Assembly: GCF_009931435.1 (NCBI RefSeq)
Contig: NZ_CP043414.1
Source of the DNA: Escherichia coli
GTDB lineage: Bacteria; Pseudomonadota; Gammaproteobacteria; Enterobacterales; Enterobacteriaceae
Strand: one strand, 5' to 3'
Length of the DNA stretch: 64,000 nt
Part shown: positions 1-64,000 of the stretch, in pieces
Position numbering within the stretch: the stretch's first letter is position 1
Layout of the letters: every line of letters begins with the position of its first letter
Notes under the pieces: generated by a model
Told to the model about the DNA's origin: nothing
What the model saw: the letters and a program-made list of their open reading frames with translations, nothing else
Database searches by the model: none
Position numbers and translations under genes: made by a program

Positions 1-309
1 GCACGCAATTACCCGCAGCGTCCGTCGCTTGCGCACTGTATGGTCTTCGCGGGCTACGTTGCGACGCCGCTGTTTTTAAGCGGTCTGGTGGCGCTTTACC
101 CGCTGGTCTGGTTGTGTGCGCTGGTCGGCACGGTGGCGCTGTTTTACACCGGCTACCTGCTTTACCTCGGTATTCCAAGCTTCCTGAATATCAACAAAGA
201 GGAAGGCCTTAGCTTCTCCAGTTCGACGCTGGCGATTGGCGTGCTGGTACTGGAAGTGCTGCTCGCCCTTACCGTTATACTATGGGGTTACGGTTATCGT
301 TTGTTCTAG
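1..309 (+). CDS. yohC: Inner membrane protein YohC, C-terminal part (5' end lies before the window)
   Basis: ORF 40..309 in frame 1 with no upstream stop in the window; hydrophobic multi-helix sequence; position next to pbpG matches K-12 synteny. Confidence 0.6.
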   Translation, partial: ARNYPQRPSLAHCMVFAGYVATPLFLSGLVALYPLVWLCALVGTVALFYTGYLLYLGIPSFLNINKEEGLSFSSSTLAIGVLVLEVLLALTVILWGYGYRLF

Positions 310-482
310 AAAGTTCTTTTGTGTTGCATTGCTGGCGTAAATGTCAGCAATGCAGCATTTCCTCACGATTCTCCTTTGACGATCGCACTTTTTGCTCGTT
401 ATGATGGCGTCGCTAGCCTCAGTAAATCCTTACTCCGGCGGTGCGCAACCCGTGCGCGTGAACCACTATCTGAATGCTCATC

Positions 483-1415
483 ATGCCGAAATTTCGAGTT
501 TCTTTATTTAGCCTGGCCCTGATGCTGGCTGTGCCTTTTGCACCACAGGCCGTTGCGAAAACGGCAGCCGCTACCACCGCTTCACAGCCGGAAATTGCCT
601 CCGGTAGCGCGATGATTGTTGATCTGAATACCAACAAAGTGATCTATTCGAACCACCCGGATTTGGTGCGTCCGATTGCGTCTATCAGTAAATTAATGAC
701 CGCGATGGTTGTGCTGGATGCACGATTGCCGCTGGATGAAAAACTGAAAGTGGATATCAGCCAGACGCCGGAGATGAAAGGGGTCTATTCGCGCGTACGA
801 CTGAACAGCGAAATCAGCCGTAAAGAGATGCTGTTGCTGGCGCTGATGTCTTCAGAAAACCGCGCGGCGGCAAGCCTTGCGCACCATTATCCCGGTGGTT
901 ACAAAGCCTTTATTAAGGCGATGAATGCGAAAGCGAAATCGCTCGGAATGAACAACACGCGCTTTGTTGAACCGACCGGATTGTCGGTGCATAACGTTTC
1001 AACTGCCCGTGACTTAACCAAACTGCTCATTGCCAGCAAACAATATCCGTTGATTGGTCAGTTAAGTACTACCAGGGAAGATATGGCAACCTTCTCTAAC
1101 CCGACGTATACGCTGCCGTTCCGCAATACTAACCATCTGGTGTATCGCGATAACTGGAATATTCAGTTAACCAAAACCGGCTTTACCAATGCGGCGGGCC
1201 ATTGTCTGGTGATGCGTACGGTTATCAATAATAAACCGGTGGCGCTGGTAGTGATGGATGCGTTTGGCAAATATACCCATTTTGCCGATGCCAGCCGCCT
1301 GCGTACCTGGATTGAAACCGGTAAAGTGATGCCTGTTCCGGCAGCAGCGTTGAGCTATAAAAAACAAAAAGCCGCCCAGATGGCGGCGGCGGGGCAGACG
1401 GCGCAGAACGATTAA
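483..1415 (+). CDS. pbpG: D-alanyl-D-alanine endopeptidase, penicillin-binding protein 7
   Basis: 313-aa ORF; internal start MPKFRVSL gives the 310-aa product with signal peptide; SxxK motif (SISK) and SxN motif (SEN) present. Confidence 0.9.
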
Positions 1416-1607
1416 GGGTAGGCAGGATAAGGCGTTTACGCCGCATCAGGCATTCGGAGCACAATGCCTGATGCGATGCTTGCGCATCTTATCAGGCCTA
1501 CAAACGTGACGCGTCCGTAGGCAGGATAAGGCGTTCACGCCGCATCCGGCATTCGGTGCACGATGCCTGATGCGATGCTTCTATTTGCATCAGACATCCA
1601 GCCGTAT
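1416..1607. repeat. REP/BIME cluster, at least two REP copies in opposite orientation
   Basis: Repeated gcaggataaggcgtt(t/c)acgccgcatc(a/c)ggcattcgg units and imperfect palindromes tgcctgatgcgatgctt in the pbpG-dld intergenic region. Confidence 0.7.
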
Positions 1608-3323
1608 TTACTCCACTTCCTGCCAGTTTTTCCGCTTACTGGTTTTACCGATCCCCGGATTCATGCTGTTGGTCGGATCGTTCTCGCGATAGAACTTCTG
1701 CAACGTCTCCGGTGCTTTATACAAATGACCGACGTTATGCTCGGCAGGGTATTGCGCGCCGCGCTGCTGTAGCAGTTCCAGCATCTGTTCTTTCAACGCA
1801 TGCACATCCACGCCTTTTTTAACGATGTAATCCTGATGGAAGACATAGCACATAAAATGGCCGTAATAGAGCTTGTGCACCAACTGACTGTCGATCTCCG
1901 GCGGTAAATGCTCATACCATTCGGTGTCGTTACGCCGCAGAGCGATATCCAGCGCCAGAATGTCTTCGACTTCATCGGAATGCACGGCCTGATAACGAAT
2001 TGCTGCGCCCGCAGCGGCGAAACGGTGTAAAAACGCTTTGCTGCCTTCCTCCGGCGTACAGACAAAGAAATCGCCCTCGGCCTGTTTGAAATAATCCACC
2101 AGCCACGATTTAGCTTCGCCGACGCCATCGCCCGCCATTTTTAACAGCAGATGATGTTCATATTTATCGCGCCAGCTTTTCATACGCGGTGGTAAATGGC
2201 TGGGGAACAGGTGACCGAATTTTTGCATCGCACGGTCGGTAAAATGCGGACGGAAGAATTTCACTTTCTCCAGCATCGCATCGGTGCGTCCCTTGAGATT
2301 AAAGAAGAACGGCATCTTGTCGGTGCCTAACTTATCAATCATCAGGAAGGTGTCTTTGCCGTATTTTTCCGCGATATCGTAGATATCCCGGTGCATATAT
2401 TCCCCGGCAACCGGCAGGTTCTCGAAATTAGCCAGGATATGGCGGCGGATTTCGGTCAGTACTTCCGGCTGGTTGGTGCCGATATAAAACACCTGCTGAT
2501 TTTTTTCTGCTTCGAAGGTATCAAGACGTACCGCAAAGACGGCCAGTTTACCGGCGCAACCGGAGGATTCAAACAGGCGATCCGGGTCGGCGTTATAACG
2601 TGCGGGTGTGTCGGCTTCAATATCACGAACGCGGTGGACATAGTCATAATCGTGGGCGTGACGACCATCGTGGCGCACATCGTCATCTTTGATGCGATCG
2701 TCATCCAGCTTGCTAAGGATCTGCTCCGGCGTTTCGCCGAGATCAATCCCCAGATGGTTCACCAGCGTCAGTTTGCCGTCTTCATTTATACGCGCGAATA
2801 ACGACATTTCGGTATACGCCGGGCCACGCTGCACCAGCGAGCCGCCGGAGTTGTTACAAATACCGCCGATGACCGATGCGCCTATACACGATGAGCCAAT
2901 CACCGAGTGCGGTTCGCGTCCCAGCGGTTTGAGGGCTTTTTCCAGCGAATAAAGCGTGGTGCCCGGATAGGCCAGCACCTGTTCGCCCTTGCCAAGAACG
3001 TGCAGCTTGTCGAGACGCAGGGTGCTGATGATCACGATATCGCGATCATAGTCGTTACCGTTTGGCGTCGAGCCTTCGGTCAGACCTGTATTGGCAGCCT
3101 GCATCAGAATAATTTTGTCGGCGGTGACGCAGGCTTTCAGCACCCGCCACAATTCCAGTAGTGAGCCAGGGAAAACGACAGCCAGCGCGTCGCCCTGACC
3201 AGAACGGAAGCCCTTGCGATAGCGGGCCGTTTTTGCGGGATCGGTGAGCAGGTGTGAATGACCGACCAGACGGGCAAGTTCATTCAAAAAGGCTTTATTA
3301 TCAGTTGTTGTCATGGAAGACAT
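1608..3323 (-). CDS. dld: FAD-dependent D-lactate dehydrogenase
   Basis: 582-aa ORF; internal start MSSMTTTDNKAFLNEL gives the 571-aa protein as I recall Dld. Confidence 0.9.
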   Translation of the reverse strand: MSSMTTTDNKAFLNELARLVGHSHLLTDPAKTARYRKGFRSGQGDALAVVFPGSLLELWRVLKACVTADKIILMQAANTGLTEGSTPNGNDYDRDIVIISTLRLDKLHVLGKGEQVLAYPGTTLYSLEKALKPLGREPHSVIGSSCIGASVIGGICNNSGGSLVQRGPAYTEMSLFARINEDGKLTLVNHLGIDLGETPEQILSKLDDDRIKDDDVRHDGRHAHDYDYVHRVRDIEADTPARYNADPDRLFESSGCAGKLAVFAVRLDTFEAEKNQQVFYIGTNQPEVLTEIRRHILANFENLPVAGEYMHRDIYDIAEKYGKDTFLMIDKLGTDKMPFFFNLKGRTDAMLEKVKFFRPHFTDRAMQKFGHLFPSHLPPRMKSWRDKYEHHLLLKMAGDGVGEAKSWLVDYFKQAEGDFFVCTPEEGSKAFLHRFAAAGAAIRYQAVHSDEVEDILALDIALRRNDTEWYEHLPPEIDSQLVHKLYYGHFMCYVFHQDYIVKKGVDVHALKEQMLELLQQRGAQYPAEHNVGHLYKAPETLQKFYRENDPTNSMNPGIGKTSKRKNWQEVE

Positions 3324-3518
3324 TTTCCACTCCTTGTGGTGGCGAAAAAATATCACAAACTAGCATAGCGCCTTGTATGACAATTCAGCGAGTGAATATT
3401 TTGAAAATTCAGACAATAAACTGAGCATTCTTTTTCTCTCTCCATCATGCTTATGGCAAACTACGGTTTTTGCACCATTTTCGCTGCCTCGTCGGGCAAC
3501 AGAGGAAGAATAATCCAT

Positions 3519-5816
3519 ATGAAATGGCTATGTTCAGTAGGTATCGCGGTGAGTCTGGCCCTGCAACCAGCACTGGCGGATGATTTATTCGGTAACCATC
3601 CATTAACGCCTGAAGCGCGTGATGCGTTCGTCACCGAACTGCTCAAGAAAATGACAGTTGATGAGAAAATTGGTCAGCTGCGCTTAATCAGCGTCGGCCC
3701 GGATAACCCGAAAGAGGCGATCCGCGAGATGATCAAAGACGGGCAGGTTGGAGCGATTTTCAACACCGTAACCCGTCAGGATATCCGCGCCATGCAGGAT
3801 CAGGTGATGGAACTGAGCCGCCTGAAAATTCCTCTTTTCTTTGCTTATGACGTGCTGCACGGTCAACGCACGGTGTTCCCGATTAGCCTCGGTCTGGCCT
3901 CTTCTTTTAATCTTGATGCGGTGAAAACGGTCGGGCGTGTCTCTGCTTATGAAGCCGCAGATGATGGCCTGAACATGACCTGGGCACCGATGGTCGATGT
4001 CTCGCGCGATCCGCGCTGGGGACGTGCTTCCGAAGGTTTTGGGGAAGATACGTATCTCACTTCGATTATGGGTAAGACTATGGTGGAAGCGATGCAGGGT
4101 AAAAGCCCGGCAGATCGCTACTCGGTGATGACCAGCGTCAAACACTTTGCCGCTTACGGCGCGGTAGAAGGCGGTAAAGAGTACAACACCGTCGATATGA
4201 GTCCGCAGCGCCTGTTTAACGACTATATGCCGCCGTACAAAGCGGGGCTGGATGCAGGCAGCGGTGCGGTAATGGTGGCGCTGAACTCGCTGAATGGCAC
4301 GCCAGCAACTTCCGACTCCTGGCTGCTGAAAGATGTGCTGCGCGATCAGTGGGGCTTTAAAGGCATTACCGTTTCCGATCATGGCGCAATCAAAGAGCTG
4401 ATTAAACATGGCACGGCGGCAGACCCGGAAGATGCGGTGCGCGTGGCGCTGAAATCCGGCATCAACATGAGTATGAGCGATGAGTATTACTCGAAGTATC
4501 TGCCTGGGTTGATCAAATCCGGCAAAGTGACGATGGAAGAGCTGGACGACGCTGCCCGCCACGTGCTGAACGTCAAATATGATATGGGGCTGTTCAACGA
4601 CCCATACAGCCACCTTGGACCGAAAGAGTCTGACCCGGTGGATACTAATGCTGAAAGCCGCCTGCACCGCAAAGAAGCGCGTGAAGTGGCACGCGAAAGC
4701 CTGGTGTTGCTGAAAAACCGTCTCGAAACGTTACCGCTGAAAAAATCAGCCACCATTGCGGTGGTTGGGCCACTGGCGGACAGCAAACGTGACGTGATGG
4801 GCAGCTGGTCCGCAGCCGGTGTTGCCGATCAATCCGTGACCGTACTGACCGGGATTAAAAATGCCGTCGGTGAAAACGGTAAAGTGCTGTACGCCAAAGG
4901 GGCGAACGTTACCAGTGACAAAGGCATTATCGATTTCCTGAATCAGTATGAAGAGGCGGTCAAAGTCGATCCGCGTTCGCCCCAAGAGATGATTGATGAA
5001 GCGGTGCAAACCGCGAAACAATCTGATGTGGTGGTGGCTGTGGTCGGTGAAGCTCAGGGGATGGCGCACGAGGCTTCCAGCCGTACCGATATTACTATTC
5101 CGCAAAGCCAACGTGACTTGATTGCGGCGCTGAAAGCCACCGGTAAACCGCTGGTGCTGGTGCTGATGAACGGACGTCCACTGGCGCTGGTGAAAGAAGA
5201 TCAGCAGGCTGATGCGATTCTGGAAACCTGGTTTGCGGGGACTGAAGGCGGTAATGCGATTGCCGATGTGTTGTTTGGCGATTACAACCCGTCGGGCAAG
5301 CTGCCGATGTCCTTCCCGCGTTCTGTCGGGCAGATCCCGGTGTACTACAGCCATCTGAATACCGGTCGGCCGTATAATGCCGACAAGCCGAACAAATACA
5401 CTTCGCGTTATTTTGATGAAGCTAACGGGGCGCTGTATCCGTTCGGCTATGGTCTGAGCTATACCACCTTCACCGTCTCTGATGTGAAACTTTCTGCGCC
5501 GACCATGAAGCGTGACGGCAAAGTGACCGCCAGTGTGCAGGTGACGAACACCGGTAAGCGCGAAGGGGCGACGGTAGTGCAGATGTACTTGCAGGATGTG
5601 ACGGCTTCCATGAGTCGCCCGGTGAAGCAGCTGAAAGGCTTTGAGAAAATCACCCTGAAACCGGGCGAAACTCAGACCGTCAGCTTCCCGATTGATATCG
5701 AGGCGCTGAAGTTCTGGAATCAACAGATGAAATATGACGCCGAGCCTGGCAAGTTCAATGTCTTTATCGGCACTGATTCCGCACGCGTTAAGAAAGGCGA
5801 GTTTGAGTTGCTGTAA
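3519..5816 (+). CDS. bglX: Periplasmic beta-glucosidase, glycoside hydrolase family 3
   Basis: 789-aa ORF; start at MKWLCSVGIAVSLALQPALA (signal peptide) gives 765 aa; GH3 motifs. Confidence 0.9.
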   Translation: MKWLCSVGIAVSLALQPALADDLFGNHPLTPEARDAFVTELLKKMTVDEKIGQLRLISVGPDNPKEAIREMIKDGQVGAIFNTVTRQDIRAMQDQVMELSRLKIPLFFAYDVLHGQRTVFPISLGLASSFNLDAVKTVGRVSAYEAADDGLNMTWAPMVDVSRDPRWGRASEGFGEDTYLTSIMGKTMVEAMQGKSPADRYSVMTSVKHFAAYGAVEGGKEYNTVDMSPQRLFNDYMPPYKAGLDAGSGAVMVALNSLNGTPATSDSWLLKDVLRDQWGFKGITVSDHGAIKELIKHGTAADPEDAVRVALKSGINMSMSDEYYSKYLPGLIKSGKVTMEELDDAARHVLNVKYDMGLFNDPYSHLGPKESDPVDTNAESRLHRKEAREVARESLVLLKNRLETLPLKKSATIAVVGPLADSKRDVMGSWSAAGVADQSVTVLTGIKNAVGENGKVLYAKGANVTSDKGIIDFLNQYEEAVKVDPRSPQEMIDEAVQTAKQSDVVVAVVGEAQGMAHEASSRTDITIPQSQRDLIAALKATGKPLVLVLMNGRPLALVKEDQQADAILETWFAGTEGGNAIADVLFGDYNPSGKLPMSFPRSVGQIPVYYSHLNTGRPYNADKPNKYTSRYFDEANGALYPFGYGLSYTTFTVSDVKLSAPTMKRDGKVTASVQVTNTGKREGATVVQMYLQDVTASMSRPVKQLKGFEKITLKPGETQTVSFPIDIEALKFWNQQMKYDAEPGKFNVFIGTDSARVKKGEFELL

Positions 5817-5823
5817 TGCTTTA

Positions 5824-5852
5824 GTAAGGGCGCGACGTCTGCGCCCTTTGCC
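5824..5852 (+). terminator. Rho-independent terminator after bglX
   Basis: GC hairpin aagggcgcgacgtctgcgccctt followed by T-rich tract just past the bglX stop. Confidence 0.6.
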
Positions 5853-5960
<108 letters not shown>

Positions 5961-6088
5961 AAATATGCCCTTTAAGTATTTATCTGATTCTGCAACTGAA
6001 TCCTTCCGCTCAGGCTAACCCCGCCATTATCAACTATGCTTTTCTCTTAATTCGCTGAAAACAACAGTAAAAGAATGAGGAAAGCATC

Positions 6089-7006
6089 ATGCCACTCTCA
6101 AAGCTCTGGGCAGGTTCACTGGTTTTGTTGGCAGCCGTGAGCCTGCCGCTACAGGCGGCTTCCCCCGTTAAAGTCGGTTCGAAAATCGATACCGAAGGCG
6201 CGCTACTCGGCAACATTATTTTGCAAGTGCTGGAAAGCCACGGCGTACCGACGGTGAATAAAGTCCAGTTGGGAACCACGCCGGTGGTGCGCGGGGCGAT
6301 TACTTCCGGTGAACTGGATATCTATCCGGAATATACCGGCAATGGCGCGTTTTTCTTTAAAGATGAAAACGATGCGGCGTGGAAAAATGCCGGGCAAGGC
6401 TACGAGAAAGTCAAAAAGCTCGATGCAGAACAAAACAAGTTAATCTGGCTGACGCCTGCGCCTGCAAATAACACCTGGACCATCGCCGTGCGTCAGGATG
6501 TTGCAGAGAAAAACAAACTCACTTCGCTTGCCGACCTGAGTCGTTATCTGAAAGACGGTGGCACCTTCAAACTGGCGGCCTCAGCAGAGTTTATCGAACG
6601 CGCCGATGCCTTACCCGCTTTTGAAAAAGCCTATGGCTTTAAGCTCAGTCAGGATCAGTTGCTGTCACTGGCCGGTGGCGACACTGCGGTGACAATCAAA
6701 GCTGCTGCCCAGCAAACATCCGGCGTTAATGCGGCGATGGCTTACGGCACCGACGGCCCGGTCGCGGCGCTGGGGCTGCAAACCTTAAGCGATCCGCAAG
6801 GCGTGCAACCTATCTACGCGCCTGCACCAGTGGTGCGTGAATCGGTGTTGAAGGAGTATCCGCAAATGGCACAGTGGCTACAGCCAGTCTTCGCCAGCCT
6901 CGATGCAAAAACATTGCAGCAACTGAATGCCAGCATTGCTGTGGAAGGACTGGATGCCAAAAAAGTGGCTGCCGACTACCTGAAACAAAAAGGGTGGACG
7001 AAGTAA
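6089..7006 (+). CDS. osmF: Periplasmic glycine betaine-binding protein of an osmoprotectant ABC transporter
   Basis: 305-aa ORF with signal peptide; first gene of a four-gene operon with tightly spaced or overlapping junctions. Confidence 0.85.
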   Translation: MPLSKLWAGSLVLLAAVSLPLQAASPVKVGSKIDTEGALLGNIILQVLESHGVPTVNKVQLGTTPVVRGAITSGELDIYPEYTGNGAFFFKDENDAAWKNAGQGYEKVKKLDAEQNKLIWLTPAPANNTWTIAVRQDVAEKNKLTSLADLSRYLKDGGTFKLAASAEFIERADALPAFEKAYGFKLSQDQLLSLAGGDTAVTIKAAAQQTSGVNAAMAYGTDGPVAALGLQTLSDPQGVQPIYAPAPVVRESVLKEYPQMAQWLQPVFASLDAKTLQQLNASIAVEGLDAKKVAADYLKQKGWTK

Positions 7007-7012
7007 TTTCCC

Positions 7013-8170
7013 GTGACTTATTTCCGTATTAATCCTGTTCTGGCGCTGCTACTGTTGCTGACGGCAATCGCAGCGGCGCTGCCGTTTATCAGTTACGCGC
7101 CTAATCGTTTAGTCTCGGGTGAGGGGCGTCATCTCTGGCAGCTGTGGCCGCAAACGATCTGGATGCTGGTGGGCGTTGGTTGCGCCTGGCTGACCGCCTG
7201 TTTTATTCCCGGTAAAAAAGGCAGCATTTTTGCACTCATTCTGGCGCAATTCGTCTTCATATTGCTGGTGTGGGGCGCGGGAAAGGCGGCGACACAACTG
7301 GCGCAAAATGGCAGTGCGCTGGCGCGTACCAGCCTCGGCAGTGGTTTCTGGCTGGCTGCGGCGCTGGCATTGCTGGCCTGTAGCGATGCCATCCGCCGAA
7401 TCTCCACGCATCCGCTGTGGCGCTGGTTGTTGCATATGCAGATTGCCATTATTCCGCTGTGGTTGCTGTATTCCGGCGCGCTTAACGATCTCTCGCTAAT
7501 GAAAGAATACGCCAACCGTCAGGATGTATTTAATGACGCGCTGGCGCAACATCTGACGTTGCTGTTTGGTGCGGTGCTGCCTGCGTTAGTGATTGGTGTG
7601 CCGCTGGGCGTCTGGTGCTACTTTTCCACTGCGCGGCAGGGGGCGATTTTTTCTCTGCTGAATGTCATTCAGACCGTGCCTTCGGTGGCGCTCTTTGGCC
7701 TGTTGATTGCGCCGCTTGCCGCGCTGGTTACGGCCTTTCCGTGGCTGGGTAAGCTCGGCATAGCAGGAACCGGAATGACACCCGCACTGATTGCGCTGGT
7801 GCTCTATGCCTTGCTGCCGCTGGTGCGCGGTGTGGTAGTCGGCTTGAACCAGATCCCGCGCGATGTGCTGGAGAGCGCCAGAGCGATGGGCATGAGCGGG
7901 GCGCAGCGATTCCTGCATGTTCAGTTACCGCTGGCGTTACCGGTATTTCTGCGCAGCCTGCGGGTGGTGATGGTGCAAACCGTCGGCATGGCGGTGATTG
8001 CGGCGTTAATCGGCGCAGGTGGTTTTGGTGCGCTGGTTTTCCAGGGGCTGCTAAGCAGTGCCATTGATTTAGTGTTGCTGGGGGTGATCCCGGTAATCGT
8101 ACTGGCGGTGCTGATCGACGCACTGTTCGATCTGGTTATCGCACTGCTGAAGGTGAAAAGTAATGATTGA
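7013..8170 (+). CDS. yehY: ABC transporter permease
   Basis: 385-aa polytopic membrane ORF; 6 bp after osmF and overlapping yehX. Confidence 0.85.
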
Positions 8171-9089
8171 ATTTAGCCATGTCAGCAAACTGTTCGGCAC
8201 ACAAAAAGCCGTTAACGATCTCAATCTCAATTTTCAGGAGGGGAGTTTTTCGGTGCTGATTGGTACATCAGGCTCCGGTAAATCCACCACATTGAAAATG
8301 ATCAACCGTCTGGTAGAGCATGACAGCGGAGTGATCCGCTTTGCCGGAGAAGAAATTCGCTCGCTGCCAGTGCTGGAGTTGCGCCGCCGGATGGGCTATG
8401 CCATTCAATCTATTGGCCTGTTTCCCCACTGGAGCGTGGCGCAAAACATTGCCACTGTGCCGCAATTACAAAAATGGCCTCGGGCGCGGATCGACGACCG
8501 TATTGACGAATTAATGGCGCTACTGGGGCTGGAGCCAAATTTGCGTGAGCGTTATCCGCATCAGCTTTCCGGCGGTCAGCAGCAACGTGTGGGAGTGGCG
8601 CGCGCACTGGCTGCCGATCCGCAAGTCTTATTGATGGATGAACCCTTTGGCGCACTGGACCCGGTAACGCGCGGTGCGTTGCAACAAGAGATGACGCGCA
8701 TTCACCGTTTGCTGGGGCGTACCATTGTGCTGGTCACTCATGATATTGATGAGGCGCTACGGCTGGCAGAACATCTGGTATTGATGGATCACGGTGAAGT
8801 GGTGCAGCAGGGTAATCCTCTGGCGATGCTGACTCGTCCGGCGAATGATTTCGTCCGCCAGTTTTTTGGCCGTAGTGAACTGGGTGTGCGCCTGCTTTCG
8901 TTACGTAGCGTGGCGGATTATGTGCGTCGCGAAGAGCGGGCTGAAGGTGAGGCGCTGGCAGAAGAGATGACGCTACGCGATGCGCTCTCCCTGTTTGTCG
9001 CGCGGGGATGCGAAGTGCTGCCGGTGGTGAACACGCAGGGCCAGCCTTGCGGTACGCTGCATTTTCAGGATCTGCTGGTGGAGGCGTAA
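8163..9089 (+). CDS. yehX: ABC transporter ATP-binding protein
   Basis: Walker [13 protein letters not shown] signature LSGGQQQRV, Walker B LLMDEP. Confidence 0.9.
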
Positions 9090-9093
9090 GCGT

Positions 9094-9825
9094 ATGAAGA
9101 TGTTGCGCGATCCGCTGTTCTGGCTCATTGCTCTGTTTGTGGCACTGATTTTCTGGCTGCCTTACAGCCAGCCGCTGTTTTCTGCCTTGTTCCCACAACT
9201 GCCACGCCCCGTTTATCAGCAAGAAAGTTTTGCTGCTCTGGCACTGGCTCATTTCTGGCTGGTGGGAATTTCGAGTTTGTTTGCGGTGATCATTGGCACA
9301 GGTGCCGGAATTATTGTTACTCGCCCGTGGGGCGCGGAATTTCGCCCACTGGTGGAAACTATTGCCGCCGTTGGGCAGACTTTTCCGCCCGTTGCGGTGC
9401 TGGCGATTGCTGTTCCGGTGATGGGGTTTGGTCAGCAACCGGCGATTATCGCCTTGATCCTGTACGGTGTGCTGCCCGTCCTGCAGGCGACACTTGCCGG
9501 GCTGGGATCGATTGATGCCAGCGTGACAGAAGTTGCTAAGGGTATGGGAATGAGCCGTGGACAGCGACTGCGTAAGGTTGAGCTACCGCTGGCAGCTCCA
9601 GTGATTCTGGCGGGTGTACGAACTTCGGTGATTATCAACATTGGCACGGCGACGATCGCCTCAACGGTAGGGGCCAACACGCTGGGTACGCCCATCATCA
9701 TCGGACTTAGCGGATTTAATACTGCGTATGTGATCCAGGGAGCGTTACTGGTGGCACTGGCGGCGATCATCGCAGACCGCCTGTTTGAAAGGCTGGTGCA
9801 GGCGCTTAGCCAGCACGCAAAATAA
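9094..9825 (+). CDS. yehW: ABC transporter permease
   Basis: 243-aa membrane ORF immediately after yehX. Confidence 0.85.
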
Positions 9826-9972
9826 AGGTATAACCTGCGAGCATGACGCCACCAATTCCGCCTAACGCCATAAAAAGGAACAGGGCGATGACCCCAATTT
9901 TAGCTATGCGCATAATGCACTCCTTATGTTAACGAAAGGATTGTACAGTAAAGCGCATTTGTTAACGAATCA

Positions 9973-10704
9973 TTAAATGCCGAGTGGGAAAATATCATGG
10001 CCTTGTTCCTGCCAACTGGTAAGTTGCTGCTGTTGGGCAGAGGTTCGATTTTCACCGCACCACACCAGCAATGTACGGCCTTCGAACAGTTCAGGGCGTA
10101 GTTGATTGAGCGAGTGGGCGAGGACATCAATGCGCCATCCTTGTTGACTGGCAATCCAGCCCTCTAGCCACAGACGGGTGGTATCCTGAATATTCCAGCC
10201 AACCACCAGCGCATCTTTACCCTGTTTTTTACGTGCCGAAGCCAGACAAATGGCGATGTAGTTGATCAGTACGCCGTCGAGGATCGCCAGCAGCGCCTGG
10301 AGAGTCGGTTGTTGGCACTGAAGCCGTCGGCGCAGAGGAATAAACAGGTGCGTGGTGAGTGTCTGGGCGGGGTAATCCTGACCGCGCTCTTTGATCCACG
10401 TTCGCAGGCTATGCAGATTGCCACTTTGCAGGTAAGTCAGTAATGTTTCTTGCTGATCGCGCCAGCCGTTCTGCACATCAACATTTTCATTACTGAGCAG
10501 CATTTTAACTTTGCTGACCTGCACGCCGTTGTCGATCCAGCGTTTGATCTCGCGGATCCGGTCAATATCGGCATCATTGAACAGCCGATGACCGCCGTCT
10601 GTCCGTTGCGGTTTCAGCAATCCGTAACGCCTCTGCCACGCGCGTAACGTGACAGGGTTAATATCACAAAGCAACGCCACTTCACCAATTGTGTAAAGCG
10701 CCAT
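9973..10704 (-). CDS. mlrA: MerR-family transcriptional regulator of curli (csgD) expression
   Basis: 243-aa ORF; N-terminal MerR helix-turn-helix MALYTIGEVALLCDINPVTLRAWQRRYGLLKPQRTDGGHRLF. Confidence 0.9.
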   Translation of the reverse strand: MALYTIGEVALLCDINPVTLRAWQRRYGLLKPQRTDGGHRLFNDADIDRIREIKRWIDNGVQVSKVKMLLSNENVDVQNGWRDQQETLLTYLQSGNLHSLRTWIKERGQDYPAQTLTTHLFIPLRRRLQCQQPTLQALLAILDGVLINYIAICLASARKKQGKDALVVGWNIQDTTRLWLEGWIASQQGWRIDVLAHSLNQLRPELFEGRTLLVWCGENRTSAQQQQLTSWQEQGHDIFPLGI

Positions 10705-10925
10705 CGTCTCACCCTTGCTCGCGAGGTCCCAGTTTAACTTTAGACGCAGTTTTGCGAACCAGGTAGTTTTGCCCGTTTTTTGTTCATCTATAGGGTGATT
10801 TTATTTTTGCCAGGCGATTTTGAGTGATCGTACTCACGAATTCTCATTTTTCTGCAAGAGTTCAAAGAAAGTTAAACGCAGGCAATGTATGTTACGCGTT
10901 TTAAAGGGAAGTGTGGTTTGCGGGT

Positions 10926-12611
10926 ATGTACGATTTTAATCTGGTGTTGCTGCTGCTTCAGCAGATGTGCGTTTTTTTAGTCATTGCGTGGTTAATGAGT
11001 AAAACGCCATTATTCATACCGTTAATGCAGGTCACGGTTCGTCTGCCGCATAAATTTCTCTGCTACATCGTCTTTTCCATTTTCTGCATCATGGGCACCT
11101 GGTTTGGGCTGCATATTGACGATTCTATTGCCAATACCCGTGCGATAGGCGCGGTAATGGGCGGCTTACTCGGCGGTCCGGTCGTCGGTGGGCTGGTTGG
11201 TCTGACCGGCGGGTTACATCGATATTCGATGGGGGGCATGACCGCGCTAAGTTGCATGATCTCGACCATCGTTGAAGGATTGCTCGGCGGCCTGGTACAC
11301 AGCATCCTGATCCGTCGCGGGCGCACTGATAAAGTCTTTAACCCCATTACCGCCGGTGCCGTCACGTTCGTCGCTGAAATGGTGCAAATGTTGATCATCC
11401 TGGCGATCGCCCGACCTTATGAAGATGCGGTGCGTCTGGTGAGTAATATTGCTGCGCCAATGATGGTCACCAATACCGTCGGCGCGGCGCTGTTTATGCG
11501 TATATTGCTCGATAAACGCGCGATGTTTGAAAAATACACTTCGGCTTTTTCTGCTACTGCGCTGAAAGTGGCTGCCTCGACGGAAGGCATTTTGCGCCAG
11601 GGGTTTAACGAAGTGAACAGCATGAAAGTGGCACAGGTGCTGTATCAGGAGCTGGATATTGGTGCAGTCGCGATTACCGATCGAGAGAAATTGCTGGCCT
11701 TTACCGGAATTGGTGACGACCACCATTTACCCGGCAAACCGATTTCTTCGACTTATACCTTAAAAGCGATTGAAACCGGTGAAGTGGTCTACGCCGATGG
11801 CAACGAAGTGCCTTACCGTTGCTCGTTGCATCCGCAATGCAAACTGGGTTCGACGCTGGTGATTCCGTTGCGTGGTGAAAATCAGCGGGTGATGGGCACC
11901 ATCAAATTGTATGAAGCCAAAAACCGTTTGTTCAGTTCAATCAATCGCACGCTGGGCGAGGGGATTGCGCAATTGCTTTCGGCGCAGATTCTCGCTGGGC
12001 AATATGAGCGGCAAAAAGCGATGCTCACCCAGTCAGAGATCAAACTACTTCACGCCCAGGTGAACCCCCATTTTCTGTTCAATGCGCTTAACACCATTAA
12101 AGCGGTGATCCGCCGCGACAGCGAACAGGCCAGTCAGCTGGTGCAGTATCTTTCCACTTTTTTCCGTAAAAACTTAAAGCGGCCTTCGGAGTTTGTTACT
12201 CTCGCCGACGAAATTGAACATGTGAATGCTTATCTGCAAATTGAAAAGGCGCGCTTCCAGTCGCGGTTGCAGGTCAACATTGCTATTCCGCAAGAATTAT
12301 CCCAGCAGCAATTGCCCGCGTTTACCCTGCAACCGATTGTGGAAAACGCTATTAAACATGGGACATCACAACTGCTCGATACAGGGCGAGTGGAAATCAG
12401 CGCCCGACGTGAGGGGCAACATTTGATGCTGGAGATCGAAGACAATGCTGGTTTGTATCAACCGGTAACCAATGCCAGTGGGCTGGGGATGAATCTGGTG
12501 GATAAGCGTTTACGTGAACGGTTTGGCGATGACTATGGGATAAGCGTCGCCTGTGAGCCTGATAGTTACACCCGAATAACGTTACGACTACCATGGAGGG
12601 ACGAGGCATGA
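10926..12611 (+). CDS. btsS: Sensor histidine kinase (LytS type) of the BtsS/BtsR pyruvate-sensing two-component system
   Basis: 566-aa ORF; start [10 protein letters not shown] gives 561 aa; 5TM-Lyt membrane domain, GAF and His-kinase regions (HFLFNALN). Confidence 0.85.
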
Positions 12612-13327
12612 TTAAAGTCTTAATTGTCGATGATGAGCCGTTAGCACGGGAGAACCTGCGCGTATTTTTGCAGGAGCAGAGTGATATTGAAATTGTCGGC
12701 GAGTGTTCAAACGCTGTAGAAGGGATCGGCGCGGTGCATAAACTGCGCCCGGACGTGCTGTTTCTTGATATCCAGATGCCGCGTATTAGCGGTCTGGAAA
12801 TGGTGGGGATGCTCGACCCGGAACATCGTCCGTATATCGTTTTTCTCACCGCGTTTGACGAATACGCCATTAAAGCCTTTGAAGAACATGCATTTGATTA
12901 TCTCCTGAAGCCAATTGATGAAGCGCGGCTGGAGAAAACGCTGGCGCGTTTGCGTCAGGAGCGCAGCAAGCAGGATGTTTCGCTGTTACCGGAAAATCAA
13001 CAGGCGCTGAAATTTATCCCTTGTACGGGGCATAGTCGGATTTATTTGCTGCAAATGAGAGATGTAGCATTTGTCAGCAGTCGGATGAGCGGTGTCTACG
13101 TTACCAGCCACGAAGGGAAAGAAGGTTTTACCGAACTGACTTTGCGCACCCTGGAGAGCCGTACACCACTACTGCGCTGCCATCGTCAGTACCTGGTTAA
13201 CCTCGCGCATTTACAGGAGATTCGTCTGGAAGATAACGGCCAGGCCGAGTTGATTTTACGTAATGGCTTAACTGTTCCGGTCAGCCGCCGCTATCTGAAA
13301 AGTTTAAAAGAGGCGATTGGCCTGTAA
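12608..13327 (+). CDS. btsR: LytTR-family response regulator
   Basis: Start [16 protein letters not shown] gives 239 aa; receiver domain plus LytTR; overlaps the btsS stop. Confidence 0.85.
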
Positions 13328-13373
13328 AAGACTGCTAAAATGGTTTTTTGCCTCATCAACACCTGAAGGCCTC

Positions 13374-13844
13374 ATGCTAAGTAACGATATTCTGCGCAGC
13401 GTGCGCTACATTTTGAAAGCCAATAATAACGACCTGGTGCGCATTCTGGCGCTGGGTAATGTCGAAGCCACTGCGGAACAGATCGCCGTCTGGCTACGCA
13501 AAGAAGACGAAGAAGGGTTTCAGCGTTGTCCGGACATTGTTCTGTCTTCATTCCTGAATGGCCTGATTTATGAAAAACGTGGCAAGGATGAGTCAGCGCC
13601 GGCACTGGAGCCGGAACGTCGCATTAATAACAACATCGTGCTGAAAAAATTACGTATCGCGTTTTCGCTGAAAACTGATGATATTCTGGCGATCCTTACC
13701 GAACAGCAGTTCCGCGTTTCGATGCCGGAAATTACGGCGATGATGCGTGCACCGGATCATAAAAACTTCCGCGAATGCGGCGATCAATTTTTACGTTATT
13801 TTTTGCGTGGACTGGCAGCGCGCCAGCATGTGAAGAAAAGCTAA
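13374..13844 (+). CDS. yehS: DUF1456-family protein YehS
   Basis: 175-aa ORF; internal start MLSNDILRSV gives 156 aa. Confidence 0.75.
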   Translation: MLSNDILRSVRYILKANNNDLVRILALGNVEATAEQIAVWLRKEDEEGFQRCPDIVLSSFLNGLIYEKRGKDESAPALEPERRINNNIVLKKLRIAFSLKTDDILAILTEQQFRVSMPEITAMMRAPDHKNFRECGDQFLRYFLRGLAARQHVKKS

Positions 13845-13850
13845 GACGGG

Positions 13851-13882
13851 CATGGCGGCCATGCGAAAAACATGGCCGCCGA
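13851..13882. terminator. Bidirectional hairpin between convergent yehS and yehR
   Basis: Palindrome ggcggccatgcgaaaaacatggccgcc between the two stop codons. Confidence 0.5.
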
Positions 13883-13886
13883 CAGA

Positions 13887-14348
13887 TTATTTCACTTCTT
13901 TAAAACCAGCGGCTTTCATCACCAGTTCCATTTGCGCCATAGTGATACCTTTTTTGGCATCTTCAGCAGAAACGTTGATACCTGAAATACCCTGCAGGGC
14001 TTTAAAATCAACTTTTTCCATATCGATAGTCACGTTTTCCTGAGCATAAGTATCGGTAAAGGTTAATTTTTCTTCAACGCCAGGGATGTTTTTATATTTG
14101 GCACTTAACGGCTCAAGTGTCTTGGCAGCATCTTCTTTGGTGGTTGCACCAATGGAAGCAAATTGAATTTTGGTTTCAGAAGATTGCTTAAGAACCTTGT
14201 CACCTTTGTAGACATAGGTAATAGCAATTTCAGTACCGTTCAGATTAGCGCTAAATTTCTTCGATTCTTCTTTGTCACCGCAGCCAGCAAGAGAGAAAAC
14301 CAGAACAGATGCAACAACAAGGGAAAACAGCTTATTGAAAGCCTTCAT
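13887..14348 (-). CDS. yehR: Lipoprotein YehR
   Basis: Start MKAFNKLFSLVVASVLVFSLAGC (lipobox LAGC) gives 153 aa. Confidence 0.8.
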   Translation of the reverse strand: MKAFNKLFSLVVASVLVFSLAGCGDKEESKKFSANLNGTEIAITYVYKGDKVLKQSSETKIQFASIGATTKEDAAKTLEPLSAKYKNIPGVEEKLTFTDTYAQENVTIDMEKVDFKALQGISGINVSAEDAKKGITMAQMELVMKAAGFKEVK

Positions 14349-14479
14349 GTAAAACTCCATTTTATTTAATCAAGGAACTGGTGACCACACCAGGGGCCAT
14401 ATAGGATATGCCTAATACCTTGGCGTGAGCAGTCCGGAACTGGAGTAGAACTCTTTGTAAAAAGCACTATTTGTTCTTG

Positions 14480-16471
14480 TTACTCAAGCAAGGTTAATAA
14501 TTGTTCGCAAAGCAAAACGCAGTTATTCATTGCTTCTCCCCGTGCCTCGCCTTCTGTATTACGAAATTGTCCCAACACATGTGCCAGCCGATAAAAACCC
14601 ATCGCGGTGAGTTCATTGACCAGCAACTCTGACTGACTAATGGCACTCTGTTCCTGATAGCGCCAGCCATTATGGAGCAGTTGAATAAGCAACGCCTGAC
14701 AGCGCATCAGTAACTGATGAGTGGTAGACGGTACAGGCAGAACGCTGGCAGAAGGTAGCGGTGTCACAGGCGCAGTTTCTGCGTCCAGTGCCCAGGCGCG
14801 GGTTTGCGTCATCATTACTCGTGGTTCCAGTGTCAATTGCCCCTCAGCAAAATTGATAAACCCAGAAACCAGACTAACGGGATCTTCTGTTTGTTGTAAT
14901 AGAGCTGCCATGCGTTCAACAGCAAAGGGCGCACTGGCTGAAGCTGGCAGTGATAACGTCAGCACATTATCTTCACCTTCGCCACTGATTACCTGCGCAT
15001 CCAGTGTCTGCCGACTGCTGTCCCAACCGAGTGAAATGCACTCTTCTACTGGCAGAATAAATAAGTTATCGACCTGGTTAAGCGGTCGTATGGCGGCTGG
15101 CGGACGTTGGCGTAAATATTCCCGCAAAGCCACAATGCCCGGCTGGCGCAGTGGTGCGCTCAACATTTGCCAGGCATCAGGCGACAGCGGAACAACACTG
15201 CTTAAGCGGTTGCGGGTAGCTAATAGCAACTCGCCATCGGCACTGCGTTTTGCTGCTTGTGAAACAATTTGCCCACCCGCCAGCGCGCCAGCCTGAAAAC
15301 TAAACAGCCGCCGTTTTGCCGCTGGAGAGTTATCCTGTTCACTTCTCGGCCAACTGCGCGAAAGATGCAAAATACTGCCGGTGTCGGGATCGGTGAACCA
15401 GATGCGTAAACCATACCGCTCATTATCCTGCCAGCAACGCATACCTAGTGACACCAGCCGCAAATGATCAAGCTTTGCTTCGCCAGCAATGCCTGCGCCA
15501 ACGACCGTGCGCCACGGTATGGGCGGTACTTCACCGACACTGTCACGTCGCGCTATCTCTTGTGCACTGTTCAAGCGACTGGTTAACGCCGCAAGCTGGC
15601 ACAAGCATTTTCCGGCATGATAGTGGCTGGCGCGGGCGTGGAAGGCATCAACGCTTGCCCGTAGCTGTCGTAGTGATTCACTTACCCAACGCCAGTTGCA
15701 GCGTTCCGCCGCTTGCTGCGCGCGGCTGAAAGCAGCCTCGTAATGAATAAGCGGCTGGCTGATCCCGCCCAGCCATAATGCCTGACTTAATTGCTGAACA
15801 TAGTGACGACATGCTTTACCTTCGTCGCTGGAAAACGGATCGTCAGATGATGTGACGTGTTCACTGTGCATCTGCCAGATCAAATGAGTAAATTCTGCTT
15901 GTTGATTTTTGGCCTCGACGAAGGCCTGCACAGCCAGTACTACGTGTTCACACAGCGTTCCTTCAATACAGTCACAACGGGCGAAACGAATGCTGCTGCG
16001 GGAATAAAAACGCACATCGCTCATCGGTAAGCGGGCAGAGGGAATTTCGCCCGGGGTGCAGAACAACTCAATGGTGATGCCTTTAGCGACCAGCGCCTGC
16101 GCGCGTTTGCGCGTGGTATTGGGCAGGGTAGCCAGTTCTTCCTGCCAGATTGCCGGATCCCACTCTTCTTCTTTTTCCGTAGGCTGGGCGGTGGCACAAA
16201 GTCGTTGATAACTTAACACCAGCATCACGCGATGACGGCACATGCCGCTGGCCCCGCAGCTGCATTGAGCCTCTTTCAGTGCCTGACTGTTCGCCAGCCG
16301 GGTACGGACACCGTCACTGAACGTGGCGATTAAAGCGCCGTTCTCATGGCAGATTTCCGGGACATTGCCATTTTCCAGTTCCTTAAGGCTGCGCTTCACA
16401 AAACCAGCATTGCTTAACGCCGTCAGGGCCTGCGGTGTCAGTTCTAATAATTCCGGACGTAGTGAATTCAT
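14480..16471 (-). CDS. yehQ: SWIM zinc-finger protein YehQ (start uncertain)
   Basis: Two CxCxnCxH motifs (CSCGASGMCRH and CDCIEGTLCEH); first ATG (MNSLRPELLEL) lies directly after the yehP stop. Confidence 0.75.
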   Translation of the reverse strand: MNSLRPELLELTPQALTALSNAGFVKRSLKELENGNVPEICHENGALIATFSDGVRTRLANSQALKEAQCSCGASGMCRHRVMLVLSYQRLCATAQPTEKEEEWDPAIWQEELATLPNTTRKRAQALVAKGITIELFCTPGEIPSARLPMSDVRFYSRSSIRFARCDCIEGTLCEHVVLAVQAFVEAKNQQAEFTHLIWQMHSEHVTSSDDPFSSDEGKACRHYVQQLSQALWLGGISQPLIHYEAAFSRAQQAAERCNWRWVSESLRQLRASVDAFHARASHYHAGKCLCQLAALTSRLNSAQEIARRDSVGEVPPIPWRTVVGAGIAGEAKLDHLRLVSLGMRCWQDNERYGLRIWFTDPDTGSILHLSRSWPRSEQDNSPAAKRRLFSFQAGALAGGQIVSQAAKRSADGELLLATRNRLSSVVPLSPDAWQMLSAPLRQPGIVALREYLRQRPPAAIRPLNQVDNLFILPVEECISLGWDSSRQTLDAQVISGEGEDNVLTLSLPASASAPFAVERMAALLQQTEDPVSLVSGFINFAEGQLTLEPRVMMTQTRAWALDAETAPVTPLPSASVLPVPSTTHQLLMRCQALLIQLLHNGWRYQEQSAISQSELLVNELTAMGFYRLAHVLGQFRNTEGEARGEAMNNCVLLCEQLLTLLE

Positions 16472-17604
16472 GACTGAAGATTCTCCGCAAGCCAGGTCGC
16501 CAGTTCGCCTGGCGTCATCGCGGCTATTTGTGCGCCGACATTTACCAGCGCCTGGGCTGTATCGCGGTCGTAGCAAGGTGTTGCGGTGCTATCGAGCGCT
16601 GCCAGTCCCAGCACTTTGATGCCGCTCTGGACACACTTTTTCACCTGATGCGTCAGCAATGATGATGAACCCCCTTCATAGAAATCGCTCACGAGGATAA
16701 TGACGCTTTTCGCTGGTTGTTCAATAAGTTGCCGACCATACTCCACGGCACTGGCGATATTGGTCCCGCCGCCCAGTTGTACTTTCATTAATAACTCTAC
16801 CGGATCAGCAACGTCTGCCGTGAGATCAACGACGCTGGTGTCAAAAGCGACCAGATGGGTGCGGATACCGGGTAACTGCCATAAACAGGCCGCCATCACC
16901 GCTGAGTGGATCACCGAATCGACCATTGATCCGCTTTGATCAACCAGTAACACCAGCTGCCATTGTTCGCTATGGCGTTTAATTCGGCTGTTAAAGCGGG
17001 GGGATTCGATATACAACTTGCCGTGTTGCGGGTGCCAGTGTTGCAGGTTGGCGCGCAGAGTACTTTTGAAATCGAAATTACGCGCCAGTGGAATAAATGA
17101 GCGGCGACGGCGATCGCGTACACCTGAAAAAGCCTGACGAACTTCCTTTGCCAGTCGCGCCATAATTTCTTCAACAACCTGGCGCACTATCCGGCGGGCG
17201 GCAGCCAGCACTTCGGGATTCATCAGATGTTTGGTGTGCAAAACGGCGCGTAGCAGGCTTTCAGAGGGCTGCATACGTTCCAGCACGTCGAGATTCGTCA
17301 CCACATCTTCAATGCCGTAGCGCAGTACGGCATCGCTTTCCAGCCGCTCAATCACCTGTTGCGGGAACAGCGTGTGAATACTGTTGATCCAATCAGGGGT
17401 GGTGAGATTTGAGCCACCTAATCCACCGGAGCGTTCACCACGCTGGAGCCGTTCAGGGTCGCGCCCGTACAGCCACTCCAGCGCGTGGTCTATCCGCCGG
17501 GCGTTGTCATCCAGCCCACAAAGCGTCGTTTCTGCCGCTTCGCCAAGAATTAATCGCCAGCGTTGTAGCTCACGAGTGGTCAGAAGATCGTTCAGTTCAG
17601 ACAT
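16468..17604 (-). CDS. yehP: von Willebrand factor A domain protein YehP
   Basis: Internal start MSELNDLLTT gives 378 aa; MIDAS-like DxSxS motif (LVDQSGSM); overlaps the yehM stop. Confidence 0.8.
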   Translation of the reverse strand: MSELNDLLTTRELQRWRLILGEAAETTLCGLDDNARRIDHALEWLYGRDPERLQRGERSGGLGGSNLTTPDWINSIHTLFPQQVIERLESDAVLRYGIEDVVTNLDVLERMQPSESLLRAVLHTKHLMNPEVLAAARRIVRQVVEEIMARLAKEVRQAFSGVRDRRRRSFIPLARNFDFKSTLRANLQHWHPQHGKLYIESPRFNSRIKRHSEQWQLVLLVDQSGSMVDSVIHSAVMAACLWQLPGIRTHLVAFDTSVVDLTADVADPVELLMKVQLGGGTNIASAVEYGRQLIEQPAKSVIILVSDFYEGGSSSLLTHQVKKCVQSGIKVLGLAALDSTATPCYDRDTAQALVNVGAQIAAMTPGELATWLAENLQS

Positions 17605-19876
17605 GGAAAACTCCCCAGTGTTGCAGTGATGCCAGTGCCTGCTGTTCGAGTTGTTGATGATGTGCAATGGCTTGCGGTGGGCAATGCAACGGCATTTGCA
17701 GCGCCGAAACGGGAAGCTGAGCGAGCTGGTAATGCTCAAGCACCTGATGCGCCAGCGTCCCGCGTTCTCGTGGCGGTAGCCAGGCCATCGCCGCGCGCAA
17801 ATCGGGCAGGGCGTTAATAAAATCGGCGTCACTCAGTTGATTCAAATGGCTGCTGAAACCGGCGATAAATGCAGGCTGACTGGCCAGTTGATGGCGGGCT
17901 AATGCCAGCAAACCGTGCAGCGCCTCGCCAGATTGTGCCGGGGATAATTGTGCCAGCATCGTCAGCGCCGCTTCGGCACTGGCGTTGGGATGTTCCAGAC
18001 GCATCAGCGCGCCAAGGGCCGCACCGCGATCCAGCGCTGGGGCATGAATCGCCTGACTGCGACGTTCCAGTAAGGCTACCGCCGCAGAAAGCGAAACGCC
18101 GGGTAAATTAACGCCGCTATTTAGATCGCGCAGGATATGGCAAAGCGCCTGCCAGCTATGCAGGTGAGCGTGAAACTCCTTCTCATCCGGCCTGCCGTTG
18201 GATTCACATAGCCACAGTGTGCGATCGATAGCCGCGTATAACGTCGTCTGTAATATCTGCGCGCCTTGCATACCGCTGATTTCATCGAGCTGCCACAAGG
18301 CGTAAAGCACTTCCAGCGCCTGGCCCATTTCGGCAAACTGATTTTCCTGGGCGATTAATAATGTGAGTTGTTCCAGTAATTGCTGACTGAAGGACGCCAG
18401 ACCCGCTAACGCTGCCTGGCTAAGACATGTGGTGATGCCGCTGATTCCACCCGCGTCCAGCATATCGGCTTCTAATTTATTGCGTGCGGCCTCCTGGAGT
18501 GTGGCACCAAAGCAGGCGGCTTCAATCAATGCCGCATGTTGGCTAAGTGGCTGGGTTAATGTCCAGCGTTCTTCACCGTTGCCCGCCAGCGTCAGTGTAC
18601 TTCCGTGCTGGCGCACAATGCCGGGAATCTCCAGTATTGCCAACCGATGTAGCACCTGACTTTGCGCCAGTCCATCGGGGGTAAAGCGATTTAAGGTAAG
18701 CTCCGCCGGAAGAGAGATTCCGGTACGTTCCAGTTCGCAGGTGACATCTTTTGGCAGAGGTGGCTGTGGCGTCGAGGGGGCAAGTTTACCGAATCCGTCA
18801 CCTGCTAATGTGTCTATCAACGTTACCAGTATCGGATCGGTATCGGGATGAATAACGCCGCGATAGCTCCACGGCAACGGCGCGTTCAGGGCTTCTTTGA
18901 TCAGCGAGCCTGCTATAGCATCCAGCCAGTCAGTGCGTAACGGTAGTGTATGACCGCGCAACTGTGCCAGTGCCATCGCATGCAGATGAGCGGCAGCCAT
19001 ATCCGCTGTTGAAGCAGGCAAGTGGTGCTGGCGCAAACGGGTAAGAACCGTTTTTAGTAGTTGTTCACCTGCCTGCTGCAAGCCCCACCGCCAGCACCAG
19101 TTTTGCCAGACCGGGGCAGGCATTCCTGAAAGGTATCCTGCCAGCACATCAAGGCGCTTTTCACTGTATGGCGTGAGATAGCAACCTGTAACGGCATCAT
19201 CCTGTGAGAGCAATTCTGGCTTGTTAATTTCTTGCGGGCATTCGCGCCACATTTTTGCAAGTGCCGGAGCGTGCCAGCCTCCGCAGACGACTAATACGTC
19301 GCCATTATTTTGCTGCATCGCCCATGCAATCCAGCGGGCCATAAAGGCTTCGCGCTGACGATTGAGTGCATCGCCGGAGGCGTCGCCCCGCAGTTGTGCA
19401 AAATAGTGCGCCAGTGCAGAGGGTAATATAGTTTGCTGGCTTTCATCTTCGAACAGGTGATCCCACAGAGTGTCGCTGTTATCCATACGAGTGGCACGCA
19501 GCAACAAAGCCTGGCTTTCCTCTTGCGTACCGGGTGACTCGTCCTCTTCTTCACTCTGCGCCCAGCAAGGCAAATCGATGAAGTAAGTTTGTGCCTGAAT
19601 ACGACGTGCGGCTTGTAGCGCCTGCCACTCCGGCGAAAATTCAGCAAATGGCGTCCAGGCACCACGCCCGGGGGCCGCACCGTCCTGATACTGGCAATAA
19701 CTGTAAATAGCTACCGGAAGCTGGTGGGCTAACAACAGTTCGTCTACCCGGTCATTAAAATCAGCCGGGCCTTCAATCAACACGTATCGTGGCCGCTGGC
19801 TTTCGATTAACGATTTCACCAGCCGGGCGCAGGCCGGACTATGATGCCGGATGCCGACAATTAACGGCTCGCTCAT
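17597..19876 (-). CDS. yehM: Uncharacterised protein YehM
   Basis: Internal start MSEPLIVGIRHH gives 759 aa; overlaps the yehL 3' end; no recognisable catalytic motif. Confidence 0.75.
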   Translation of the reverse strand: MSEPLIVGIRHHSPACARLVKSLIESQRPRYVLIEGPADFNDRVDELLLAHQLPVAIYSYCQYQDGAAPGRGAWTPFAEFSPEWQALQAARRIQAQTYFIDLPCWAQSEEEDESPGTQEESQALLLRATRMDNSDTLWDHLFEDESQQTILPSALAHYFAQLRGDASGDALNRQREAFMARWIAWAMQQNNGDVLVVCGGWHAPALAKMWRECPQEINKPELLSQDDAVTGCYLTPYSEKRLDVLAGYLSGMPAPVWQNWCWRWGLQQAGEQLLKTVLTRLRQHHLPASTADMAAAHLHAMALAQLRGHTLPLRTDWLDAIAGSLIKEALNAPLPWSYRGVIHPDTDPILVTLIDTLAGDGFGKLAPSTPQPPLPKDVTCELERTGISLPAELTLNRFTPDGLAQSQVLHRLAILEIPGIVRQHGSTLTLAGNGEERWTLTQPLSQHAALIEAACFGATLQEAARNKLEADMLDAGGISGITTCLSQAALAGLASFSQQLLEQLTLLIAQENQFAEMGQALEVLYALWQLDEISGMQGAQILQTTLYAAIDRTLWLCESNGRPDEKEFHAHLHSWQALCHILRDLNSGVNLPGVSLSAAVALLERRSQAIHAPALDRGAALGALMRLEHPNASAEAALTMLAQLSPAQSGEALHGLLALARHQLASQPAFIAGFSSHLNQLSDADFINALPDLRAAMAWLPPRERGTLAHQVLEHYQLAQLPVSALQMPLHCPPQAIAHHQQLEQQALASLQHWGVFHV

Positions 19877-19886
19877 GCATCTTTCC

Positions 19887-20975
19887 TCACGGCAGGCGGT
19901 GGCGAGCTTGATAATAAGCCTGCCAGTGAGCTTCTTTATGTGTAGCGACACGTTGTTCGAAGTAACGGCGCAGACGTGCGCGATCTTCTTCGTTATCTTT
20001 GACGATGGTTCCGGCAATACAGTCCACCAGGTCGGCTGGCTCCCCCGCGCGATTCGCTAAAAACCAGGCGCGGACGCCCACGGCGTGGGCCACGTTAACG
20101 GCTTCAGCGGTGGACATAATCGCTGTAAAGGTATCCATTGAGGTTTTCTTTTCGCCGTTGGCACGCAGATCGCGGAAGGTGCGGACCAGTAACTCCAGTA
20201 CCGCGTCAGGCACTTTATGCGGAATGCCACTATGGGCCAATAAACGCGCCGAAGCACTGGCGACCAGTTCCAGTTCCTGGGCGAAATCCATAATCGGAAA
20301 GACAGTTTCAAAATCGAATCGACGTTTTAGTGCCGCGCTCATTTCATTAACGCCGCGATCGCGGGTATTGGCAGTGGCAATAATATTAAAGCCTTCTCGC
20401 GCATAGAGCTGACTGGCTTCACCAGTGAGTTCCGGCACCGTCATAACCCTGTCAGAAAGCATACCTAACAGACAGTCTTGTACTTCCAGTGGTGTACGCG
20501 TTATCTCTTCAAAACGGACAATTTTGCCGTCGCGCATTCCCTGGTAGAGCGGGGCAGGGACCAGCGCTTCCGTTGACGGACCATGATTAATAAGCAGGGC
20601 GTAGTTCCAGCCGTACTTGATTTGATCTTCGGTGGTAGATGCGCCGCCCTGGATAGTTAACCCAGCATCGCCGCTAATAGCGGTTGCCAGTAATTCAGAC
20701 AGGAGCGATTTTGCGGTGCCTGGTTCCCCCACCAACATCAAACCGCGCCCGGTAGCAAGAGTGACTAACATGCGTTCGACAGCGGAGGGACTAATCACGA
20801 CTTTACGGCTGATATTTTGCGCGCTATCGCCAAGAATAAAAGAACGGGCCGCAGGCAAACTTAACTGCCAACCGGGCGGGCAAGGTGCGTGATCATTTTG
20901 TTTTAATTTTGCCAGTTCATCGGCGTATAACACAGCGGCAGGTGGACGCTGCAGATGATTATTCTGCGGTGACAT
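19887..20975 (-). CDS. yehL: MoxR-like AAA+ ATPase YehL
   Basis: Walker A LVGEPGTAKS; start at MSPQNNHLQRPP has an AGGGA Shine-Dalgarno-like sequence upstream and gives 362 aa (the ORF-track start at 21041 has none). Confidence 0.8.
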   Translation of the reverse strand: MSPQNNHLQRPPAAVLYADELAKLKQNDHAPCPPGWQLSLPAARSFILGDSAQNISRKVVISPSAVERMLVTLATGRGLMLVGEPGTAKSLLSELLATAISGDAGLTIQGGASTTEDQIKYGWNYALLINHGPSTEALVPAPLYQGMRDGKIVRFEEITRTPLEVQDCLLGMLSDRVMTVPELTGEASQLYAREGFNIIATANTRDRGVNEMSAALKRRFDFETVFPIMDFAQELELVASASARLLAHSGIPHKVPDAVLELLVRTFRDLRANGEKKTSMDTFTAIMSTAEAVNVAHAVGVRAWFLANRAGEPADLVDCIAGTIVKDNEEDRARLRRYFEQRVATHKEAHWQAYYQARHRLP

Positions 20976-21094
20976 ATATTCATCCCTGAAATGTATTAAT
21001 GAAATAAAAGATATTTTACGCGCAATAAATGTTTGGCGCATTAGTTGTTTGAGCGGAAAATATCTGGAAAGCAGATCACAGTAAATAAAAAAAC

Positions 21095-21235
21095 CTGCTG
21101 GTGAGGCAGGTTCTTTTATTTACTACTTTCAGGCCTAACACCACGGCCTGTGCAACATCGTGTTCCAACGAACGAATTATAACCACCGCTGGACCCCGTT
21201 GCAATTAAGATAATGAGATTTATAATCCTGACAGT
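21095..21235 (-). ncRNA. orzO: Candidate OrzO antitoxin sRNA, copy 1 (boundaries approximate)
   Basis: On the minus strand the hairpin aacctgcctcaccagcaggtt is followed by a 7-T run, i.e. a terminator for a transcript running divergently from the zorO leader. Confidence 0.35.
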
Positions 21236-21407
21236 TGGGAGGTTGCGCCGGATCGAACCAATTTCAAGTCCTGGCTACCGGACGGGTGGTGCTGCAGGTG
21301 GTGCCCTGATCCGGAGTGCAACATCGTGGTCCAACATACGTAAACCAGTATCGACAGGCAGTGTAAGGGTAAGGTGCTGGTGTTGCGCTCCTTAATAAGG
21401 AGAGCGG

Positions 21408-21497
21408 ATGGACACGCTGACACAAAAGTTAACCGTGCTCATTGCCGTACTGGAGTTATTAGTGGCTCTGTTACGGTTGATTGATTTGTTGAAGTAA
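21408..21497 (+). CDS. zorO: Type I toxin ZorO, 29-aa hydrophobic peptide, copy 1
   Basis: atg..taa ORF encoding MDTLTQKLTVLIAVLELLVALLRLIDLLK, preceded by ggagag Shine-Dalgarno-like sequence and followed by hairpin gggggaaaataccgcttccccc plus T-tract; matches my recollection of ZorO. Confidence 0.75.
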   Translation: MDTLTQKLTVLIAVLELLVALLRLIDLLK

Positions 21498-21704
21498 CGG
21501 GCAAATTGAAACGCATCTAAGGGGGAAAATACCGCTTCCCCCTTTAATAAAATGATTACTGTTTTTAATAATTCATCATATAACTCATTTTTATTTATAA
21601 ATTCATCGATTTTATATTCAACGCACCATTTGACCGGGATGTAAATATTTATGGTGGGCTATTGGCAAAAAATATCTGGAAAGTAGATCGCAGAAAATAA
21701 AAGA

Positions 21705-21845
21705 ACCTGCTGGTGAGGCAGGTTCTTTTATTTACTACAGTGACGCTAACTTGCTGATTGTGCAACATTTCGTACCAACGAATAAATTATAACCATATCC
21801 ACACTCCATTGCAATTCAGTGAATGAGATTTATAATCCTGCCCGT
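21705..21845 (-). ncRNA. orzO: Candidate OrzO antitoxin sRNA, copy 2 (boundaries approximate)
   Basis: Same minus-strand hairpin plus U-rich tract as copy 1. Confidence 0.3.
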
Positions 21846-22017
21846 TGGGAGGTTGTGCCGGATCGGACCAATTTTAAGTCCTGGCTGCCGGACGGGTGGT
21901 GCCGCAGGCGGTGCCCTGATCCGGAGAGCAACGTTTCGTACCAACATACGTAAACCAGTATCGACAGGCAGTGTAAGGGTAAGGTGCTGGTGTTGCGCTC
22001 CTTAATAAGGAGAGCGG

Positions 22018-22107
22018 ATGGACACGCTGACACAAAAGTTAACCGTGCTCATTGCTGTACTGGAGCTATTAGTGGCTCTGTTACGGTTGATTGATTTGTT
22101 GAAGTAA
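22018..22107 (+). CDS. zorO: Type I toxin ZorO, copy 2
   Basis: Peptide identical to copy 1 despite synonymous nucleotide differences (gcc to gct, tta to cta). Confidence 0.75.
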   Translation: MDTLTQKLTVLIAVLELLVALLRLIDLLK

Positions 22108-22160
22108 CGGGCAAATTGAAACGCATCTAAGGGGGAATACCGTTTCCCCCTTTAATAAAG

Positions 22161-22481
22161 CTATTTTTCTATTTGTTGGATGAATATATTTTGTAGTTCA
22201 CGATTAAAAATTGCTATTACAGTTTTAGGTGATTCACCTCGTAATTTACGCTCATCAATAAATTCATCTCTTATATAAATCAACGCATCATTTATTAGCG
22301 GGTCGACATCTTCTCGATCACGTTGATGAAATGTTGGATGTAGCCGGAATCGCTCCAACCGGTAGACGGAACCAGTAAATAATTCAGAGCGTTTATGGAC
22401 CTCAAGTCTGAAGGAAAACGGATCTTCAGGTACAGGGTCCTCATAATCGTAAATAGCGACCAGCTCTTTTTGCACGATCAT
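22161..22481 (-). CDS. yehK: Small uncharacterised protein YehK
   Basis: 106-aa ORF downstream of yehI; acidic; no known motif. Confidence 0.7.
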   Translation of the reverse strand: MIVQKELVAIYDYEDPVPEDPFSFRLEVHKRSELFTGSVYRLERFRLHPTFHQRDREDVDPLINDALIYIRDEFIDERKLRGESPKTVIAIFNRELQNIFIQQIEK

Positions 22482-22540
22482 CGCTTTCCCGTTGGTAAGT
22501 CGTGTTGAAAACGGGCAGTCGCATCACTGCCCGTTGTGTT

Positions 22541-25500
22541 TTAATGGAAAATGACGTCGGGTGCGCTTAACGCCTCACTCAAATCAAACACATCAAGTGC
22601 GGCAAAAGTGACAGATTTATTGTCACGGTACACTCGAAGAGAACGGAAGCTCATTAGCGCTTTGCTATCAGCACTGTAGTGGTTAAAACCGGGTGAAAAC
22701 TTAAGGACCAGCCGATACTCGCCCAGGTCATAGACACATGCGTCCTCAAAACCTGACTCCCAGCCTTTGTATCGCATTCCCATAAGTTGCCCAACGGTTG
22801 CGGATTTACCTTCCCAGCGAGTCAGGCTGTTACTGGCTGACTCGTCAGGTGTGAGCAGCACTGTGCGCCGCATCAACTGGCGAAAAGGCGGCATAATTTC
22901 GTAATCGGCAAAAACCTGTGCAAATTCACTGCGCATTTCTGCTGTCATTTCTAACGGGTGGGCAATGCCAATCAGATCATCCGCAGGCAGGTCAATTGGC
23001 TCATCTTGTGCGTTGCAGAATTCCCCCTCTGCGGCCACACGAAAGGCGTTGAGTAAACGACGCGGTTCATTTGCCGGATAAACCGCCCATATTAATCGCT
23101 GAGTAACCAGGCGGGTAAAGGGATGATTAACAAACAGAGAATGAAAATCTGCCAGCGACCAGCGTCGGGTGGTGCGCAGGGCAGTTTCAAGACGTGGGAG
23201 CAGGTTTTTGCTCACCTGAGTGGCATCTTTTTTTAGCCCTTTTAGTCGGGCCAGTGCCTCGGGTGCTTTCAGTTGATCGTCATCGGCGCGCAACCGGGGA
23301 ACGCTTTTCTGGCGAACGTTTTGCTGATCAAAGATAACCGGGTTGAGGTTTTCATCGAAGCGAACGGTAAACTGCCGGGGTCCAAAATCAAATATCAACG
23401 CCTGCGGATCATCCAGGCCCAGTGTTGGGACTAATCTGTCCGCTAACTCTTCCTGGCTTAGTCCACGATTTTCTGCGACCACCTGAAGAAATTCCGCCGC
23501 GTTATCACGTAAGGGACGGGATTTCGCCCGTTGCGATATATGATGCAGCTGTATCAGCGCCATATCATTATTCATCAGGGTAAGTATGTTCAGGCCACTG
23601 ACGGCACGGGCAGATTTGCCTTCCTGTGGCCAGGCGAGGATCTGTGTTGTCAGATCCCGAGCCGTGCTTTCGTCACCAAAGAGACTTAACGCCAAAAAAG
23701 CCCAGTTGTCTTTTGCGGGGGCGCCAGCCTGTTGCCAGGCGGTGAAGAGATCCCTGGCAAAAGCGGCCAGCGTTTGTGGCTGGCAGAACGTTTTCAGTTG
23801 TTCCAGCCCACAATAAAAACGTCCGCCCTGGGTAAAGCGCAGCATTTCGCCGATAATTTCCAGAGCATCATCAGTAACAGGTTGATTATTCGTGATAATT
23901 CTCGGTCTGGACCACATTGTCGGATGCCAGAAATCAGGGGCTTTGGGAATGCGTGCCGGGTAAATGTCCATTGGACCCTGTTTAAGTAATTGCTCTAGGG
24001 AAGGCCATACATCTGTACGCTGCCAACGATTGGCTACAGTTTGTAGCAATTCGCCATGTCCTTGTTCGTAAAGTAAACGCAGGGCAAGTAATGCAGCTTC
24101 GCTATTATCGCTGGATTTGGTGTAGACAAGAGGGATAAGTGCCGTAGCCGTATGCTCCGGCCATTGTAAAATCCACTGGCGAGCCAGATTACGCTGGCCC
24201 GCAAAACGATGCCAGACGCGGGCAACGGGCAGAGCCAGTTCTGTTGCGCCAAAATGAATCAGCAGCGGAAATATCTCTTTGGGATGTCGGGCAAAGGCGG
24301 TGATTAATCCGGGCAAAGCATCGGTACCCAGGACACTTAACAGATATTCTACCCCGGTGTAATGAAAATCAGCCGCGACAATTTGTTGCCAGCACGATAC
24401 CGCCATTTCGCGCGGCATCTGCGCGATAAGGTACAGATTCCAAATCCCCCAACGCTTTTCATTACCATAGTAAAATCCGTGCTGAAAAGTTCGCCACCCT
24501 CCCATCAACGCAATGCTATCTTGTGCCAGTAATGATTTGGTGGCTTCTTCCCGGTACTGTTTAGATTTGGCCTGATGCGCGTGATAAGTATGCAAAAGTC
24601 CTATTGATGTGTATTCTTGCAGTTGCTGAGTATCAAAGGCATCCAGCTGTCCATTAAGAAGACGCTTATTAAATTCCAGGCTATGAACGTCAAAACCTAA
24701 TTCCCGCAAGAAGGTATCCGCCCCTCTGTTAGCAAGACGTTCGTCAAAAGACATGGCGCTAAAATGGTCAATTGCAGTTTGCTGTTCCGGCGTCCAGTGT
24801 TTATTCGGCGACTTGTACGCTTGCGGTACAAGCGTAAGTTCAGGTAGCGAAAAGTGAGTTATGGAAGTCTTTTTCCTGCCACGCCATGGTGGTGAAACGA
24901 GGATTTCAGGCAGACTGCTGTTATTGGTGCTATCAATAACCGGTTTTGGCGAAGCCGATAAATAACTATTCACCACTGCCCGGGCTTGAGTACTTAACGA
25001 CGGGATCACCTCTTCTGCCAGTTGTGGCTGCGATGCCATCAGCGTTTGTAACAGCGTATGCCAGTATTCATCACGTGCTTTTTGCTGTGCAGGCAGCTTT
25101 TTGTCTTCGATGATAGGATAACCAGGGCGCGCAGGGGGGGCTTTTAACGCCAGCAGTTCTGCCAGTGCGGCGAGCGTCGCATGGGGGAAGTTTTTACTGT
25201 ATTTAGCCACACGTTGCAGGCTGGGTTTGTTTTTATCAGCCACCAGTAGCAAGGTGCGGATGACTTGCGGATGGTTAATTTGTACCAGCAGACTGCCGCA
25301 ATCTTCTTTATGTGCATACATCGCGAGGCGCGGAACGGCTGCCAGTCCTTGTTCGCGCAAAAGGGCAGCGCAGGCCGCGTAGCCGAAGTGGTTTTCATGC
25401 GACATGTAGCTGGCTTCGCGATCGCTAAATATATCCTGACTCCAGTAGTGATCGAGTTTTCTGACCGCGCTGGGGTCATTAGCAACAACTTTTAACCACT

Positions 25501-26197
25501 CCTTAGAATGATAATGAGTCCGTGGGCATTCAAGGCCTATCAACTCATTGGCGATTTCTGGTTTCTCCGGGAGGATGAGTGCAATAAAAGGACGGCGAAC
25601 TTTGGGTATTCCTGGCAGTGCGGCAATGAGTTTGTCGGCGCAACGCTGCCAGCAGCTTTCCTCTGCCAGAGAGAGATGCTTACGCAGTCGGAGATCGAAT
25701 TCGTTATAGGTTTCTGAGCGATAACCATAGCCATAGCCATAGTCCTCCTTCTGATACTGCAATGTTACTACCAGAGGATCACTCTCATAACACCGTACAA
25801 TAAACTGGCGTGCAATCACCACCTCAGTCGCATATTCCAGCCCCTCTTGTTGGACGATTTCGTCGAGTAACTGTTGGCTATCATTTTGCGCGATACAGGC
25901 TAGCGCCGCCATTGTCCGGGCCGGAATTGAGGGTTTGTGCTCGCCGATCAAGTTGATGGCTTGCGTAATGGCCGACTGCCACTCCAGTGAAAAATTTTCA
26001 TAACGCCAGACAATGTTTTTTTTCTTCTCAGCAATGTGTAGCAATTTATCACCCAGTGTCTGGATGAGGCTTTCAGTGATAACAGGCACCGGTTCGCCCG
26101 GCCAATTGCGATGGCTGAGTGGTGTTTTGCCTTTTTTATATTTCAGTTCCAGTTGGGCGTTATCCGCCAGCCACGGTAATTCCTTGTCCATGCTCAT
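22541..26197 (-). CDS. yehI: Giant DUF4132-family protein YehI (no WGR domain)
   Basis: 1218-aa ORF; C-terminal region is paralogous to the two upstream genes (shared FDFGPRQFTV block); start is 4 bp from the upstream stop. Confidence 0.8.
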   Translation of the reverse strand: MSMDKELPWLADNAQLELKYKKGKTPLSHRNWPGEPVPVITESLIQTLGDKLLHIAEKKKNIVWRYENFSLEWQSAITQAINLIGEHKPSIPARTMAALACIAQNDSQQLLDEIVQQEGLEYATEVVIARQFIVRCYESDPLVVTLQYQKEDYGYGYGYRSETYNEFDLRLRKHLSLAEESCWQRCADKLIAALPGIPKVRRPFIALILPEKPEIANELIGLECPRTHYHSKEWLKVVANDPSAVRKLDHYWSQDIFSDREASYMSHENHFGYAACAALLREQGLAAVPRLAMYAHKEDCGSLLVQINHPQVIRTLLLVADKNKPSLQRVAKYSKNFPHATLAALAELLALKAPPARPGYPIIEDKKLPAQQKARDEYWHTLLQTLMASQPQLAEEVIPSLSTQARAVVNSYLSASPKPVIDSTNNSSLPEILVSPPWRGRKKTSITHFSLPELTLVPQAYKSPNKHWTPEQQTAIDHFSAMSFDERLANRGADTFLRELGFDVHSLEFNKRLLNGQLDAFDTQQLQEYTSIGLLHTYHAHQAKSKQYREEATKSLLAQDSIALMGGWRTFQHGFYYGNEKRWGIWNLYLIAQMPREMAVSCWQQIVAADFHYTGVEYLLSVLGTDALPGLITAFARHPKEIFPLLIHFGATELALPVARVWHRFAGQRNLARQWILQWPEHTATALIPLVYTKSSDNSEAALLALRLLYEQGHGELLQTVANRWQRTDVWPSLEQLLKQGPMDIYPARIPKAPDFWHPTMWSRPRIITNNQPVTDDALEIIGEMLRFTQGGRFYCGLEQLKTFCQPQTLAAFARDLFTAWQQAGAPAKDNWAFLALSLFGDESTARDLTTQILAWPQEGKSARAVSGLNILTLMNNDMALIQLHHISQRAKSRPLRDNAAEFLQVVAENRGLSQEELADRLVPTLGLDDPQALIFDFGPRQFTVRFDENLNPVIFDQQNVRQKSVPRLRADDDQLKAPEALARLKGLKKDATQVSKNLLPRLETALRTTRRWSLADFHSLFVNHPFTRLVTQRLIWAVYPANEPRRLLNAFRVAAEGEFCNAQDEPIDLPADDLIGIAHPLEMTAEMRSEFAQVFADYEIMPPFRQLMRRTVLLTPDESASNSLTRWEGKSATVGQLMGMRYKGWESGFEDACVYDLGEYRLVLKFSPGFNHYSADSKALMSFRSLRVYRDNKSVTFAALDVFDLSEALSAPDVIFH

Positions 26198-26200
26198 TCC

Positions 26201-29200
26201 TTATTCAAACAGGGCTTCGATGTCGTTAATTAACTCGCTAGCGGTGATGTCATCGAGTGCGGAGAACTGCGCTTCCTGTGTTGAATCAATCCCCCAGCCA
26301 TAGCTTTCTGCTTTGCCTTCCCATAGCCACAGCTTGCTTAAGAGTTGCTCGGCACTGAGTTCGGCTGGCGACATACCAACTGCAAATCCTTCATCGATTT
26401 CCATGATTAATGACCAGCGGCCCAGAGGTTTGATCATCCAGCCGATCCAGCCACCGTCCTGCGGTTCACCACGCATCCAGCCTTTATTCGCCAGCCCCAT
26501 TACCCGACCGCTCGGGCATTTTCTGCCTGCCCAGCGGGTCAATTCGCTGGCATTGCGCTCGGTTTCTGTCAGGGCGTAACTGTTACGGTCGAGCTGGCGG
26601 AACGGCGGTAGCAGTTCGTAGTCGGCAAAAAGCTGACCAAAGGCGGCAGCATCCGTGGGTGATATTTCCAGAACGTGAGGAATGCCAACAGAGATATCGC
26701 CTTCCGGCAGGGTGAAAAGATCATCGTCAGCGGTGCTGTAGCTGTTATCTTCCGCCACACGGAAGCACGCCAGTAACTGGTTGTCTGCGCTATAAATGCC
26801 CCAAATCAGACGGCGGGTTAAGTGGCAGACCAGCGGATGCTCAACCAGAAAGAGCTGAAAGTTTTCTGGCGACCAGCGGCGGCGCAGGCACATGGCGGAT
26901 TCCAGCCTTGCCACCTGCTGGGCGGCAACGGTACGCGCATCTTTTTTCAGCAGTTTGTAGCGGTTAACTGCATCGTTCGCTTGAGTTTCATCATCGCTTT
27001 TGTTCGGTTTAGGCAAGTCTTTCAGGCGGCTGCCGGAAGCATCACGCACAAACGGTTTTAAGGTTTCATCAAAGCTGACGGTGAACTGCCGTGGCCCGAA
27101 ATCCAGCAGCAGCGAACCGTTATCATCCAGACCGAGATCCGGTGCTAACCGGTCTTCAAGCTCCGCCACCGTGAGTTCGCGGCTCTCGGCAATGTCGGCA
27201 ATTTTTTCTTTTGCCCGCTCCTGTAATGCTTTGAATTTCAGTTTCTGGGCGATGCCGTTAAGCTGCATCAGGGCGATATCACTACCGATAGCAGCGAGAA
27301 TATCCAGCCCGACGGTGGCGCGTTTATGCTGGGATTCACCAGGCCAGGCGCGAATCAAAGGCGTCAGTTTGCGGGCGGTATCATCGTTGCCGAGAACACC
27401 TAACGCAGTGAACGCCCAGCTTTCTTTCGACGGTGCGCCAGCGGTCTGCCAGGCGGTAAACAGATCCCAGGCAAATTCAGCCAGTGAGTCGGCGGTACAG
27501 GCATCTTTCACCTGCAATAATCCCGCATACAGAGCCTCTTCCTGAGGGAAGCGGAGCATTTCACCGAGGTGGAGGAGGGCGTTATCTGGCAGTGATTGGG
27601 CGTTTGCTTTTAATACCGGGCGTGTCCAGAGCGATGGCTGATAAAAGGCCGGAAGTGTCGGGATTTTAGTCGGGTGATTATCTAAGGGATCGAGCGCAAG
27701 TAGAGCGTTCACCGCATCGGTTACTTCCGGCTGGTTATAACGCTGGGCGATTTCTTGCAGTAATGACGGATAACCACTTTCAATCAACATACGTAAGGCG
27801 GCGCGGGCGTTATCCTGGGCTTCACCAGCTTTGCCGAGTGCCGCAGGCAACAGGCCGATAATGGCATGTTCCGGATATTTCAGCAGCCAAGTGCGGGCGT
27901 CTTGTCGTAGAGTTTTGAGTTTGTTAAAGGCGCGGGCGACGGCAGGAGCCAGTTCCGTTGCGGCAAAATAATTAGCAACCGCAAAACCTTCTTGAGGGTA
28001 GCGTGAAAACGAGTGTAGAAAACCACTCATACCTGCCAGTCGCAAATAAAGCATGACAGGTTTTACCGCGGTATGCGGCTCTTTGCTGAGAAACTCCCAT
28101 AGTTTAATCGCTTTTTGCATAGGTAAAAAGGGAAGTGAGTTGAGATGCCACTCCCCCTGATACGGTGCATGGTGGGCTTTAAACATTTGGATGAGTGTAG
28201 CGAAGTCCTCACGTTCCCATGCGTCAATTGCCGAGTCAGAAGCGCCGATATATTTATATGTGTCAAAATCCCAGCGGCGATACCCCAGCGAGTAAAGGAA
28301 ATCTTTAGCACCTTCACCTGGCTTATGCGATTCCCAGTCCCAATGAGTTTGAAACTCTTTTGCTTCTGTGTCGGTTATTGTGCATATGGATTTGAGTTTG
28401 AGCGGTGCTAAATCCAACACCGGAATCGTCGATTTTTTCTTTTTCGAAAGCCAGGGAGGTAAGACTAATACGGCTGGCAGTAGAGCGGCGCAGGCATGGT
28501 TTGACGGTTGTATCAGTTGTTGCTGGCATGATTTCAGCACTTCAACTGCGGCTGTCGAGAGCCAGGGAGTGACCTGTTCTGCCAGTGCCGGTTGCGAGAT
28601 AAGCATCGTCATTAGCATAATGCGCCAACTATTCTCTTCTTTTTGCGCAAGAAGTTCCGCCAGTGCTGCCAGTGCTGCGTGTGGGAACGCAGCGCAGGCT
28701 TTCGTCATTCGATCGTGACAGCGTTTAGTAAGCCCGGCTACACGTATAAGCAGTGTTAATGCGAACGGATGATTGATATGACGCAACACATCGGCGCAGT
28801 AGTCACTTGCGGCATAGGGAGCAAATCGGGGCAGGGCTGCAACACCTTGCTCCTGTAATACGGTGGCTGACAATATCGCACCACAATAGTAATCATCAAA
28901 AATGGCATATGGCTCGTGATATTTTTCTAATGAGGCAAGAATGTGCTCATCAGTCGCCACTATTTTTAGCCACTCAAGCGAGGGTAATTTTTTTTTCCCC
29001 AGTAGACGCTGGGCAATTTCATGTGCAATTTCTGGTTTTTCGGGTAATAACAAAGCAATTAATGGTTGCCGCCATTCTGGAATATGTGGAATTGCGGCAA
29101 TAAGTTTTTGTGCACATTTTTGCCAGAGAGACTCTTCCGCCAGTGATAAATGTTTCCGTAGGCGTAATTCAAAACTGGAATATTGCTGCAGGTTATCAGG

Positions 29201-29989
29201 TGCAATACCAGACGGCAGAATAATAATGGTATTATTCGCATAATCCCATTCAATATCAATCTGTTGAAGATGTATTACTACATCAGTAGCATATTCCAGG
29301 CCACCTTCCTGAACGAGCTGATCCATAACATCCTCACGCTCTTTATATCTCGTGCACTTCAGTTCAAGTGCCGTGAGTACAGCCATTACTGGTGATGGTA
29401 ACTGTGTTGTTTTCAGGCAGTCGATCTGACTGAGCGCCTGGGAGATGGCGTTTTGCCATTCTAAAGAACAGGCGCTGAAATCAAATGTGGCTGTTTTATT
29501 ATCCCGTTGCGACACGCTACAGGCTAAGCGACGTAACTGGGTCAAGTTGTCTGCTTGCTGAACAGGAACTCCGGGAAAGCGGCGATGGCTTAACGTGGTG
29601 TGTACAACTTCGGGCGGAAAAACGACAGCAATATCTTTCGCCAGCCACGGTAAAACATCATCTGTATTTTTGTCAGCCACACGGGCTTCTGCTACGCAAA
29701 AGGGTTGTTCCTGAATAATGGTGGATAAGGCCGCTACCTTGAGAGAATCCGTTACCGTTTGGGAAGGTTGCAAAGAATTATCCTTCGCTTGCCCCACATA
29801 CCCCTTCTTCACCTTCTCCGCAATCAGCCTCAGTTCCGCTTTTTCCGCCGCCGCAGCATCAGCAAAGCTTTTTACCTGGCTTTGCCCGTTGGTACTGACT
29901 TTGCCCCAACTAATATGCAGCTCGTTTCCCTGTTGCTCCACTGCCCAGAATTTATGTGATTTTTCGTCCTGATAAATATAGGTTTTCAT
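26201..29989 (-). CDS. WGR-domain plus DUF4132 protein, molR/yehH-like paralog A (intact)
   Basis: 1262-aa ORF; N-terminus MKTYIYQDEKSHKFWAVEQQGNELHISWGKV is WGR-like; aaggaa Shine-Dalgarno-like sequence upstream; C-terminus ends LDDITASELINDIEALFE. Confidence 0.8.
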   Translation of the reverse strand: MKTYIYQDEKSHKFWAVEQQGNELHISWGKVSTNGQSQVKSFADAAAAEKAELRLIAEKVKKGYVGQAKDNSLQPSQTVTDSLKVAALSTIIQEQPFCVAEARVADKNTDDVLPWLAKDIAVVFPPEVVHTTLSHRRFPGVPVQQADNLTQLRRLACSVSQRDNKTATFDFSACSLEWQNAISQALSQIDCLKTTQLPSPVMAVLTALELKCTRYKEREDVMDQLVQEGGLEYATDVVIHLQQIDIEWDYANNTIIILPSGIAPDNLQQYSSFELRLRKHLSLAEESLWQKCAQKLIAAIPHIPEWRQPLIALLLPEKPEIAHEIAQRLLGKKKLPSLEWLKIVATDEHILASLEKYHEPYAIFDDYYCGAILSATVLQEQGVAALPRFAPYAASDYCADVLRHINHPFALTLLIRVAGLTKRCHDRMTKACAAFPHAALAALAELLAQKEENSWRIMLMTMLISQPALAEQVTPWLSTAAVEVLKSCQQQLIQPSNHACAALLPAVLVLPPWLSKKKKSTIPVLDLAPLKLKSICTITDTEAKEFQTHWDWESHKPGEGAKDFLYSLGYRRWDFDTYKYIGASDSAIDAWEREDFATLIQMFKAHHAPYQGEWHLNSLPFLPMQKAIKLWEFLSKEPHTAVKPVMLYLRLAGMSGFLHSFSRYPQEGFAVANYFAATELAPAVARAFNKLKTLRQDARTWLLKYPEHAIIGLLPAALGKAGEAQDNARAALRMLIESGYPSLLQEIAQRYNQPEVTDAVNALLALDPLDNHPTKIPTLPAFYQPSLWTRPVLKANAQSLPDNALLHLGEMLRFPQEEALYAGLLQVKDACTADSLAEFAWDLFTAWQTAGAPSKESWAFTALGVLGNDDTARKLTPLIRAWPGESQHKRATVGLDILAAIGSDIALMQLNGIAQKLKFKALQERAKEKIADIAESRELTVAELEDRLAPDLGLDDNGSLLLDFGPRQFTVSFDETLKPFVRDASGSRLKDLPKPNKSDDETQANDAVNRYKLLKKDARTVAAQQVARLESAMCLRRRWSPENFQLFLVEHPLVCHLTRRLIWGIYSADNQLLACFRVAEDNSYSTADDDLFTLPEGDISVGIPHVLEISPTDAAAFGQLFADYELLPPFRQLDRNSYALTETERNASELTRWAGRKCPSGRVMGLANKGWMRGEPQDGGWIGWMIKPLGRWSLIMEIDEGFAVGMSPAELSAEQLLSKLWLWEGKAESYGWGIDSTQEAQFSALDDITASELINDIEALFE

Positions 29990-30001
29990 TGCTAATTCCT
30001 T

Positions 30002-33000
30002 TTAATTAAACAGTGATTCAATGTCGTTAATCAGCTCGCTGGCGGTGATGTCGTCGAGTACGGAGAAAGTGGGTGAGGATTGCTTACCATAGCGATCATA
30101 AGGGGCGGTGATTTTTACGCTTTCGACAGGCAGCAGGTCGCTATACCCCGTTTCGCCATAAATTAATGAAAAAGGTTCTGTTTCAAGTTCGAGAGCGCCA
30201 TAAGGGGTAGATTTGCGCATCGCATAGACGCTGCCGCTTTCTTCCAGACGTTGCCAGCCTCGGCGCTCTAGCCCGACAATACGTCCGGCCTGACAGAGCT
30301 GTCCTTGCCAGCGTGTCAGGTCGTGGGTATTCCGTTCATTATCAGCAAGACGATAACTACCACGATCGAGCTGTTGGAAGGGGGGAAGCAGTTCGTAATC
30401 AGCGTAAATTTGCCTGAATGCAGCGGCAGATTCAGGGGGGATTTCCAGCACATGCGGTATACCGATGTTTCCTGCTGGCAGCGTGAATAACTCATCCTGC
30501 ATATCGCTGTAAGTGCTGTCTTCTGCGACCCGGAAGCAGGCAATCAGCGTGTTTTCCTCAGTATATACTCCCCATAACAGCCGTCGGGTTAAGTGACGTA
30601 CCAGCGGATGCTCCACCAGAAACAGGCGGAACTGTTCTGCCGTCCAGCGTCTGCGCTGGCACATAGCCTGCTCCAGACGATCAATCTGCTGACTGGCAAT
30701 GGCGCGCACATCTTTCTTCAATTGTTTGAAGAGGTTAACGGCGTCAGTTGCCAGTGTTTTATCATCGCTCTGATTTGGTTTGGGTAAATCTTTCAGGACT
30801 TTGCCGTTTGCATCGCGCACTACAGGTTTTAAGGTTTCGTCAAAACCAACGGTGAATTGACGTGGGCCGAAATCCAGTATCAGCGAGCCACTGCTATCAA
30901 GCCCTAAATCTGAAGCCAGGCGGTCTTCCAGTTCAGCCATTGTCAGTCCGCGATTTTCGGCGACCATATTGATTTTGTCGCGGGCGTGTTCCTGCAATGC
31001 TTTGAATTTAATCTTTTGTGCAATGCCATTAAGCAGCATCAGCGCAATATCGCTACCGATACTGGCTAACACATCCAGCCCAGAAACCGCACGTTTATGC
31101 TGGGATTCACCCGGCCAGACCCGGATAAGCGGGGTTAGTTTACGCGCGGTGTCGTCATTGCCTAAAATCCCCAGCGAGGTAAATGCCCAGTTTTCTTTTG
31201 CGGGCGCGCCAGATTCCATCCATGCCGTGTAGAGATCCCAGCCAAAGTCAGCCAGTGATTCCCGGGTGAAGATTTCTCTAATGATATCCAGTCCAGCGTA
31301 GGCGGTAATGTCGCGAGGGAAGCTCAACATAGTGCCCAGGTGGCGCATAGCGTCATCGGACAGAGGCAGATTGTTACTTTTAAGCCGTGGTCTGCGCCAT
31401 AAGGTGAACTGATAAAAGCCGGGCAGTGGGGCGATTTTTGCGGGATATTCTTCCAGCGGATCGCTATCGAACAATGTTGCCAGCGCAGCTAAAACATCTG
31501 GTTGATTATATCCTTGGGCAATTTCCTCAATCGTTTCTCGCTGGTTTAAATTCACCAGCAGGCGAAGCGCCTGGCGGGCACAATCACGATCTTTTCCTTG
31601 TTTGCCCAGTGCCACAGGAAGTAGCCCGGCGGTGGCATGGCGTGGGTAATCAGTTAGCCAGTTTCGCGTATCTTCATAAGACATTTTTTTCTGTAATTGT
31701 TGCGCCATCGGTAAGGCCAGGTCACTGACACCGAGGAAAAAGGGGAAGAAGCACAGACGTCGTGGATCACGTTGCAGGCAGGTCATAAATGAAGGTATGG
31801 CGGCGCTACCAAAAATTGCCAGAATATTTCCCTCATCAGAGTAGTTATCTTCTTTGACTATCTGGTTAAGAAAAGAAATGGCCTGTTGACCAGGCAGGTA
31901 ACAGAGGGCAATGAGATTCCAGCTTTTGTATGCATTGTTATGGTATTGCACAAATTCAGCATTGAGTGCTGGAAAATCGAAGCGTAGCAGGGCATCAACG
32001 GCGCTTTGTGGCGCCGGAATTTTTTCGTAGATTTTTTCTCCGCTTTCCCGCCATTTTTCAAAACCAAGATGCCACAGTATTTGTTGCTCCGGTGTAAGCG
32101 GTATTAAGTGTTTCTCCCAGCTTGCTTTTTTTATCGGCGGCAGGTCGGTAAACAATGTTTGTTTTGTCGCCTGCTGTTGGGCTATTTGCTGGAAGCGGGT
32201 GACAAGGTAAGTACGGGTTAGTCTTTTGGCAATCTCGGGAGTGACATCAGAAACAGAAGGAACTGGAAGCACTGGAAGATCAAACACAGGCGTATTTTTC
32301 TTTTTCTCTTTGGTCATCCAGGGCGGCGAAACAAACAGCTCCGGCAACATATCCACAGTGGCATATTCACATTCTTCAGCTACTGGCTGCGGACGACATT
32401 CAGATAAGATGCCTGCCGCTTTAGCATTAACCCAGGGAATGACGTCACATACCAACTCTGGCCTGATGGTAATCAGTTTGATAAGTGCGTTACGCCACTG
32501 TGCATCTTCGTGTATTGCAAGCAAAGTAGCATAAGCGGCAATAGCTGCAGCGGGATGTTTTTGACAGGCTTTGCTTAAGTATTCCAGGTGCTTTTTCTTG
32601 CCAATCACAGCGAGGATCAGAATTTGAATCGCATCCGGGTGATTCGTTTTCCATAGCCATTTGACAAGATTTTCAGTCTCGCTGTTGCGCTCGAAAAGAT
32701 AAGTGGGATTGTCAGAATGCTCTTCCGTAAACTCAAGAAGGATCTGGCTTACACCCCGAATTCCATTATTCGCCAGCAACATTGCCAGATAAGCGCGAAA
32801 ATTACGAAAATCACGATACAACGGTGGGAAGTCGTATTTTTCCACTGTACTCAGAGCAGTATCATCGGTTATCACCAGTCTTAACCAGGTCATCGCCGGA
32901 ACGTTTTGGTCTGCATAGCGTAGAGCCATAGCATTGGCAATATCCGGGCGTTCAGGGAGCAGTAACGCGGCAAAAGGTTGCCGTGCTGGAGATAGCGAGG

Positions 33001-33811
33001 GAATAGCCGCGAGTACTTTATCTACACAGCGTTGCCACTCATCTTCTGAAGTGAGTGAAAGATGATGACATAGACGTTGATGCCAACTAGGTAGCGATTC
33101 TGCTTCGTGATTAGGTGGAATGATGGTGGTTACTGCGCCTTTTACTGGTTTATATTTGAGTTGAATAGCGAGAAGGGCAATTTCAACGGCACTTTCCAGA
33201 CCACAGCGAATGACTAAGTCATCGACCAATTCATCTGCAGAGTAAGAGTTCCAAAAACTCCAAAGCAATGCTGCATCAGATTGCGCACTTCCTGTCTGTT
33301 GACTACCCAGAATTCGCATTTGTAACTCAGCAAACGCCTGCTGCCAGTTTTCTGGATAAGAACGGTAATTGTTGTCGGGATCATATGCCCTGGTGTTATC
33401 TGCAATACGCTTCCATATCTCACCGTCTTTGCGCAGATAATTGATCTCTCTGGGGCGAGAGCGATGTGGAAAAGCAAATCGGTTAATATCGTCGGTTAGC
33501 GGAATGGCTGCATCATCAGCCAGCCATGGGCGTTTGTTTTTACTCTCAGGTGAAGTTTCAACTTCAGGAGTGACTTTGGTGACGGGGGGGATATGCACGT
33601 TTGCCGAAGCGTCTTCCACATAGCCTTTTTTCGTTTTCTCAGCGATAAGCTTCAGTTCCGCTTTTTCCGCCGCCGCAGCATCCGCAAAGCTTTTTATCTG
33701 GCTTTGCCCTTGGGTGCCAACTTTTCCCCAACTGATATGCAACTCGTTACCTTGCTGCCCCACCGCCCAGAATTTATGCGATTTTTCGTCCTGATAGATA
33801 TAACTCTTCAT
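30002..33811 (-). CDS. WGR-domain plus DUF4132 protein, molR/yehH-like paralog B (intact)
   Basis: 1269-aa ORF; N-terminal 65 aa nearly identical to paralog A; agggaa Shine-Dalgarno-like sequence upstream; C-terminus ends LDDITASELINDIESLFN. Confidence 0.8.
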   Translation of the reverse strand: MKSYIYQDEKSHKFWAVGQQGNELHISWGKVGTQGQSQIKSFADAAAAEKAELKLIAEKTKKGYVEDASANVHIPPVTKVTPEVETSPESKNKRPWLADDAAIPLTDDINRFAFPHRSRPREINYLRKDGEIWKRIADNTRAYDPDNNYRSYPENWQQAFAELQMRILGSQQTGSAQSDAALLWSFWNSYSADELVDDLVIRCGLESAVEIALLAIQLKYKPVKGAVTTIIPPNHEAESLPSWHQRLCHHLSLTSEDEWQRCVDKVLAAIPSLSPARQPFAALLLPERPDIANAMALRYADQNVPAMTWLRLVITDDTALSTVEKYDFPPLYRDFRNFRAYLAMLLANNGIRGVSQILLEFTEEHSDNPTYLFERNSETENLVKWLWKTNHPDAIQILILAVIGKKKHLEYLSKACQKHPAAAIAAYATLLAIHEDAQWRNALIKLITIRPELVCDVIPWVNAKAAGILSECRPQPVAEECEYATVDMLPELFVSPPWMTKEKKKNTPVFDLPVLPVPSVSDVTPEIAKRLTRTYLVTRFQQIAQQQATKQTLFTDLPPIKKASWEKHLIPLTPEQQILWHLGFEKWRESGEKIYEKIPAPQSAVDALLRFDFPALNAEFVQYHNNAYKSWNLIALCYLPGQQAISFLNQIVKEDNYSDEGNILAIFGSAAIPSFMTCLQRDPRRLCFFPFFLGVSDLALPMAQQLQKKMSYEDTRNWLTDYPRHATAGLLPVALGKQGKDRDCARQALRLLVNLNQRETIEEIAQGYNQPDVLAALATLFDSDPLEEYPAKIAPLPGFYQFTLWRRPRLKSNNLPLSDDAMRHLGTMLSFPRDITAYAGLDIIREIFTRESLADFGWDLYTAWMESGAPAKENWAFTSLGILGNDDTARKLTPLIRVWPGESQHKRAVSGLDVLASIGSDIALMLLNGIAQKIKFKALQEHARDKINMVAENRGLTMAELEDRLASDLGLDSSGSLILDFGPRQFTVGFDETLKPVVRDANGKVLKDLPKPNQSDDKTLATDAVNLFKQLKKDVRAIASQQIDRLEQAMCQRRRWTAEQFRLFLVEHPLVRHLTRRLLWGVYTEENTLIACFRVAEDSTYSDMQDELFTLPAGNIGIPHVLEIPPESAAAFRQIYADYELLPPFQQLDRGSYRLADNERNTHDLTRWQGQLCQAGRIVGLERRGWQRLEESGSVYAMRKSTPYGALELETEPFSLIYGETGYSDLLPVESVKITAPYDRYGKQSSPTFSVLDDITASELINDIESLFN

Positions 33812-33951
33812 CCGCGTTCCCTGTATTTATATCCAGTTATAAGCGGATGCTAGCAGTTAATGAAAAAAATTAAGAGCGTTGAACAAACAAGAAAACAACT
33901 TTAGGAATTCATAAAGAAAAGGCGCTGTCGATGCAGCGCCTTGAAGGGGGA

Positions 33952-35985
33952 TTATTTCACCTGATGGCCCGGTTTAGCACCGGCATCCGGGCTTAGCAGG
34001 AAAATATCTTTCCCGCCAGGACCGGCAGCCATCACCATGCCTTCAGAGATACCGAAGCGCATTTTACGTGGTGCCAGGTTAGCCACCATAATGGTGTGAC
34101 GACCAATAAGTGCCTGCGGATCCGGGTAAGCAGAACGAATGCCGGAGAAGACATTGCGTTTTTCACCGCCGAGATCCAGTGTCAGGCGCAGCAGTTTGTC
34201 AGAACCTTCAACAAACTCTGCGTTTTCAATCAGCGCCACGCGCAGGTCAACTTTAGCGAAGTCGTCAAAGGTGATGGTTTCCTGAATCGGATCATCTGCC
34301 AGCGGGCCAGTCACGGGGGCGGCAGTGGCTTTCACTTCTTCTTTAGACGCTTCCACCAGTGCTTCAACCTGCTTCATATCGATGCGGTTATACAGCGCCT
34401 TGAACGGATTCACTTTGTGGCCCAGCAGCGGTTGCTGGATGCCATCCCAGGTCAGTTCCGTATTGAGGAATGCTTCTGCACGCTCGGTCAGTTTTGGCAG
34501 TACCGGCTTCAGGTAAGTCATCAGTACGCGGAACAGGTTAATGCCCATAGAGCAAATCGCCTGCAGGTCAGCATCGCGACCTTCCTGCTTCGCCACCACC
34601 CACGGAGCCTGTTCATCGACATAGCGGTTAGCCAGGTCAGCCAGTGCCATGATTTCGCGCACTGCTTTACCAAATTCACGGCTTTCCCATGCTTCACCAA
34701 TCACTTCAGCGGCATCCGTGAAGGTTTTGTACAACTGCGGGTCAGCCAGTTCGCTTGCCAGCACGCCGTCAAAACGTTTGTTGATAAAGCCTGCGTTACG
34801 GGACGCCAGATTAACCACTTTGTTGACGATATCGGCATTCACACGCTGAACGAAATCTTCCAGGTTGAGATCGATATCATCAATGCGCGAAGAGAGTTTC
34901 GCAGTGTAGTAGTAACGCAGGCTGTCAGCGTCAAAATGATTCAGCCAGGTGCTGGCTTTAATAAAGGTGCCGCGAGACTTGGACATCTTCGCGCCGTTCA
35001 CCGTTACATAGCCGTGAACAAACAGGTTGGTCGGCTTGCGGAAGTTGCTACCTTCCAACATGGCAGGCCAGAACAGGCTGTGGAAGTAAACAATATCTTT
35101 ACCGATGAAGTGGTACAGCTCGGCGGTGGAGTCTTTCTTCCAGTATTCATCGAAGCTTACGCTGTCGCCGCGCTTGTCACACAGATTCTTGAAAGAACCC
35201 ATGTAGCCAATCGGTGCGTCCAGCCAGACGTAGAAATATTTGCCCGGCGCGTTCGGAATTTCAAAACCGAAGTACGGTGCATCGCGGGAGATATCCCATT
35301 GTTGCAGGCCAGATTCAAACCACTCCTGCATTTTGTTTGCCACCTGCTCCTGCAACGCACCGCTGCGGGTCCATGCCTGCAGCATTTCGCTGAAAGAGGG
35401 CAGATCAAAGAAGAAGTGTTCAGAATCACGCATTACCGGGGTAGCGCCAGAAACCACCGATTTCGGCTCGATCAGTTCAGTCGGGCTATATGTTGCGCCG
35501 CAGACTTCACAGTTATCGCCGTATTGATCCGGTGATTTACATTTCGGGCAGGTGCCTTTCACAAAACGGTCCGGCAGGAACATGCCTTTTTCCGGATCGT
35601 ACAGTTGAGAGATGGTGCGGTTTTTAATAAAACCGTTTTCCTTCAGGCGAGTATAGATAAGCTCAGACAACTGACGGTTCTCTTCACTGTGCGTCGAGTG
35701 ATAGTTGTCATAGCTGATGTTAAAGCCTGCGAAATCAGTCTGATGCTCCTGACTCATTTCGCCAATCATCTGCTCCGGAGTGATACCAAGCTGCTGAGCT
35801 TTCAGCATGATTGGTGTACCGTGGGCATCGTCGGCGCAGATGAAGTTGACCTCGTGGCCGCGCATTCGCTGGTAACGGACCCAGACATCAGCCTGGATGT
35901 GCTCCAGCATATGGCCGAGGTGGATTGAGCCGTTAGCGTACGGCAGTGCGCACGTCACCAGAATTTTCTTCGCGACTTGAGTCAT
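33952..35985 (-). CDS. metG: Methionine--tRNA ligase
   Basis: Start [29 protein letters not shown] (HIGH motif) gives 677 aa; KMSKS motif present. Confidence 0.95.
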
Positions 35986-36152
35986 AGTAGGCATTACTTC
36001 TTTGTAGTGAAAAGGGCTTAGATAGTACCAAATGGGGCATGGTTACGTAAGTCCTGTGCAAGCATCTTATGATGCATTATTAGGTAAGTACTTAGCTGTT
36101 AACTTCAGGTAAACTAATAGCGATAAGTTATCTTTATAAATAAGGAGTCGGG

Positions 36153-37262
36153 ATGAACGAACAATCCCAGGCCAAATCACCAGAAGCCCTGCGCGCAATG
36201 GTCGCCGGGACACTGGCCAATTTTCAGCACCCAACCCTCAAGCATAACCTCACCACGCTGAAAGCGTTGCACCATGTCGCCTGGATGGACGACACGCTGC
36301 ATGTGGAACTGGTTATGCCGTTCGTATGGCATAGCGCGTTCGAAGAGTTAAAAGAGCAATGTAGCGCCGAACTGCTGCGCATTACCGGGGCGAAAGCTAT
36401 CGACTGGAAACTGTCGCACAATATCGCCACCTTAAAACGCGTGAAGAATCAGCCGGGAATTAACGGCGTGAAGAACATCATTGCGGTCAGCTCCGGTAAA
36501 GGCGGCGTGGGTAAATCCTCCACGGCGGTAAATCTGGCGCTGGCACTGGCGGCGGAAGGGGCGAAAGTCGGCATTCTGGACGCCGATATCTACGGCCCAT
36601 CAATACCCACCATGCTGGGCGCAGAAAATCAGCGTCCAACTTCGCCGGACGGTACCCATATGGCACCGATTATGTCTCATGGACTGGCAACCAATTCAAT
36701 TGGTTATCTGGTCACTGACGACAATGCGATGGTGTGGCGTGGTCCGATGGCGAGCAAGGCGTTAATGCAGATGTTGCAGGAAACCTTGTGGCCGGATCTC
36801 GACTATCTGGTGCTTGATATGCCGCCAGGCACCGGTGACATTCAATTGACACTGGCACAAAACATTCCAGTAACTGGCGCGGTAGTGGTCACCACCCCGC
36901 AGGACATTGCGTTGATCGATGCGAAAAAAGGCATTGTGATGTTCGAGAAAGTCGAGGTTCCGGTGCTCGGTATTGTCGAGAACATGAGTGTGCATATTTG
37001 CAGTAACTGTGGTCACCATGAACCGATTTTCGGTACCGGTGGTGCAGAGAAACTGGCCGAGAAATACCACACGCAGTTGCTGGGGCAGATGCCGTTACAC
37101 ATTTCCTTACGTGAAGATCTCGATAAAGGCACGCCAACAGTTATCAGCCGTCCGGAGAGCGAATTTACTGCTATCTACCGCCAGCTGGCTGACCGCGTTG
37201 CAGCCCAGCTTTATTGGCAGGGAGAAGTCATTCCTGGCGAGATTTCCTTCCGCGCGGTCTGA
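36153..37262 (+). CDS. mrp: Fe-S cluster carrier ATPase Mrp/ApbC
   Basis: 369-aa ORF; P-loop SGKGGVGKSS; CxxC motif (CSNCGHH). Confidence 0.9.
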   Translation: MNEQSQAKSPEALRAMVAGTLANFQHPTLKHNLTTLKALHHVAWMDDTLHVELVMPFVWHSAFEELKEQCSAELLRITGAKAIDWKLSHNIATLKRVKNQPGINGVKNIIAVSSGKGGVGKSSTAVNLALALAAEGAKVGILDADIYGPSIPTMLGAENQRPTSPDGTHMAPIMSHGLATNSIGYLVTDDNAMVWRGPMASKALMQMLQETLWPDLDYLVLDMPPGTGDIQLTLAQNIPVTGAVVVTTPQDIALIDAKKGIVMFEKVEVPVLGIVENMSVHICSNCGHHEPIFGTGGAEKLAEKYHTQLLGQMPLHISLREDLDKGTPTVISRPESEFTAIYRQLADRVAAQLYWQGEVIPGEISFRAV

Positions 37263-37289
37263 CGCGCATTAACCTTTTTGGTTGTTTTT

Positions 37290-37342
37290 TATACACCGCA
37301 GAGATGTTACATTGATGCGGTGTATTTGTTTTTGCCGCATTA
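37290..37342 (+). terminator. Rho-independent terminator after mrp
   Basis: Hairpin acaccgcagagatgttacattgatgcggtgt followed by tttgttttt. Confidence 0.5.
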
Positions 37343-37524
37343 ATGAACACTTATTTAATGCTGCGAATATTCTGCGGACCTTCGTCCGAAACTCTATAAA
37401 GTCGATTGATCGTACAGGCAATGCATCATTATCATCCTTCGTGGCTGTGTAGTGGATGTACAGCTATAGTTTGTTATGCACTCATTCTATCCAGGCATAA
37501 CCTTTACTACAGGGATAACGTTCA

Positions 37525-37806
37525 ATGAATAAGTACTGGCTGTCAGGAATTATTTTTCTTGCCTATGGAATGGCTTCTCCCGCGTTCTCTTCACAGACTG
37601 CCACATTAACGATTAATGGCAGGATCAGTCCCCCAACATGCAGTATGGCTATGGTTAATGGTCAACCTCAACAGCATTGTGGTCAGTTAACGTATGATGT
37701 TGATACCCGTCATCAGGTTTCTTCGCCAGTCAAAGGTGTGACGACAGAAGTGGTTGTTGCAGGTAGCGATAGCAAACGTCGAATCGTGTTAAATCGCTAC
37801 GATTAA
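37525..37806 (+). CDS. yehE: Small secreted protein YehE
   Basis: 93-aa ORF with N-terminal signal peptide, upstream of the fimbrial operon. Confidence 0.75.
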   Translation: MNKYWLSGIIFLAYGMASPAFSSQTATLTINGRISPPTCSMAMVNGQPQQHCGQLTYDVDTRHQVSSPVKGVTTEVVVAGSDSKRRIVLNRYD

Positions 37807-38101
37807 TTTGCCACCCTGGTTTTTTAAGCGGATTTAGAAAGCTGAAATCATTCGTGTGAATGATTTCAGCTTTTTTATTGATATTAATAATACCATTTAA
37901 AAAAATCTGCATTAATTAATAGATGTGATAAATATTTAATATGCTTAAGTATTTGTTGTATTTATATTGCAATAGTTAATTTGTTTTAAATCAATAAAAC
38001 AATATGTTTACATTGCGGCAACTTTTTTGATGTGAGAAATTTGTTTCCAAGAGATACAGACTCTTAACAACCAAAAAATAAATTTTATTAAGGGACATAT
38101 T

Positions 38102-38644
38102 ATGAAACGTTCAATTATTGCTGCCGCTGTCTTTTCTTCTTTTTTTATGAGCGCTGGGGTATTTGCCGCAGACGTTGATACCGGAACATTAACCATTAAA
38201 GGGAATATTGCAGAATCTCCGTGTAAATTCGAAGCGGGTGGCGATTCAGTAAGTATTAATATGCCAACTGTACCAACCACTGTCTTTGAAGGTAAAGCTA
38301 AATACTCGACCTATGATGATGCAGTCGGTGTAACCAGCAGCATGTTAAAAATTAGCTGTCCGAAAGAAGTTGCTGGTGTAAAACTCTCGTTGATTACCAA
38401 CGATAAAATAACCGGAAACGATAAGGCGATAGCCAGTAGCAACGATACCGTGGGGTACTATCTCTATTTAGGTGATAACAGCGATGTCCTGGATGTTTCT
38501 GCACCTTTTAACATTGAAAGTTATAAAACAGCGGAAGGTCAATATGCTATTCCGTTTAAAGCAAAATACCTGAAGCTGACAGATAATTCAGTGCAATCAG
38601 GTGATGTGTTATCTTCTCTGGTTATGCGTGTGGCGCAGGATTAA
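38102..38644 (+). CDS. yehD: Chaperone-usher fimbrial major subunit
   Basis: 180-aa ORF with signal peptide and fimbrial subunit architecture. Confidence 0.85.
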   Translation: MKRSIIAAAVFSSFFMSAGVFAADVDTGTLTIKGNIAESPCKFEAGGDSVSINMPTVPTTVFEGKAKYSTYDDAVGVTSSMLKISCPKEVAGVKLSLITNDKITGNDKAIASSNDTVGYYLYLGDNSDVLDVSAPFNIESYKTAEGQYAIPFKAKYLKLTDNSVQSGDVLSSLVMRVAQD

Positions 38645-38659
38645 TAAATAAAATTTCAA

Positions 38660-38712
38660 ATTTCTCCAGGTAATAAACATGGCCGCTATCCCCATGGCGG
38701 CCTTTTAATTTA
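38660..38712 (+). terminator. Intra-operon hairpin (attenuator) after yehD
   Basis: Palindrome ggccgctatccccatggcggcc followed by ttttaattt. Confidence 0.5.
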
Positions 38713-38724
38713 AGAGGCATTAAG

Positions 38725-39399
38725 ATGAAAGGATTATTAGCTTTACTCATTTCTTCTATGGTCCTTCCTGCACATGCCGGTATTGTCATCTACGGGACGC
38801 GTATTATTTACCCGGCAGAAAACAAAGAAGTGACGGTGCAGTTGATGAATCAGGGAAACCGTTCTTCGCTGCTGCAGGCGTGGATTGATGATGGCGATAC
38901 GTCGTTACCACCAGAAAAAATTCAGGTTCCTTTCATGTTAACGCCACCAGTGGCAAAAATAGGGGCAAATTCCGGGCAGCAAGTAAAAATCAAAATTATG
39001 TCGAATAAACTGCCCACTAATAAAGAGAGCATTTTTTATCTGAATGTTCTGGATATTCCACCAAATAGTCCAGAGCAAGAGGGCAAGAATGCACTGAAAT
39101 TTGCAATGCAAAACAGAATCAAATTGTTTTACCGGCCTGCGGGTATTGCACCGGTAAATAAAGCGACATTTAAAAAGTTACTGGTAAATCGCAGTGGCAA
39201 TGGATTGGTGATAAAAAATGACTCAGCAAATTGGGTAACGATTTCGGATGTCAAAGCTAATAATGTCAAAGTCAATTATGAAACTATTATGATTGCCCCC
39301 TTAGAAAGTCAGAGTATTAATGTCAAAAGTAATAATGCGAATAACTGGTATCTGACCATTATCGATGACCATGGCAACTATATTAGTGACAAAATTTAA
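38725..39399 (+). CDS. yehC: Periplasmic fimbrial chaperone (PapD-like); start uncertain
   Basis: 224-aa ORF with signal peptide and chaperone-like sequence. Confidence 0.8.
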   Translation: MKGLLALLISSMVLPAHAGIVIYGTRIIYPAENKEVTVQLMNQGNRSSLLQAWIDDGDTSLPPEKIQVPFMLTPPVAKIGANSGQQVKIKIMSNKLPTNKESIFYLNVLDIPPNSPEQEGKNALKFAMQNRIKLFYRPAGIAPVNKATFKKLLVNRSGNGLVIKNDSANWVTISDVKANNVKVNYETIMIAPLESQSINVKSNNANNWYLTIIDDHGNYISDKI

Positions 39400-41895
39400 T
39401 TGCAGGAGCTGCCTATGTTGAGAATGACCCCACTTGCATCAGCAATCGTAGCGTTATTGCTCGGCATTGAAGCTTATGCAGCTGAAGAAACCTTTGATAC
39501 CCATTTTATGATAGGTGGAATGAAAGACCAGCAGGTTGCAAATATTCGTCTTGATGATAATCAACCCTTGCCGGGGCAGTATGACATCGATATTTATGTC
39601 AATAAGCAATGGCGCGGGAAATATGAGATTATTGTTAAAGACAACCCGCAAGAAACATGTTTATCAAGGGAAATTATCAAGCGGTTAGGCATTAATACCG
39701 ATAACTTTGCCAGCGGTAAGCAATGTTTAACATTTGAGCAACTTGTTCACGGTGGGAGATATACCTGGGATATCGGAGTTTTTCGTCTCGATTTCAGTGT
39801 ACCGCAGGCGTGGGTGGAGGAACTGGAAAGTGGCTATGTTCCACCGGAAAACTGGGAGCGGGGTATTAATGCGTTTTATACCTCTTATTATGTGAGTCAG
39901 TATTACAGCGACTATAAAGCGTCGGGTAATAGCAAGAGTACATATGTACGTTTTAACAGCGGGTTAAATTTACTGGGGTGGCAACTGCATTCTGATGCCA
40001 GTTTCAGTAAAACAAATAGCAATCCAGGGGTGTGGAAAAGCAATACCCTGTATCTGGAACGTGGATTTGCCCAACTTCTCGGCACGCTTCGCGTGGGTGA
40101 TATGTACACATCAAGCGATATTTTCGATTCTGTTCGCTTCAGCGGTGTGCGGTTGTTTCGTGATATGCAGATGTTGCCTAACTCGAAACAAAATTTTACT
40201 CCACGGGTGCAGGGGATTGCTCAGAGTAACGCGCTGGTAACGATTGAACAGAACGGTTTTGTGGTTTATCAGAAAGAGGTTCCTCCTGGCCCGTTTGCGA
40301 TTACAGATTTGCAGTTGGCCGGTGGTGGAGCAGATCTTGATGTCAGCGTGAAAGAGGCGGACGGTTCGGTAACCACCTATCTGGTGCCTTATGCAGCAGT
40401 GCCGAATATGCTGCAACCCGGCGTGTCGAAATATGATTTTGCGGCAGGTCGTAGCCATATTGAAGGGGCGAGCAAACAAAGTGATTTTGTTCAGGCGGGT
40501 TATCAGTATGGTTTTAATAACTTATTGACGCTGTATGGCGGATCGATGGTCGCGAATAATTATTACGCGTTCACTTTGGGCACAGGCTGGAATACACGCA
40601 TTGGTGCCATTTCCGTCGATGCCACGAAGTCGCATAGTAAACAAGACAACGGCGATGTGTTTGACGGGCAAAGTTATCAAATTGCCTACAACAAATTTGT
40701 GAGCCAAACGTCGACGCGTTTTGGTCTGGCGGCCTGGCGTTATTCGTCGCGTGATTACCGGACATTTAACGATCACGTTTGGGCAAACAATAAAGATAAT
40801 TATCGCCGTGATGAAAACGATATCTATGACATTGCCGATTATTACCAGAACGATTTTGGCCGTAAAAATAGCTTTTCTGCCAATATGAGCCAGTCATTGC
40901 CAGAAGGCTGGGGTTCTGTGTCCTTAAGTACGTTATGGCGAGATTACTGGGGGCGTAGCGGCAGCAGTAAGGATTATCAGTTGAGTTATTCCAACAACCT
41001 GCGACGGATAAGCTATACCCTCGCGGCAAGCCAGGCTTATGACGAGAATCATCATGAAGAGAAACGTTTTAATATTTTTATATCGATTCCCTTTGATTGG
41101 GGTGATGACGTTACGACGCCTCGTCGGCAAATATATATGTCTAACTCAACGACGTTTGATGATCAGGGTTTTGCCTCAAATAATACGGGATTATCGGGAA
41201 CCGTTGGAAGCCGGGATCAATTTAACTATGGGGTCAACCTGAGTCATCAGCATCAGGGAAATGAAACGACAGCTGGAGCGAATTTAACCTGGAACGCGCC
41301 GGTGGCAACGGTGAATGGCAGTTATAGTCAGTCGAGTACTTATCGACAGGCTGGAGCCAGTCTTTCAGGGGGCATTGTCGCCTGGTCGGGTGGCGTTAAT
41401 CTGGCGAACCGTCTTTCCGAAACGTTTGCTGTGATGAATGCGCCAGGAATTAAAGATGCTTATGTCAATGGGCAAAAATATCGCACAACAAACCGTAATG
41501 GAGTGGTGGTATACGACGGAATGACACCTTATCGGGAAAATCACCTGATGCTGGATGTGTCGCAAAGCGATAGCGAAGCAGAATTACGTGGCAACCGGAA
41601 CATTGCCGTCCCTTTTCGCGGCGCGGTTGTACTGGTTAATTTTGATACCGATCAGCGCAAGCCCTGGTTTATAAAAGCGTTAAGAGCGGATGGGCAACCA
41701 TTAACGTTTGGTTATGAAGTCAATGATATCCACGGTCACAATATTGGTGTTGTCGGTCAGGGAAGCCAGTTATTTATCCGCACTAATGATGTACCGCCAT
41801 CGGTTAATGTGGCAATTGATAAACAACAAGGGCTCTCATGCACAATCACCTTCGGTAAAGAGATTGATGAAAATAGGAATTATATTTGCCAGTAA
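39400..41895 (+). CDS. yehB: Outer-membrane fimbrial usher; start uncertain
   Basis: 831-aa ORF, beta-barrel usher architecture, immediately after the chaperone. Confidence 0.85.
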   Translation: MQELPMLRMTPLASAIVALLLGIEAYAAEETFDTHFMIGGMKDQQVANIRLDDNQPLPGQYDIDIYVNKQWRGKYEIIVKDNPQETCLSREIIKRLGINTDNFASGKQCLTFEQLVHGGRYTWDIGVFRLDFSVPQAWVEELESGYVPPENWERGINAFYTSYYVSQYYSDYKASGNSKSTYVRFNSGLNLLGWQLHSDASFSKTNSNPGVWKSNTLYLERGFAQLLGTLRVGDMYTSSDIFDSVRFSGVRLFRDMQMLPNSKQNFTPRVQGIAQSNALVTIEQNGFVVYQKEVPPGPFAITDLQLAGGGADLDVSVKEADGSVTTYLVPYAAVPNMLQPGVSKYDFAAGRSHIEGASKQSDFVQAGYQYGFNNLLTLYGGSMVANNYYAFTLGTGWNTRIGAISVDATKSHSKQDNGDVFDGQSYQIAYNKFVSQTSTRFGLAAWRYSSRDYRTFNDHVWANNKDNYRRDENDIYDIADYYQNDFGRKNSFSANMSQSLPEGWGSVSLSTLWRDYWGRSGSSKDYQLSYSNNLRRISYTLAASQAYDENHHEEKRFNIFISIPFDWGDDVTTPRRQIYMSNSTTFDDQGFASNNTGLSGTVGSRDQFNYGVNLSHQHQGNETTAGANLTWNAPVATVNGSYSQSSTYRQAGASLSGGIVAWSGGVNLANRLSETFAVMNAPGIKDAYVNGQKYRTTNRNGVVVYDGMTPYRENHLMLDVSQSDSEAELRGNRNIAVPFRGAVVLVNFDTDQRKPWFIKALRADGQPLTFGYEVNDIHGHNIGVVGQGSQLFIRTNDVPPSVNVAIDKQQGLSCTITFGKEIDENRNYICQ

Positions 41896-41910
41896 TAATC
41901 GGGTGGCTCT

Positions 41911-42945
41911 ATGAAAATTCGCATAATGTTATTTATATTAATTATGATGGTAATGCCTGTGAGTTATGCAGCATGTTATGGAGAGTTATCTGCTCAGCAT
42001 AATTTGGCTGTTCAGGGGGATTTTGCACTGACTCAAACACAAACGGCGACATATGAGCATAATTTCAACGATTCATCATGTGTGAGTACAAATACCATCA
42101 TTCCCATGAATTCATCGGATATTATTGTTGGGCTGTATAACGATACTATTAAATTAAATTTACATTTTGAATGGATCAATAAAAACAACATCACGTTGTC
42201 AAATAATCAGACCAGTTTCACCAGTGGTTATTCGATAACGGTAACACCTGCGGCTAGTAATGCAAAAGTAAATGTTTCTGCGGGGGGCAGCGGTTCAGTG
42301 ATGATTAATGGTGTTGCGACATTATCCAGTGCTTCATCATCGACACGCGGGAGTGCTGCAGTACAATTTTTACTGTGTTTATTCGGTGGCAAGTCATGGG
42401 ATGCATGTGTAAATAGCTACAGAAATGCATTGGCACAAAATGCAGGTGTCTATTCCTTTAATCTGACATTGTCATACAACCCGATAACCACAACCTGCAA
42501 ACCGGACGATTTATTAATTACTTTAGAGAGTATTCCCATTTCACAATTACCAGCTACAGGTAACAAAGCAACAATAAATAGTAACAAAGGGGATATTGTT
42601 CTGCGTTGTAAAAACTTATTAGGTCAACAAAATCAAACATCACGGAAAATGCAGGTGTATTTATCAAGTTCTGATTTGTTAACCAACAGCAACACAATAC
42701 TGAAAGGTGCGGAAGATAATGGCGTAGGATTTATTCTTGAAAGTAATGGTTCTCCAGTCACACTTTTAAATATCACTAACAGCAGTAAAGAATACACAAA
42801 TTTAAAAGAAATTGCGGCAAAGTCAAAACTTACAGATACAACGGTTTCAATTCCGGTAACTGCCAGTTACTACGTCTACGATACAAATAAAGTTAAATCT
42901 GGCGCTCTGGAGGCTACCGCCTTAATCAACGTGAAATATGATTAA
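41911..42945 (+). CDS. yehA: Fimbrial adhesin-like protein
   Basis: 344-aa ORF with signal peptide; last gene of the operon. Confidence 0.8.
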   Translation: MKIRIMLFILIMMVMPVSYAACYGELSAQHNLAVQGDFALTQTQTATYEHNFNDSSCVSTNTIIPMNSSDIIVGLYNDTIKLNLHFEWINKNNITLSNNQTSFTSGYSITVTPAASNAKVNVSAGGSGSVMINGVATLSSASSSTRGSAAVQFLLCLFGGKSWDACVNSYRNALAQNAGVYSFNLTLSYNPITTTCKPDDLLITLESIPISQLPATGNKATINSNKGDIVLRCKNLLGQQNQTSRKMQVYLSSSDLLTNSNTILKGAEDNGVGFILESNGSPVTLLNITNSSKEYTNLKEIAAKSKLTDTTVSIPVTASYYVYDTNKVKSGALEATALINVKYD

Positions 42946-42989
42946 TAACAAGTAAGACGAGCAAGTGGCTAATAATAAAAAATAACAAG

Positions 42990-43030
42990 GTGTCTGCATT
43001 TCCCCCTCATGATGAGGGGGCTTTTTTTAG
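42990..43030. terminator. Bidirectional terminator between yehA and rcnB
   Basis: Palindrome ccccctcatgatgaggggg flanked by T-runs on both strands. Confidence 0.55.
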
Positions 43031-43365
43031 CGATGATAAAAAATCTCACCGTCGTAGGCTTTAATGATTTTACCGTCGGCATCGTTGATCAACACGTATG
43101 CGCCACCCATATAGGTCCAGTGCGTTCCGGCATCAGGAGCGGGCAGGTTACGTAACTGCCACTGCTTAATGTTGTACTCATCGGTGCGGTACATCTCTGG
43201 GACGGTATCGCCTGGTTTGAAATGCTTAAAGTCAGCAATGAAACTGCTTAACTCATACTTAGAAATTCCCGAGGTATTGGTCGAACCCGCGGTGGCTGGT
43301 GCGGCCCAGGCGGCACTGGTAACCAGCAATAGCGCACCCAGCAACATCTTATTTTTAATGGTCAT
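43027..43365 (-). CDS. rcnB: Periplasmic nickel/cobalt homeostasis protein RcnB
   Basis: Start MTIKNKMLLGALLLVTSAAWA (signal peptide) with ggagag Shine-Dalgarno-like sequence gives 112 aa; the 172-aa ORF-track call has a spurious N-terminal extension. Confidence 0.85.
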   Translation of the reverse strand: MTIKNKMLLGALLLVTSAAWAAPATAGSTNTSGISKYELSSFIADFKHFKPGDTVPEMYRTDEYNIKQWQLRNLPAPDAGTHWTYMGGAYVLINDADGKIIKAYDGEIFYHR

Positions 43366-43569
43366 ATACTCTCCACTTTGGGGATCTGTAATATCAGTCG
43401 CATATCTTTCCTGCCATACAATATAACTGACAAGCGATATTTTGTTAGTGATCCCATGATTTCGTAAAAAGTGTAAATGAAAGGATGCCCTAAAAGCATC
43501 CTTAGCGAGCAGAGAGCCAGCGGAAATAGCTGATTTAAGAATCATCCTGGGCTGAAGATAACATGCAGC

Positions 43570-44391
43570 CTATCGCATAATGCCCATAAAGCCATGCACG
43601 CCCATATACACCCCAACTAAGCCAATCAACAGACTGGAAAAATAGGGCGCACGTTTAGCGAGAGTGTTAAATCCGCTCCAGCGTTTTGCGACCTGCTGAA
43701 CGCTGATTGCTGCGCCAACGCCTACGGTGACCAGCGTTAACGCCAGGCCAATGCTGAAACTGACGACCAGTGTTGCGCCCAGTGTCAGGGCTTTCAACTG
43801 AATACAAATCAACAGCACGGTAATTGCTGCCGGGCAGGGGATCAGTCCACCTGTTAACCCAAACAATAAAATTTGCCAGTTGGTCACTTCTCTGCCATTG
43901 AAGCGTCGTTTGATGTCATTGGCATGGGCTCGTGCATGAGCATCCTGATACTCCCCATGTTCGTGATGGTGATGATGTCCATGGTCGTGGTGATCTTCGT
44001 GATCGTGATGATACTCATGATCATGCCCGTGCATATTCTCCAGCCAGTTGCGTTCGCCGCGCCAGGTACGCCAGAACATCCAGAACGCGGTGCCAATAAT
44101 GATCACCGCGGAAATCAACTGGAGCCACGGTTCTGCAGATTGAGCAGTAAAACGTTTGCTGATCACCATCCCGCCAAAGGCAATCAACCAGACCACCGCG
44201 GTATGCGAAAGGGTTGCTGCCAGTCCGAGCATCACCGCCTGTTTAATGGTGCCTTTGATGGCGATGATAAACGCCGCCATCATCGTTTTTGAGTGCCCTG
44301 GTTCCAGGCCATGAAGCGCACCAAGTAAGATGGCGCTGGGAATGAAGAACCAGGCGTTTCCTTGCTGAAGAAGAGTGGTAAATTCGGTCAT
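43570..44391 (-). CDS. rcnA: Nickel/cobalt efflux permease RcnA
   Basis: 273-aa membrane ORF with histidine-rich loop HGHDHEYHHDHEDHHDHGHHHHHEHGEYQDAHARAHA. Confidence 0.9.
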   Translation of the reverse strand: MTEFTTLLQQGNAWFFIPSAILLGALHGLEPGHSKTMMAAFIIAIKGTIKQAVMLGLAATLSHTAVVWLIAFGGMVISKRFTAQSAEPWLQLISAVIIIGTAFWMFWRTWRGERNWLENMHGHDHEYHHDHEDHHDHGHHHHHEHGEYQDAHARAHANDIKRRFNGREVTNWQILLFGLTGGLIPCPAAITVLLICIQLKALTLGATLVVSFSIGLALTLVTVGVGAAISVQQVAKRWSGFNTLAKRAPYFSSLLIGLVGVYMGVHGFMGIMR

Positions 44392-44428
44392 GATAATAAT
44401 TCTTAGTATTAATTCGGCAATCCGATTC

Positions 44429-44463
44429 TACTCCCCCCCAGTACCTGATACTACCCCCCAGTA
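44429..44463. promoter_or_regulatory. Two RcnR operator sites in the rcnA-rcnR divergent promoter region
   Basis: tactcccccccagta (44429..44443) and tactaccccccagta (44449..44463), each a TACT-G6-N-AGTA inverted repeat on the complementary strand. Confidence 0.8.
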
Positions 44464-44511
44464 GAATAATAGTGCTATGATTTTTCATGTTCTTGTTAAC
44501 CAGGTGTTGCC

Positions 44512-44784
44512 ATGTCTCATACAATCCGTGATAAACAGAAACTGAAAGCGCGTGCCAGTAAGATTCAGGGTCAGGTCGTGGCGCTCAAGAAAATGCTCGA
44601 CGAGCCGCACGAATGCGCAGCTGTTCTACAACAGATTGCTGCTATCCGTGGCGCGGTAAACGGTCTGATGCGGGAAGTGATTAAAGGTCATCTGACGGAA
44701 CACATCGTTCACCAGGGGGATGAGCTAAAACGTGAAGAAGATCTGGATGTCGTTCTGAAGGTGCTGGATTCATATATCAAATAA
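44512..44784 (+). CDS. rcnR: Ni/Co-responsive transcriptional repressor RcnR
   Basis: 90-aa ORF ([29 protein letters not shown]), CsoR/RcnR family. Confidence 0.9.
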
Positions 44785-44869
44785 TTTCACAACGTTATTG
44801 TAATCCCGCCGTTTTTCCTCGTTTACAACGTGTGCGCGGGACATTACCATCCATCTCTGCGATTCATCA

Positions 44870-45006
44870 TCGCAACCAAACGACTCGGGGTGCCCTTCTG
44901 CGTGAAGGCTGAGAAATACCCGTATCACCTGATCTGGATAATGCCAGCGTAGGGAAGTCACAGACCACCAGGTCATTGCTTCTTCACGTTATGGCAGGAG
45001 CAAACT
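44870..45006 (+). promoter_or_regulatory. Thiamine pyrophosphate (TPP) riboswitch in the thiM leader
   Basis: Canonical aptamer ggggtgcccttctgcgtgaaggctgagaaatacccgtatcacctgatctggataatgccagcgtagggaa, then an expression platform containing the ggcaggag Shine-Dalgarno sequence just before the thiM ATG. Confidence 0.9.
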
Positions 45007-45795
45007 ATGCAAGTCGACCTGCTGAGTTCCGCGCAATCAGCGCACGCGTTAAACCTCTTTTACCAACACTCTCCTCTTGTGCATTGCATGACCAATGATG
45101 TGGTGCAAACCTTTACTGCCAATACTTTACTGGTGCTCGGTGCATCGCCAGCGATGGTTATCGAAGCAGAAGAGGCCAGTCAATTTGCGGCTATCGCCAG
45201 TGCCTTGCTAATTAACGTCGGCACGCTGACGCAGCCACGCGCACAGGCAATGCGTGCTGCCGTTGAACAGGCAACACACTCCCAAACGCCCTGGACGCTT
45301 GATCCGGTCGCGGTTGGCGCACTCGATTATCGTCGCCGTTTTTGTCATGAACTTTTATCTTTTAAACCGACAGCGATACGTGGTAATGCTTCGGAAATCA
45401 TGGCATTAGCTGGCGTTGCTAATGGTGGACGGGGAGTGGACACCACTGACGCCGCGGCTAACGCGATACCTGCTGCACAAACACTGGCACGGGAAACTGG
45501 CGCAATCGTCGTGGTCACTGGCGAGGTGGATTATATTACCGATGGTCGTCGCACCGTTGGCATTCACGGCGGCAATTCGTTAATGACCAAAGTGGTAGGA
45601 ACTGGCTGTGCATTATCGGCAGTTGTCGCTGCCTGTTGTGCATTACCAGGCGATATGCTGGAAAATATCGCATCTGCCTGTCACTGGATGAAACAAGCCG
45701 GAGAACGCGCCGTCGCCAGAAGTGAAGGGCCTGGCAGTTTTGTTCCCCATTTTCTTGATGCGCTCTGGCAATTGACGCAGGAGGTGCAGGCATGA
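45007..45795 (+). CDS. thiM: Hydroxyethylthiazole kinase
   Basis: 262-aa ORF directly downstream of the TPP riboswitch; overlaps thiD by 4 nt. Confidence 0.9.
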
Positions 45796-46592
45796 AACGG
45801 ATTAACGCTCTGACAATTGCAGGCACTGATCCCAGTGGTGGCGCAGGAATTCAGGCAGATCTCAAAACGTTCTCTGCACTTGGTGCTTATGGTTGTTCAG
45901 TAATAACCGCCCTGGTAGCGCAAAACACCCGAGGCGTGCAATCGGTGTATCGCATAGATCCTGATTTTGTCGCCGCGCAGTTGGATTCGGTGTTCACTGA
46001 TGTGCGAATCGACACCACTAAAATCGGTATGTTGGCGGAAACCGATATTGTTGAAGCGGTGGCAGAACGGTTGCAACGTTATCAGATCCAAAACGTGGTA
46101 CTCGACACCGTTATGCTGGCAAAAAGCGGCGACCCTCTGCTTTCACCTTCGGCGGTTGCCACGCTGCGCAGTCGATTATTGCCACAGGTTTCATTAATAA
46201 CGCCAAACTTGCCCGAAGCTGCCGCCTTGCTCGACGCGCCACACGCGCGCAACGAACAGGAAATGCTGGAACAAGGGCGATCGCTGTTGGCGATGGGCTG
46301 TGGCGCAGTGCTAATGAAAGGTGGTCATCTGGATGATGAGCAAAGCCCGGACTGGCTGTTTACTCGCGAGGGGGAACAACGGTTTACTGCACCGCGCATT
46401 ATGACCAAAAACACCCACGGCACTGGTTGTACGCTCTCTGCGGCGTTGGCTGCACTGCGCCCGCGCCATACAAACTGGGCTGACACCGTCCAGGAGGCAA
46501 AAAGCTGGCTTTCATCGGCGTTAGCCCAGGCCGACACGCTGGAAGTTGGTCACGGTATTGGTCCGGTTCACCACTTCCACGCCTGGTGGTGA
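45792..46592 (+). CDS. thiD: Hydroxymethylpyrimidine / phosphomethylpyrimidine kinase
   Basis: 266-aa ORF; ribokinase-like motifs. Confidence 0.9.
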
Positions 46593-46647
46593 GCACCTTA
46601 CTATAGCTGCTTTGGTTATTGTCAGTATTTAGCGCTGACATTCAGGG

Positions 46648-47475
46648 ATGAAACCAATGCAGCTGAGAATCACCAGTCGAAAAAAATTCACCGCTTTATT
46701 ATGCGCTCTTGGGCTAATTTCCATCGTTGCAATTTATCCGCGTCAGACGGTGAATTTTTTCTATTCGACAGCAATTCAGATTAAAGACTACATCCACTTC
46801 TACGGTTATCGTCCGGTTAAATCTTTCGCTATTCGCATTCCTGCCAGTTACACCATTCACGGAATAGATGTTTCGCGCTGGCAGGAGCGGATCGACTGGC
46901 AGCGGGTGGCAAAAATGCGCGATAACGGTATTCGCTTGCAATTTGCCTTTATCAAGGCGACGGAAGGCGAAAAACTGGTGGACCCGTATTTTTCGCGTAA
47001 CTGGCAACTAAGCCGCGAAAATGGCCTGTTGCGTGGGGCGTATCATTATTTTTCCCCGTCGGTATCCGCCTCAGTTCAGGCGCGATTATTTCTGCAAACG
47101 GTGGATTTTGCCCACGGTGATCTCCCTGCTGTGCTGGACGTAGAAGAGCGCGGAAAATTATCGGCGAAGGAATTACGCAAGCAGGTAAGTCAGTGGCTAA
47201 AAATGGTCGAAAAAAGCACAGGAAAAAAGCCGATTATTTATGCAGGCGCGACGTTTTATCACACGAATCTGGCGGGGTATTTCAATGAATATCCGTGGTG
47301 GGTGGCTCACTATTATCAACGTCGTCCGGACAATGACGGCATGGCCTGGCGCTTCTGGCAGCATTCCGACCGTGGACAGGTAGATGGCATTAATGGTCTG
47401 GTGGATTTTAATGTGTTTAATGGCACGGTGGAGGAGCTGCAGGGATTCGTTGATGGGATTAAAGAAACGCCTTAA
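46648..47475 (+). CDS. yegX: Glycoside hydrolase family 25 (lysozyme-like) protein; start uncertain
   Basis: 275-aa ORF with N-terminal hydrophobic segment and GH25-like sequence. Confidence 0.75.
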   Translation: MKPMQLRITSRKKFTALLCALGLISIVAIYPRQTVNFFYSTAIQIKDYIHFYGYRPVKSFAIRIPASYTIHGIDVSRWQERIDWQRVAKMRDNGIRLQFAFIKATEGEKLVDPYFSRNWQLSRENGLLRGAYHYFSPSVSASVQARLFLQTVDFAHGDLPAVLDVEERGKLSAKELRKQVSQWLKMVEKSTGKKPIIYAGATFYHTNLAGYFNEYPWWVAHYYQRRPDNDGMAWRFWQHSDRGQVDGINGLVDFNVFNGTVEELQGFVDGIKETP

Positions 47476-47526
47476 ATAAGAAGCAGTGATATACTCCCAC
47501 CAGACTCCCTGGCAGGAAAAAGACAA

Positions 47527-48273
47527 ATGGAACAAGCGCATACCCAGCTGATTGCCCAACTGAACGAACGTATTTTAGCGGCGGATAACACGCCGCTTTA
47601 TATTAAGTTTGCCGAAACGGTGAAAAATGCCGTGCGCAGCGGGGTGCTGGAACATGGCAATATTTTACCCGGCGAGCGCGATTTAAGTCAGTTAACCGGC
47701 GTTTCGCGCATTACGGTGCGCAAGGCGATGCAGGCGCTGGAAGAAGAGGGCGTGGTGACACGTTCGCGCGGCTACGGCACGCAGATTAATAACATCTTTG
47801 AATACTCGTTAAAAGAAGCGCGAGGATTTTCTCAGCAGGTGGTGTTGCGCGGGAAAAAGCCCGATACGCTATGGGTTAACAAGCGAGTGGTTAAATGCCC
47901 TGAAGAGGTGGCGCAGCAATTGGCGGTCGAAGCGGGTAGTGATGTCTTTTTGCTTAAGCGTATTCGCTATGTTGATGAAGAAGCGGTCTCTATTGAGGAG
48001 TCGTGGGTTCCGGCGCATTTAATTCATGATGTTGATGCCATCGGAATCTCTCTTTATGACTACTTCCGCAGTCAGCATATTTTTCCAAAGCGTACCCGTT
48101 CCCGCGTTAGCGCCCGGATGCCGGATGCCGAGTTTCAGTCACATATTCAATTAGATAGTAAAATACCGGTGCTGGTGATCAAGCAAGTGGCGCTTGACCA
48201 ACAGCAACGGCCTATTGAGTACAGCATCAGCCACTGTCGCAGTGATCTATACGTTTTTGTGTGTGAGGAGTAG
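47527..48273 (+). CDS. yegW: GntR-family transcriptional regulator
   Basis: 248-aa ORF; N-terminal winged helix-turn-helix, UTRA-like C-terminal domain. Confidence 0.8.
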   Translation: MEQAHTQLIAQLNERILAADNTPLYIKFAETVKNAVRSGVLEHGNILPGERDLSQLTGVSRITVRKAMQALEEEGVVTRSRGYGTQINNIFEYSLKEARGFSQQVVLRGKKPDTLWVNKRVVKCPEEVAQQLAVEAGSDVFLLKRIRYVDEEAVSIEESWVPAHLIHDVDAIGISLYDYFRSQHIFPKRTRSRVSARMPDAEFQSHIQLDSKIPVLVIKQVALDQQQRPIEYSISHCRSDLYVFVCEE

Positions 48274-49212
48274 TTCCTCGCGGGTTGGCGCGCAATCACC
48301 GCCGCGATGCCCGACAACCCACGACGCCACTGCATTGCCCAGCAATACGGCATCCGCCAGTGGCAAACCAGAGGCCAGTCCAGCTAATACGCCACCTGCA
48401 TGACTGTCGCCCGCCCCAATGGTGTCTACAACTTGCGTTGGAAATGCCGGGATGCAGCCAGAAGCGTTATTGCTGAAATACCATGCGCCTTCTTTATCGA
48501 GACGAACGATCAACGGCGCGGCAAATTTCTCCTGCCATTGCTTGCCAAGTGTTGTTATCTCTGCTGATAAAGCAAAACGTTCGGCGGCAATCTCACCCTC
48601 CTGACGATTGAGTGACACTAAAGGTCGACAGGCCATGATTCGCGCCAGTAATGCATCCGGGATATCGCCAATACGTGGGCCAAAATCGATGAACGGCGTC
48701 ACGTCTTGCAGACTCTCCAGCCATTCCACTAACAATTCACCGCAGGGCGAGGCCAGTTGATAACCAGAAAAATAGAGCAGGCTGCCAGGCGCAACGGTTA
48801 ATCGCGCCAACCATTCGCGATTCCACTGATTTTCCACACCACTGAACGACATAAACGTGCGTTCACCATCAGGCTCAACCAGCGCCAGACACCAGCCGTT
48901 ATCGCCTTCGGCGTTATCGATGAGGCTGATTAATCCTTCTTTCGCCATCCGGTTACGAATAATTTCCGCCCACACACCCTGGCCGAGCGGCAGGGCATTA
49001 CCCGCTTCGATACCGAGGCGCTTTAACGCCACGGCAATATTCAGTGCGCAGCCGCCAACGTTAACGCTCTGCTGTTTCAGTTCGATATCGCACCCACGCC
49101 AGGGGAGGGCATAAGCGTCGGCGATCACATCAATGACTGCCGCGCCGACGACCATCACCGGCTGACGCGTGGTTAATTCAGGCAGCAGCGTGTGTAATCG
49201 AGCGCCGCTCAT
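48247..49212 (-). CDS. yegV: PfkB-family carbohydrate/nucleoside kinase
   Basis: 321-aa ORF; ribokinase-family motifs (GAGDSHAGG); 3' end overlaps convergent yegW. Confidence 0.8.
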   Translation of the reverse strand: MSGARLHTLLPELTTRQPVMVVGAAVIDVIADAYALPWRGCDIELKQQSVNVGGCALNIAVALKRLGIEAGNALPLGQGVWAEIIRNRMAKEGLISLIDNAEGDNGWCLALVEPDGERTFMSFSGVENQWNREWLARLTVAPGSLLYFSGYQLASPCGELLVEWLESLQDVTPFIDFGPRIGDIPDALLARIMACRPLVSLNRQEGEIAAERFALSAEITTLGKQWQEKFAAPLIVRLDKEGAWYFSNNASGCIPAFPTQVVDTIGAGDSHAGGVLAGLASGLPLADAVLLGNAVASWVVGHRGGDCAPTREELLLTHKNV

Positions 49213-50213
49213 GCCGCCTCCCGTTGTTGGCGATACTTTGCCAGCGCCGTGGCATAATGATTAAAATCAAGCTGATTTACCGCATCCAGCTCCGTCTTAA
49301 ACGCAGGATCGATAGCGTTAACGCCATGCAATGCGCCGCAAATCGCCGTCGCCATAGCGCCGATGGTGTCTGTGTCGCCGCCAAGGTTAGCGCACAGGAT
49401 GGCGCAACGGTTCGGGTCGGTTTGTGCCAGTTCAACCAGCGCAATGGCGCACGGAACGGACTCAATAGTACTGGTACCTGCCCCAACCACCTGATACAGC
49501 TGTTCGCTGGCGGATTCGGTGCCGTCGGCATTGCGCACAATTTTCAGCGCAATCTCCAGACGTGCTGCCAGTGAGGCGCTGAAGGTAGTGATGCGTTTTT
49601 GCTGTGCATGTCGCGCAATCGAGGGTAGAGAATCAACAATCGCTGACCAGCTTTCTCCGTCAATGGCACGGGAAATCGCCCATGCGATGACTACCGCACC
49701 TGCCACCGCCAGATCGGATTTATGGGTCGGGCTGGACGCCAGCGCCACATCATCAATAAAGGAATCAACATTGCGCGCCGGAAGCAAACAACCTAATGGC
49801 GAGACGCGCATCGCTGCGCCGTTGGTCACGCCATTGTTTTCCAGTTCAGCAACGGGTTTACCGTCGCGAATGGCGTTAAGCGCAATCTTCGAGGTCGGAC
49901 CTAGTACGTTTTTGTTAAAGGCGTCGAAACGCAGCGCCCAGTCGAGAATATTACGCCCAATCAGATCCGGATCGATCTTGCCTTCACGTTCCAGTAACGC
50001 ATCCGCCAGACACAGCGCCATCGAGGTATCGTCGGTGAATTCGGCGCGGTTAAAATAACAGGCCGCGTTATTCTCCTTTGGTCCAGGAAGAAAACGGTCA
50101 ATCCAGCCAAAGTGTGCTTTAACGCGGCTGCGTGGCCAAAGCTCGGAGGGCATCCCCATCGCATCCCCTAACGCCTGCCCATAAAGAGCACCGAGAATAC
50201 GTTCTGTTTTCAT
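49209..50213 (-). CDS. yegU: ADP-ribosylglycohydrolase-family protein
   Basis: 334-aa ORF; overlaps yegV and yegT junctions. Confidence 0.8.
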   Translation of the reverse strand: MKTERILGALYGQALGDAMGMPSELWPRSRVKAHFGWIDRFLPGPKENNAACYFNRAEFTDDTSMALCLADALLEREGKIDPDLIGRNILDWALRFDAFNKNVLGPTSKIALNAIRDGKPVAELENNGVTNGAAMRVSPLGCLLPARNVDSFIDDVALASSPTHKSDLAVAGAVVIAWAISRAIDGESWSAIVDSLPSIARHAQQKRITTFSASLAARLEIALKIVRNADGTESASEQLYQVVGAGTSTIESVPCAIALVELAQTDPNRCAILCANLGGDTDTIGAMATAICGALHGVNAIDPAFKTELDAVNQLDFNHYATALAKYRQQREAA

Positions 50214-51487
50214 TTAACTTCCCCTTGTGTCAACGCAATATCGCGATCATCGACCTTGATAGCCGTAATTTCGTTGTCGGATTCGCGGAAAAAAATCATG
50301 AACAGCACGGCGATAATGGCAATCATCACCGCGCCGAAAGTCCACATCCCGGACCAGTTGAAAGTCAGTCCGTTTACCGGTTCCGGATAAGCGAACATCT
50401 TTTCCATCATCACACCGCCAAGACGATAGCCGAGCAAACTGCCGAATCCCTGGCAGCAGAGCGTGATCAGCCCCTGCGCAGCGGTACGCATATGCACGGG
50501 GGCTTTTTTATCGACATAGATGTAAGCGGTAACGTAGTAAAAATCGTAACTTACGCCATGCAGCAAAATGCCGAGGAACAGTAACGCGTAGGTGAAATAT
50601 TCATCCGCACTACCGTAAATAAAGAAGCCATAGCGGATCGCTGCGGTGACCAGACCAAGTAATAATACCTTTTTGATACCAAAGCGTTTAGTGAAAAACG
50701 GTAATGCCAGCATAAAGAATATTTCAGAGAACTGGCCGAGCGTCATCCAGCCGGTGGCATTTTTCATGCCGACTTCGGTCAGATAACCGTTGGCAAAGAT
50801 GTAATAGAACGCCAGTGGCATCGCAAACAGGAATGAACAGAAGAAAAAGACGAGGAAGTTTTTATCGCGCAGCAGGATCAGCGCATCCAGGCCGAGCATG
50901 ACTTTAATATCCATTTTGCCGGTGCTTTTTGGTGGCGTGTCGGGCAGGAAAAACGCAAACACACCGAGCAGAGCAGAACTTCCGGCGGTAATCAGCAGCG
51001 GGATGTTAGTCGGTGAGATATCGGCATACCCCAGTATTTGCGGCAAGAAACCACATGCCAGACCGGAGGCAATCCAGCCGATAGTGCCCATCACACGAAT
51101 GCGCGGGAAATCACGCTCAACATCCGGCACGTTGGCAAAAGCGATGCTGTTAGTCAGCGCAATGGTCGGCATATAGGTTAGCGAGTAGGCCAGCAGTAAC
51201 GGGAAGAACCCGGCAAAAGTGGTCTGTTGCGCAGCGAAATACATCAGCAGCGCGCCTGCGAACATCAATACCGCCAGCACTTTCTGCGCCGAGAAAAAGC
51301 GGTCAGTGATGGAGCCAACCAGAATTGGCGACAGGATCGCCGCAATGGCGGTACAGGCATACGACCAGCCAATTTCTCCGGCACTAAAACCGCTTTTACT
51401 TAACCACAACCACAATGGCACAAACCACGCGCCCCAGATAAACCATTCAACAAACATCATGAACGACAGCTTTGCTGTTGTTTTCAT
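50210..51487 (-). CDS. yegT: MFS nucleoside:H+ symporter-family transporter
   Basis: 425-aa polytopic membrane ORF. Confidence 0.8.
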   Translation of the reverse strand: MKTTAKLSFMMFVEWFIWGAWFVPLWLWLSKSGFSAGEIGWSYACTAIAAILSPILVGSITDRFFSAQKVLAVLMFAGALLMYFAAQQTTFAGFFPLLLAYSLTYMPTIALTNSIAFANVPDVERDFPRIRVMGTIGWIASGLACGFLPQILGYADISPTNIPLLITAGSSALLGVFAFFLPDTPPKSTGKMDIKVMLGLDALILLRDKNFLVFFFCSFLFAMPLAFYYIFANGYLTEVGMKNATGWMTLGQFSEIFFMLALPFFTKRFGIKKVLLLGLVTAAIRYGFFIYGSADEYFTYALLFLGILLHGVSYDFYYVTAYIYVDKKAPVHMRTAAQGLITLCCQGFGSLLGYRLGGVMMEKMFAYPEPVNGLTFNWSGMWTFGAVMIAIIAVLFMIFFRESDNEITAIKVDDRDIALTQGEVK

Positions 51488-51743
51488 CTTTTAATTCCTT
51501 CATGACAGGTAATGTAAGGTACACGATGACAATACCACTTAATAATACCTTTTAAATACCTTTGCGGTGAAAACTTGACCGCGCTAACATTTTTTCTGAT
51601 GAATCGAGCCAACAGAAAACGCTGAAAAAACATCCAAAAGATGGAAAAACTCGCCCGTAACGACCAGGATTATGATTGCCCGCAAAAGGCGGGCCAGGAC
51701 AATCCATAGCCGATATCCAATCGGAATTTACGGGAGCATAGTA

Positions 51744-52796
51744 ATGACAGATATTGCGCAGTTGCTTGGCAAAGACGCCGACAACCTTTTACAGCACCGT
51801 TGTATGACAATTCCTTCTGACCAGCTTTATCTCCCCGGACATGACTACGTAGACCGCGTAATGATTGACAATAATCGCCCGCCAGCGGTGTTACGTAATA
51901 TGCAGACGTTGTACAACACCGGGCGTCTGGCTGGCACAGGATATCTTTCTATTCTGCCGGTTGACCAGGGCGTTGAGCACTCTGCCGGAGCTTCATTTGC
52001 CGCTAACCCGCTCTACTTTGACCCGAAAAACATTGTTGAACTGGCGATCGAAGCGGGCTGTAACTGTGTGGCGTCAACCTACGGCGTGCTGGCATCGGTA
52101 TCGCGGCGTTACGCGCATCGCATTCCATTCCTTGTCAAACTTAATCACAACGAGACGCTAAGTTACCCGAACACTTACGATCAAACGCTGTATGCCAGCG
52201 TGGAGCAGGCGTTCAACATGGGCGCGGTGGCGGTTGGCGCGACCATCTATTTTGGCTCGGAAGAGTCACGTCGCCAGATTGAAGAAATTTCTGCGGCTTT
52301 TGAACGTGCGCACGAGCTGGGCATGGTGACCGTGCTGTGGGCCTATTTGCGTAACTCCGCCTTTAAGAAAGATGGCGTCGATTATCACGTTTCGGCTGAC
52401 CTGACCGGCCAGGCTAACCATCTGGCGGCAACCATAGGCGCAGATATCGTCAAACAAAAAATGGCGGAAAATAACGGCGGCTATAAAGCGATTAATTACG
52501 GTTATACCGACGATCGCGTGTACAGCAAGTTGACCAGCGAAAACCCGATTGATCTGGTGCGTTATCAGTTAGCTAACTGCTATATGGGTCGGGCTGGGTT
52601 GATAAACTCCGGCGGTGCTGCGGGCGGTGAAACTGACCTCAGCGATGCAGTGCGTACTGCGGTTATCAACAAACGCGCTGGCGGAATGGGGCTGATTCTT
52701 GGACGTAAGGCGTTCAAGAAATCGATGGCTGACGGCGTGAAACTGATTAATGCCGTGCAGGACGTTTATCTCGATAGCAAAATTACTATTGCCTGA
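51744..52796 (+). CDS. fbaB: Class I fructose-bisphosphate aldolase
   Basis: Start [16 protein letters not shown] gives 350 aa. Confidence 0.9.
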
Positions 52797-52799
52797 TAC

Positions 52800-52950
52800 G
52801 CCTCATACGAACAGCACCACCCCGTAGGACGGATAAGGCGTTTACACTGCATCCGGCAACCTATGCCTGATGCGACGCGGAAGCGTCTTATCATGCCTAC
52901 ATAGCACTGCCACGTATGTTTACACCGCATCCGGCATAAAAACACGCGCA
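52800..52950. repeat. REP/BIME cluster
   Basis: ggacggataaggcgtttacactgcatccggcaa and gcctgatgcgacgc REP-like palindromes after fbaB. Confidence 0.65.
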
Positions 52951-53051
52951 CTTTGCTACGGCTTCCCTATCGGGAGGCCGTTTTTTTTTGCCTTTTACTC
53001 CTCGAACAATTTTCACATTGTCGTTTTTGTGATCGTTATCTCGACATTTAA

Positions 53052-53976
<925 letters not shown>

Positions 53977-53977
53977 T

Positions 53978-55251
<1,274 letters not shown>

Positions 55252-55260
55252 GGACGGTAT

Positions 55261-55713
55261 ATGACTAACCTGTTTGTTCGTAGCGGAATTTCTTTTGTCG
55301 ATCGTAGCGAAGTTTTAACCCATATCGGTAATGAGATGCTCGCCAAAGGTGTGGTTCATGATACCTGGCCACAGGCATTAATTGCCAGAGAAGCAGAATT
55401 CCCTACCGGGATAATGCTTGAGCAGCACGCCATTGCAATACCGCATTGTGAGGCGATTCATGCTAAGTCGTCAGCCATTTATCTGTTAAGGCCAACAAAT
55501 AAAGTTCATTTTCAGCAAGCGGATGATGATAACGACGTGGAGGTATCGTTGGTTATTGCGTTGATTGTGGAAAATCCGCAGCAGCAATTGAAACTTTTAC
55601 GCTGTTTATTTGGCAAGTTACAACAGCCCGATATCGTCGAGACACTAATCACTCTTCCTGAAACCCAGTTAAAGGAATACTTCACAAAGTATGTTTTAGA
55701 TTCAGACGAATAA
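55261..55713 (+). CDS. gatA: Galactitol PTS EIIA component
   Basis: 150-aa ORF. Confidence 0.9.
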   Translation: MTNLFVRSGISFVDRSEVLTHIGNEMLAKGVVHDTWPQALIAREAEFPTGIMLEQHAIAIPHCEAIHAKSSAIYLLRPTNKVHFQQADDDNDVEVSLVIALIVENPQQQLKLLRCLFGKLQQPDIVETLITLPETQLKEYFTKYVLDSDE

Positions 55714-55743
55714 ATCCCTCTGTAACAATAAAAAGGACTATTT

Positions 55744-56028
55744 ATGAAACGCAAGATTATTGTCGCTTGCGGAGGCGCGGTTGCGACCTCTACGATGGCG
55801 GCGGAAGAAATTAAAGAGTTGTGTCAGAATCATAATATTCCTGTTGAATTAATCCAGTGTCGGGTTAATGAAATAGAAACCTATATGGATGGTGTGCATT
55901 TGATATGCACCATTGCCAAAGTGGATCGTAGTTTTGGCGATATTCCGTTAGTTCACGGCATGCCTTTTATTTCTGGTGTCGGTATCGAAGCATTACAAAA
56001 TAAAATTCTGACTATCTTACAGGGGTGA
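55744..56028 (+). CDS. gatB: Galactitol PTS EIIB component
   Basis: 94-aa ORF with N-terminal phospho-cysteine region ([12 protein letters not shown]). Confidence 0.9.
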
Positions 56029-56031
56029 CCT

Positions 56032-57387
56032 ATGTTTTCAGAAGTCATGCGTTATATTCTCGACCTCGGCCCTACAGTGATGCTGCCGGTTGTCATCATT
56101 ATTTTTTCTAAAATATTAGGCATGAAGGCAGGCGATTGCTTTAAAGCGGGTCTGCATATCGGGATTGGCTTTGTTGGCATTGGCCTTGTGATTGGCTTAA
56201 TGCTGGATTCCATTGGTCCGGCGGCGAAAGCGATGGCGGAAAATTTCGACCTGAATCTGCATGTGGTCGATGTCGGCTGGCCGGGCTCTTCACCAATGAC
56301 CTGGGCGTCGCAAATTGCGCTGGTGGCGATTCCGATTGCGATATTGGTTAACGTGGCGATGTTACTGACCCGTATGACGCGGGTGGTAAATGTTGATATC
56401 TGGAATATCTGGCATATGACCTTCACCGGCGCGTTGCTGCACCTGGCAACCGGTTCATGGATGATAGGGATGGCAGGTGTGGTAATTCACGCGGCGTTTG
56501 TTTATAAGCTCGGCGACTGGTTTGCCCGCGATACCCGAAATTTCTTTGAGCTGGAAGGTATTGCTATTCCGCACGGTACGTCGGCGTATATGGGGCCGAT
56601 TGCGGTGCTGGTCGATGCTATCATCGAGAAAATCCCAGGCGTTAACCGAATTAAATTTAGCGCCGACGATATTCAGCGCAAATTTGGCCCTTTTGGCGAA
56701 CCTGTCACCGTGGGTTTTGTGATGGGGCTGATTATCGGCATCCTCGCGGGTTACGATGTCAAAGGTGTATTGCAGCTGGCGGTAAAAACGGCGGCAGTTA
56801 TGCTGCTGATGCCACGGGTGATTAAACCCATCATGGATGGTTTAACGCCCATCGCTAAGCAGGCCCGTAGTCGTTTACAGGCGAAGTTCGGCGGTCAGGA
56901 GTTCCTGATTGGCCTGGATCCCGCATTACTGCTGGGGCATACGGCGGTGGTATCGGCAAGCCTGATTTTTATCCCACTCACCATTTTAATTGCTGTTTGT
57001 GTGCCGGGTAATCAGGTGCTGCCGTTTGGCGATCTTGCCACTATCGGCTTCTTTGTGGCGATGGCGGTCGCGGTGCATCGTGGAAATCTGTTCCGCACCT
57101 TAATCTCGGGTGTCATCATTATGAGCATCACCCTGTGGATCGCGACGCAAACTATTGGTTTGCACACCCAACTGGCGGCTAATGCTGGGGCGTTAAAAGC
57201 CGGGGGTATGGTGGCTTCAATGGATCAGGGCGGTTCTCCCATTACCTGGTTACTGATTCAGGTTTTCTCCCCGCAAAATATTCCCGGTTTCATTATTATC
57301 GGTGCAATTTATCTGACCGGTATTTTCATGACCTGGCGTAGAGCGCGTGGCTTTATTAAACAAGAGAAAGTCGTTCTCGCAGAATAA
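56032..57387 (+). CDS. gatC: Galactitol PTS EIIC permease
   Basis: 451-aa polytopic membrane ORF. Confidence 0.9.
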   Translation: MFSEVMRYILDLGPTVMLPVVIIIFSKILGMKAGDCFKAGLHIGIGFVGIGLVIGLMLDSIGPAAKAMAENFDLNLHVVDVGWPGSSPMTWASQIALVAIPIAILVNVAMLLTRMTRVVNVDIWNIWHMTFTGALLHLATGSWMIGMAGVVIHAAFVYKLGDWFARDTRNFFELEGIAIPHGTSAYMGPIAVLVDAIIEKIPGVNRIKFSADDIQRKFGPFGEPVTVGFVMGLIIGILAGYDVKGVLQLAVKTAAVMLLMPRVIKPIMDGLTPIAKQARSRLQAKFGGQEFLIGLDPALLLGHTAVVSASLIFIPLTILIAVCVPGNQVLPFGDLATIGFFVAMAVAVHRGNLFRTLISGVIIMSITLWIATQTIGLHTQLAANAGALKAGGMVASMDQGGSPITWLLIQVFSPQNIPGFIIIGAIYLTGIFMTWRRARGFIKQEKVVLAE

Positions 57388-57434
57388 TTTTTACCTGAGG
57401 GGGAGGTTATCCCCCTTAACAATCAGGAGTTTTT

Positions 57435-58475
57435 ATGAAATCAGTGGTGAATGATACTGATGGTATCGTGCGCGTTGCAGAAAGCGTCATTCCTGAAATT
57501 AAACATCAGGATGAGGTGCGGGTAAAAATTGCCAGCTCGGGCTTATGTGGTTCCGATTTACCCAGGATATTTAAAAATGGTGCACATTATTATCCAATAA
57601 CGTTAGGCCATGAATTTAGCGGCTATATTGATGCGGTGGGATCCGGTGTTGATGATTTACACCCTGGCGATGCGGTTGCCTGTGTGCCGTTATTACCCTG
57701 TTTTACTTGTCCAGAGTGTCTGAAAGGGTTTTATTCCCAGTGCGCAAAATATGATTTTATTGGCTCGCGGCGTGATGGTGGATTTGCTGAATATATTGTC
57801 GTTAAGCGAAAAAATGTCTTTGCTCTACCCACGGATATGCCTATTGAGGATGGGGCTTTTATTGAGCCGATTACCGTTGGTCTGCATGCTTTTCATTTAG
57901 CGCAAGGTTGTGAGAATAAAAACGTTATTATTATTGGTGCCGGAACCATTGGCCTGCTGGCTATTCAGTGCGCTGTCGCGCTGGGAGCAAAGAGTGTGAC
58001 GGCTATCGACATTAGCTCAGAAAAACTGGCACTGGCAAAATCTTTCGGTGCGATGCAAACATTTAACAGTAGCGAAATGAGCGCGCCGCAAATGCAGAGC
58101 GTTTTACGCGAACTGCGTTTTAATCAGCTTATCCTCGAGACGGCTGGCGTACCGCAAACTGTCGAACTGGCGGTAGAGATTGCCGGTCCTCATGCCCAAC
58201 TGGCGCTGGTGGGCACGTTGCATCAGGATCTGCATTTAACATCGGCAACGTTTGGCAAAATATTGCGTAAAGAGCTGACGGTTATCGGCAGTTGGATGAA
58301 CTATTCCAGCCCTTGGCCGGGGCAGGAGTGGGAAACGGCGAGCCGGTTGCTGACAGAACGTAAGTTAAGCCTGGAGCCATTAATCGCTCACCGTGGAAGC
58401 TTTGAAAGCTTCACCCAGGCGGTGCGTGACATCGCTCGTAATGCCATGCCGGGCAAAGTGTTGCTCATTCCATGA
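57435..58475 (+). CDS. gatD: Galactitol-1-phosphate 5-dehydrogenase (Zn-dependent)
   Basis: 346-aa ORF; GHEFSG zinc motif and GAGTIG NAD-binding fold. Confidence 0.9.
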   Translation: MKSVVNDTDGIVRVAESVIPEIKHQDEVRVKIASSGLCGSDLPRIFKNGAHYYPITLGHEFSGYIDAVGSGVDDLHPGDAVACVPLLPCFTCPECLKGFYSQCAKYDFIGSRRDGGFAEYIVVKRKNVFALPTDMPIEDGAFIEPITVGLHAFHLAQGCENKNVIIIGAGTIGLLAIQCAVALGAKSVTAIDISSEKLALAKSFGAMQTFNSSEMSAPQMQSVLRELRFNQLILETAGVPQTVELAVEIAGPHAQLALVGTLHQDLHLTSATFGKILRKELTVIGSWMNYSSPWPGQEWETASRLLTERKLSLEPLIAHRGSFESFTQAVRDIARNAMPGKVLLIP

Positions 58476-58479
58476 AACC

Positions 58480-58512
58480 GCGGGCCAGCGTGATGCTGGC
58501 CCGGTATTGTGC
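58480..58512 (+). terminator. Hairpin after gatD
   Basis: Palindrome cgcgggccagcgtgatgctggcccg downstream of the gatD stop. Confidence 0.45.
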
Positions 58513-58574
58513 AAAACAGATCATTCACCAATGGTCCCCCTTCGTTTACACTAGCCACAATTGAATATGGGTAA

Positions 58575-59354
58575 ATGACGATGAATTCATTCGAGCGAAG
58601 GAATAAGATCATCCAATTAGTGAATGAACAGGGAACCGTGCTTGTTCAGGATCTGGCGGGAGTATTTGCTGCCTCGGAAGCGACAATCCGTGCCGATTTG
58701 CGCTTTCTCGAACAAAAAGGCGTGGTTACGCGCTTTCATGGCGGTGCGGCGAAAATAATGTCCGGTAATAGTGAAACCGAGACCCAGGAAGTCGGGTTTA
58801 AAGAGCGATTTCAGCTCGCCAGCGCGCCCAAAAACAGAATAGCGCAGGCGGCAGTCAAAATGATCCATGAAGGGATGACCGTTATTCTCGACAGCGGAAG
58901 TACCACAATGCTTATCGCCGAAGGATTAATGACCGCTAAAAATATCACGGTGATTACCAACAGTCTCCCGGCTGCGTTTGCCCTTTCCGAAAATAAAGAC
59001 ATTACTCTGGTCGTCTGCGGTGGCACGGTCCGCCATAAAACGCGCTCGATGCATGGTTCCATTGCCGAGCGTTCATTGCAGGATATTAATGCCGATTTAA
59101 TGTTTGTCGGTGCTGATGGTATTGATGCGGTTAATGGTATTACGACCTTTAATGAAGGTTATTCGATTAGCGGGGCGATGGTCACCGCCGCTAATAAAGT
59201 GATTGCCGTTCTCGATTCATCGAAATTTAACCGTCGCGGTTTTAATCAGGTACTGCCAATCGAAAAAATTGACATTATTATTACCGATGATGCTGTGTCT
59301 GAGGTGGATAAACTGGCATTGCAGAAGACACGGGTAAAATTAATTACGGTGTAG
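58575..59354 (+). CDS. gatR: DeoR-family galactitol operon repressor, uninterrupted (start may be the third codon)
   Basis: 259-aa ORF with N-terminal DeoR helix-turn-helix and C-terminal sugar-phosphate binding domain; no insertion element. Confidence 0.85.
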   Translation: MTMNSFERRNKIIQLVNEQGTVLVQDLAGVFAASEATIRADLRFLEQKGVVTRFHGGAAKIMSGNSETETQEVGFKERFQLASAPKNRIAQAAVKMIHEGMTVILDSGSTTMLIAEGLMTAKNITVITNSLPAAFALSENKDITLVVCGGTVRHKTRSMHGSIAERSLQDINADLMFVGADGIDAVNGITTFNEGYSISGAMVTAANKVIAVLDSSKFNRRGFNQVLPIEKIDIIITDDAVSEVDKLALQKTRVKLITV

Positions 59355-59356
59355 TA

Positions 59357-59405
59357 TTGTTCTGTATGCCGGATAAGGTATTTACACTGCATCCGGCATT
59401 TCGGA
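59357..59405. repeat. REP element
   Basis: tgccggataaggtatttacactgcatccggca palindrome after gatR. Confidence 0.6.
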
Positions 59406-59435
59406 TTCTCCCTGGTTCAAGAGAGAATAGTTTGA

Positions 59436-60335
59436 TTAACGCAATAATGGACAATCTGGTGGTAATCGACAACGCAACGCCGCCGGAAGTATTTCAATAT
59501 GAAAGTTTTGTCCGCTCAACGGTTCGCCATCAAGATTAAAAGTGATTTCGTGTGGGGCTTGTATATCAAACCACGACGAAGCGCCTTCGATAATATTCGG
59601 GTTATCTTCGTCAGATTTTAAGGTTGATACGAGAGCCGGAAGAATTTCATCGCCGGTAAAAATGCGCAGTTGCAGCAAGCCATCGTTAATTAACGCGTTC
59701 GGACACAATTGCTGACCGCCACCGGCCTGACGCCCGTTACCAATACCAATGACCAGGGCGTCACCTTGCCAGTGAAAGTTTTCACCGCGGATTTCACAAC
59801 GGTCCGGTTGCAGAGTATCCATGCGCATTAAGCCATGAATGATGTAAGAGACGCCACCCAGCGCGGCTTTTAATTTTTCCGGCGTTTCTGTGGTAATACG
59901 CGTCCCAAATCCGCCTGTCGCCATATTAATAAAACAGGTTTGTTTGTTGACCTGCGCCATATCTATCGCAATGGCGTTACCGGCAATTGCCAGTTTCAGC
60001 GCCTTATCCAGTGCCTCAGGAATCCCTACACTGGTGGCAAAATCATTGGCGGTTCCTAATGGCAAAATTCCCAGCGCGGGTATGTCATCCCCCTCACACT
60101 GAATCAACGCCGTAGAAACTTCATTAATGGTGCCATCGCCACCACCGGCAATCACCGTTGCGACGCCCAACTTCCGGGCCTCCTCTACATATCGTGCGGC
60201 ATCGCCTTTCTCCCAGGTGACCCGCACATGGATCGTCATTCCTTCCTCACGCAACAGCATAATTGCTTCGCGCAAGGGTAGATTGTCAGTACTTTTGCCA
60301 TTAAGAATCAGTAAGCTGGCGGGAAATTCTGCCAT
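59436..60335 (-). CDS. yegS: Lipid kinase YegS (diacylglycerol-kinase catalytic domain family)
   Basis: 299-aa ORF; GGDGT motif ([12 protein letters not shown]). Confidence 0.9.
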
Positions 60336-60741
60336 GATCGTATGTGCCTTTATGATTGGTCTGTAGATAGTGTAGAGCAGAAAACAAAAGGTGGAGTCAG
60401 AACAGGATGAAAGTCGGAGGATAAAAAGTCAGTTCAAGTATGGAGGATTCAGTGGTTACCACCAGGAGCTTGCAATGGGGGACAGCGAATACTAACGGCT
60501 GCCACCGATAAATTTCAAAAAAGAGCATATACCTAATATTCAACTAAACAGTGGCATCTTCAATATAATATATTAAAGCCCCCATGGAGTTACCCTGAAG
60601 GGCCTCAATGTCCGTAATTCCTACTTATGTAGGAAATGTTGTACAGAACATTTATTATAATCCTATTCAATTATAATAATCATGCCATTATTATATTTAA
60701 ACACTAGAGAGTGTCGTTGGTATTTAATGGGGGAAGGTGAG

Positions 60742-61059
60742 ATGAAAAAGATAGCTGCTATATCATTAATTAGTATTTTTATTGTGTCTGGTTGTGCTGT
60801 GCATAATGATGAGACAAGTATCGGTAAATTTGGTCTTGCATATAAAAGTAATATTCAGCGTAAACTCGATAACCAATACTACACCGAAGCCGAAGCTTCT
60901 TTAGCCAGGGGCAGAATATCTGGTGCAGAAAATATAGTAAAAAATGATGCAGCCCATTTCTGTGTTACTCAGGGCAAAAAAATGCAGATAGTTGACCTGA
61001 AGACAGAAGGTGCAGGATTACATGGCGTCGCTCGTCTGACATTCAAATGTGGAGAGTGA
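60742..61059 (+). CDS. yegR: Small lipoprotein YegR
   Basis: Start MKKIAAISLISIFIVSGC (lipobox) gives 105 aa. Confidence 0.75.
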   Translation: MKKIAAISLISIFIVSGCAVHNDETSIGKFGLAYKSNIQRKLDNQYYTEAEASLARGRISGAENIVKNDAAHFCVTQGKKMQIVDLKTEGAGLHGVARLTFKCGE

Positions 61060-61217
61060 GAATATTTTTTGGTAAGCGTCAAACATGCGCGTTCTGGTTG
61101 TGCTTAGCCGGAACCTGTGCGAGCACGATGCCGTTACGTGAAAGGCATCGTGCTATGAAGGGAGATTCTATCGATGTGGTCAATGGAAGACGGTGACCAG
61201 GGATAGGGCTTATGCAT

Positions 61218-61244
61218 AAAAAATAAGCCCGTGTAAGGGAGATT
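61218..61244. other. Unoccupied P2-type phage attachment core (attB) within the cyaR 3' end
   Basis: aaaaaataagcccgtgtaagggagatt matches the P2 att core as I recall it; no prophage genes are present between yegR and yegQ. Confidence 0.6.
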
Positions 61245-61304
61245 ACACAGGCTAAGGAGGTGGTTCCTGGTACAGCTAGCATTTTATGGGTTATGTTTTT
61301 CAGC
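61218..61304 (-). ncRNA. cyaR: Hfq-dependent, CRP-activated sRNA CyaR (RyeE)
   Basis: Minus-strand sequence gctgaaaaacataacccataaaatgctagctgtaccaggaaccacctccttagcctgtgtaatctcccttacacgggcttatttttt matches CyaR as I recall it, including the terminator hairpin and U-tail. Confidence 0.85.
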
Positions 61305-61388
61305 GAAACGGATGATAACCTTAATAAATGCAGCTGTATGTGATCGGTTTCTAAGAATTTTCCATCCGGGAAAAATAATCGAAATTAA

Positions 61389-62750
61389 TCACTTACCGTG
61401 GGGGTTACGCGTGGTTTCCCCGGAGAAATGACGCATCAGCAGCGCGTAATTTAGCTCAAGATCCTGCGGCACCGGGAGCCACACAGTATAACCATCGCCT
61501 GGTGCTACCGGCATAGCTTCGCCTTTGGCGTTTTCCATGTGCTCAAGGGTAAAGTTAATGTTGCCTTGCGGCGTCATCAGCTCAAGGCTGTCGCCAACGG
61601 AGAATTTATTTTTCACCGCTACCGCCGCGAGGTCCCCCTTGCGCTCACCGGTAAACTCACCAACAAACTGCTGGCGGTCAGAAACCGAATAACCGTATTC
61701 GTAGTTCTGATAATCGTCGTGAGTATGACGACGCAGGAAACCTTCGGTATAGCCACGATGCGCCAGACCTTCCAGAGTTTCCAGCAGGCTGGTATCGAAC
61801 GGTTTGCCCGCAGCGGCATCATCGATAGCTTTACGATAAACCTGTGCGGTGCGTGCGCAATAGTAGAAAGATTTAGTACGGCCTTCGATCTTCAGCGAAT
61901 GCACGCCCATTTTGGTCAGGCGTTCTACATGGGCGATGGCGCGCAGATCTTTCGAGTTCATGATGTAAGTGCCGTGCTTATCTTCAAACGCGGTCATATA
62001 CTCGCCCGGACGCTGGGCCTCTTCGATCATAAACACTTTGTCGGTTGGTGCGCCGATACCCAGCGTCGGCTCAACATTTTGCACCGGAATCGGCTCGTAC
62101 TTGTGTACGATGTTGCCAACATCATCTTCTTTCCCTTCCTGGACGTTGTACTCCCAGCGGCAGGCGTTGGTGCAGGTGCCCTGGTTCGGGTCGCGCTTGT
62201 TGATATAGCCAGAGAGCAGGCAGCGACCGGAGTAGGCCATGCACAGCGCGCCGTGAACGAAGATCTCGATCTCCATATCCGGCACCTGATTGCGGATCTC
62301 TTCAATCTCTTCCAGCGACAGCTCGCGAGAGAGGATCACGCGGGTCAGGCCCATTTGCTGCCAGAATTTCACCGTCGCCCAGTTCACGGCGTTAGCCTGC
62401 ACCGAAAGGTGGATCGGCATTTCAGGGAAGTGCTCACGCACCAGCATAATCAGCCCTGGATCGGACATAATCAGCGCATCCGGCCCCATTTCCACCACCG
62501 GTTTCAGGTCACGGATAAAGGTTTTCAGCTTGGCGTTGTGCGGTGCAATGTTGACCACGACATAAAACTTTTTCCCCAGCGCGTGGGCTTCATTGATGCC
62601 GAGCTGAAGATTTTCGTGGTTGAATTCGTTGTTGCGCACACGCAGGGAATAACGCGGCTGGCCCGCATAAACAGCATCTGCGCCATAAGCGAAAGCGTAA
62701 CGCATATTTTTCAGCGTTCCCGCCGGGGAAAGGAGTTCCGGTTTAAACAT
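61389..62750 (-). CDS. yegQ: Peptidase U32-family protein
   Basis: 453-aa ORF. Confidence 0.85.
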   Translation of the reverse strand: MFKPELLSPAGTLKNMRYAFAYGADAVYAGQPRYSLRVRNNEFNHENLQLGINEAHALGKKFYVVVNIAPHNAKLKTFIRDLKPVVEMGPDALIMSDPGLIMLVREHFPEMPIHLSVQANAVNWATVKFWQQMGLTRVILSRELSLEEIEEIRNQVPDMEIEIFVHGALCMAYSGRCLLSGYINKRDPNQGTCTNACRWEYNVQEGKEDDVGNIVHKYEPIPVQNVEPTLGIGAPTDKVFMIEEAQRPGEYMTAFEDKHGTYIMNSKDLRAIAHVERLTKMGVHSLKIEGRTKSFYYCARTAQVYRKAIDDAAAGKPFDTSLLETLEGLAHRGYTEGFLRRHTHDDYQNYEYGYSVSDRQQFVGEFTGERKGDLAAVAVKNKFSVGDSLELMTPQGNINFTLEHMENAKGEAMPVAPGDGYTVWLPVPQDLELNYALLMRHFSGETTRNPHGK

Positions 62751-62852
62751 AATTCTCTCGTTCTGATGACAGGTCAGATCCGCTTCACCTGATGAAGCGG
62801 TTAGGGGAGTGCCCCCACTTTAAGGGCGGGCATTGTAGCGCAATCGGCGGGT

Positions 62853-63149
62853 TTAGCTCCAGTGTAAATGTCTGGTGGCGTCCTGGTTTTGGTTAAGGAT
62901 ACGAATGACGATAATTTCCCCTGGTGATTGCAGGAAATAAATGACGTGGCGTTCAAAAGAAAGAACAAAAATACCTTCGCCTAATTCAGGTCTGGGCGTA
63001 CCTATATTATTGTTACTCAGAATCTGGAGAACGTCTGAAAGATGTTCCACATATCTGTCGGCTTGTGGTTCGCCGAAATGGTGATAGCTGTAATACCAGA
63101 TGCCTTCTAAATCCTCATTGGCTTTTGGCATGAGTTTAATAATACGCAC
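62853..63149 (-). CDS. ParE/RelE-superfamily type II toxin
   Basis: 98-aa ORF with ParE-like motifs (EDLEGIWYY, IIVIRILNQNQD); begins 2 bp after the stop of the upstream antitoxin-like gene. Confidence 0.7.
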   Translation of the reverse strand: MRIIKLMPKANEDLEGIWYYSYHHFGEPQADRYVEHLSDVLQILSNNNIGTPRPELGEGIFVLSFERHVIYFLQSPGEIIVIRILNQNQDATRHLHWS

Positions 63150-63150
63150 A

Positions 63151-63402
63151 TTATTTCCTTATCCCTGCTTTCACCTTCCGTAAGAACGCGTCCTTTTCCC
63201 ACGGCTGAGCTTCACCACTACTCAACCCTTCTGCGAGCATGTCACGTAACGCTTGCAGGCGAGACTCTGCTTGCTTTTCTCGAAGTAATCGCAGTGACTC
63301 ACGGATCACTTCGCTTTGGGTGCGATAGTCGCCGGATTCAATTAAGGACTCGATAAATTCACGCAACTCATCGCCGAGATCAACCGTCATCGTTCTGGCC
63401 AT
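63151..63402 (-). CDS. ParD-like (ribbon-helix-helix) type II antitoxin
   Basis: Start MARTMTVDLGDELREFIESLIESGDYRTQSEVIRESLRLLREKQ matches the COG3609 ParD pattern and gives 83 aa; the ORF track extends 15 codons further upstream. Confidence 0.7.
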   Translation of the reverse strand: MARTMTVDLGDELREFIESLIESGDYRTQSEVIRESLRLLREKQAESRLQALRDMLAEGLSSGEAQPWEKDAFLRKVKAGIRK

Positions 63403-63655
63403 TTTACGCCCGCCTGTAAGTAAAAATCTTACATCAGTGTATGTCATAAACCGGATAGCGTCACGAAAGTATTAGAAGATATTTTGGCACATGAACATGT
63501 TCAGGAGGATAAGTATGGGATGGTAAACAAAGAAAGCACAACGAGTGCTCGTCAGTGCCCACTATTTTAATGGCGGCGGTTACTCTTAATTATTAATAAC
63601 TAAGCGTTATTTGGATATAAAGCCGGACGCCAACAACCCACGCCCGGCATCGTAA

Positions 63656-63988
63656 TTACGTATTGTCTTTCACCGTCTGGCTTGTGCCATTGGCTTTAAC
63701 GGAGGCAATTCCGGTTTCACGAGATTGCGCGGTGGCGTACATCTGGCTGGAGCCGATAATTTGATGATTAGCGGCTTTCAGATTGAAATAGAATTTGCCG
63801 TTACTTGCCGTTTTTTTCTCATAGCGTTCTTCTTGCGGGCTGTTGCTACGCACCGACGCGATGCCCTTTTCCGCAGAGGCTTTTGAGGTATACAGCTCGC
63901 TGGTGAGGATAGTCTCACCATTGCCCGCTTTTAGCACAAACCGGAACTGATTATCACTGCTCTTACTGAGTTCAAACCAACCAGCCAT
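63656..63988 (-). CDS. yegP: DUF1508 (UPF0339) tandem-repeat protein YegP
   Basis: 110-aa ORF with two internal repeats (FRFVLKAGNGETILTSELYTSKASAEKGIASVR and FYFNLKAANHQIIGSSQMYATAQSRETGIASVK). Confidence 0.8.
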   Translation of the reverse strand: MAGWFELSKSSDNQFRFVLKAGNGETILTSELYTSKASAEKGIASVRSNSPQEERYEKKTASNGKFYFNLKAANHQIIGSSQMYATAQSRETGIASVKANGTSQTVKDNT

Positions 63989-64000
63989 AATGACTCCTTG

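Follow-up and report, generated by a model that had tools for sequence, protein, structure and literature searches.

The short interval between yegR and yegQ in Escherichia coli raises the question of whether the attachment site for phage P2 that it appears to contain is truly vacant, and, if so, whether a site long treated as a plain bacterial attB is indeed that, or carries traces of an older occupation. We addressed this in a 64,000-nucleotide stretch of the E. coli contig NZ_CP043414.1 (RefSeq assembly GCF_009931435.1), hereafter the window, whose features in the region of interest are collected in Table 1. A first-pass annotation, made by a model from the letters alone, had placed in a gap of about 330 bp a full-length CyaR small RNA gene on the minus strand, and had identified the 27 bp at its 3' end as the core of the P2 attachment site. 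By the bounds of the open reading frames the gap spans 61060-61388, or 329 bp, and the remaining parts of this description likewise agree with what is reported below.

Table 1. Features of the yegS-yegQ region, in coordinates of the window
Feature	Position	Strand	Remarks
gatR position, DeoR-family repressor gene	58575-59354	+	left of yegS
yegS (lipid kinase)	59436-60335	-	ORF; named yegS in matching E. coli records; left-side anchor for the spacing comparison
Putative ancestral bacterial arm, upstream region of yegS	60336-60422		in other species contiguous with the core at cyaR
Degenerate copy of the P2 att core, AAAAAGTCAGTTCAAGTATGGAGGATT	60423-60449	+	18/27; read as a decayed attL core
Interior of the ~795-bp segment	60450-61217		low GC; holds yegR; absent from related species
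yegR, predicted lipoprotein, 105 aa	60742-61059	+	longest ORF starts at 60682; stop codon ends at 61059
Hairpin, 11-bp stem, no T-tract	61122-61154		in the left arm; read from the sequence
Candidate fossil of a P2-type P arm (putative arm-type Int site), TCGATGTGGTCAATG-GAAGACGGTGACCAG	61171-61200	+
P2 attachment core (attB locI), AAAAAATAAGCCCGTGTAAGGGAGATT	61218-61244	+	intact, unoccupied; 27/27 to the P2 attP core
cyaR (ryeE) sRNA gene, full length	61221-61306	-	Rfam RF00112, 100.7 bits
CyaR intrinsic terminator stem-loop	61226-61253	-	11 pairs, then U-tract
cyaR upstream region	61307-61388	-	identical in K-12 and UTI89
yegQ/trhP, right-hand neighbour	61389-62750	-	ORF

The 27-mer is identical at every position to nucleotides 24356-24382 of the P2 genome (AF063097), which are annotated there both as "attP" and as "Int attP core", and the identity extends to 28 of 28 when the flanking base at 61217 is counted (P2 24355-24382). 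The match was found by a search of 50,697 phage records, and in a blastn comparison of the whole P2 genome with the 64-kb window the att core is the only significant match (E 5.5e-7). A tblastn search with 41 P2 proteins detected none of them in the window, a single match being attributable to chance, and the yegR-yegQ gap is free of phage genes. The host arms are contiguous across the core, and the 201 bp around it are 100% identical to many E. coli genomes. These comparisons identify 61218-61244 as the bacterial attachment site of P2, known as locI in E. coli C, in an intact and unoccupied state. The core is the same as that of locI and of attP, lies in the same place (the 3' end of cyaR, between yegQ and yegR) and coincides with the break point of P2-type prophages elsewhere in E. 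coli, with no difference of substance; as far as nucleotide comparison reaches, it is the locI site proper and not a mere lookalike. The original descriptions of locI are reportedly those of Yu et al. from 1989 and of Barreiro and Haggard-Ljungquist from 1992.

It could be held that the match is coincidental, or that the site is disrupted or occupied in some unnoticed manner and is not usable in this strain. The probability of this is negligible: no point in its favor was found, and direct comparison refutes it, given the complete identity to an annotated attP core, with or without the additional flanking base, the lack of any insert relative to the genomes with the identical 201-bp sequence, and the use of the very same core as the junction of P2-type prophages in hundreds more. 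Nothing argues against the reading of the site as an empty attB, and this is very probably the best explanation of the locus as a whole, the matter of an older insertion being a separate part of it to which we attach a lower confidence (see below).

The cyaR gene itself is covered by the Rfam CyaR_RyeE model over positions 1-85 of 85, with a score well above the gathering threshold of 47 bits and no truncation, and this is the sole Rfam family represented in the gap. Folding of the RNA yields a terminator with an 11-pair stem and a 6-nt loop followed by the U-tract UAUUUUUU. The att core overlaps the last 24 nt of cyaR, and thereby comprises the loop, the 3' half of the terminator stem and the U-tract. 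As an sRNA, CyaR is characterized by a promoter dependent on CRP-cAMP and by Hfq-dependent regulation of targets such as ompX; the promoter and its CRP site presumably lie in the 82 bp upstream of the gene, which are identical to those of K-12. A further hairpin in the left arm, 63 bp downstream of yegR, has a perfect 11-bp stem (agcacgatgcc / ggcatcgtgct) with an 11-nt loop and is not followed by a T-tract on either strand. It is placed roughly as the P2 ogr terminator is relative to the P arm, the two having no sequence similarity.

Certain other features of the window may be recorded at this point. The gene at the gatR position is an intact 259-aa reading frame, as against an incomplete pseudogene annotated in the record of a K-12 derivative. 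Between yegQ and yegP, a parE/parD type II toxin-antitoxin pair is present on the minus strand (62853-63447; Pfam ParE_toxin, 3.4e-13, and ParD_antitoxin, 7.1e-19). K-12 has only a gap of ~146 bp at this position, and the 905-bp segment with the pair is found in 1843 of 5426 complete E. coli genomes. Further away, two minus-strand matches to the OrzO-P antitoxin sRNA (RF02083), at 21087-21162 and 21699-21772 with 98.9 and 87.3 bits, indicate a duplicated zor-orz type I toxin-antitoxin locus.

The first-pass annotation had contrasted this strain with K-12, stated to carry a cryptic P2 remnant (ogrK, yegZ) at the same position, and the comparison bears this out. In a K-12 derivative the left arm and the core, both the same as here, are separated by 630 extra bp, which alignment and annotation resolve into ogrK and a "phage late control D" pseudogene (yegZ) that is truncated at its N terminus, whereas these 630 bp are absent from the window, and tblastn finds no match to Ogr or D in it. 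The two strains thus share the locus, the right-hand core and the left arm, and differ in the phage DNA that K-12 has between a 19-nt core copy and the full core. Altogether K-12 has three copies of the core: one matching at 18 of 27 positions, a truncated one that retains the first 19 nt (22/27 over the complete 27-mer) and precedes the insert, and one that is perfect.

What is not borne out is the implied rarity of the empty site. Of the 5426 complete E. coli genomes, 4217 (~78%) match a 201-bp probe centered on the core without interruption, and 4562 match an 801-bp probe when its parts are joined across small inserts, so that ~345 genomes (4562 minus 4217) have a small remnant of the K-12 type and the site is split in ~860. 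In the split genomes that were sampled the break falls at probe position 595 or 125, both of which correspond to 61244 in the window, i.e. the right edge of the core. Two occupied genomes show yegR, the arm and the left core followed directly by genes for a phage integrase, the P2 repressor C and Cox, while viral contigs show P2 ogr, its terminator, the P arm and the core, followed by cyaR. Both junctions of integrated P2-type prophages are therefore formed by the same core, with int adjoining the left copy, and ogr and the P arm adjoining the copy in cyaR. A study that compared E. coli laboratory strains gives cyaR as an insertion site of P2 prophages, occupied by Wphi2 in W, by "ogr-D'" in K-12 and by P2*B in B, and empty in Crooks (PMC3032704); under its older name, ryeE, the gene is a previously known phage target (PMC3603311). 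Thus, the empty P2 site at cyaR is a correct finding, but an already known one that represents the ordinary state of most E. coli.

Two observations pertain to sequences related to this site. Strains of the UTI89 type (locus L003, 910-1100) have ~170 extra bp right after the yegR stop codon, between positions corresponding to ~61064 and 61065; this longer form occurs in ~5 of 30 evenly sampled genomes, and since L194, a separate Escherichia lineage, has retained sequence similar to the right end of the extra stretch, the form in the window may have arisen by deletion. A 9.7-kb contig from a metagenome bin labeled "MAG: Collinsella sp." (L281) encodes P2 T, U, D and ogr at 97-100% identity to the P2 proteins, followed by a core of the E. 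coli type and cyaR, and is almost certainly mis-binned E. coli DNA.

IHF bends the P arm of the P2 attP. Integrase bound to the arms would, together with IHF, pair the attP core with the identical 27 bp of the host and exchange strands within them, and the 27 bp supplied by the phage would then rebuild the CyaR terminator at attR, leaving the sRNA functional. The second copy of the core would end up in attL, beside int, and would have no function for the host. In a strain without an insert, such as the present one, CyaR would end in its native context and the preferred site would lie open to P2-type phages. This is comparable to phage 186 (tRNA-Ile), Fels-2 and SopE-phi (ssrA) and the use of ryeB in Salmonella, where a phage copy of the 3' end of an RNA gene regenerates that gene, with the difference from the tRNA and tmRNA targets that the part used here is the terminator of an Hfq-dependent sRNA and not a tRNA. 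In integration at the 3' ends of RNA genes a hairpin-containing terminator serves as the core (PMC3448106, PMC3603311), and sites other than tRNA genes are reportedly used more often by the P2-type group of integrases (PMC3448106). The integrase binds arm-type repeats with the consensus tgTGGaCa on both sides of attP, and these repeats are elements of the phage, being common to P2-like phages with different host sites (PMC3448106).

Comparison with related species indicates that the left arm of the site has a more complex history. We fetched cyaR loci from 120 species genomes, in 84 of which yegS, the conserved left neighbor of cyaR in other Enterobacteriaceae, is visible on the relevant side. 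In 41 of these 84 loci, from 41 species, the start of yegS is separated from the core by 73-116 bp, as opposed to 882 bp in the window. The loci with short spacing span many genera, such as Klebsiella, Enterobacter, Kosakonia, Cedecea and Atlantibacter; two of them belong to Escherichia genomes that are not E. coli proper (L285, labeled "E. coli" E69, and L287, Escherichia sp. E1V33), whose YegS proteins have 94-95% amino acid identity to that of the window. The window aligns with the short-spacing genomes from yegS to 60427, four bases into their core, and resumes at 61218; with E69 and E1V33 the arm at 60336-60422 is aligned as far as the first bases of the core. The extra segment in E. coli accordingly extends over 60423-61217, or 795 bp with the degenerate core included.

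The degenerate core occupies the position of the ancestral one, 795 bp to the left of the intact core, and is also present in K-12; only four 27-mers on both strands of the window reach 18 of 27 matches to the core, the true core being one of them. Relative to the other species, the insertion thus starts exactly at the att core and has a core repeat at both ends, of which the left copy has decayed (18/27). Its GC content is 31-38% over 60500-60900, compared with ~50% outside the segment, and blastn against the 120 species loci found no counterpart except for 43 bp in L194. A contiguous yegS-cyaR junction of the ancestral type was found in none of the 5426 complete E. coli genomes. The only one of them that joins both halves of the probe for this junction is E. 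coli FDAARGOS_1077 (NZ_CP068155.1), in which the halves are ~490 bp apart and not 795, pointing to a shortened yegR segment.

A second trace lies immediately beside the intact core, and bears on the claim of the first-pass annotation that no prophage remnant exists between yegR and yegQ; this holds for genes, of which there are none, and fails for sequence, given what appears to be a decayed P arm. The stretch TCGATGTGGTCAATG-GAAGACGGTGACCAG at 61171-61200 aligns at 27 of 31 positions with the P arm of P2, TCGATGTGGTCAATGTGTGGAC-GTGACCAG, which is annotated as "Int P arm". The local score of 38 compares with 14.8 +/- 2.2 in dinucleotide shuffles and was reached by none of 1000. Of the two TGTGGTCA repeats in this fossil, the first has been preserved intact and the second has degenerated. 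It lies on the same strand and in the same order as in the phage, at a distance of 17 bp to the left of the core as compared with 33 bp, including an IHF site, in P2. The match is specific to the P2-type phages that target cyaR, whereas the other type of arm, seen in Ogr-encoding viral contigs, scores only 18. The Escherichia lineage L194, which lies outside E. coli, has kept the IHF-site part of a P2-like arm and lost the Int repeats, and shares with the window the outer part of the arm (61080-61122). From their sequences, the arms of the window and L194 seem to go back to a single arm that eroded independently in each; no E. coli genome was found to have the L194 variant. Neither the arm fossil nor the degenerate second core is mentioned in the papers searched, a set to which the original locI papers and the CyaR paper of De Lay and Gottesman did not belong, and the two are probably a new, minor addition to what is known of the site. 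A 10-mer, AAGGGAGATT (61158-61167), that repeats the right end of the core was rejected as a further trace, K-12 and UTI89 having AAGGAGGATT in its place, which makes the repeat a matter of chance.

The interior of the segment offers less. No significant trace of an integrase or other P2 protein was obtained with tblastn over 60400-61220, a very permissive search returning only noise, and neither yegR nor the rest of the interior was found in free phage genomes. A match of YegR to PHROG 21109 was considered as a sign of phage origin and dismissed, as the only two phage-database records with yegR are a prophage record and a junction clone, both with E. coli flanks. Nearly all members of the YegR family come from E. 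coli and Shigella. The few scattered homologues from elsewhere (47-51% identity), such as that of Enterobacter sp. BIDMC 29 (L288, 6001-6318) and those of L291-L293, are never near cyaR but in IS-rich or ordinary chromosomal settings, namely IS- and transposase-rich stretches by an MFS transporter gene, or between genes for UDG and a dehydrogenase. The sequence to the right of the degenerate core shows a weak similarity to the P' side of P2, with its Cox sites and the 3' end of int (18/24 at a collinear offset); a second collinear patch is present, and the comparison, with a p of only ~0.01-0.03, is no more than suggestive.

Remains of P2-type elements beside cyaR are not limited to E. coli. 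A full P2-like prophage is present there in Citrobacter youngae (L191), and decayed prophages with fragments of int, D and ogr are seen in another C. youngae locus (L185) and in Enterobacter sp. (L168), while the P arm alone adjoins cyaR in E. albertii (L169) and four other loci (L188, L244, L248 and L264), the bearers of a lone arm including Trabulsiella and several Citrobacter. The E. coli segment resembles the remnants of L185, L168 and L169 in that a P2-type P arm adjoins the core at cyaR and phage genes are few or lacking. It differs from them in that they are species-specific, and larger or differently composed, whereas the ~795-bp segment with yegR splits the ancestral junction in each of the 5426 complete E. 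coli genomes. In other genera, the terminator stem of cyaR shows compensatory changes, e.g. GCCTGCG...CGCAGGC (among loci L168-L287), and the P2-like elements beside it, including those of the viral contigs L135 and L147, carry a variant of the core that matches the stem of the host. This covariation suggests that the phage cores track the sRNA terminator of the host.

Given these observations, we consider it likely that an ancient insertion of the P2 type, by now eroded almost completely, has its right end in the standard P2 site of E. coli. An earlier element would have integrated at the ancestral yegS-cyaR junction and subsequently eroded to the present ~795 bp, leaving behind the decayed attL core, the decayed P arm beside the intact core, and yegR as an orphan gene. 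As a part of the CyaR terminator, the attR core would have been kept perfect, and the attL core, for which nothing selects, would have decayed. The modern P2 phages would then be using the old attR core as their attB, and the ogrK-D' remnant of K-12 would represent a second, younger layer of the same process. The points in support of such an insertion are the score of the P arm, the arm of L194, the partial left core, the spacing in the outgroups, the low GC content, the absence of the ancestral junction from all the E. coli genomes, the three cores of K-12, and the parallel remnants beside cyaR in other species. We also lean, if only slightly, towards a fuller version of this history, in which the textbook empty site would be the attR of that ancient insertion, eroded to ~795 bp, holding yegR and interrupting the yegS-cyaR junction in all complete E. 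coli checked; in which the arm-type site 17 bp away might aid the preference of P2 for this core; and in which P2-like elements would repeatedly have come to rest and decayed at the cyaR terminator across the Enterobacteriaceae, with phage cores that co-vary with the stem of the host.

The same data allow for other histories. In one of these the site is a pristine attB, the left arm being host DNA, its likeness to the P arm due to chance or to a host feature that phages copied or exploit, and the yegR segment being of an origin unrelated to att sites. The lack of phage protein remnants, the absence of the interior of the segment and of yegR from free phages, the weakness of the P' similarity, and the occurrence of YegR homologues in non-phage contexts all agree with it, and are at the same time the points that count against an eroded insertion. 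It is nevertheless distinctly unlikely, in that the P-arm match is far beyond what shuffled sequences attain, is collinear with the core and adjacent to it, and is to the arm of the cyaR-targeting phages and not to a generic consensus; moreover, the insertion begins at the ancestral core position, precisely where the 18/27 copy lies. P2-like phages that use different host sites have arm-type sites in common as elements of their own (PMC3448106), which also makes transfer from phage to host the simpler direction.

The yegR segment and the P-arm fossil could, in addition, stem from separate events, for instance if yegR came with one element, and a P2 prophage that inserted at the core later was deleted almost completely, down to its P arm, in the manner of ogrK-D' but taken further. 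That successive layers accumulate at this spot is evident from the three core copies of K-12, and the 170-bp indel just after yegR in UTI89-type strains and the arm of L194, differently organized yet sharing 61080-61122, fit with such layering. Against it, no more than one additional, degenerate core can be detected in the window, and two events would be expected to leave more junction scars. We regard this layered course as unlikely, and on present data it is hard to tell from the derivation of the entire segment from a single insertion, which we prefer.

That a known site is unoccupied in one more strain matters little in itself, other than that it would leave the strain open to a P2-type prophage at this place. 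If the older insertion is real, a site long treated as a plain bacterial attB would bear the scars of an earlier one, and the origin of the orphan gene yegR would be explained. Selection on an sRNA terminator would then keep one att core perfect while its twin decays, making the spot reusable for layer after layer of integration. An eroded insertion at this place would thus be of modest evolutionary interest, mainly with respect to the origin of yegR and to the role of sRNA terminators as reusable points of integration.

Follow-up and report, generated by a model that had tools for sequence, protein, structure and literature searches.

Between yegQ and yegP, the Escherichia coli chromosome analysed here (contig NZ_CP043414.1) carries two small open reading frames, and the question they raise is whether these form a true toxin-antitoxin operon and, if so, of what kind, how it came to lie there and what it may mean for its host. 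The stretch under study, hereafter the window, comprises 64,000 nucleotides, and its relevant features are collected in Table 1. A preliminary description had taken the frames for a ParD/ParE-like type II pair in antitoxin-first order, probably a strain-specific accessory insertion into a conserved intergenic region. Both frames were found at the coordinates given there, where their strand (minus) was not named, and the coordinates of the flanking genes bear out the position between yegQ and yegP; the gap between the two genes, however, is not of 2 bp, since the parE start follows the parD stop after only 1 nt (T at 63150). So tight a spacing suggests, as judged from the nucleotide sequence, that the two genes are translationally coupled. 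The layout is that of type II toxin-antitoxin systems, with two small co-oriented genes, antitoxin first, and abutting frames, and every relative fetched is arranged in this way.

Table 1. Features of the parDE locus and its surroundings (positions in the window unless stated otherwise).
Feature	Position	Strand	Remarks
yegQ	61389-62750	-	one flank of parDE
yegQ promoter-like site	62832-62860 (K-12 analysed locus: 2582-2610)	-	from the scanner
Whole cassette	62842-63619	.	~780 bp; right edge ambiguous by ~3 nt (shared TTTA)
parE	62853-63149	-	98-aa toxin; GTG start 63149, stop 62855-62853
parD	63151-63402	-	83-aa antitoxin; ATG 63402, stop TAA 63153-63151; N-terminus MARTMTVDLGDEL...
ParD regions			N-terminal ribbon-helix-helix and C-terminal toxin-binding part; PF03693/TIGR02606
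AAGGA Shine-Dalgarno for parE	63156-63160	-	within the last parD codons; read from the sequence
Inverted repeat TGTAAG-ATTTTTA-CTTACA (TGTAAG-N7-CTTACA)	63415-63433	-	overlaps the predicted transcription start
Inferred parDE promoter	63436-63464	-	-35-like GTGACG 63464-63459, 17-nt spacer, -10-like TACACT 63441-63436
Terminator-like hairpin with T-rich tail	63534-63550	-	upstream of the parD promoter, inside the cassette; kept in E. whittamii
yegP	63656-63988	-	other flank of parDE

The 83-aa product of parD matches the Pfam family ParD_antitoxin (PF03693, E 4.7e-19, residues 1-78 on model positions 1-76 of 81) and the NCBIfam model TIGR02606 (CC2985 type) with 88.4 bits, the curated cut-off being 46.2. 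Its N-terminal ribbon-helix-helix (RHH) is picked up by Pfam as RHH_1 (0.0034, residues 6-42) and by the NikR RHH models of the NCBIfam search (1.4e-4), and residues 2-53 align at 8e-18 with the 2-54 RHH construct of PrpA (7YCV). In the PDB, ParD matches PrpA best (1.9e-27) and after it the ParD partners in those complexes whose ParE chains the toxin finds. For the toxin, Pfam reports ParE_toxin (PF05016, E 3.9e-13, residues 4-90 on model positions 1-88 of 89). The two domain assignments proposed in the preliminary description thus hold in Pfam, and the antitoxin-first ParD(RHH)/ParE reading as a whole is borne out by the Pfam, NCBIfam, PDB and fold matches. Against the Pseudocitrobacter copy, parD is 92% identical in amino acids and 52% at third codon positions, and parE 79% and 48%; such high amino-acid and low third-position identity points to purifying selection on both genes. 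These family matches and the purifying selection rule out a chance pair of reading frames. By its sequence, the pair is a type II toxin-antitoxin operon fixed in the chromosome, an ordinary two-gene ParD/ParE module.

The start of the antitoxin differs from that in RefSeq, where it is called as a 98-aa protein from the ATG at 63447, that is, 15 codons longer. We aligned the 170 nt 5' of parD from ten loci, namely those of E. coli, E. whittamii, Pseudocitrobacter, a Salmonella plasmid, a Yersinia prophage, three Buttiauxella species, Cedecea and one further enterobacterium. The coding start ATGGCnnGnAC (MAR...) is kept in all ten, and the 15 extra codons of the RefSeq model show no conservation among them and lie inside a promoter-like region, the RefSeq ATG itself falling in the promoter spacer. 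The gene caller used on the Pseudocitrobacter contigs likewise gives an 83-aa antitoxin, and PrpA has 86 aa (PMC7848731). For these reasons the 83-aa start, which was also that of the preliminary description, is preferred, and the RefSeq start is probably 15 codons too long.

Since PF05016 also takes in RelE-type toxins and RNases and does not by itself separate ParE from RelE, the ParE branch was tested separately through PDB sequence and fold comparisons, on which the subfamily call is based because the NCBIfam profile search of the toxin matched no family. By sequence, the PDB matches of the toxin are ParE-type chains only, the best being PrpT (7YCS, 3.4e-11) and the others M. tuberculosis ParE1 (8C24), Caulobacter ParE1 (3KXE), V. 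cholerae ParE2 (7R5A) and Mesorhizobium ParE2 (6X0A). An AlphaFold2 model built with 37 homologues (pLDDT 91.9) has the layout beta1, two-helix hairpin and three-stranded antiparallel sheet (E3-6, H8-25, H27-46, E60-65, E68-74, E78-86). In Foldseek searches of the PDB the best 23 matches of this model are all ParE-type (TM 0.65-0.90), with PrpT at TM 0.87-0.90 and an rmsd of 1.2 A. It is extremely improbable, in our opinion, that the toxin is a RelE-like, ribosome-dependent mRNA endonuclease and no gyrase poison. PF05016 and the RefSeq name "RelE/ParE family" do span both kinds, and no NCBIfam model resolves this protein, but its PDB sequence matches are confined to ParE-type toxins, the RelE, YoeB and YafQ structures fit the model clearly worse (TM 0.5-0.66 versus 0.83-0.90 for ParE-type toxins), a BLASTP comparison with E. 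coli RelE (an approximate sequence) gave no alignment, and the partner antitoxin is of the ParD type. On the strength of sequence matches and of the predicted fold, we place the toxin in the ParE branch of the RelE/ParE superfamily.

Among named systems, PrpT/PrpA of Pseudoalteromonas rubra (7YCS; PMC13048266, PMC9731233), encoded on plasmid pMBL6842 (PDB 7YCS/7YCU), matches both proteins best in sequence and in fold and shares with them a PF03693 RHH antitoxin and a ParE-type toxin (83-86 aa and 98 aa) in antitoxin-first order. The copy described here differs in being chromosomal, with no plasmid origin with iterons adjoining it; the prpTA genes overlap by 8, whereas parDE are separated by 1 nt, and the toxin is only about 31-36% identical to PrpT. 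PrpA recognises the motif TTTG(T/A)AAT in its own promoter and in the origin iterons (PMC7848731, PMC9731233). This motif does not occur in the cassette (62842-63619), and the operator proposed for parDE thus has another sequence than the one used by its closest studied relative; elsewhere in the window it occurs at 9 sites, with 7.2 expected by chance. Given the chromosomal locus and the absence of the motif, parDE is a sequence relative of PrpTA and not a member of its plasmid copy-number control system.

The Caulobacter ParDE1 (3KXE), M. tuberculosis ParDE1 (8C24) and V. cholerae ParDE2 (7R5A) systems, chromosomal like the present one and with their complexes solved, have the same ParD(PF03693)/ParE architecture and fold (TM 0.83-0.88), with toxin identities to CcParE1, MtParE1 and VcParE2 of 26-31% (30% for VcParE2 in the structural alignment). 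The tryptophan found in the helix-hairpin loop of these three toxins is Phe25 in our protein, as it is in PrpT. ParDE of RK2/RP4 and ParDE-I of IncI/IncF plasmids share the toxin superfamily and the addiction logic (PMC6614396), but their antitoxins belong to other families (PF09386 for RK2 ParD and COG3905 for ParD-I, as against PF03693 here). ParE-I and CcParE1 share no more than about 15% identity (PMC6614396), and on account of this very low identity and the different antitoxin family the ParDE-I system was ruled out as being the same one. PaaR2-PaaA2-ParE2 of E. coli O157:H7 (5CW7/5CZF) also has a chromosomal ParE-type toxin of the same fold (TM ~0.76); it differs in its ~17% identity, in being a three-component prophage system and in its unrelated antitoxin without RHH.

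The ten-locus alignment also bears on how the operon may be controlled. Upstream of parD the DNA is mostly unalignable, save for the inverted repeat, a TAnACT box and the coding start. The core of the repeat (GTAAGA-N5-CTTAC) is invariant in 10 of the 10 loci, and the repeat occurs only once within the 64-kb window; the invariance of the core in such divergent loci makes it likely that this element is the ParD operator. The TAnACT box stands at a fixed distance ahead of the repeat in most relatives. The putative parDE promoter agrees with the consensus at 8 of 12 positions, which is below the threshold of the scanner, and the promoter scan did not report it. The terminator-like hairpin further upstream may shield parDE from transcripts that run on from yegP. 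A perfect 12-bp palindrome (TGAACATGTTCA, 63492-63503), also kept in E. whittamii, lies upstream of the parD promoter. An Rfam scan of 60300-64000 returned only CyaR, outside the cassette; this sRNA gene (CyaR or RyeE; 61221-61306, minus strand, RF00112, 100.7 bits) is expected downstream of yegQ and is unrelated to parDE.

We then come to how the pair reached this position. The cassette takes the place of ~21 bp (GCTTTACCAGAGCCCCCCACA) of the ancestral yegP-yegQ spacer. A search for repeats at its flanks found no convincing direct repeats, only short pairs at chance level, and no mobility gene was seen within it. In K-12 BW25113 the spacer is empty and measures 146 bp, in agreement with the preliminary description, according to which K-12 lacks the pair. 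The empty-site sequence GGCGCTTTACC...CCCCACAGCGCTACAAT is common to K-12, E. albertii, Enterobacter and Kluyvera, and this conservation across genera argues that the empty site is ancestral and the cassette an insertion, as had been proposed, into a conserved intergenic region. The alternative that the K-12 site is a deletion scar was ruled out, the same ~21-bp spacer being present in E. albertii, Enterobacter and Kluyvera.

Among 5426 complete E. coli genomes, the whole 905-bp interval with parDE is present in 1843, about a third, and the K-12-type empty site in 3182. The pair is thus accessory, as first thought, and far from ubiquitous in E. coli, but it is not strain-specific, since 1843 genomes and other species carry it. 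A third state was found in 298 of the 5426 genomes, including CFT073 and the type strain ATCC 11775, in which a 5.3-kb island lies within a gutted cassette; strain A0 34/86 is of this type as well. In CFT073 (analysed locus 15941-21270) this island encodes PcfJ-, DUF1266- and DUF4034-domain proteins plus a hypothetical protein, and it is bracketed by the two cassette ends, corresponding to window 62842-62871 (including the last 19 nt of parE) and 63560-63617. From the presence of both ends around it we deduce that the island replaced the interior of a pre-existing parDE cassette.

The insertion is old. E. whittamii has it at the same site, with a ParE that is 94% identical, and in Pseudocitrobacter (contigs named by exact protein matches of BaeR, YegQ and YegS) parDE is flanked by baeR and yegQ; yegP is absent there, and the parE-yegQ junction is the same. 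The third-codon-position identities of parD (52%) and parE (48%) between E. coli and Pseudocitrobacter are close to those of the neighbouring genes (baeR 55%, yegQ 65%, yegS 43%), and this similar divergence is better explained by a long stay beside them, or by a joint transfer with flanking DNA, than by a recent mobile acquisition. Two independent decay states of the same cassette are also found: E. coli GCA_013360015.1 (analysed locus 4001-4355) has an IS1 in the 3' end of parE, and in an Escherichia sp. (analysed locus 2834-3176) a deletion has removed all of parE but its 3' half, which is now joined to the right end of the cassette.

This repeated decay (IS1 in parE, the 3' parE stump and the 298 gutted cassettes), together with truncated variants among the protein clusters, would be in keeping with a decaying or attenuated remnant in this strain, with little or no toxin activity, that was kept because ParD or read-through into yegQ is useful or neutral. 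The toxin of the window, moreover, differs from the common E. coli allele WP_001220181 by a rare change, P64S (codon 64, window 62958-62960); the exact allele (WP_161399862.1) was found on 3 contigs of a 15-billion-protein collection and the common one on at least 1000 contigs, and Pro64 is kept in all nine close relatives aligned. However, M. tuberculosis ParE1 has a Ser at the aligned position, on which account P64S may be harmless, both reading frames are intact, parE is under purifying selection across genera and the toxin model folds with high confidence. We consider such a remnant very unlikely.

Relatives of the pair on mobile elements raise a different possibility. Those with 60-66% toxin identity are found on a Salmonella Rep3/TraX plasmid and in a Yersinia mollaretii prophage, where the relative adjoins holin and lysozyme genes. 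Plasmid records with a relative number 1206, mostly conjugative plasmids of Escherichia, Klebsiella and Enterobacter; true plasmid copies reach a toxin identity of at most ~65%, and two "plasmid" matches at 98% identity proved to be records of 1.4 Mb and 4.8 Mb, that is, chromosomes filed as plasmids. The PADLOC anti-phage models contain no family for ParD or ParE, PHROGs gave only generic antitoxin or unknown-function families, and a phage collection yielded one partial relative. In all enterobacterial relatives ParD is far better conserved than ParE (67-92% versus 41-78% identity), with 91% for ParD and 66% for ParE in the Salmonella plasmid, 77% and 60% in the Yersinia prophage and, in a further example, 79% and 43%. 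Residues 1-60 of ParD hardly vary, and its C-terminal toxin-binding part is the most variable. A higher conservation of the antitoxin than of the toxin is the reverse of what is usually expected for toxin-antitoxin pairs.

It could be imagined from these data that ParD is the main benefit of the locus, as an anti-addiction or cross-talk module against related plasmid or prophage parDE: the chromosomal ParD would neutralise the foreign ParE and repress the foreign promoters, so that the host sheds the elements without being killed. The much stronger conservation of ParD than of ParE with respect to the mobile relatives, the identity of the operator core in all those aligned and the abundance of relatives in plasmids, mostly conjugative, of Escherichia and Klebsiella are in line with this. 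On the other hand, it is precisely the toxin-binding part of ParD that varies most, and the toxins have diverged to 60-66% (with true plasmid relatives at or below ~65%), a divergence that in other toxin-antitoxin families usually insulates the pairs. On balance we find it unlikely that the main benefit of the locus comes from ParD, and we turn to an explanation that assigns a role to both proteins.

We believe it quite probable that parDE is an old, selfish insertion whose toxin is repressed and neutralised by ParD and poisons gyrase. Of its parts, that ParE is a ParD-repressed and ParD-neutralised toxin is very likely, and that it acts as a gyrase poison is likely. According to this proposal, a weak sigma-70 promoter would transcribe parD and parE, with parE translation coupled to that of parD. 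ParD would dimerise through its N-terminal RHH, bind TGTAAG-N7-CTTACA over the transcription start and so repress the operon, and its C-terminal part would wrap ParE and neutralise it, probably in a ParE:ParD2:ParE heterotetramer like PrpT:PrpA2:PrpT. Whenever the breakdown of ParD outpaces its replacement, unbound ParE would most likely poison DNA gyrase, and gyrase poisoning would lead to DNA breaks, SOS induction and filamentation. The cassette would have entered the yegP-yegQ spacer long ago and been maintained as a presence/absence polymorphism; its behaviour would most likely be that of a selfish addiction element, whose parts are not easily lost one at a time.

For the regulatory and neutralising part, the model is the P. 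rubra system, in which PrpT is toxic both in P. rubra and in E. coli (with filamentation in the latter), PrpA binds and neutralises PrpT and represses the operon via its RHH domain (PMC7848731), and the complex is a PrpT:PrpA2:PrpT heterotetramer (PMC9731233). As to the target of PrpT, the word "gyrase" is absent from both of these papers (PMC7848731, PMC9731233). The gyrase part draws on the other ParE toxins with which the fold is shared. MtParE1 inhibits gyrase. VcParE2 acts on gyrase through its helix hairpin, with Trp25 as the key residue, and phenylalanine at that position lowers its toxicity without abolishing it (bioRxiv 10.1101/2025.07.24.666505). The same work describes PaParE1 as a non-toxic ParE, and the toxicity of a ParE is for this reason not to be assumed. 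The points that speak against the preferred explanation are Phe25, the rare P64S change, a promoter with only 8 of 12 consensus positions and the lack of an experimental paper on the locus: our literature search by gene neighbours and WP accessions found none that studies the yegP-yegQ parDE.

The insertion also touches the sequence in front of yegQ. In K-12, the scanner reports a promoter-like site (TTTACC-17-TACAAT; 9 of 12 matches, 0.1 expected by chance) directed toward yegQ/trhP, and the site has been preserved in E. albertii, Enterobacter and Kluyvera. The cassette retains the TACAAT box (62837-62832), and its -35 is replaced by the end of parE. No terminator-like site was found between parE and yegQ on the minus strand, and thus yegQ may receive read-through from the parDE promoter. 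In the 5' leader of yegQ there is a strong 9-bp hairpin (CCGCUUCAU...GUGAAGCGG, 62781-62801, minus strand) that is present with or without the cassette; it has no T-tract and is not an obvious terminator. This stretch has a different sequence in Enterobacter, Kluyvera and Pseudocitrobacter, where it may likewise fold into a stem of this kind. The two ideas may be joined into one, namely that in a third of E. coli a ParD-autoregulated promoter partly drives yegQ, the gene of the tRNA ho5U34 hydroxylase, and that ParD at the same time cross-neutralises or cross-represses the parDE of conjugative plasmids as an anti-addiction element; we put this forward as a rather doubtful conjecture.

The kind and the sequences of this pair are already known, catalogued and correctly named in RefSeq, where the genomes with the cassette bear the labels ParD family antitoxin (WP_001307279) and RelE/ParE family toxin (WP_001220181), and as a catalogued member of a well-understood toxin-antitoxin family it has a small discovery value. 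In a 2025 review, ParDE figures solely under the plasmid toxin-antitoxin loci of E. coli. What is added here is modest: the correction of the start codon, the conserved putative operator, the observation that the site exists in three states, and the suggestion that transcription of yegQ may be affected. The RefSeq start of the antitoxin is an annotation point, as it lies within the putative promoter. The yegP-yegQ spacer can serve as a population marker with at least three clean forms (empty, parDE, and island in a gutted parDE) and represents a small hotspot of recombination and replacement. Acquisition of ParDE-family genes has been linked to later quinolone-resistance mutations in a work that does not name the yegP-yegQ locus (PMC10575684). 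If ParE does poison gyrase, a third of E. coli strains would carry an endogenous gyrase toxin, which may bear on studies of quinolone tolerance and resistance.
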